Shown here one piece after another: positions 1 to 14,154 of a stretch of 14,154 bases of DNA. Every line of letters begins with the position of its first letter. Position 1 is the first letter of the stretch. The translations under genes were made by a program, and so were the position numbers. Origin of the DNA: a bacterium (lineage in GTDB: Bacteria; SAR324; NAC60-12); the NCBI GenBank assembly GCA_965233585.1, contig CBDDTI010000096.1, positions 1 through 14,154 of the forward strand, in the 5' to 3' direction. The notes below the pieces were generated by a model that searched no databases, was not told where the DNA came from, and saw only the letters and a list, made by a program, of their open reading frames with translations.

Positions 1-503
1 TAGACTGGGATGGAGACACCACTTGGTGCTTTGTATTCATATTTGCTATCCTTTGTACATCCATATGTCAGGACTTGAAATTTGTCCCCTTTAAACATCA
101 TGTTCTTTTCGGTTGCCCACTTGTAAATCTTGACTAAATCCTCCTGTAAATTGAGTTCATCAGTTTTACCCCTGATCCTGTGAAGCACCTTTGTGTCATC
201 TACACAACTGGACACCTTAGAATGTGTAACATTCTCATTGATTATTTTCATCATGCAGATGAACAGGGTACCAGCAAGTACTGTTCCTTGTGGTACTTAC
301 AGGAATTGGGTCACTTTCTGCCCCATTGACCTTGACCACTTGGCTTCTTCCAGTTAGGAAGCTATAAATCCATTTACCAAGTGGCCCTCGGACTCCCAAC
401 CTTTGTAAAGTTCTTAATAGAATCCAGTGATCCACTTTGTCAAAAGGTTTTGCAAAATCAAGATAGATGACATCCACTGCATCACCTTCTTCTAGCCTTT
501 CTT
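1..503 (-). pseudogene. Decayed non-LTR retrotransposon (CR1/jockey-like) reverse transcriptase fragment, truncated at its 5' side and running off the left edge
   Basis: Minus-strand translation gives VDVIYLDFAKPFDKVDH...W..SFLTGRSQVVKVNG. After a frameshift near 297, where the usual SG of 'SGVPQG' is missing, it continues VPQGTVLAGTLF...SSCVDDTKV...LQEDLVKIYKWA..N.M.F..DKFQVL. The YADD-box equivalent reads CVDD. Confidence 0.92.
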
Positions 504-528
504 TCGAGCTTGATGTAGGCACATTTCT

Positions 529-570
529 TCTCAAAACACTCTCAAAACACCTTAAAACAGTCTAAAACGG
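529..570 (+). repeat. Short 10-11 bp tandem repeat with phased AAAAC tracts
   Basis: TCTCAAAACAC occurs twice (529-550), followed by CTTAAAACAG and TCTAAAACGG. AAAAC starts at 533, 544, 554 and 564. Confidence 0.6.
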
Positions 571-640
571 GCTTTTAACCATCCGTTTACGCATGAAAAC
601 CATCTTAAAGCGCTCTCAAACCACCTTGATGGCATCTACA

Positions 641-968
641 TTGAGCCTGTTGCAGGCTCAATCGAGCCTGTTTTCGTCTGTAATCGGCCTGCAACCGGCT
701 TGTTTTCGTCTGCAATCGGCTTGCAACAGGCTCGATCGAGCCTGTTGCAATCGAGCTTGTTGCAAGCCGATTACAGGCTCGATCGAGCCTGTTGCAAGCC
801 GATTACAGGCTCGATCGAGCCTGTTGCAAGCCGATTACAGGCTCAATCGAGCCTGTTGCAAGCCGATTACAGGCTCAATCGAGCCTGTTGCAAGCCGATT
901 ACAGGCTCAATCGAGCCTGTTGCAAGCCGATTGCAGACGAAAACAAGCCGGTTACAGGCTTGTTGCAA
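641..968. repeat. Palindromic 32-bp tandem array bracketed by 59-bp inverted repeats
   Basis: GCAAGCC recurs at 762, 794, 826, 858, 890 and 922 (period 32). The unit GCAAGCCGATTACAGGCTC(G/A)ATCGAGCCTGTT contains a 20-bp palindrome. 721-750 is a perfect 30-bp palindrome. 687-745 and 901-959 are reverse complements at 57/59 positions. Confidence 0.95.
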
Positions 969-1209
969 CATCTATTTTTCTCCATTGTCAAATTGTTCTC
1001 AATTTAAAAGCGCAAAGAAAGGTTTTGAGAATAAAAAATGTTTAAAAATTCCGTTCTTTTGCTCCAAACTCGCTCAAATGTAAAACTTTTTAACAATAAA
1101 AATGTTTAAATTCAAACTATGAAGGAGAGCGCTTAATTTAAATGTTTTACAGTTAAACCATTTCAGTATATCATTGAACCTTGTTCAGATAACACTCGCT
1201 GCAAAAATC

Positions 1210-1515
1210 ATGTTCTGTAACATTGATTTGTTCCAAAATAATCCAAAAGAAGACGTTGTTCTGCGACACATCTCCATTCTTCTCAACACAATAAACAAAA
1301 CTTTAAAATTGTTGGAAAAAGAAGTATTAGTTTATTGTCAAGATGTCAAAAATCACACGTTTTTATTTTATGGACCAAGAGATGATTTTGAAACTCGCGC
1401 ACAAATCATTCCTGTTATTCAAAAAGAACTAGAAGTGTACCATTATTACAAAAAAACTTTGGAACTTTTGTACATAATTTTTGCTCAAAATTTTTACACT
1501 CAGTTTTTTTGTTAA
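1210..1515 (+). CDS. Hypothetical protein, 101 aa
   Basis: ATG at 1210 in AAATC-ATG context, TAA at 1513-1515, initiator-like TCAGTA at 1163-1168. No recognisable motif. Confidence 0.5.
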   Translation: MFCNIDLFQNNPKEDVVLRHISILLNTINKTLKLLEKEVLVYCQDVKNHTFLFYGPRDDFETRAQIIPVIQKELEVYHYYKKTLELLYIIFAQNFYTQFFC

Positions 1516-1534
1516 AACATCAATATTTCAAATA

Positions 1535-1783
1535 ATGACAATTTTAGACTTTTCGTCCGAAAGCGAAGATAAACAACAAATTATTCCATACAACGTTTAT
1601 TATGACCCTAATTATGTAGAAGACGATGTTTCGCCTGGGCTATTGAGTTGTTTGTGCTTTTTATGTATGACACTTGGTTTATTTGCTTTATTTGAATATC
1701 ATTATCAAATATATTATGTGAATGTTAATAATAATACCAATGATTCTTTTTTACGTAATAAAACAAACAATTCGTTGATTTGA
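1535..1783 (+). CDS. Small single-pass membrane protein, 82 aa, possibly N-glycosylated
   Basis: ATG at 1535. Acidic/Tyr-rich N-terminus, hydrophobic segment GLLSCLCFLCMTLGLFALF, and a C-terminal tail with four NxS/T sequons (NNT, NDS, NKT, NNS). Confidence 0.55.
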   Translation: MTILDFSSESEDKQQIIPYNVYYDPNYVEDDVSPGLLSCLCFLCMTLGLFALFEYHYQIYYVNVNNNTNDSFLRNKTNNSLI

Positions 1784-2074
1784 CGTACCATGTCTTATTT
1801 TTCCAGCGCGTGTCTTTCGTTCCTTTACATTCAATTCATGCAATGCTGTCAATGCAAACAATTCATTGATTTTGCGCGCAATGTGCATTTAAATGTACAA
1901 TATTATATGCATAGTATAAACAGTCAAAATCGTTCCTTATTTATAATAAATATGTAGAAGAGCGCGTTTTGACCAAAATTTTTATTATATAAATAAAAAT
2001 CACAAATTCCATAATTTGAAATCCTCATTCTAAATTAAAATTTTGTTTAATTGACATCAACACCCAAACCCGTC

Positions 2075-3491
2075 ATGAAATTTTTTATTTTATTTTTTTG
2101 TGTCATTTTTTTGACACAAAATTCCTTTGCCCAAAACCTTTCTTTTTTTGAAAATATTTTAAAAATGTCTTCTGGATTTTACCCCCTCTTTAATTCCACT
2201 ATCAACTCAACTGTAACCAACCAATTGACGACCATCACCTCCACAACTACTGTGTCTACCACCACTACAATTACTACGACTTCTGCTGCCTCGTTTACAA
2301 CCACTACAATTACCACTTCAAGCTCCATTACTATTACAACTACCTCTACTTCATTGTCTAGCAGCACCACATCCGCAACTACTGTTTCTTCTACCTTACC
2401 AATCATCTTCTCTTCGACTTCATCAATTACCTCTACCACCAACAGCGTCACTACCACTGTACCAACGTCCATGCCTACAACTTCAACAACTTCGACTGTA
2501 TCAACAACTAGTTCCACAACCGCAACAATCACCTCTAACACCCCATTAACCACTGTCTCTTCACCTACATTAATTACCTCAACTACCACCCCTACTACCT
2601 CAACCATTAGCCCCACATTCACAACAAACCCATCCGCAACAATCACCTCCACCATCACCACTTCAAAGCCTTTAATCACTATTCCAAAGATGACATTTGG
2701 TGAATTTTTGCTTGAACAATTTACCTTTGACAGTAAGTCTCATTTGTTTCATTTTTACATTTATTTTCTCTAATATTCATATTACTATTTTGCAGACGGA
2801 TTTAAATTATTAGTAATTGTTATTCTTATGATCGTATGTCTTTTGGTGACGGTCCTAACAATTAAATTTTGGAGATTGAATAACCAATTAACTCAACACA
2901 ATCAACCCAATTCTGAAGTAAGTATTTTATTTTAAAATTTCTGTTTTACAAAAATTATAATTTTCCTATTTTATTTTCAGTTTTATGAAATGTCAACACT
3001 TCGTCGTGAGAAAGCCGATCAAGATTCAACTTCTGAAACAAATGTTGAAGTTTTGGACGCTCCTTCTTCTCCAGCTATTGACAATTCAGGACCAAAAACA
3101 TGCAACAAAATAATGAATACTGATGAATCATATTTGACGGATTTGGCGGTAAAAATATTTTTTATTCTCAAAATCATTCATTATAATCATACATTTACTT
3201 TATTATTTTTAGAAATCTCATTTTCAACCAGTGATTCGCCCAATTCCGTTGTATCCACGTACTACGCTCGAGAGACGACGGGCTCAATATTTCAATGAGT
3301 CTTTCAACCCTCTTTTTCCCGTCACCACCGCTCAAGATGACCCAACTCCGTTATATTCACGTTCTATATTTGACAGACGACGAACTCAAATTTTCAATGA
3401 TTCTTCCAACCCTCTTTTTTCCGTCACCACCGCTCAAGAGGAGTCTTCAAAATCTGCTTCTTCTGTTTTGCATCCGCCTACTTCGCTTTAA
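2075..3491 (+). CDS. Type I membrane mucin-like glycoprotein, 408 aa; join(2075..2732,2796..2917,2981..3148,3213..3491)
   Basis: Signal peptide MKFFILFFCVIFLTQNSFA followed by a long Thr/Ser-rich ectodomain. Three GT-AG introns (63, 63, 64 bp) join in phase. Exon 2, absent from the ORF track, supplies the TM helix LLVIVILMIVCLLVTVLTI followed by KFWR. Spliced length is 1227 nt, divisible by 3. Confidence 0.85.
3240..3443 (+). repeat. 102-bp (34-aa) tandem duplication in the mucin cytoplasmic tail
   Basis: PIPLYPRTTLERRRAQYFNESFNPLFPVTTAQDD versus PTPLYSRSIFDRRRTQIFNDSSNPLFSVTTAQEE. Confidence 0.9.
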
Positions 3492-3595
3492 ATTTTTATT
3501 TTATATTTTATTGTATTAGTAGGTAAGGTATTATTTAGAGTATGCGCATCTCTTTTATTTTAAAATATACATATGTACACAGTAACCACCTCATT

Positions 3596-4808
3596 TCATT
3601 GTTGAATTTTGGGTAGTTTTTTTTTAATGCCGAAACACAATTCCATGAACGCCTTTGTTATTTCTTCCAATCCTCTCAAAGGTACCTGGATTTTCATGAT
3701 TTTTGTCGAATATTGTTGGTTGTTTTCATTATACTGAAAAAGCATGCGGTTTAAAAGTGATCAATTTTTGCTATCAATTTTACTTACGTGTTCCTTTTTC
3801 ATGTAGATTACCGGCCAGGTCGACAATCCTCCAGCTTTTTGAATATGCCTCAAACCAGTGATTCCTACGGTCACTTGAGGATTAAGGTATACGACCTTAT
3901 ACATTGGTTTTATTGGAAGGCTAACAGTTTTTTCATCCACCTTTTTGTTCTTGATTAGTTCAATAAACTTCTTTAGTGTAGCCGGATTTATGTACATGTA
4001 CTGGAATAAAAATTTTATTATTTCTGCAATAAAATCAAGCCAAATTTAATTATCAAAACTTACGTTATCTGGCCCAAAAAAGTACGCTTCTCTTGTAGAA
4101 TGTTCTTTTTGCCATTCCACAAAATCAATGTCTCTAGTGTCAGCCATTTTTTCAGTTGTCCAATTTCGAAAAAATACTTTTTGCTCCTCTTCATTCATTA
4201 AAATTTGATACGCCATCAACGACGCACCTTCATAAACCGCGTGGTTGTTAATTTCATTTTCTAACTTCTGCATCTTCTTAATCGGATTTTTTCTTTTCTT
4301 TCCTAAAATATCTTGTGTCTGTTCGTCAAGGTCTTCATCCGTACTAATTACATTGTCATCATCAACATCATCATCATCATCATCATCGTCATTATTTTCT
4401 GAACTTTCATCGCTCGGTTGTTCTACTTCAGTTGAAGCATCATCAGAGTTGGAAGTTAACTCTTCCGCTTCCGATTCCTCAATTTCTTCAGACATGTCAT
4501 CTGATTCCGATGTTGACATGTTTTCTTTCTCTTTTTGTTTCTTTTCTAAAATGTTGATCAAAATAGCAAATAATGTTCACGTAATAAAATATAAATTTCA
4601 AATTACCTGATCTTAATTGATGTTTTTTATTTGAATTCTTCTTGGAGTTCCTAGTTTCACGTTTCTTCTTACCAATCTTTTTATCATTTTTTTCTGTCTC
4701 CTTTTTGGTCTTCTTCTTTTTCTCCTCCTGAATAATCTTATGATTGTCCTCTTTGGCATCTTTGATGCGAGAATTTAATTTTCTCTTTTTTATTGGTGAT
4801 TCCTTCAT
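3596..4808 (-). CDS. Basic/acidic nuclear protein with possible tandem PC4-like ssDNA-binding domains, 344 aa; complement(join(3596..3733,3788..4000,4064..4545,4607..4808))
   Basis: Three GT-AG introns (61, 63, 54 bp; donors GTAATT, GTAAGT, GTAAGT) fuse three track ORFs plus a fourth exon in phase (1035 nt). The protein has a Lys-rich N-terminus, an Asp/Glu tract and a globular C-terminal half. The gene model is well supported; the PC4 call is a tentative visual match. Confidence 0.8.
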
Positions 4809-5013
4809 GTTCTTTTCTTAAATGCGGGTTATTTACTCCAAACTCAAATTTATACTGACATTCAAAATAAAAATTCCATTCTTTTAAACCTTTTTAAAGT
4901 TTAATGTCTACCACCAACATGCGTTAGTTGACGCCCTAAAGGACCCAACACCGTCCATGTGAGAGGGCAAGTGTTCGATACGATCATTGAAATAAAATTT
5001 CAATTAAGAAACT

Positions 5014-5326
5014 AAGCTTGTGATCAAAAAATTTAAAAACTTAAAATGACACGAACATAAATTTTCCGTTGATTGAAGTATTTAACGGAGATTAGATGAT
5101 GTACATTGCATTGTCAACCAAGCACGTGTTCAAGGAATTTTAAAAACTCAAAATGACATGAACATAAATTTTCCGTTGATTGAAGTATTTAACAAAGATT
5201 AGATGATGTACATTGCATTGTCAACCAAGCACGTGTCCAAGGAATTTAAAAAACTTGAAATATCATGATCATAAAATTTTCATTGATTTAAGTATTAAAC
5301 TGAGATTAAATGATGCACGTTGCATC
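5014..5326. repeat. 107-bp direct repeat (two near-identical copies plus one degenerate) in a divergent intergenic region
   Basis: AACATAAATTTTCCGTTGATTGAAGTATTTAAC at 5054 and 5161, degenerate copy at 5268. CACGTG E-boxes at 5123-5128 and 5230-5235. Confidence 0.92.
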
Positions 5327-5415
5327 GAGAATCAGTGACCATAAATTTACTGTCAGAAATTTGATTGTTCAGGGTGTTGGGCAGGATTTTTCTCGTGCAG
5401 TTATTTCCTGGTGCG

Positions 5416-5501
5416 ATTGGTCTAGAAACCGTTTAAAAGTGAGCGCCTCACCGCTTAAATTTCTATAAAAGTCAGGATTTATATTTTCCATTCCGTCATT
5501 C
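5416..5501 (+). promoter_or_regulatory. Candidate RNA polymerase II core promoter
   Basis: Inverted CCAAT (ATTGG 5416-5420), TATAAAAG at 5464-5471, initiator-like TCATTC at 5496-5501, and no ATG before 5560. Confidence 0.6.
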
Positions 5502-5559
5502 CATTTTCGTTCATTTACCAAGAAAAGTCTTCTACCCCAAGTCAATTCTCAAGGTAAAA

Positions 5560-6342
5560 ATGCCTGGTCTTAACAATTCTGAATCTCGTCAAGTAATTCA
5601 TGACTCGCAAGGGTTAAGGGTTACAGTACGTATTGCTGATGATTCAACATCAAACTCTAACAACAACAACAACAACACCGCCGATGATTCAACATCGGAC
5701 CCTACAATCAATAATAATAACTCCGATGATTTGACATCGACCATCAACTCTGATGATTTAACATCAGTCTCTCCAACTGTTGTACCGATTGGACGAGGTG
5801 AGAGGTTAGCGAGACCAAATAACGTCTCAAACCCCCTTTTTGCTGGACGCGGAGTTGGACGAGGTGGGTCTGTCCGCAACACCTCAAATATTTCGAATGT
5901 CGGGCGTGGTGTTGGTCGAGGTCAACCAATTCAAAGAAATCCTCAACCATCTACTTCTGCTCCAACGGCTGGGCGGGAGGTTGGAGGCGGTGCTGGCAGG
6001 GGTGGAAGATATTTTCACCCTTACCGTCGTCCAGCAACTCAAACTTCGGCCTCTACCATAAACGGTTCTCGTTCAAGTTCCGTTATTTTTATAAACAGCG
6101 ATGGGGAAGAATTTGAGGAGGAGGAGGATTTTGATGAGACGGATTATGACTACCATTATTCTACTTGTGTCGAACATTTATTCAACAGAAGAAGAGTAAT
6201 TTTCGATATTAATGAAAGATATGCTGAGTCTTTGATTCAACGTCAAATACGATCACTTGAGCGACAAAATCTTTGGCTTCGAAATGAATGCCAAAGATTA
6301 AACACTCAATTGCAACGATGTAGGGAGTTGTTGTCTTCTTAA
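5560..6342 (+). CDS. Low-complexity protein with GRG repeats, PY-NLS-like motif, acidic patch and C-terminal leucine zipper, 260 aa
   Basis: AAAA-ATG start. GRGVGRG twice plus AGRGGR, RGGRYFHPY, EEFEEEEDFDE, and the heptad L-ERQNLW-L-RNECQR-L-NTQLQR-C. AATAAA at 6399-6404. Confidence 0.75.
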   Translation: MPGLNNSESRQVIHDSQGLRVTVRIADDSTSNSNNNNNNTADDSTSDPTINNNNSDDLTSTINSDDLTSVSPTVVPIGRGERLARPNNVSNPLFAGRGVGRGGSVRNTSNISNVGRGVGRGQPIQRNPQPSTSAPTAGREVGGGAGRGGRYFHPYRRPATQTSASTINGSRSSSVIFINSDGEEFEEEEDFDETDYDYHYSTCVEHLFNRRRVIFDINERYAESLIQRQIRSLERQNLWLRNECQRLNTQLQRCRELLSS

Positions 6343-6428
6343 GATTTTTTGAGTTCATAATGTATATATTATAAAATGTAGTCTCAAATTAATGTTAAAA
6401 TAAATTTTGATTTCAGAATTTTGTAAGA

Positions 6429-7148
6429 ATGCCGAAATCTTACGTGTGTCCCGAATGCCAAAAATCATTTGACAGAAAATCTTCTCGCGACAAACATCAT
6501 TTATTTCGTCATCGCGAAACTACAAAATCTCGAGCTCGGACCCCACTCAATCAGTCGTTTCAATGCCCATTTTGTAAGAACGAAGTAAGTTCTTTTAAAT
6601 CAAGAAAAGATTTAGTCTCACACATTGACGCTTCTCATTTAGAAAATTTAAATTATTCATTGTACAAATCCGCACTTAACGGAAAAATCAAATTTTATCG
6701 AAAACACATTTTTTCAAAAGAAACACTTCAAGGATTTGTTGCAAATAAAAAAAATAGACAAGAAATAGTTGACGTTATTTGTCACGAACTAAGTAAAACT
6801 TTTACGGTTAAAGTTGCTCTTATTTTGACAGCGGCGTATCAAATTCCTGATTTGAATTCTGCTGCAGAGAAGAAGGACATTGAACTAGATACTACCAATA
6901 TTGATGATACCTCTGATAAACCTTCTGATCAGTCGTCGCCTCAAATATTGTCCAATGATCGAGATGTTTTTGCTCTAAGAACCAGCTACATTCAATTCAC
7001 GTCTTTTGATTCATCCCGCTCGTTAAAAGGCAAAGTCCAAAAATTATTACATAATTTAGTAAATAGAGAAGAAGATTTGTTAATGAGAGGTTCTGGATGG
7101 AGATTTGAATCTTTATCTTTTAGCGATATTCAAATTACTAGCATTTGA
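6429..7148 (+). CDS. C2H2 zinc-finger plus terminal-protein-like ORF (region normally forming the N-terminus of Polinton pPolB), 239 aa
   Basis: Two C2H2 fingers (CPEC..H...H; CPFC..H....H), SALNGKIKFY, VKVALIL and EEDLLMRGSGWRFESL. The GSGW block is characteristic of Polinton pPolB N-termini. Ends TGA 7146-7148, with AATAAA at 7152 and 7187. Confidence 0.8.
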   Translation: MPKSYVCPECQKSFDRKSSRDKHHLFRHRETTKSRARTPLNQSFQCPFCKNEVSSFKSRKDLVSHIDASHLENLNYSLYKSALNGKIKFYRKHIFSKETLQGFVANKKNRQEIVDVICHELSKTFTVKVALILTAAYQIPDLNSAAEKKDIELDTTNIDDTSDKPSDQSSPQILSNDRDVFALRTSYIQFTSFDSSRSLKGKVQKLLHNLVNREEDLLMRGSGWRFESLSFSDIQITSI

Positions 7149-7200
7149 TTTAATAAACTTATTTTGTTTTATTCAAAAAAATTTCAAATAAACTTTGGAA

Positions 7201-10200
7201 ATGGATTTTATAGAAATTCCACGTGATTTAAAGAGATCTAATTGCTTGGAATGGAAAACTCGTTACGATAAATTCAATTTTCTTTATCTGTACATTAGAC
7301 ATCTTTTTCCTGAGGAAACGGTTTCCGTTGTTGATTTTCGTCAAATGCCGATAAAGTATCTTAAAAAGTTTAATATAAGAGGTTTCAAATTCCCTCTTCA
7401 ATTTTGTAATTTAAAAAAATTCTTAAATAGAAACTCCCATTTACCAATTTCAATTTCAGTTTTTTATGAGAGTGAAGGTCAAGTTTCAAAGTTAGGTTTT
7501 TTTACTAACAAAAACAACAACAGAAACAAAAACATTTTAAATTTGTTAATGATAAAATATGATCCTGAAATCTCTCTTGAAAATGAATCTCCATTTTCTC
7601 GCCTTGCAAAACCAATTCAACGCAAGAAAAAATCTTCTTGTAAAAAGATTGTCAATTGTAGTTCTAATGTCAAATTGGGTTTTTCTTCCAAGTTTAAAAA
7701 GATCAAGGATTTAAATCAACAGCACCATTTCTTTAAAATTACCAAAATCCAAGGTTTTTTGAATAATCGGGCCGGACTGTTGTCGGGTAAAAAAGCAGCT
7801 CAACAGAAGCACATCTATTGTGAAAAATGTCTGCTTCATTTTCGATCCAAATCTAAAAAAGAAAAACACGAAAACACTTGCTGTGATAAACAACGTGCTA
7901 TCTACCCAAGTAAAAATTCCTCCATAAGTTTTACCAATCATAAACATAAATTTCATGCTCCTGTTGTTGGATTTTGTGATTTTGAATGTGTACTTCAAAG
8001 AAACAAAGAACGATCTAAATGTCAACTCTGTTTAAAAACTGAGTGTTTGTGTGCTTTTCCCACCAGTGACGATATAAACGTGCATAGACCAGTGGGGTAT
8101 AGCTTGCTTTTTGTGGATTCGAATGATGAGGTATTTTTTCAAGAAGAATATGTAGGAGAGGATGCAGCCAAACATTTTTTGGATCGAATGCATTTCTATG
8201 AAAAAGTTGTTGACGAAAGAAAACAAAAATTCAGACATATTGTTAAAAATCAATCTAGTCCGCAAGAATGGCAAATGTATCAAAAAGCAAAAGTTTGTCA
8301 TATTTGTGGTGGTCAATTCAAAAAGTACTCTAGAAATTACAGAAAAGTTCTAGATCATGATCACGTGACAGGGAAAATAATGGGCGCAGCTCATTCACTG
8401 TGTAACTTGACGAGATCCGGCCCCTTTCACACACCAATTTTTTTCCACAACGCTCAAGGGTAAGAAGTCTTAATTGGGTTTATTTATTAAACTAACACAA
8501 ATTATGTACGCGTTTCAGATACGATTTGCATTTAATCGTGGAAGAGTTAAATGTTTCCAAATTTAAGCAAAATGTAAAAGTCTTAGCAAAAAACAGTGAA
8601 AAGTTTCGCACTCTTACATTGGGCAAATTTAAAATTCAAGATTCGTTAGAGCACATTTCTGGCAGTCTAGATGCACTTGTTCAAGATTTGAATCAGACCT
8701 CAAATTTTACCTTTCCCATTTTACAACAAATGGAAAGATATAAAAAAATTCCTGTTCGTCAAAAATCAAAAGCTTTAAAACTTTTAAAAAGAAAAGGCGT
8801 TTTTTGTTACGAACATTTCCAATCTTTAGAAGAGATGAAGAAAAGTCGAAACCTTCCGTCCAAAGACTCTTTTTATTCTGAATTAAACGAAGAACACATT
8901 ACGGAAGCGGATTATTCCCATGCTCAAGAAGTCTTTAAATTGTTCAAATGCAAGAATGTGGTGGATTACATGATGCTCTATTGTTCTTTAGACGTTGTTT
9001 TGCTGTGTGAAGCATTTCTTCAGTACAGGAAAATGGTTATGGAACATTTTCAATTGGATCCTGTTTATTATCTAGGTAAACTTTAATCTTTACTGTTGGA
9101 TGTATCGTAATACTAAATTTGTTCTACCTAAATTAGGAATTCCTGGCTTGAGTTTTGATGTCATGCTTATGTTCTTTCAAAATTCAGAACAAGCTAAATC
9201 AGATAATAAGCTCACATCCGAATCTGAAACCTCCAAACCCCTCGGATCATTAGATGTCTATTCCGATCCTGAAATGGAGCGTTTTTTTACAAAGGGTATC
9301 AGAGGTGGGCAAAGTTTTATCGCTCAGCGTTATGCCAAAGGGAATAGCAATCCTAGAAAAAGCGGCGATCACTTGTTATACATTGATGGTAATTTTATAC
9401 TGTATTATCTGATGAAATCATTTTTGTTATGATCCATACAATTTTTCAGCCAACAACTTATACGGGAGTATGGAAACTTTAAAATTACCAGTTTCTGATT
9501 TCCAATGGGTTTCAAAAACAGAATTTAAAAATTGGACTGCCGAAGATATTATCAACATTCCTTCGCAAGACGATACTGGATATGCGTTCGAAGTTGATTT
9601 GCATTATCCTTCTCATCTTCACCAGGTAAATCCGATCTTTGTTGTGATACGTTATTTATTGTTTTGACAAGTTACATGATATCATTTTCAGGCACACGAT
9701 CAATTTCCGCTGGCTCCGTATACAGACACGGTTTCTTTTAAACATCTATCTCCTTACAATCGCCGTTTACTGAAACATCACTGTCCTCGAGATTATAGGA
9801 ACAAAAGATACCGGAGCAAGAAATTGTTGAGCACTTTTTATGACCGAAAAAAGTACGTGGTGCATCTGGAAAACCTGCAGTACTACTTGAAAAAGGGCAT
9901 GAAGTTGCTGAAGATAAGAAGAGTCATGAAGTTTCGACAAAAAGCTTTTTTGAAGGAGTTCATCGAAAAGGTCACAAAGCTGCGATCAAATGCTCGCAAT
10001 GACTTTGAACTCCGGCTTTTTAAACTTTTTGCCAACTCTACTTTTGGAAAATTTATTGGTAAGTTTTGAGATAAGATAATTTAATGATGTTGAGATTGTA
10101 AAAGACGCAAAAGCGTAATTTGACGCAGTCCATTTTTCTGTAAAAAATGAATTTGTTAAATACTCAAACGAATTTGGGGTCATTTTTTGTATTTTTTCTT

Positions 10201-13109
10201 TAATTTTGAGGCACAAGTGCGTGGTGGTACCGGCGACAGTTGCGGCAGTACGTCCTGCCGGCACCAACCACACACTTAGCCTCATCAAAATCGTCATCTT
10301 CAGAAACATCGGCTTCGTTGGAGGGGCTGACGTCTGCGGGGATGACGTCAGCGGGGCTGACGTCGGTGGGGATGACGTTGGCGGGGATGACGTCGGTGGG
10401 GATGACGTCCGGACGACCGGCGACAAAGTCGGCGACGGAGGCGGCGGCCGTCCTGATCATCATGATCAAGCCTCTGGCAAGCCGTCTAAGACGGCCACCG
10501 CCCCACATCAGTGGTGGACGCGGCGGTGTCTCGCTCAATGGCGGGTCCGGCAGCAGCTTGAACTTCTCCTCCTCCTCCTCTTCCGTCCATTTCGCCCTCA
10601 ACACCTCGTATTTCCCCCTCCTCATCCTTCCTAACTTTACCTTGTCCATTTTCCTTTTCCTTCTCCTTCTCCTCTTCCTTCTCTAAATTTGTTTTGAATT
10701 TTCCCGCATGGTTTTGTCAATTTTAGAAAATGAATCTCCAAACCTTCACATATTAATTAGCAAATTATCTCATAAATATTCATAATATTAAATCAATATT
10801 AAATTAAAAATTCGCAAAATGAATTAATCAAGTACGCAAACTTTTGAAAAATCAATTTTTATAAAATGATGTGTTTATTTTGTAATCAAAAAGAAAAAGA
10901 AAAATGATCAAATTTAAATTTTAATTTTTTTTTGTAACTTTTCGAGCTGTAGACGGAGACCACACTGATGGAAATGCCGTTACTTGACGCACTTCTGGTG
11001 TTGGTGAAGGTTCCACGTGAGTATAGGGTTGTGGTTTAGATTTTTGTGTTGATTGTGAAGACAAATCAAATGACACGCGATGAGAGGTCTGCTTTCGTGA
11101 CTCTGACTCCGGCCTTTGTGGGACGGATTTGTACGGGGTTCGTGATGGCCAAGCAGGTGCTACGGGTCGCTCGGAAGATGCCCATGATTCTCCACCCAAA
11201 GCCGCAGAAGATGACCATGCTCCTCCAGTTTTAGTAGATGACCATGCCCCCTCAGTTTTAGCTGATGACCATGCTCCTCCGCCCACAGCCCCAGAAGATG
11301 TCCATGCTCCTCCGGTTTTAGTGGATGACCATGCTCCCCCGCCCCCAGCCCCGGTAGTAGATGCACTCTTCCACGACTCCGACCCTGATTTTTGTGGGAC
11401 GGATTTGTACGGGGTCCGTGATGGCCAAGCAGGTGCCACGGGACGTTCGGAAGATGCCCATGATCCCCCACCCAAGGCCGCAGAAGATGACCATGCTCCC
11501 GCAGTTTTAGTGGATGACCATGCCCCCTCATTTTTAGCAGATGACCATGCTCCTCCGCCCACAGCCCCAGAAGATGACCATGCTCCTCTGGTTTTAGTGG
11601 ATGACCATGCTCCCCCACTCCCGGCTCCGACAGTAGATGCACTCTTCCACGACTCCCGCTCTGATTTTTGTGGGACGGACTTGTACGGGGTCCGTGATGG
11701 CCAAGCAGGTGCCACGGGACGTTCGGAAGATGACCATGATTCCCCACCCAAGGCCGCAGAAGATGACCATGCTCCTCCGGTTTTAGTGGATGACCATGCT
11801 CCTCCGCCCCCGACCCCGGCAGTAGATGCGCTCTTCCACGACTCCGACCCTGATTTTTGTGGGACGGACTTGTATGGAGTCCGTGATGGCCAAGCAGGTG
11901 CCACGGGACGCTCGGAAGATGCCCATGATCCTCCACCCGCAGCCCCAGAAGATGACCATGCTCCCTCAGTTTTTGTAGATGACCATGCTCCCCCAGCCGC
12001 AGCCCCGGTAGAGCTACTGCCAGAAGTCGGACTTGAAGTTGCCTCCTCCTGGGCTAATTCTATTACTTTTAACCAAAAAGCTTTGCTCTTTTCCTGATCT
12101 TTTTTATCCATTTTGACTTAGTGTTTATTTTGTTGGAATTTTTGATGTCCGTTTATGTCGGGCTTTAAAAAAGGAATGATTTCAAATTGAAGTAAATTAT
12201 AGTACATTGCTAATTACAGAGGAAAATGAAATGTGATATGGGACGGCTAGTTAGCTGAGGTGATTGCGCACATAATCAATTTTCTTTATTAAATAAATCT
12301 TATTTTGCATTTCAGAAAATGTTCGAAATTACTCTGAAGTGGTCCTTTGTGGTGATGAACAGAGCTTAAGGAAAGCCAGTCTTGGTCAACACATCAACAG
12401 TTTTCAAATCATCAATGAAAACTTGGTGGCTGTCAACAAGAAGCCGGCAATAATAGAGCTCAGGAAGCCTTTAGCTGTTGGATTTTCTATTTTGGAATTG
12501 TCCTAGTTGTTTATGTACAGATCGTATTATGACACGATTCAACAACATTTTGGCGAAAAAAATGTGTCTTTATGTTTCTCAGACACGGATTCTTTTCTTT
12601 TAAAAGTAAGATGCAACAACTTGGAAAGGGAAATGAAAAAATTGGAGCACATATTTGATTTTTCAAAGTACCCCAAACAACATCCTCTTTTCGATGACAG
12701 TAGAGCCAATCAGCTTTTTTATTTCAAAGACGAACTAAAAGGCAGAGCTGCTATTACTCACTTTATAGGCTTACATCCAAAATGTTATTCTATGAAAATT
12801 ACTGATTTTTCAGACAAAAACAAAACAGAAGAAAAGAAAATTTGCAAAGGTTTAAAAAAATCTAGCATAAAAAAGCAATTAACCTATAACGATTACAAAA
12901 AATGTCTAAAACGTGCTGTTCTAATTTACAAATCTTTCAAAAACTTAAGATCAAAGAATCATAAAATTCGGACATGTTTTCAAAGAAAGATTGCGTTATC
13001 AGCAATGGATTCCAAAAGACACATTTTGAATTGCGGATATCACACTTTATCACTAGGAAATTGTCTTATTGTCAACAACAAATCATCTAAATGCCCTATT
13101 TGTAAATGA
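7201..13109 (+). CDS. polB: Protein-primed family B DNA polymerase, 1134 codons, six exons, one in-frame TAG (12504-12506) in this copy; join(7201..8459,8519..9075,9137..9388,9450..9625,9692..10058,12316..13109)
   Basis: Splicing restores split motifs exactly: ExoII FHNAQG|YDLH, LDPVYYL|GIPGLSFD, motif A YID|ANNLYG, LHQ|AHDQFPLAP and motif B KLFANSTFGKFI|ENVRNY. Also present are ExoI CDFEC, ExoIII YCSLDV, GIRGG, motif C SDTDS and an endonuclease VII/HNH-like insert CHIC...DHDHVTG...AHSLCN. Introns are 59, 61, 61, 66 and 2257 bp, all GT-AG. Total 3405 nt. Confidence 0.93.
10200..10649 (-). CDS. Nested antisense hypothetical protein, 149 aa (possibly longer at the N-terminus), with DV(I/S)P(T/A) repeats and a C-terminal CxxC..HH motif
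   Basis: AAA-ATG-G start at 10649 within a GC-rich island whose limits match the ORF. Contains six 5-aa repeats and CRNCRRYHH; the stop overlaps ATTAAA. Other frames are also open over this GC-rich stretch, so the frame choice is inferred. Confidence 0.6.
   Translation of the reverse strand: MDKVKLGRMRRGKYEVLRAKWTEEEEEEKFKLLPDPPLSETPPRPPLMWGGGRLRRLARGLIMMIRTAAASVADFVAGRPDVIPTDVIPANVIPTDVSPADVIPADVSPSNEADVSEDDDFDEAKCVVGAGRTYCRNCRRYHHALVPQN
10323..10410. repeat. 15-bp tandem repeat, six copies, each with GGGG and TGACGT
   Basis: GGGG(A/C)TGACGT starts at 10323, 10338, 10353, 10368, 10383 and 10398. Confidence 0.93.
10921..12111 (-). CDS. Nested antisense Ser/Gly/Trp-rich repeat protein, 396 aa
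   Basis: CAAA-ATG-G start, unique N- and C-termini around the repeats, TAA stop, and AATAAA on the minus strand at 10874-10879. Repeat periods are all multiples of 3. Confidence 0.75.
   Translation of the reverse strand: MDKKDQEKSKAFWLKVIELAQEEATSSPTSGSSSTGAAAGGAWSSTKTEGAWSSSGAAGGGSWASSERPVAPAWPSRTPYKSVPQKSGSESWKSASTAGVGGGGAWSSTKTGGAWSSSAALGGESWSSSERPVAPAWPSRTPYKSVPQKSERESWKSASTVGAGSGGAWSSTKTRGAWSSSGAVGGGAWSSAKNEGAWSSTKTAGAWSSSAALGGGSWASSERPVAPAWPSRTPYKSVPQKSGSESWKSASTTGAGGGGAWSSTKTGGAWTSSGAVGGGAWSSAKTEGAWSSTKTGGAWSSSAALGGESWASSERPVAPAWPSRTPYKSVPQRPESESRKQTSHRVSFDLSSQSTQKSKPQPYTHVEPSPTPEVRQVTAFPSVWSPSTARKVTKKN
11105..11993 (-). repeat. Hierarchical coding repeat: four large units (spacing 276, 276, 189 bp) containing 27-33 bp GAWSS subunits
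   Basis: GTGATGGCCAAGCAGGTGC starts at 11142, 11418, 11694 and 11883. ERPVAPAWPSRTPYKSVPQ occurs 4 times and GAW(S/T)S 14 times. Confidence 0.93.
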
Positions 13110-13172
13110 ATAAAACATATTGTTACTTTTATTTAAGAAAAAATTTTTAAATATTTTTCAAAAACTAACAAA

Positions 13173-13868
13173 ATGGATGGTTTTGATTTAAGGTTCAGTA
13201 TTCCTTCCAACATGTTAATTGTTGGCCCAACATCGAGTGGAAAAACAACGTGGCTTAAACATTTAGTGGTTGGTAGGCATGAATATTTTGCAACTCCGCC
13301 AGAAACAATGTTGTTGTTCTACAAAGAACCACAAAAAGCTTATGAATACATGGAAGATAATATGAATCGAGACAAACGTTCAAACTCTCGTTTTCCAACA
13401 TTTCGTAAATTTAAAAGTATTCCAAATTCGATTGAAGAACTAAAAGATATTTTGGAATCATATCCAAGAAAAATGCCCAAATTAGTTGTTTTTGATGATT
13501 ATATAGACGATGTTGGACAAATATTAAAACATTTTTTTACGGTTTTGACTCATCACTACAATTGTTTCACCGTTTTTCTGTGTCAAAATTTATTTGATAA
13601 AAAAGGTGATTTGCGGACATTAAGCATAAACACTAAATATATGGTTCTTTTTAACAATCCTCGGGACAGAAGTGCGGTTGCGCATTTGGCTAAACAAATT
13701 TTCCCCGGACGAGTCGGAATTTTAAATAAAGCATACAGGGAAGCTGTTAACGGTCGAAGTCACGGATATCTCCTTCTAGATTTCCATCAACAACAAGACG
13801 ATAAAGTCAGAATTCGAAGCAACATTTTTCCGTACGAGGGACTGATGAAAGCTTACGTTACCGTTTAA
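13173..13868 (+). CDS. Genome-packaging ATPase (A32/FtsK-HerA superfamily, Polinton type), 231 aa
   Basis: Walker A GPTSSGKT and Walker B LVVFDD, then THHYN...CQNLF, RTLSINTKYMVLFNNPRD, LAKQIFP, GYLLLD and RIRSNIFP, as in Polinton ATPases. Intact and intronless. Confidence 0.93.
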   Translation: MDGFDLRFSIPSNMLIVGPTSSGKTTWLKHLVVGRHEYFATPPETMLLFYKEPQKAYEYMEDNMNRDKRSNSRFPTFRKFKSIPNSIEELKDILESYPRKMPKLVVFDDYIDDVGQILKHFFTVLTHHYNCFTVFLCQNLFDKKGDLRTLSINTKYMVLFNNPRDRSAVAHLAKQIFPGRVGILNKAYREAVNGRSHGYLLLDFHQQQDDKVRIRSNIFPYEGLMKAYVTV

Positions 13869-13916
13869 AGGATTTTCATATCTATTTAAGAAAAATAAAA
13901 AATTGTAACTGTCAAA

Positions 13917-14154
13917 ATGTCTAAAACATTAGGAAAAGCTAGTTCACTTTTTTATGTAATAAAAAAATTAAAACATCAGGATTGTGCCAATTTTTTAAGT
14001 CATTTGGACGATCGCAGAGTTGAATTGCTTTGTCGTATATTACATTACGTGTTGAACGGTGACTTGCCCATACATGGCAAAGTACGAACACGTCTTCAAA
14101 AAAGATAAGAGCTCATTTGTCAGAATTTAGACGTCTTGCTGCACCGCTGCGTCG
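13917..14154 (+). pseudogene. Small basic Polinton-type protein downstream of the ATPase, apparently frameshifted; runs off the window
   Basis: LLCRILHYVLNGDLPI resembles the 'ICE..LN.L.GNIP' block of small basic proteins next to Polinton ATPases. Adding one A to the A6 run at 14098-14103 removes the TAA and gives QKKIRAHLSEFRRLAAPLR, open to the window end. Confidence 0.6.

Follow-up and report, generated by a model that had tools for sequence, protein, structure and literature searches.

How does a contig from a bacterial genome bin come to carry a virus-like element whose DNA polymerase gene is interrupted five times? The window, the whole stretch of 14,154 nucleotides that was analyzed, contains three predicted split genes beside uninterrupted open reading frames (Table 1). 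The contig is eukaryotic despite its bin, because none of 60 relatives of the bin's bacterium carries the element and the same bin holds tandem eukaryotic histone clusters. The host is probably a marine animal, likely an invertebrate. As a whole, the best explanation, with a probability of roughly 0.88, is that the window holds a slightly damaged copy of a Polinton/Maverick, ~24 kb in full length, residing in a eukaryotic nuclear genome.

Table 1. Features of the window (+, forward strand; -, reverse strand;., no strand).
Feature	Position	Strand	Details	Evidence
Flank outside the element, non-LTR-type reverse transcriptase fragment	1..499	-		Pfam RVT_1 weak, E 4.7e-6 and 0.0023, below cut-off
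Left TIR	500..1110	.		Inverted copies at far end of sister copies
Predicted mucin-like type I membrane protein gene	2075..3491	+	ATG 2075, four exons	Sequence reading
Mucin-like exons	2075-2732, 2796-2917, 2981-3148, 3213-3491	+
Mucin-like intron 1	2733..2795	+	63 nt, GTAAGT..CAG, phase 1	GT/AG kept in 3/3 other aligned copies
Mucin-like intron 2	2918..2980	+	63 nt, GTAAGT..CAG, phase 0	GT..AG kept in 2 family B copies
Mucin-like intron 3	3149..3212	+	64 nt, GTAAAA..TAG, phase 0	GT..AG kept in 2 family B copies
Predicted minus-strand gene	3596..4808	-	344-aa protein, ATG 4808-4806	Sequence reading
Minus-strand exons	4808-4607, 4545-4064, 4000-3788, 3733-3596	-
Minus-strand intron 1	4606-4546	-	61 nt, GTAATT..TAG, phase 1
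Minus-strand intron 2	4063-4001	-	63 nt, GTAAGT..CAG, phase 0	Indel -1 in other copies
Minus-strand intron 3	3787-3734	-	54 nt, GTAAGT..CAG, phase 0
Tandem repeat between divergently oriented genes	5032..5325	.	107 nt x2.7	Repeat analysis
Low-complexity Gly/Arg/Asn-rich ORF	5560..6342	+	C-terminal end coiled-coil-like	No Pfam match
TP-like zinc-finger ORF	6429..7148	+	Uninterrupted	Weak Pfam C2H2/zf-Di19
polB (pPolB)	7201..13109	+	ATG at 7201, six exons	Pfam, spliced alignment, dN/dS
polB exons	7201-8459, 8519-9075, 9137-9388, 9450-9625, 9692-10058, 12316-13109	+		Base-by-base junction reading
polB intron 1	8460..8518	+	59 nt, phase 2	ACTAAC at 8491-8496
polB intron 2	9076..9136	+	61 nt, phase 1
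polB intron 3	9389..9449	+	61 nt, phase 1
polB intron 4	9626..9691	+	66 nt, phase 0
polB intron 5	10059..12315	+	2257 nt, phase 1
GC-rich minisatellite in polB intron 5	11115..11995	.	276-nt and 189-nt periods	Repeat analysis
In-frame stop in polB exon 6	12504..12506	+	Window copy (C96) only, among scored exon-6 copies
Packaging-ATPase-like ORF	13173..13868	+	Walker A GPTSSGKT, uninterrupted	Weak Pfam

The element is a true Polinton/Maverick, because it encodes a protein-primed DNA polymerase (pPolB) and its sister copies add a capsid gene, an rve integrase, and terminal inverted repeats (TIRs). Its left edge lies at window position 500, where the match to three other copies ends, and it continues beyond the contig end. 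The span proposed in the initial annotation (2075..13109) does contain the introns but covers only the left 60% of the element. The left TIR recurs inverted in sister copies (528/24350 in C579, 13084/36996 in C288), in which TIRs are roughly 600 bp long. It includes a 32-nt tandem repeat (748-936), and comparison of termini indicated that the window copy lacks the outermost ~28-30 nt present in other copies. Further genes are supplied by C579, a copy 96% identical to that of the window, which encodes an rve integrase with a chromodomain, TBP-like and TFIIB-like proteins, and a 449-aa protein with the predicted fold of a double jelly-roll capsid protein (pLDDT 80.8). Foldseek matched this protein to the capsid proteins of PBCV-1, SGIV, Sputnik, and mavirus (E 1e-13 to 1e-15). 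Named relatives from animals were found for polB (Lineus, Brassicogethes, Temnothorax) and for the capsid protein (Lamellibrachia, Zophobas).

When spliced as predicted, the polB exons total 3405 nt, or the 1134 codons previously reconstructed plus a stop. Two Pfam families score above cut-off, Endonuclease_7 (26.0 bits) and DNA_pol_B_2 (26.2 bits), with exon 1 carrying an Endonuclease VII/HNH-type insert, and 2324 relatives were found at E<=1e-3. Junction reading places three of the introns in or next to polymerase motifs, as had been suggested. Intron 1 falls between HNAQG and YD of what we take to be ExoII, intron 3 between YID and ANNLYG of the presumed motif A, and intron 5 starts 8 nt past KLFANSTFGKFI, presumably motif B. 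Intron 5 is a length outlier, measuring 0.94-2.3 kb in families A, B, and C versus 55-74 nt in the D families. Several frames of its minisatellite are open, on either strand (e.g., 10921-12117, minus, 398 aa), and the repeat is weakly and only in part conserved in family B and not at all in C.

The ORFs on either side of polB are uninterrupted, as the initial annotation had noted. The TP-like ORF resembles the first ~200 residues of certain full-length homologues of pPolB, and in 5 of 18 homologues (P0059, P0061, P0098, P0103, P0107) the N-terminal part aligns within 6423-7145. No GT..AG pair able to join this ORF to polB was found in 7081-7260. The ATPase-like ORF matches Pox_A32, FtsK_SpoIIIE, and ATPase_2 weakly, all below cut-off, and is 63-66% identical in the D families.

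Comparative sequence evidence indicates that the eleven interruptions (three in the mucin-like gene, three in the minus-strand gene, and five in polB) are real introns. Base-by-base reading of the junctions confirmed their positions, and all eleven start with GTAA, end with YAG, and restore the reading frame. The ACTAAC proposed as the branch point of polB intron 1 is present, and a YTRAY branch-like motif occurs within the last 45 nt of only 7 of the 11 introns. If retained, every short intron would reach a stop codon within 4-43 nt. The pattern exceeds chance because it is conserved across families, not because of the GT-AG pairs themselves. This conservation was assessed across 48 pPolB loci, all in one assembly, and the hosts are therefore not independent. 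In families A, B, and C, each of the five polB introns retains its GT..AG ends. Intron length varies by amounts not divisible by 3 (59/60/60/58, 61/61/67/65, 61/62/58/58, 66/67/58/57, and 2257/2018/1077/1338 for introns 1 to 5), while the exons differ by 0 or a multiple of 3, the sole exception being the C224 copy, which lacks 1 nt of exon 1. Identity is 82-94% in polB exons versus 61-83% in the short introns. Intron interiors diverge by 0.30-0.51 (JC), versus a dS of 0.39-0.78, and the six exons together give dN/dS values of 0.116, 0.115, and 0.103 (1128, 1101, and 1101 codons). All six exons are full-length, with no stop or frameshift, at 9 of 13 family-A loci. The "host-like" size proposed for the introns gains no support, as the spacing between donors and acceptors across 7.5 Mb of other contigs showed no peak near 60 nt.

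Spliced alignment, proposed earlier as a check, places the reconstructed polymerase against intronless full-length homologues without gaps across the junctions. Among 18 homologues (1157-1519 aa), the offset was 0 in 15 at junction 1, 7 at junction 2, 11 at junction 3, and 14 at junction 5. Four homologues had other offsets (-4 at junction 1; +4 and -35 at junction 2; +1 at junction 3; -3 at junction 5), and the remaining junctions were mostly not scorable. A metagenome relative also reads in one frame.

The predicted product of the minus-strand gene is Lys-rich at its N-terminus, contains an acidic run, and has a C-terminal domain that is conserved. Pfam and Atlas gave no lead for this protein, and the "nuclear" label attached to it is a guess. 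Over the whole gene dN/dS is 0.11-0.12, falling to 0.01-0.04 in exons 3-4, which are conserved in families C and D. Intron 1 carries a +4 indel in other copies, and the exons change by 0 or +3. The D-family copies show a 67-77 nt gap where intron 3 sits, so its position is kept. This Polinton clade conserves the putative gene, which does not look like obvious host cargo. The mucin-like gene would encode a signal peptide, a Thr/Ser-rich region, a TM helix within exon 2, and a tail that contains a 102-nt repeat. Relative to family B, its exon indels (-204/-222, -9, -30, -111) are all divisible by 3 and its intron indels are not, with a net -1 for intron 1 in two B copies and -4 for intron 2, whose GT..AG is gone from the decayed C288 copy. 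Because this protein has no Pfam match or outside homologue and evolves fast (dN/dS 0.35-0.38), the gene model rests on frame-keeping indels and on splice sites conserved in only two good copies.

Comparing intron positions across relatives, as had been proposed, showed them to be conserved in families A-D of the assembly, with two exceptions. Every scorable polB intron is present in each of the 27 A/B/C loci and the two D1 loci, and intron 1 occurs in 41 of 41 A-D loci. Intron 2 is precisely absent in 10 D2 loci (...DPIYYLGIPGLSFD...) and intron 4 in 2 D3 loci (...FYPAKYHKRDDQFPLAP...), and these uninterrupted readings equal the predicted spliced junctions. Intron 1 is absent in C315, C606, C657, and the single ORF of C492; in distant families from this bin, polB is a single unbroken ORF, with lengths of 1344, 888, and 601 aa. 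In the tree, family D is monophyletic (support 100), A-C are split from D and the outgroups (support 100), and the intronless sequences lie outside A-D. Since the five introns belong to the A-D ancestor and are absent from distant Polintons of the assembly, they were gained on that stem. Subsequent losses removed intron 2 in D2 and intron 4 in D3.

Three other explanations were weighed. The interruptions could be junk insertions in dead pseudogene copies, their GT..AG ends and restored frames being coincidental. The exon-6 stop of the window copy, the minisatellite in intron 5, and a MITE-like insertion in exon 1 of D3 copies would fit such decay. However, a dN/dS of about 0.1 over all six exons in the predicted frames, splice sites kept between families at dS 0.4-0.8, nine copies with fully open exons, and two families that each lack one intron precisely with the frame intact already contradict this account, which is scarcely credible. 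The ten short introns could have been made by intron-generating transposons (introners), and 10 of the 11 introns are indeed near-equal in length (54-66 nt). According to the available part of a report on dinoflagellates, introners occur in about 25% of polinton-like viral elements, about a quarter of those in coding regions (PMC12166617). Here, however, the short introns are mutually dissimilar (best local score 16, versus 16.4 +/- 1.9 in 100 shuffled sets), and they predate the A-D split, so any original similarity could have decayed. An introner origin is very unlikely.

It is also improbable, though less so, that the introns are real but the element is a domesticated or fossil one, spread by segmental duplication and acquiring introns like any host gene. 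Two or three copies lie close together on C212, C288, C328, and C705. No target-site duplications were found at the five copies examined, and integrase-mediated insertion of those copies is therefore putative. Against this stand at least 27 A-C loci with sharp, identical termini and unrelated flanks, the capsid, protease-like, integrase, and ATPase ORFs that are all open in C579, and the 94-99% identity of family-A copies over long aligned stretches. A Polinton with genuine introns, which appears to be currently active, is the preferred reading.

Spliced genes are known from nuclear DNA viruses, as in the adenovirus E2B polymerase/pTP mRNAs, the chlorovirus PBCV-1 DNA polymerase intron, and pandoravirus introns, and there too a viral B-family polymerase gene depends on the host spliceosome. 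Each of these involves one intron or leader exon, whereas polB has five, and we know of no protein-primed polymerase with five introns cutting ExoII, motif A, and the post-motif-B region. The element resembles animal Polintons/Mavericks (polintoviruses, adintovirus-like) in its pPolB, rve integrase, A32/FtsK-like ATPase, adenain-like protease ORF, double jelly-roll capsid gene, long TIRs, and ~24-kb size. It differs from them in its TBP-like and TFIIB-like genes and in its TP-like N-terminal part, which is a separate ORF. In the available text of the respective reports, neither intact vertebrate Mavericks (PMC8097293) nor the Mavericks of nematodes (bioRxiv 10.1101/2022.07.12.499685) have introns in their core genes, whereas the present element has five in pPolB and three in another conserved gene. 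The nematode elements carry intron-bearing cargo genes, wasp and krma (Widen et al., bioRxiv 10.1101/2022.07.12.499685), and the mucin-like gene fits this pattern of genes with host-type introns between one TIR and the core genes. As described there, only captured cargo has introns, whereas here the replication gene is also cut and intron positions are conserved across deep element families. Dinoflagellate eupolintoviral proviruses share spliceosomal-type introns and still encode replication and capsid genes. In the portion of that report available, however, their introns are recent copies of recognizable transposon families (PMC12166617), whereas here the introns are mutually unrelated and old and the split genes are under purifying selection.

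The three split genes would thus carry ordinary U2-type spliceosomal introns. Transcription by nuclear Pol II is suggested because the spliceosome would be needed, and the presence of TBP-like and TFIIB-like genes in sister copies is consistent with it. That such introns hide the family from ORF-based searches gains some support, as 7 of 12 listed database proteins are ORF calls ending at the intron-1 donor and one scan of IMG/VR returned no relative. That they help to evade surveillance of intronless DNA is purely speculative. Because Polintons replicate at the DNA level, every new copy would inherit the introns, and nuclear transcription followed by pre-mRNA splicing would be required before the polymerase can be made. 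The initial annotation held that Polinton core genes are usually uninterrupted, which agrees with the available portions of the published descriptions; measured against these, introns in the polymerase gene are unusual.

The window holds three split genes, for which the initial annotation proposed 11 spliceosomal introns, and all 11 were confirmed at their places. GT-AG ends and restoration of the reading frame hold for every one of them (11/11); the first four bases are GTAA in each, and the last three are YAG. Ten have lengths of 54-66 nt and a G+C content of 14-30%, and one spans 2,257 nt. Seven of the 11 have a YTRAY branch-like motif within 45 nt of the 3' end, and the 3' ends of all are T-rich. 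In the gene for the protein-primed DNA polymerase (polB), splicing yields 1134 codons, the number counted earlier. As first described, polB intron 1 falls within ExoII and intron 3 within motif A; intron 5 starts 8 nt past motif B. A reading frame continued into any one of polB's four short introns hits a stop codon within 4-43 nt, and therefore no polymerase would be made from unspliced RNA.

Comparison among copies carries the argument for polB. The 48 polB loci in the bin, the assembly that contains the window, were grouped by nucleotide identity to the window: family A (94-99%, 13 loci), B (about 84-90%, 3 loci), C (about 82-86%, 11 loci), D1, D2, and D3 (about 64%, with 53-59% protein identity in exon 2; 2, 10, and 2 loci), and distant families (7 loci). 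Families A, B, and C keep GT..AG at the five polB introns, whose lengths differ by non-multiples of three. Exon indels measure 0, 3, 6, or 66 nt, apart from one nucleotide missing from exon 1 of C224, a B copy. In the predicted frames, exon dN/dS is 0.10-0.12 (dS 0.39-0.78), and intron interiors have diverged by a JC distance of 0.30-0.51. Six complete exons with no stop or frameshift are present in 9 of the 13 family-A loci; the window copy has an in-frame stop in exon 6 that is private to it.

Family D has introns at the same codon positions, of unrelated sequence and other lengths, and its intron 5 measures only 55-74 nt. All ten D2 loci lack intron 2, where the frame reads ...DPIYYLGIPGLSFD..., and both D3 loci lack intron 4, where it reads ...FYPAKYHKRDDQFPLAP.... 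These uninterrupted readings are the exact product of splicing at the predicted window sites. A spliced alignment of the reconstructed polymerase agrees: among 18 full-length homologues from public contigs (1157-1519 aa), the alignment is gapless at junction 1 in 15, junction 2 in 7, junction 3 in 11, and junction 5 in 14, most remaining cases being unscorable and five non-zero offsets occurring in four homologues. The interruptions of polB are thus supported as real introns, and we infer that they are spliced. For window 6400-13900, no RNA run was among those listed. Contigs from four sequencing runs carry the introns, with 0 of the 15 listed joints at predicted splice sites; these runs look like DNA assemblies and are therefore uninformative on splicing.

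The other two split genes were compared with two B copies. In the minus-strand gene, exon indels come in multiples of three, unlike those of the introns, dN/dS is 0.11-0.12 (0.01-0.04 in exons 3-4), and the position of the third intron is kept in families C and D. Searches of Pfam and the Atlas gave no lead to the function of its protein. For the mucin-like gene, intron support is thinner. Its splice sites are kept, its exon indels (-204/-222, -9, -30, -111) are all multiples of three, and its intron indels are -1, -4, and -3; dN/dS is 0.35-0.38, and exon 2 encodes a clean transmembrane helix.

Two other origins for the interruptions were considered. Self-splicing group I or group II introns would be expected to match an Rfam family, and none reaches its gathering score anywhere in the window; ten of the introns, moreover, are only 54-66 nt long. 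Introners, whose members belong to one or a few repeat families, have a precedent in dinoflagellate polinton-like proviruses, where about a quarter of them lie in coding regions according to the available text (PMC12166617). The ten short introns resemble one another no more than shuffled controls do, and an introner origin is judged unlikely. Spliceosomal introns remain the preferred reading.

A tree was built from polB exons 2-6 of 14 loci and 6 outgroups; indels and a MITE-like insertion made exon 1 unsuitable for it. Family D forms a single clade (support 100), a split with support 100 sets A-C apart from D and the outgroups, and the intronless sequences lie outside. The D1+D3 grouping has 60% support, and gain and loss counts are unaffected by it. 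On the simplest reading, the five polB introns would have been gained before the A-D split, intron 2 lost in D2, and intron 4 lost in D3. The same reading has intron 5, about 60 nt at first, lengthening to 0.94-2.3 kb in A-C; in family A it contains a GC-rich minisatellite. In the window, this minisatellite has 55-58% G+C and 276- and 189-nt periods, and several of its reading frames are open on each strand, one of them a 398-aa minus-strand ORF; its region is weakly conserved in family B and not in C. These open frames may represent a nested gene.

Distant families in the bin have uninterrupted polB ORFs over the intron positions (1344 aa in C492, 888 aa in C657, 601 aa in C581), so that intronless-polB Polintons coexist there with the intron-rich clade. 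A search of metagenome contigs found one distant relative, with polB in one frame, and the search of genome contigs found no relatives. The introns had been expected to hide this family from ORF-based searches, which holds in part. Seven of the 12 database proteins examined were called as ORFs on other public contigs, are 44-59% identical where they match, and break off at ...FHNAQG or a close variant, the site of the intron-1 donor; an alignment-based search of viral contigs found no relatives. Because those ORF calls end at the intron-1 donor, the intron-bearing clade extends beyond the bin, possibly in the same or a related organism.

Several other features accompany the polymerase gene. 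An Endonuclease VII/HNH-type domain (26.0 bits, cut-off 23.6) lies within exon 1 at residues about 355-410, between ExoI and ExoII, and the same Pfam family occurs in two distant homologues. In some full-length pPolB homologues, the N-terminal part matches the TP-like ORF, which stands as a separate ORF in the window and family D. It ends 52 nt before the polB ATG, with AATAAA motifs between them. A fused TP-polB reading was rejected, there being no usable GT..AG between 7146 and 7201. The MITE-like insertion in exon 1 of D3 copies is 217 nt long with inverted ends, recurs at the matching place in C212, and is not an intron.

Locations of features in the window and in other copies of the element (L009, a stretch of the right arm of copy C579)
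Feature	Location	Strand
Reverse-transcriptase fragment	window 1-499	
Mucin-like gene, 3 introns	window 2075-3491	+
Basic/acidic protein gene, 3 introns	window 3596-4808	-
107-nt tandem repeat, 2.7 copies, 88% matches	window 5032-5325	
Low-complexity ORF		
TP-like ORF, zinc-finger	window 6429-7148	+
pPolB gene (polB), six exons	window 7201-13109	+
polB intron 1	window 8460-8518	+
polB intron 2	window 9076-9136	+
polB intron 3	window 9389-9449	+
polB intron 4	window 9626-9691	+
polB intron 5	window 10059-12315	+
Minisatellite in intron 5	window 11115-11995	
In-frame stop in exon 6	window 12504-12506	+
Packaging-ATPase-like ORF	window 13173-13868	+
Full copy	C579:528-24350	
Full copy	C288:13084-36996	
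Zinc-finger protein	C579 right part	
Adenain-like protease (weak)	C579 right part	
TBP-like protein	L009:3577-4194	+
TFIIB-like protein	L009:4271-5020	+
TBP-like and TFIIB-like pair	G000:C579 about 17576-19019	
rve integrase	C579 right part	
Several unassigned ORFs	C579 right part	
Two overlapping ORFs	L009:8290-9014	-
MITE-like insertion in D3 polB	C98:7386-7602	

By its tested defining features, the element is a Polinton/Maverick. From position 500 rightwards, the window is the left 60% of an element of ~24 kb with ~600-bp terminal inverted repeats (TIRs), which are present in C579, C288, C224, and family C copies. The window copy is without the outermost 28-30 nt of the TIR found in other copies and abuts the reverse-transcriptase fragment. 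Loose ends of public contigs at window 500 carry the canonical terminus, unlike the window copy. By eye, no matching flanks of a short (6-bp) target-site duplication were seen at C579, C288, and C224, a weak negative given an uncertain terminal base; at C30 and C77, the 40 nt examined were still within repeat. The polymerase matches DNA_pol_B_2 (26.2 bits, cut-off 25.8), has 2324 relatives, and gives a spliced alignment to 18 full-length homologues. The ATPase-like ORF has a Walker A motif and weak matches to Pox_A32 (19.3 bits, cut-off 22.8) and FtsK_SpoIIIE (16.7 bits, cut-off 24).

Beyond the window's end, the right part was read on C579, a 96%-identical copy, where all genes are long open frames. 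The integrase, outside the window, matches rve (E 2.8e-9, 37.6 bits, cut-off 32.6) with a weak chromodomain match, and the protease matches Peptidase_C5 at 17.1 bits, under the 21.3 cut-off. A 449-aa ORF is modelled by AlphaFold2 (pLDDT 80.8) with a double jelly-roll capsid fold. Foldseek matches this model to capsid proteins of PBCV-1 (E 2.8e-15), Sputnik (2.3e-14), and mavirus (1.3e-13), with TM 0.54-0.60 and the SGIV capsid within the 1e-13 to 1e-15 range. Named relatives of the polymerase and capsid proteins are from animals, in assemblies of a nemertean, an annelid, beetles, and an ant.

The right arm is packed in a virus-like manner, and two ORFs there share an ATGA in which the first stops and the second starts. 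Spliced genes set apart from one another characterise the left arm, where the tandem repeat lying between the minus-strand gene and the plus-strand ORF that follows may be a control region for both. The TBP-like protein (PF00352, E 3.7e-18) and the adjoining TFIIB-like protein (zinc ribbon, E 1.9e-7, plus HTH matches) both score above cut-off. Such genes are known from giant viruses, and we know of none from Polintons. No title or abstract among the literature matches listed places them in Polintons.

The assembly containing the window (G000; 12 Mb, 747 contigs) is filed as a prokaryote, with 92.5% completeness and 2.1% contamination. The window, at 14,154 nt, spans one of its contigs, C96, from end to end. 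The window DNA is non-bacterial because its polymerase exon is present in 0 of 60 relatives of the bin's bacterium, tandem ~6.6-kb eukaryotic histone clusters occur in the bin (e.g., C7 and C488), and dozens of copies of the element are found there. Polintons of many families are borne by 59 contigs. The bin combines a bacterium with several Mb of eukaryotic repeats, a chimerism to which the marker-based contamination figure is blind. Searches of the bin for actin, tubulin, and kinase families returned fragments or bacterial genes only. Across 683 non-Polinton contigs (7.5 Mb), GTAAGT-to-YYAG spacing gave 261 pairs at 50-69 nt versus 308 in the reversed-order control, with no peak in this insensitive test. 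The first interpretation, of host-like introns in a normally intronless gene set, is partly borne out: comparison favours real introns and core genes are described elsewhere as intronless, and a host-like intron size finds no counterpart in a ~60-nt spacing peak.

Polintons/Mavericks are treated as compact, virus-like gene sets. Spliced polymerase genes are known from adenoviruses and chloroviruses. That core genes are normally uninterrupted, as first stated, matches the available text of two accounts: the ORFs of intact Mavericks in vertebrates lack introns, stated to be "in agreement with" Kapitonov and Jurka, 2006 (PMC8097293), and nematode Mavericks have intronless core genes and cargo genes with introns (bioRxiv 10.1101/2022.07.12.499685). 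In the published accounts, as far as their available text goes, intact elements are even recognised by intronless ORFs. Unlike these vertebrate and nematode elements, the window lineage has an intron-rich core gene, polB, with conserved positions. Among the literature matches listed, none describes a Polinton core gene with conserved spliceosomal introns. Provisionally, what is new is an intron-rich core gene with conserved positions in a Polinton, and statements in the founding papers could change this.

The mechanism we propose starts from a DNA-copied, capsid-encoding element whose polymerase ORF exists only after five segments with spliceosomal signals are removed. Selection maintains the split ORF in many intact copies. 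It would be transcribed in the nucleus by Pol II and then spliced by the host, which fits the element's own TBP-like and TFIIB-like genes. We give a probability of roughly one in five to the full reading, in which a still-active animal Polinton lineage rebuilt its replication gene as an intron-rich, host-style gene through five gains on one stem and two precise losses, with TBP/TFIIB-like factors of its own. If this is true, virus-like transposons would carry introns as traits under selection, for example for passing surveillance of intronless invading DNA or for splicing-gated production of polymerase. The available text of two studies describes related surveillance: HUSH is a mammalian precedent for silencing intronless invading DNA (PMC8770142), and ERI-6/7-dependent siRNAs of C. 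elegans are directed at genes "with few introns" (PMC11414722).

Genes of this kind are fragmented when called by ORF-based or prokaryote-style methods, and database entries stop at the first donor; the filing of this contig within a bacterial genome bin is part of the same warning. If the full reading holds, ORF-based virus discovery would miss a whole branch of such elements. The lineage also documents, in a clean sequence open to dating, how introns of a DNA-copied element were gained, expanded (about 60 nt to 2.3 kb), and precisely lost, and reverse-transcription models of intron loss may be examined in it. A polB that depends on five splicing events, with clear purifying selection on it and many copies intact, suggests that such elements can depend fully on the host nucleus and spliceosome.

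Follow-up and report, generated by a model that had tools for sequence, protein, structure and literature searches.

A conserved promoter, short leader and splice donor upstream of the first gene of a Maverick/Polinton-like gene array may allow this gene to be skipped by splicing

In retroviruses a major splice donor is located in the 5′ leader, with the unspliced RNA giving gag-pol and the spliced RNA giving env. Leader splicing is also used by adenoviruses, in the major late tripartite leader and the E2 leader, and adenoviruses and Mavericks have the polB, protease, ATPase and capsid gene types in common. In some operons of nematodes or tunicates, which use trans-splicing, the poly(A) signal abuts the trans-splice site. 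The gene array described here resembles the retroviral arrangement in having an ATG-free leader that closes with a predicted 5′ splice site, shortly ahead of the ATG of the first ORF, where retention of the "intron" would lead to translation of the first ORF and splicing would bring the ATG of a downstream ORF in front. It differs in that it is part of a DNA element, in that the splicing is predicted, and in that the optional intron would contain a poly(A) signal belonging to the skipped ORF, which would leave the mRNAs without a common 3′ end. With the adenoviruses it shares a common leader from an upstream TATA promoter, alternative acceptors and several poly(A) sites on one strand, whereas here the downstream genes have their own TATA-like boxes, the acceptor at 6416 is the only one with support outside coding sequence, an acceptor is absent from most of the ORFs in the array, and splicing is again a prediction.

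In the window (the whole stretch of 14,154 nt that was analysed) lie the leftmost 13.7 kb of a Maverick/Polinton-like element of ~24 kb. This is eukaryotic DNA present as a contaminant in an assembly filed as a bacterium, in which six sister families (A to F) occur; the window copy belongs to family A, whose two closest relatives are B and C. The segment is best explained as the start of the rightward gene array (Table 1) of such an element in a eukaryotic nuclear genome. In common with Mavericks/Polintons, the element has a protein-primed type B DNA polymerase, a retroviral-type integrase with chromodomain, an A32/FtsK-type ATPase and an adenovirus-type protease (the latter two as weak matches); it is ~24 kb long, is flanked by terminal inverted repeats of 580 nt and is present in many copies per genome. 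The HNH/endonuclease VII-like domain of the window polB is a further shared feature, such a domain having been reported for one polB class of nematode and oomycete Polintons (PMC10748475). Unlike in the described elements, polB is split here by five spliceosomal introns, one of them with an antisense ORF, polB is immediately preceded in all six families by a conserved C2H2 zinc-finger gene, and a TBP-like and a TFIIB-like gene are encoded by all six families; a literature search turned up no report of the latter two in Polintons. Some other genes of the element are separated by spacers of only 2–8 nt.

Table 1. Features of the start of the rightward gene array, in window coordinates
Feature	Position	Strand	Remarks
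TATA box TATAAAAG of the rightward gene array	5464..5471	+	Read directly; TATAAAA 87–90 nt before the donor in 24/24 donor-bearing copies
Initiator-like TCATTCC	5496..5502	+	34 nt after the TATA box; ATTC...CATT block kept in families A, B, C
Predicted ATG-free leader exon, about 56 nt (5′ end inferred)	5498..5553	+	ATG-free in 24/24 copies
Candidate 5′ splice site, AAG then GTAAAA	5551..5559	+	GT at 5554–5555; 6 nt before the gene-1 ATG at 5560
Gene 1 (260-aa protein; RGG-type repeats, C-terminal coiled-coil or zipper-like end)	5560..6342	+	Only one Met
TGTATATATTATAAAAT	6361..6377	+	TATA-like boxes at 6363 and 6370, or UGUA-type upstream element of the gene-1 poly(A) site
AATAAA, putative gene-1 poly(A) signal	6399..6404	+	Forms one conserved block with the acceptor in families A–C
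Candidate 3′ splice site, TTTTGATTTCAG then exon	6405..6416	+	12 nt before the zinc-finger ATG 6429; 2 nt after AATAAA
Second donor-like site, TTT-GTAAGA	6423..6428	+	6 nt before the zinc-finger ATG
C2H2 zinc-finger protein gene (239 aa)	6429..7148	+	C-terminal motif REEDLLxRGSGWRF conserved
Acceptor-like CTTTATCTTTTAG inside the zinc-finger ORF	7111..7123	+	78 nt before the polB ATG; TCTTTTAG in 25/25 copies
Spacer before polB	7149..7200	+	77–83% identical between families; AATAAA at 7152 and 7187 in the window copy
polB exon 1	7201..8459	+	Includes HNH/endonuclease VII-like domain
polB intron 1	8460..8518	+	59 nt, GT..AG
polB exon 2	8519..9075	+	
polB intron 2	9076..9136	+	61 nt
polB exon 3	9137..9388	+	
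polB intron 3	9389..9449	+	61 nt
polB exon 4	9450..9625	+	
polB intron 4	9626..9691	+	66 nt
polB exon 5	9692..10058	+	Pfam DNA_pol_B_2 match
polB intron 5	10059..12315	+	2257 nt; contains GC-rich repeat ORF on the opposite strand
polB exon 6	12316..13109	+	In-frame stop at 12504–12506 in the window copy
AATAAA overlapping the polB stop codon	13109..13114	+	
TATA-like box TATTTAAG	13130..13137	+	43 nt before the ATPase ATG
A32/FtsK-type packaging ATPase gene	13173..13868	+	Weak Pfam match
TATA-like box TATTTAAG	13883..13890	+	34 nt before the ATG 13917 of the next ORF

Transcription of the array is predicted to start near A5498, 34 nt after the TATA box, and the same TATAAAA-to-TCATTC layout is located upstream of the TFIIB-like gene. 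All motifs of the original prediction are present in the window at the positions given. The leader after the 5464 box had been described as ATG-free, and direct reading of the window copy (no ATG in 5472–5559) and of the donor-bearing copies bore this out. The donor proposed at 5554 was likewise found, and AAG-GTAA is kept in 24 of the 25 copies of families A–C (a count that, with the copies within a family being recent duplicates of one another, amounts to about three lineages and not to 25 independent tests), always 87–90 nt after TATAAAA. Between families A and C it is kept despite a gene-1 protein that is only 36–39% identical and a diverged leader (only 53–65% identical). By count alone, the proposed sites are no better than chance (AAGGTAA, with an expectation of 0.9, has a single occurrence on the + strand of 5400–14154); by place and conservation, two of the three go beyond it. 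On this same strand and interval GGTAA occurs seven times, at the five polB intron donors, at 5553 and at 7786, and the only ones at the same place in the A, B and C representatives are four polB donors and the leader site. TTTCAG also occurs seven times there, with four polB acceptors and one at 6411 among these, and the TTT[CT]AG sites common to the three representatives are two polB acceptors, 6411 and 7118 only.

The introns of polB offer a view of splicing in this host. All five are real GT..AG introns, and between families A and C the exons are 78–89% identical, with the four short introns 55–67% identical and containing indels while keeping GT..AG, which indicates that the host spliceosome processes the polB transcript. 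Four of the five introns end in TTTCAG, and the polB acceptors have 7–9 pyrimidines in 12 positions. The same TTTCAG is found 12–13 nt before the zinc-finger ATG in 25/25 copies, in agreement with the acceptor predicted at 6416 before ATG 6429, and no local donor is present for it to pair with. The AATAAA at 6399 was also as predicted and is conserved across families A, B and C; together with the acceptor it forms a block that is 72–94% identical, versus 33–62% for the rest of the spacer between gene 1 and the zinc-finger gene. Gene 1 itself had no match to a Pfam or PHROG family, and its protein is 36–59% identical to those of families B and C.

The leaders of the more distant families D, E and F each hold a donor before the gene-1 ATG (ATC-GTAAGT, AAG-GTAAGC and AAG-GTAAAG, respectively, with AAG-GTAAGT in place of AAG-GTAAGC in subfamily C93), with a TATA-like box upstream in D and E and none matched in F. 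In these families an acceptor is located 1–8 nt before the gene-1 ATG, and the donor is predicted to close a short 5′ UTR intron of 213, 59 and 89 nt, respectively, which contains a large indel between subfamilies in D and an ATG in F. Donor and acceptor thus both lie upstream of the ATG of the first gene, as in cellular 5′ UTR introns, and this is where families A, B and C differ, since their donor is separated from the gene-1 ATG by only 6–15 nt with no acceptor in between, and so cannot close a 5′ UTR intron there. Strong acceptors also precede the zinc-finger ATG in D and F (TTTTTCAG, TTTCTAG), and the spacer offers them no donor at a workable distance. For family E we found no good acceptor before the zinc-finger ATG, and its ATG-free spacer of roughly 200 nt would resemble a long 5′ UTR from a local start, counting against leader splicing.

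The explanation that we tentatively favour as the best available is that an optional 863-nt intron holding gene 1 competes with gene-1 polyadenylation. The motifs, their conservation and the polB introns are observed, and from these we infer the transcription start, use of the donor, its pairing with an acceptor and the competition with polyadenylation. The TATA box and initiator-like TCATTCC would start an RNA whose ATG-free leader spans about 56 nt and ends in a functional 5′ splice site at 5553/5554. This donor would close the short intron ending 1–8 nt before the gene-1 ATG in D, E and F, but as the nearby acceptor is missing in A–C, gene 1 (5560–6342) and its poly(A) signal at 6399 would there lie inside an optional intron ending at TTTCAG 6416. 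RNA retaining the intron would be cut at the gene-1 poly(A) site and give the gene-1 protein, whereas RNA spliced from 5553 to 6417 would lose gene 1 and its poly(A) signal and have the C2H2 zinc-finger ATG 6429 as its first. With poly(A) signal and acceptor within 18 nt of each other, the two outcomes would compete. Splicing of the leader to the zinc-finger gene is on these grounds plausible, if short of probable. At 863 nt this intron would be long beside the others of the host seen here, which are ~60 nt, although polB intron 5 measures 2257 nt. Downstream genes may also be reached otherwise, with the zinc-finger gene, the ATPase gene and the next ORF having their own TATA-like boxes, and polB might be reached via the acceptor at 7123, a branch that is weak and that we consider improbable.

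A rather different reading, nearly as plausible, gives each gene its own compact promoter, a TATA-like or AT-rich box just upstream and often within the preceding gene or its 3′ end, which may be read with the help of the TBP-like and TFIIB-like proteins of the element, a pair that is conserved in all six families. Three of the five matches to TAT[AT][AT]AA[AG] on the + strand of 5000–14154 are located 34–96 nt before gene starts, and three of the five to TATA[AT]A[AT] are 59–96 nt before gene 1 or the zinc-finger gene. Boxes at ≤100 nt upstream were found for 9/23, 14/22 and 6/18 ORFs in families A, C and D, over a background of 0.10–0.17 per 100 nt, with no enrichment in E (5/23) and F (1/22); the ORF lists of all these families include spurious ORFs, and the stretches used for C–F were chosen arbitrarily. 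Ahead of the ATPase gene, and again ahead of the ORF after it, TATTTAAG stands 29–31 nt before a TCA. TATAAAAA is located 60 nt before the 583-aa ORF and inside the integrase ORF, the spacer there being only 6 nt, so that promoters inside upstream genes are likely in this element. In families A, C and D a TATA-like TATATATT 58–73 nt upstream of the zinc-finger ATG might by itself serve as the promoter of this gene; the gene-1 stop is followed by TGTATATA in families A–D and by variants of it in E and F, while the 6370 box is present in only 3/11 family-A copies. On this reading the leader GGTAA could be a relic of the 5′ UTR intron of D–F or a U1 binding site used without splicing, TTTCAG at 6411–6416 would belong to the gene-1 cleavage site or to an initiator, TTTCAGAAT being readable as an initiator or as a CA cleavage site that comes 11 nt after AATAAA instead of as an acceptor, and TTTTAG at 7118–7123 would be coding sequence. 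What it does not account for is the constant position of GGTAA just before the gene-1 ATG in three families that have otherwise diverged strongly in leader and gene 1, nor the presence, in A, B, C, D and F, of strong acceptors ahead of the zinc-finger ATG that have no donor nearby. The distance from TATATA to TTTCAG ranges from 40 to about 175 nt between families, making it poor as a TATA-initiator pair, polB has no TATA-like box in family A by the patterns used, and in family D polB starts 2 nt after the zinc-finger stop.

The original prediction went further than the favoured optional intron, deriving all three proteins from one promoter at 5464, with unspliced RNA for gene 1 and splicing to 6417 for the zinc-finger gene and to 7124 for polB. 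As a whole this alternative-splicing idea is partly supported, as it draws on all the evidence for the donor and the 6416 acceptor, yet in its full form it is unlikely. Neither a single promoter nor a lack of room for a polB promoter agrees with the TATA-like boxes that stand no more than 100 nt ahead of the zinc-finger gene, of the ATPase gene and of the next ORF, and upstream of other genes, some inside the preceding ORF. The 7123 acceptor is present in 25/25 copies of A–C and is the only strict acceptor (≥10/12 pyrimidines, then YAG) in 5160–7500, but this pyrimidine rule is uninformative in a host with polB acceptors as poor as those above, and the site falls in conserved coding sequence, where conservation says little, with the nearest acceptor-like sites of D, E and F at other codons. 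The stretch 7124–7200 is ATG-free in the window, where the next ATG is at 7201, and in only 14/25 copies, the other 11/25 having an ATG between the site and the polB start, which sits better with local promoters. Conservation of the pre-polB spacer, at the level of coding DNA, is also more in keeping with a local control element than with a simple spliced 5′ UTR. An AATAAA for each ORF, as proposed, is present in the window, with that at 6399 conserved and that at 13109 overlapping the polB stop, while the one at 7152 occurs in 5/11 family-A and 0/14 B/C copies and the one at 7187 in 14/14 A/B and 0/11 C copies. With no conserved poly(A) signal between the zinc-finger gene and polB, and only 2 nt between the ORFs in D, a polB-specific mRNA has to arise by an internal start or by splicing. 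No YAG acceptor precedes the ATGs of genes further along the array.

Those acceptors that do precede ORFs could instead receive a leader from a separate SL RNA, by trans-splicing of a polycistron. The order AATAAA, 2 nt, TTTTGATTTCAG, 12 nt, ATG, the acceptors that families C, D and E have 0–29 nt ahead of several ATGs, and the 2–8 nt spacers elsewhere are consistent with this. We regard it as very unlikely, as most downstream ORFs, such as the 486-aa ORF, the integrase and the 583-aa ORF, have no YAG acceptor before the ATG, and a conserved cis donor is available upstream. An Rfam SL1 search of 12 Mb of the mixed assembly matched no SL RNA gene, a result that carries no weight as the controls were unmatched too.

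The ORF at 6429 had been proposed as TP-like; it encodes a C2H2 zinc-finger protein instead, and nothing tested points to a terminal protein. The in-frame polB stop of the window copy is found in 0/30 other copies aligned there. The second donor-like site is absent from families C, D and F, and is present in A, B, E1 and E2.

The assembly that holds the window (12 Mb in 747 contigs) was filed as a prokaryote with 92% completeness and 2% contamination, but the window is eukaryotic DNA binned into it, because of its LINE-type reverse-transcriptase fragments, its spliceosomal introns and the presence of at least six Maverick families with dozens of copies. Most of the window consists of the left part of a Maverick/Polinton-like element, with only the left terminal repeat region included. 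A complete sister copy of 23,887 nt (C579:496-24382) is bounded by terminal inverted repeats (496-1075 versus 23814-24382, 96% over 580 nt) and encodes an rve integrase with a chromodomain (Pfam rve, E 2.8e-9), a gene situated beyond the window end, and Pfam DNA_pol_B_2 matched exon 5 of polB (E 4.8e-6, 26.2 bits, cut-off 25.8). The protein-primed family B polymerase, the rve integrase and the long terminal inverted repeats that characterise Mavericks/Polintons are thus all present. Weak matches under the cut-off were obtained for Peptidase_C5 (adenovirus-type cysteine protease, in C579, E 0.0047) and for Pox_A32 on the A32/FtsK-type ATPase (E 7.3e-4, 19.5 bits, cut-off 22.8); the Atlas clusters closest to this ATPase (score 0.98) had Pox_A32 on 41-52% of their members and came from mixed taxa (Nematoda, Arthropoda, Mollusca, viruses). 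The capsid-candidate ORFs (583 aa; 449-480 aa) gave no match in Pfam or PHROG. Some co-oriented ORFs of the complete copy are only 2-8 nt apart (element coordinates 13838/13841, 18524/18533 and 20024/20031), and neither an acceptor nor an obvious promoter was found in these spacers.

Features of the window, with the polB introns
Feature	Position	Strand	Remark
Reverse-transcriptase fragments, LINE-type	3-561	minus	
Maverick/Polinton-like element, left 13.7 kb	from ~470-500 onward		
Gene 1	5560-6342	plus	no family match
C2H2 zinc-finger gene	6429-7148	plus	
polB	7201-13109	plus	
polB introns 1 to 5	8460-8518, 9076-9136, 9389-9449, 9626-9691, 10059-12315	plus	GT..AG
A32/FtsK-type ATPase gene	13173-13868	plus	weak Pfam match and Atlas clusters

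The zinc-finger/polB region has about 24-27 further copies in the assembly. Sister family A comprises 11 copies including the window (95-100% identical to it), B three and C 11, and tblastn identified the distant families D (n = 9), E (n = 3) and F (n = 2), in all of which the zinc-finger gene lies directly upstream of polB.

Judged from the sequence of polB, the host splices the transcript. With its five introns removed, polB is intact in frame and not decayed into frames, reading as a single frame over six exons save for one stop. Between families A and C the exons share 78-89% identity with gaps in multiples of three, and the short introns 55-67% with indels, the GT and AG being retained. 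The donors read G/GTAA (slash, splice junction), and four of the five acceptors contain TTTCAG. An in-frame stop at 12504-12506, carried by 0/30 of the other copies aligned there, means that polB of the window is broken, in contrast to its intact gene 1 and zinc-finger gene. Exon 1 (7201-8459) encodes an HNH/endonuclease VII-like domain (residues 352-407; Pfam E 8.8e-6, PHROG endonuclease VII E 2.4e-7), and in section 8 of PMC10748475 an HNH domain is described as common to one class of polB from Polintons of nematodes and oomycetes.

The motif positions of the original prediction, in which a single promoter at 5464 supplies a leader spliced to the zinc-finger gene or to polB, were all confirmed by reading the window sequence, and the motifs are real. 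The leader donor AAG/GTAAAA (GT at 5554-5555) was conserved in 24/25 copies of families A-C, a count that represents about three lineages, as copies within a family are young duplicates. AAG/GTAA stands 6-15 nt upstream of the gene-1 ATG in 23 of the 25 copies and 46 nt upstream of the next ATG in the decayed copy C288a, and was not found in copy C112. All 24 donor-bearing copies have a leader without ATG and a distance of 87-90 nt from TATAAAA to the donor. An initiator-like TCATT is also kept in the leader ~30-34 nt 3' of the TATA box; families A and C are otherwise diverged, with 36-39% identity in the gene-1 protein and 53-65% in the leader. On the plus strand from 5400 to 14154, GGTAA occurs seven times (the five polB donors, the leader site and 7786), and only four polB donors and the leader site are in place across representatives of A, B and C, the rest being family-private. 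This pattern marks the leader donor as a real, selected feature, with an ATG-free leader from an upstream promoter ending in a predicted 5' splice site. The window and families A-C lack an AG from the donor to the gene-1 ATG, and hence have no 5'UTR intron of gene 1, so that the donor is left without a nearby partner, yet is kept. That it is used at all appears somewhat more probable than that it is idle.

A possible partner is the acceptor at 6416, which is also conserved in the sister copies: TTTCAG precedes the zinc-finger ATG by 12-13 nt in 25/25 copies of A-C, and together with AATAAA forms the sole conserved block of an indel-rich spacer (72-94% identity versus 33-62% elsewhere). Leader donor and first acceptor are conserved beyond neutral drift, and resemble proven splice sites of the same transcript; pyrimidine-tract scoring of acceptors was dropped, as the true polB acceptors reach only 7-9/12. 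Strong acceptors without an intervening ATG were also seen 29 nt before the zinc-finger ATG in family D (TTTTTCAG) and 85 nt before it in family F (TTTCTAG), the spacers of these two families lacking a donor at a distance suited to splicing, and family E has only a weak ...ACGAG/ATG. The leader donor would be the natural partner of the 6416 acceptor, and the resulting optional intron 5554-6416 would enclose all of gene 1 plus its AATAAA, which would make splicing and polyadenylation mutually exclusive within 18 nt. We regard the junction 5553/6417 as possible, with the balance leaning slightly against it. A gene-1/zinc-finger fusion via splicing was excluded by the closed frame before the zinc-finger ATG in family D. 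A truncated gene-1 protein, begun at an internal ATG of the spliced RNA, was excluded because the protein has no internal Met. The product of the ORF at 6429 had been taken as terminal-protein-like, but it contains two C2H2 fingers and a conserved C-terminal motif, and nothing tested pointed to a terminal protein. A second donor-like site, TTT/GTAAGA (6423-6428), is located 6 nt before the zinc-finger ATG in a layout that parallels gene 1. Families A, B, E1 and E2 have this site (as GTAAGT directly before the ATG in subfamily C93), and C, D and F do not. A 6-nt micro-exon (6417-6422) between the acceptor and this site was judged unrealistic.

Each of the distant families D, E and F contains one GTAA[AG] between the TATA-like box, if present, and the gene-1 ATG. 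Family D has the TATA-like TATTAAAA 109 nt from the donor ATC/GTAAGT and the acceptor CTTTCTAG/ACA-ATG, giving a predicted intron of 213 nt in which a large indel separates subfamilies and the ends are conserved. For family E, the TATA-like TATATAAC lies 118 nt from the donor AAG/GTAAGC (AAG/GTAAGT in subfamily C93) and the acceptor TTTTTTTAG/ is 8 nt before the ATG, with a predicted intron of 59 nt. No TATA-like box was matched in family F, where AAG/GTAAAG and CTGATCAG/G-ATG delimit a predicted intron of 89 nt containing an ATG that would otherwise disturb translation. Donor and acceptor are both upstream of the gene-1 start in all three families, as in a 5'UTR intron. Families D, E and F add independent lineages that have a leader donor, and a plain 5'UTR intron of gene 1 looks like the ancestral state.

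The proposed acceptor for polB at 7123 is a weak candidate. The sequence TCTTTTAG (7116-7123) is present in 25/25 copies of A-C, but it is inside coding sequence, encoding Ser-Phe-Ser of a conserved protein tail, and the nearest acceptor-like sites in D, E and F are at other codons. An ATG follows it in 11/25 copies, and the stretch from 7124 to the polB ATG, described as free of ATG, is so in only 14/25; we consider the junction 5553/7124 quite improbable. The further proposal that every ORF has its own AATAAA stood for gene 1 (6399) and failed for the zinc-finger gene, where the signal at 7152 occurs in 5/11 copies of A and none of B and C, and that at 7187 in 0/11 of C, so that this gene is without a conserved poly(A) signal before polB. 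A special expression route is nevertheless needed for polB, whose ATG is conserved in all families and follows the zinc-finger stop by 2 nt in D, 18 nt in E, 52 nt in A and 79 nt in F. The spacer before polB is 77-83% conserved, on par with coding DNA, which suggests a local control element; as a lead only, the second donor-like site before the zinc-finger ATG could serve a polB route.

The alternative to a shared leader is that downstream genes have promoters of their own, which the original prediction denied. TATA-like motifs precede the zinc-finger gene, the ATPase gene and the ORF after it. Three of the five matches to TAT[AT][AT]AA[AG] on the plus strand of the window sit 34-96 nt before ATGs, among them TATTTAAG ahead of both the ATPase gene and the ORF that follows it. 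A TATA-like box within 100 nt upstream was counted for 9/23 ORFs in family A and 14/22 in C, versus ~3 expected, and for 6/18 in D, with no enrichment in E (5/23) and F (1/22); these are counts of motifs only, on ORF lists that include spurious ORFs and, for C-F, on roughly chosen stretches. One such box falls within the integrase ORF at a distance of 60 nt from the gene that follows, the spacer there being only 6 nt, and the argument that polB has no room for a promoter is therefore unsound in this element. Neither the single promoter nor the polB acceptor is supported. After the gene-1 stop, families A-D have TGTATATA, and E and F have variants of it. One reading is a TATA box located 58-73 nt upstream of the zinc-finger ATG, another a UGUA-type upstream element belonging to the poly(A) site of gene 1; between this motif and TTTCAG there are 40 to ~175 nt, a poor fit to a TATA-initiator pair. 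An acceptor right before the ORF with no ATG between, as the shared leader would use, was found for the zinc-finger gene in A-C, D and F and weakly in E; the ATPase gene and later ORFs have no YAG acceptor before their ATG. Trans-splicing of a spliced leader was considered because the AATAAA-acceptor-ATG layout resembles that of spliced-leader operons, but a cis donor is at hand and several downstream ORFs, including ones with 2-8-nt spacers, are without an acceptor. Rfam SL1 had no match in the assembly, of which the eukaryotic part is small, and control genomes were also silent.

Contigs assembled from four of six sequencing runs (X1, X2, X3 and X6; 5200-10100), of unrecorded library kind, from two studies and with none listed as RNA, bridged polB introns 1, 3 and 4 unspliced and had no 5553/6417 or 5553/7124 joint, which is not informative on RNA. 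In run X3 a contig ends at 7123, for which a C/T difference among the copies at 7124 accounts. One X6 contig has a loose end abutting 5889 and continues unspliced (5889-6514), past the poly(A) signal of gene 1 and on into the zinc-finger ORF; we take this end to resemble a SMART-type cDNA or amplification adapter. A search of the assembly for processed copies gave 0 matches to the junction 28-mers and 0 to the intron-less polB junction, against 6 for the unspliced control. A search with the zinc-finger alignment A1 returned no relative from the viral, metagenome or genome contig collections, and the leader pattern had 0 matches in metagenome contigs. In the protein database, 72 entries were related to the zinc-finger protein, most of them derived from ENA metagenome assemblies. 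No long polB (at least 736 aa) related to exon 1 was found, a match that would have indicated spliced transcripts.

Outside the window, a TBP-like gene (L022:3576-4190, plus strand; Pfam TBP, E 3.7e-18) and a TFIIB-like gene (L022:4270-5016, plus strand; zinc ribbon, E 1.9e-7) were detected. The pair is adjacent in the complete copy (G000:C579:17576-19016) and conserved in 6/6 Maverick families, with 27-41% identity in distant ones, suggesting that the element carries its own transcription initiation factors. The pair is in keeping with start sites being set by the element itself, and may matter more than the original leader finding. We found no literature report of TFIIB or TATA-binding genes in Polintons; listings, abstracts and part of PMC10748475 likewise yielded no paper on leader splicing or transcript maps of these elements.

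Adenoviruses, which are counted as evolutionary relatives of Mavericks/Polintons, and retroviruses reach downstream genes by ORF skipping, as proposed here for this Maverick clade; to our knowledge, hardly anything is known of how the tightly packed Maverick/Polinton genes are expressed. The clade may have a self-contained, virus-style expression programme built on a conserved leader donor just ahead of the first ORF, to which some families add a second donor just ahead of the zinc-finger ORF. The spliceosome would skip whole ORFs along with a poly(A) site inside the intron, so that the zinc-finger gene and polB are reached, and TATA-type promoters would be driven by the TBP-like and TFIIB-like proteins of the element itself; in this full form we consider the programme rather unlikely. 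Should the leader donor work as proposed, ORF-skipping splicing would be common to these elements, adenoviruses and retroviruses, and the poly(A) signal and acceptor, overlapping within 18 nt, would act as a compact switch that selects either a first gene of unknown role or the replication genes.

Three 107-nt tandem repeats (5029-5349) separate the leftward gene arm from the rightward one and end shortly before the TATA box, and the terminal repeat region contains 32-nt tandem and inverted repeats (620-970). Intron 5 of polB (2257 nt; ~1.0-1.2 kb in family C) harbors an antisense ORF of 396 aa (10921-12111, minus strand), which is GC-rich (55-58%), made of 276-nt repeats, rich in Gly/Ala/Trp/Ser and without a family match. 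A GT..AG intron of ~62 nt with the ends CAG/GTAATT ... ATTTTAG/A connects the minus-strand ORFs 4497-4808 (Lys-rich) and 4046-4576 (acidic) in frame, as judged from a sister copy and from the reading frames.

Follow-up and report, generated by a model that had tools for sequence, protein, structure and literature searches.

The window, the whole 14,154-nt stretch of DNA that was analysed, carries a polB gene of six exons on its forward strand, together with a packaging-ATPase-like gene and a left terminal inverted repeat (Table 1). Four of the polB introns are short (59, 61, 61 and 66 nt); the remaining one is 2257 bp long and has two open reading frames, ORF149 and ORF396, nested in it on the opposite strand. 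Exon 1 matches PF02945 (Endonuclease VII/HNH) in Pfam, and polB motifs A (DANNLYG) and B can both be read across splice junctions. An earlier note on this DNA had counted ten other introns of 54-66 bp; the size range (54-66 nt) held but ten were not verified, a rule-based scan plus one intron read by eye giving nine in the window, four of them in polB.

The window is best explained as the left 13.6 kb of a ~24-kb Maverick/Polinton-type element from a eukaryote. Among the features that define Polintons, a protein-primed family-B DNA polymerase is represented by PF03175 in exon 5 (E 5.4e-6, above the cut-off), and an rve integrase, absent from the window, was found on the minus strand of sibling copy C523 (L016:4254-5342; PF00665 E 2.6e-9, chromodomain E 3.5e-5). 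Long terminal inverted repeats are also present, the counterpart of the left one lying ~24 kb away in sibling copies. The left repeat includes 32-bp tandem repeats at 669-936; homology to other element copies begins at ~500 in the window. Other copies have a terminal palindrome, the outer arm of which is missing from this one. The packaging-ATPase-like gene matched Pox_A32 with E 7.3e-4 and 19.5 bits (cut-off 22.8 bits), and a protease candidate in C523 matched PF00770 with E 0.0064, again below the Pfam cut-off. The sequence-profile search identified no capsid gene, two large ORFs having no Pfam match. A check of the C579 flanks for a 6-bp target-site duplication found no matching 6-mer at the ends as placed, the exact termini being uncertain. 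With polB exon 6 as query, metagenome contigs yielded one distant locus (40% identity, on a 2.2-kb contig) and viral contigs no related locus; a wider protein search gave 38 polB relatives.

The contig is eukaryotic, and was mis-binned into a 12-Mb bacterial MAG in which polB copies occur on 44 contigs. The contamination score of this MAG is 2%, and the practical lesson is that dozens of eukaryotic Maverick contigs can go unseen within a bacterial MAG scored in this way.

Table 1. Features of the window (positions in nt; copies C523, C288, C579 and C224 are other copies of the element)
Feature	Position	Strand	Basis or remark
Left terminal inverted repeat of ~24-kb element	500-1083	.	inverted copy at far end of siblings C523, C288, C579
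pPolB exons 1-5	7201-8459, 8519-9075, 9137-9388, 9450-9625, 9692-10058	+	Pfam, splice sites, intact ORF in copies
Enlarged spliceosomal-type polB intron, phase 1, inside motif B	10059-12315	+	GTAAGT..TTTCAG, 2257 bp
Poly(A)-type signal ATTAAA past the end of nested gene 1	10080-10085	-	identical in 11/11 aligned full-length family-A copies
Nested gene 1 (ORF149), 149 aa, ATG	10200-10649	-	dN/dS, intact in copies, homologs
Conserved non-coding block just 5' of nested gene 1	10647-10743	-	80-82% identity among families A, A', B
Poly(A) signal AATAAA, 42 nt beyond the stop of nested gene 2	10874-10879	-	identical in 11/11 aligned full-length family-A copies
Nested gene 2 (ORF396), 396 aa, ATG	10921-12111	-	dN/dS, composition, Trp conservation, homologs
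Upstream region of nested gene 2	12112-12257	-	12087-12257 (contains region) 72% identical to divergent C224 copy
pPolB exon 6	12316-13109	+	in-frame stop 12504-12506 in window copy
Packaging-ATPase-like gene of element (context)	13173-13868	+	P-loop; Pox_A32 Pfam match below cut-off

The enlarged polB intron

Motif B reads KLFANSTFGKFI up to the split at 10058/12316 and resumes with ENVRN. As expected of a spliceosomal intron, the intervening DNA has GT..AG borders (25/25 copies) and its removal restores the reading frame; the donor is GTAAGT in 24 copies and GTGAGT in one, and the acceptor is CAG in 24 and TAG in one. When all five introns are removed, an intact 1134-codon polB ORF results in 20 of 23 copies, including 9/10 from family A of the element and 11/11 from family B. 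Within each of these two families the dN/dS of polB was 0.069; between them it was 0.105, at a dS of 0.76. Comparison among copies shows a polB that is, to judge from its sequence, intact and strongly constrained around the nested genes. The in-frame stop in exon 6 of the window copy is private, since none of the 24 other examined copies has a stop at that codon.

The intron is presumably spliced. Its two borders are bridged by contigs from two studies, one of which may be the window's own source. Of six runs from two studies that contain this DNA, none of them on record as RNA, the contigs of four include no 10058/12316 joint, which says nothing on expression.

An inserted DNA transposon was considered as the source of the intervening DNA and rejected. 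The three inverted-repeat pairs found in 9950-12450 do not lie at the intron ends, and the Pfam search found no transposase domain, in agreement with the earlier note, which had seen neither transposase nor terminal inverted repeats here. That note had also suggested looking for the segment apart from polB, and none of 42 matches to intron DNA fell outside polB introns at this site in the 12-Mb bin that the search covered. A self-splicing group I or II intron with a homing endonuclease was likewise rejected, on the grounds of the spliceosomal-type borders and the lack of a ribozyme match in Rfam (nothing in the window reached a gathering score).

The two nested genes

The other local features described in the earlier note were recovered as well: the canonical splice sites of the split gene, two GC-rich minus-strand ORFs (GC 0.51-0.62, set in a gene whose exons have GC ~0.32-0.39), good start contexts (AAAATG at both ORFs), poly(A)-type signals past both stops, and AT-rich spacers (GC 0.23 between the ORFs). 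Both ORFs lie wholly within the intron and appear complete, with starts and poly(A) signals of their own, as in opposite-strand nested genes of the UL15 type discussed below.

Both behave as genes. Pairwise comparisons of all related copies, which do not give independent values, put dN/dS at 0.47 for ORF149 and 0.335 for ORF396 in the annotated frame, versus 0.82-1.21 and 1.03-1.39, respectively, in the four non-mirror frames used as contrast. No introns were detected in the nested genes. Neither ORF reached any family cut-off in Pfam, and ESM Atlas gave no usable match for either protein. Homologs do occur in other assemblies, seven having been found for ORF396 and, for ORF149, 17 proteins in one search and 17 representatives among 1.84 billion in another; contigs of size 16718, 19756 and 16009 appear in both homolog lists, which suggests that the two genes adjoin in other assemblies too. 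Broken copies are more frequent among the nested genes than for polB. ORF149 is intact in 10/12 family-A copies and broken in 2/12, ORF396 is intact in 9/12 and broken or deleted in 3/12 and in C224, and the family-B small gene is broken in 5/11; some of the frameshifts may have been introduced at repeats when short reads were assembled.

The N-terminus of ORF149 is basic/acidic and its C-terminus has a conserved Cys/His motif; one helix is predicted, and a hypervariable 5-aa (15-nt) repeat lies at 10323-10409. An AlphaFold2 model built from an 11-row alignment had a mean pLDDT of 52 and one helix (52-76). The GC3 of this gene is 0.72, versus 0.32 for polB. Its indels are multiples of 3 in 11 of 14 cases, versus 3 of 17 in spacers, but many of the in-frame indels sit in 15-nt or triplet repeats, in which multiples of 3 would arise in any case. 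ORF149-type homologs are found in the introns of families B and A'; the dN/dS of the family-B small gene is 0.345 overall and 0.167 over its C-terminal 100 codons. Between the small genes of A and B, tblastn found nothing at E 1e-3. The C-terminus scored above 2000/2000 shuffles in four of four comparisons, the N-terminus was matched by 1-7 of 2000 shuffles in three of four, and hhalign gave P 5.8e-4; the homology lies in short terminal motifs. The block directly upstream of ORF149 aligns across A, A' and B, whereas the adjoining coding sequence does not, and is probably the promoter and 5'UTR of the gene.

ORF396 encodes a Ser/Ala/Gly-rich tandem-repeat protein with 27 Trp residues, spaced 9-18 residues apart within repeats, and its composition suggests that it is disordered. 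Its DNA consists mostly of nested tandem repeats (periods 27, 87, 189 and 276 nt) and is open in three of six frames. GC at codon positions 1, 2 and 3 is 0.50, 0.74 and 0.39, so that the GC-richness resides at position 2 and GC3 is near that of polB. Conservation stands at 267 of 268 cells (99.6%) for Trp and at 94.9% for other residues; the 162 residues flanking Trp include 61 Ser, 32 Ala and 29 Gly. The region upstream, in which a TATAAT-like element is visible, is likely to be the promoter. Transcription of both genes would then start from promoters of their own. Simple k-mer counting found no motif common to the nested genes and other genes of the element, ATTTAAGAAAA being limited to three other genes. 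The nested proteins are quickly evolving orphans and candidate factors in host interaction or anti-silencing.

Intron states and their explanation

The polB intron site was compared in 48 copies from the same assembly and exists in four states. There is no intron in 10 copies and an empty intron of 55-74 nt at the same position in 14 (in the same phase in the four checked); 11 copies have one antisense gene in an intron of 1077-1351 nt, and 13 have two genes in an intron of 1583-2322 nt. The loaded copies lie on separate contigs (13 of family A/A', 11 of family B). On a quick polB tree, which gives no resolution between the A+B clade and C, every state forms one side of a branch (SH-aLRT 100, 98, 95 and 84). 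At the level of sequence, these comparisons establish the anatomy of the locus, the series of intron states, and coding-type constraint on both ORFs.

We consider it probable that the motif-B intron of a Maverick polB was enlarged by two self-contained antisense protein genes that travel with the element, and that it is spliced out whole. According to this explanation, one of five spliceosomal-type introns in polB would have grown from ~60 nt to 2.26 kb, the enlargement being caused by two opposite-strand protein genes, both furnished with an upstream region and a poly(A) signal of their own. The gene of the ORF149 family would be the older, present at this site before two lineages of the element diverged from their common ancestor, and ORF396 would have been added later, in one lineage, between the ORF149 promoter block and the polB acceptor. 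The nested genes would travel with the element as accessory genes. Their products, repeat proteins that are for the most part disordered and that evolve rapidly, would most likely act in host interaction, and polB would still be made by splicing out the whole cassette. The earlier note had read the intron as a cargo bay and had pointed to related elements as a place to look for a differently loaded one. Empty, one-gene, two-gene and intronless copies were all found, and these states, the confinement of all 42 intron matches to polB introns, the constraint on the ORFs and the intact polB lend the cargo reading support.

A regulatory explanation, which is compatible with the cargo explanation and not exclusive of it, is that the cassette serves mainly to drive transcription antisense to polB across its intron and exon 5, so that interference or dsRNA throttles or times the polymerase and the proteins are secondary. 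The earlier note had proposed that such transcription could switch polB off late in the cycle. The distance between the stop of the small gene and the polB donor is 141 nt in family A and 39 nt in family B, and poly(A) signals of the small gene lie at 10080-10085 and, within exon 5, at 10052-10057; given these positions, minus-strand transcripts should end at or inside polB exon 5. In addition, the promoter-like block is better conserved than coding sequence, and among cellular genes there are documented cases of a host gene and a gene nested in it interfering with each other. That this is the main role of the cassette nevertheless seems unlikely, because the frame-specific constraint, the 99.6% conservation of Trp and the conserved terminal motifs indicate that the proteins themselves are selected.

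It is very unlikely that the intron simply carries, neutrally, a foreign segment such as a transposon or captured host gene, the ORFs of which are decaying and useless to the element. Such a passenger would fit the broken nested ORFs (5/11 family-B small genes, 3/12 ORF396), the foreign-looking GC3 of ORF149 (0.72 vs 0.32 for polB), and the uptake of GC-rich cargo noted for nematode Mavericks in the available part of a preprint (bioRxiv 10.1101/2022.07.12.499685). However, it would not be expected to lack terminal inverted repeats, a transposase domain and any match outside polB introns (0/42), to be kept, as the small gene is, across lineages with a polB dS of 0.76, to show a dN/dS below 1 only in the annotated frame, or to have a conserved upstream block and poly(A) signals. 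The tandem repeats of ORF396 with their three open frames out of six, the in-frame stop in the window polB and the origin of the contig in a short-read metagenome bin might also raise the suspicion of chance open frames in GC-rich minisatellites, of a chimeric assembly, or of a polB that is split and dead. An artefact of this kind is highly improbable, and has already been largely refuted by the 13 family-A/A' and 11 family-B loaded copies on different contigs, the contigs of two studies that span both intron borders, the frame-specific pattern of third-position substitutions, and a polB that is intact in 20/23 copies with a dN/dS of 0.07, the window stop being private to 1/25.

If the cargo explanation is right, a polB intron has come, step by step, to house first one accessory gene and then a second, while the spliced polymerase gene has stayed intact and strongly constrained in 20 copies. 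All of the intermediate states (no intron, empty, one gene, two genes) coexist in one data set, which makes for a rare series, open to direct comparison, of how a virus-like element gains genes without larger intergenic space.

Comparison with known systems

The earlier note knew of no such arrangement as a standard Polinton feature. This agrees with two reports, according to the available parts of which the core genes of intact Mavericks in vertebrates and nematodes lack introns and Maverick cargo is placed near one end of the element (PMC8097293; bioRxiv 10.1101/2022.07.12.499685). A literature search of main texts found no report of genes nested in a Polinton/Maverick intron, and antisense genes within the polB intron are apparently new for elements of this type. 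Like the cargo of nematode Mavericks, as far as the accessible text of Widen et al. (bioRxiv 10.1101/2022.07.12.499685) describes it, the nested genes are lineage-specific extra genes with high GC and low conservation; unlike in those elements, the extra genes lie within an intron of polB, a core gene that is itself interrupted by introns. A Pfam search gave no homology of the nested genes to WASP or KRMA. Cellular opposite-strand nested genes, of which the partial accounts we consulted describe cases in Drosophila and C. elegans, similarly place a complete gene in an intron, antisense to the host gene. Here, in contrast, a single mobile, multi-copy, virus-like element contains both the host gene and the nested genes, which are passed on and amplified with it.

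Ago-hook proteins have GW/WG dipeptides and many Trp residues in disordered Gly/Ser-rich sequence, and bind Argonaute. ORF396 resembles them in that its Trp residues (27 in 396 aa), which are its best-conserved feature, lie in Gly/Ser/Ala-rich repeats that appear from their composition to be disordered. On the other hand, the window ORF396 has no GW and no WG, its contexts being AW, WS and SW, and no Ago-hook domain was found at the Pfam cut-off, so that ORF396 is not classed as a member of this group and the likeness serves as a working analogy; WG runs are present in two relatives, P0007 and the fusion P0036. Viral mimics of the GW/WG Ago-hook include SPMMV P1, according to the part of the source available (PMC2904775). 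By this analogy, ORF396 might be an Argonaute/PIWI decoy, the Trp array of which fills the Trp-binding pockets of host silencing Argonautes and blunts small-RNA silencing of the element. A second arms-race factor would be ORF149, whose repeats are hypervariable and whose tail has the Cys/His motif, and the antisense housing in the polymerase intron would couple expression inversely to replication and guarantee inheritance with the one gene that the element cannot lose. This combination of roles is speculative, and we regard it as quite unlikely.

The closest analogue is the intron of the herpesvirus terminase gene UL15, a family in which this architecture is well known. [quoted passage not shown] In both systems an essential, conserved viral gene has a spliceosomal-type intron with complete opposite-strand genes, and the exons are conserved while the gene content of the intron varies by lineage, although splicing is proven for UL15 and deduced for the polB intron. 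The two differ in that the host gene here is a Maverick/Polinton protein-primed DNA polymerase and not a terminase, and in that the nested proteins are unrelated to UL16 and UL17, small, repeat-rich and without a family match. Also unlike UL15, relatives of the present element retain the empty-intron and intronless states. The loaded polB intron may thus parallel the UL15 arrangement of herpesviruses, with an origin independent of it.

Structure of the polymerase gene and its enlarged intron

The polB gene, which encodes the protein-primed DNA polymerase of the element, was modeled as six exons totaling 1134 codons, with four introns of 59, 61, 61 and 66 nt besides the large one. As an earlier note had claimed, polB is split in motif B: KLFANSTFGKFI is followed by GTAAGT, TTTCAG ends at 12315, and ENVRN follows in phase. 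The 2257-bp gap does contain two minus-strand ORFs, of 149 aa (starting with ATG) and 396 aa; they are GC-rich (0.51–0.62) and the spacer between them is AT-rich (GC 0.23), with poly(A)-type signals (minus-strand ATTAAA and AATAAA) after the two stops. The reported lack of a transposase and of terminal inverted repeats also held, there being no transposase domain in Pfam and none of three inverted-repeat pairs at the intron ends; no Rfam family matched. The note's size range of 54–66 bp for the other introns was right; of the ten that it counted, nine short introns could be confirmed in the window. An assembly chimera does not account for the junctions, because contigs from two studies, one of which may be the window's own source, span both the donor (9708–10092, 10025–10409) and the acceptor (12061–12398, 11999–12374).

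The six-exon model was carried by alignment onto 23 copies with both flanks complete; C79 and C476, cut by contig ends, were excluded. In 9/10 family-A and 11/11 family-B copies the model was free of stops and every length difference kept the frame, and polB was intact in 20 of the 23, the exceptions being the window (one stop), C224 (1-nt gap) and C288:44528 (decayed). The polB dN/dS was 0.069 within each of families A and B, and 0.105 between the two (dS 0.76). As the 24 other copies examined all lack a stop at the exon-6 codon where the window has one in frame, and polB is intact in 20/23, the window's element has probably died, unless its stop is a sequencing error. Our main argument that the intron is removed is indirect: at least 24 copies arose in a lineage whose polB ORF stayed intact, which presumably requires that it be spliced from the mRNA.

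Features of the window and of the sibling-copy stretch L016 (contig C523)
Feature	Position	Remark
Outer arm of terminal palindrome (~30 nt)	~480-540	missing; sequence diverges left of ~497
Left terminal inverted repeat	500-1083	inverted copy ~24 kb away in C523, C288, C579
32-bp tandem repeat	669-936	inside terminal inverted repeat
Odd-composition stretches	5560-6342 (+), 2051-2773 (+), 3239-3439, 5032-5325
ATTTAAGAAAA motif	ATGs at 13173 and 13917 (+); 4808 (-)	~35-50 nt upstream; ~10-20 nt upstream
polB exons 1-6	7201-8459, 8519-9075, 9137-9388, 9450-9625, 9692-10058, 12316-13109
HNH-type insertion	~8254-8421	polB exon 1; residues 354-409 of ORF from 7195
ORF149	10200-10649 (-)	nested
Conserved block	10647-10743	directly upstream of small gene's ATG
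ORF396	10921-12111 (-)	nested
Stop in exon 6	12504-12506	in frame
TFIIB-like protein	L016:5753-6502 (-)	zinc ribbon PF08271, E 3.1e-8
TBP-like protein	L016:6579-7196 (-)	PF00352, E 1.7e-16

Intron states among polB copies

The earlier note had proposed looking in related elements for an empty or differently loaded intron; empty, one-gene, two-gene and intronless states were all found. Pairing of exon-5 and exon-6 tblastn matches typed 48 copies, those without one flank (e.g., C258, the second C705 copy, C288:44528) being left out.

Intron state at the motif-B site in families of polB copies
Family	Exon-5 polB identity to window	Copies	Intron
A	>= 99%	12	2254-2322 nt in 11; 1583 nt in one with deletion
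A' (C224)	97%	1	2018 nt
B	~91%	11	1077-1351 nt
C	68-72%	14	empty, 55-74 nt
D	~40-50%	10	none

Motif B is unbroken in family D, and in family C the codon position and phase of the intron are identical (four copies read directly). In a quick maximum-likelihood tree (325 columns), which does not fix how A, B and C branched, each intron state forms one side of a branch (SH-aLRT 100, 98, 95, 84). The search for intron DNA away from polB, also proposed earlier, covered the 12-Mb bin: all 42 blastn matches, placed by comparing coordinates with polB matches, lay within polB introns at this site.

The family-B intron carries a single minus-strand ORF of 306–380 aa, intact in 6/11 copies, with the layout of ORF149: a basic/acidic N-terminus, a helix-like segment of GLIRRIRSAVADIF type and a hypervariable repeat. 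The two also share a C-terminal Cys..Cys..YHH.LV motif. Homology between the A and B small genes was not detected by tblastn; hhalign aligned the last 22 residues (P 5.8e-4). The C-terminal 45 residues scored above 2000/2000 shuffles in 4/4 A versus B comparisons, and for the N-terminus three comparisons had 1, 5 and 7 of 2000 shuffles that attained the real score, the fourth 124. The family-B gene has a dN/dS of 0.345 (0.167 over the last 100 codons). The conserved block shows 80–82% identity among A, A' and B, next to coding sequence that is unalignable, and we read it as a promoter plus 5'UTR. Relative to B, the ORF396 cassette of A lies between this block and the polB acceptor, so the second gene was added there.

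The nested genes and their products

The nested ORFs appear to be genes. Over 11 full-length introns of family A, the Nei-Gojobori dN/dS was 0.47 for ORF149 and 0.335 for ORF396 in the annotated frames, and 0.82–1.39 in the four frames not mirroring them, all-pairs values from related copies that describe a pattern rather than an independent test; the pattern recurs when just the unique sequence outside the repeats, at the two termini, is used. Indel lengths were multiples of three in 11/14 cases in ORF149, 3/6 in ORF396 and 3/17 in spacers, many of the in-frame ones falling in 15-nt or triplet repeats. In family A the small ORF is intact in 10/12 copies and ORF396 in 9/12. The dS of the nested genes (0.09–0.15 within A, 0.32 within B) is two to three times that of polB (0.048 and 0.091), and spacer divergence (0.032) is close to that of the short introns (0.031). 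GC-rich third positions might decay more quickly in an AT-rich element and so cause this excess. ORF149 keeps a GC3 of 0.72, versus ~0.3 for the element. The GC-richness of ORF396 is a protein-composition effect (GC1/2/3 0.50/0.74/0.39; polB GC3 0.32).

We consider it likely that two accessory genes under moderate constraint are housed in the intron and spliced out with it: the intron would be removed from polB mRNA with both genes inside, and these would use their own expression signals and spread with the element. Breaks are much commoner in the nested genes than in polB (5/11 family-B small genes, 3/12 ORF396, some breaks being perhaps assembly errors in repeats), which counts against these genes being essential. 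Their gene signals and conservation argue against neutral passengers, which we think highly improbable, and the bridged junctions, intact polB and frame-specific pattern leave an artefact with a negligible chance. Antisense regulation of polB by nested-gene transcripts, which would be compatible with a housing role, has a purely geometric basis: in A the small gene's stop is 141 nt from the polB donor, and in B 39 nt; with poly(A) signals at or inside exon 5, its predicted transcripts would overlap polB. We regard such regulation as unlikely.

Neither nested protein matched a Pfam family at cut-off or had a usable neighbour in the ESM Atlas. The small protein was modeled with a mean pLDDT of 52, one helix (52–76) and a short C-terminal hairpin. 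ORF396 consists of nested tandem repeats in which three frames are open; Ser makes up 22% of it, Ala 13% and Gly 13%, and it has 27 Trp (6.8%), which stand 9–18 residues apart within repeats with S, A and G as neighbours. These Trp are kept in 267/268 cells across copies, versus 94.9% for all other residues. Ago-hook sequences bind Argonaute, and ORF396 resembles them in its Trp in S/A/G-rich repeats; it differs in that the window's protein has no GW/WG dipeptide and no domain homology. Viral mimics of Ago-hooks are described in PMC2904775, and the same likeness and difference apply to them. True WG runs occur in the ORF396 relatives P0007 and P0036, proteins from other assemblies. An Ago-hook-like Argonaute binder is our boldest reading, an unlikely one, and we do not claim membership.

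Homologs outside the bin number 7 for ORF396 and 17 for ORF149, mostly in ENA metagenome assemblies. Contigs of size 16718, 19756 and 16009 are in both lists, which suggests that the two genes are paired there as well. When 1.84 billion representatives were searched with a profile, just 17 members of the small-protein family were found. In P0036 (185 aa) an ORF396-type N-terminus and Trp repeats are fused to an ORF149-type helix and Cys/His tail, exactly the protein that a deletion between two adjacent same-strand genes would yield.

The element and comparison with known systems

The window is all of contig C96, from a 12.0-Mb assembly of 747 contigs. This contig is not bacterial: its introns are GT..AG and 54–66 nt long, its start contexts are AAAATG, and its polymerase is a family-B protein-primed enzyme (PF03175). 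The bin scores as a bacterium (92% complete, 2% contaminated), yet polB exon 5 as tblastn query gave 55 matches on 44 contigs (e.g., C523, C212, C288, C224, C164, C315), with three copies on C212 by itself. The bin therefore holds many copies of a eukaryotic Maverick/Polinton-type element, of at least four families, mis-binned into the MAG.

Homology to sibling copies starts at ~500 of the window, and the stretch at 500–1083, which recurs inverted, is thus the left terminal inverted repeat. A palindromic, hairpin-like terminus closes other copies (ends of C288, C523 and C579). The right half of C523 encodes an rve integrase with chromodomain and a weak adenain-like match; beside the integrase are the TBP-like and TFIIB-like proteins, and a literature search touching these found no mention of Polintons. 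Such basal transcription factors could bear on expression of the element's genes, nested ones included. The ATTTAAGAAAA motif, which may be a shared promoter element, lies upstream of three element genes and is absent upstream of the nested genes and polB. The odd-composition stretches include a 260-aa Gly/Arg/Ser-rich ORF whose GC reaches 0.50, an ORF with strong C skew that precedes two candidate 63-nt introns, and 102- and 107-nt tandem repeats; neither ORF matched Pfam.

The polymerase also contains an inserted Endonuclease VII/HNH-type domain (PF02945, E 8.9e-6, above cut-off). It is reminiscent of the HNH insertion that passages of PMC10748475 report in pPolB2 of nematode and oomycete Polintons.

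Intact vertebrate Mavericks/Polintons have intronless ORFs, according to a passage of PMC8097293 citing Kapitonov and Jurka 2006, and our literature search found no description of a Polinton intron with genes inside it. In herpesviruses the terminase gene UL15, as described in PMC3079670, has an intron in which UL16 and UL17 are encoded by the opposite strand; what the intron carries differs in other subfamilies. The polB case, as read from sequence, has the same architecture of opposite-strand genes within an intron; since this is established for UL15 and none was found described for a Polinton intron, it would be a variant of a known arrangement.
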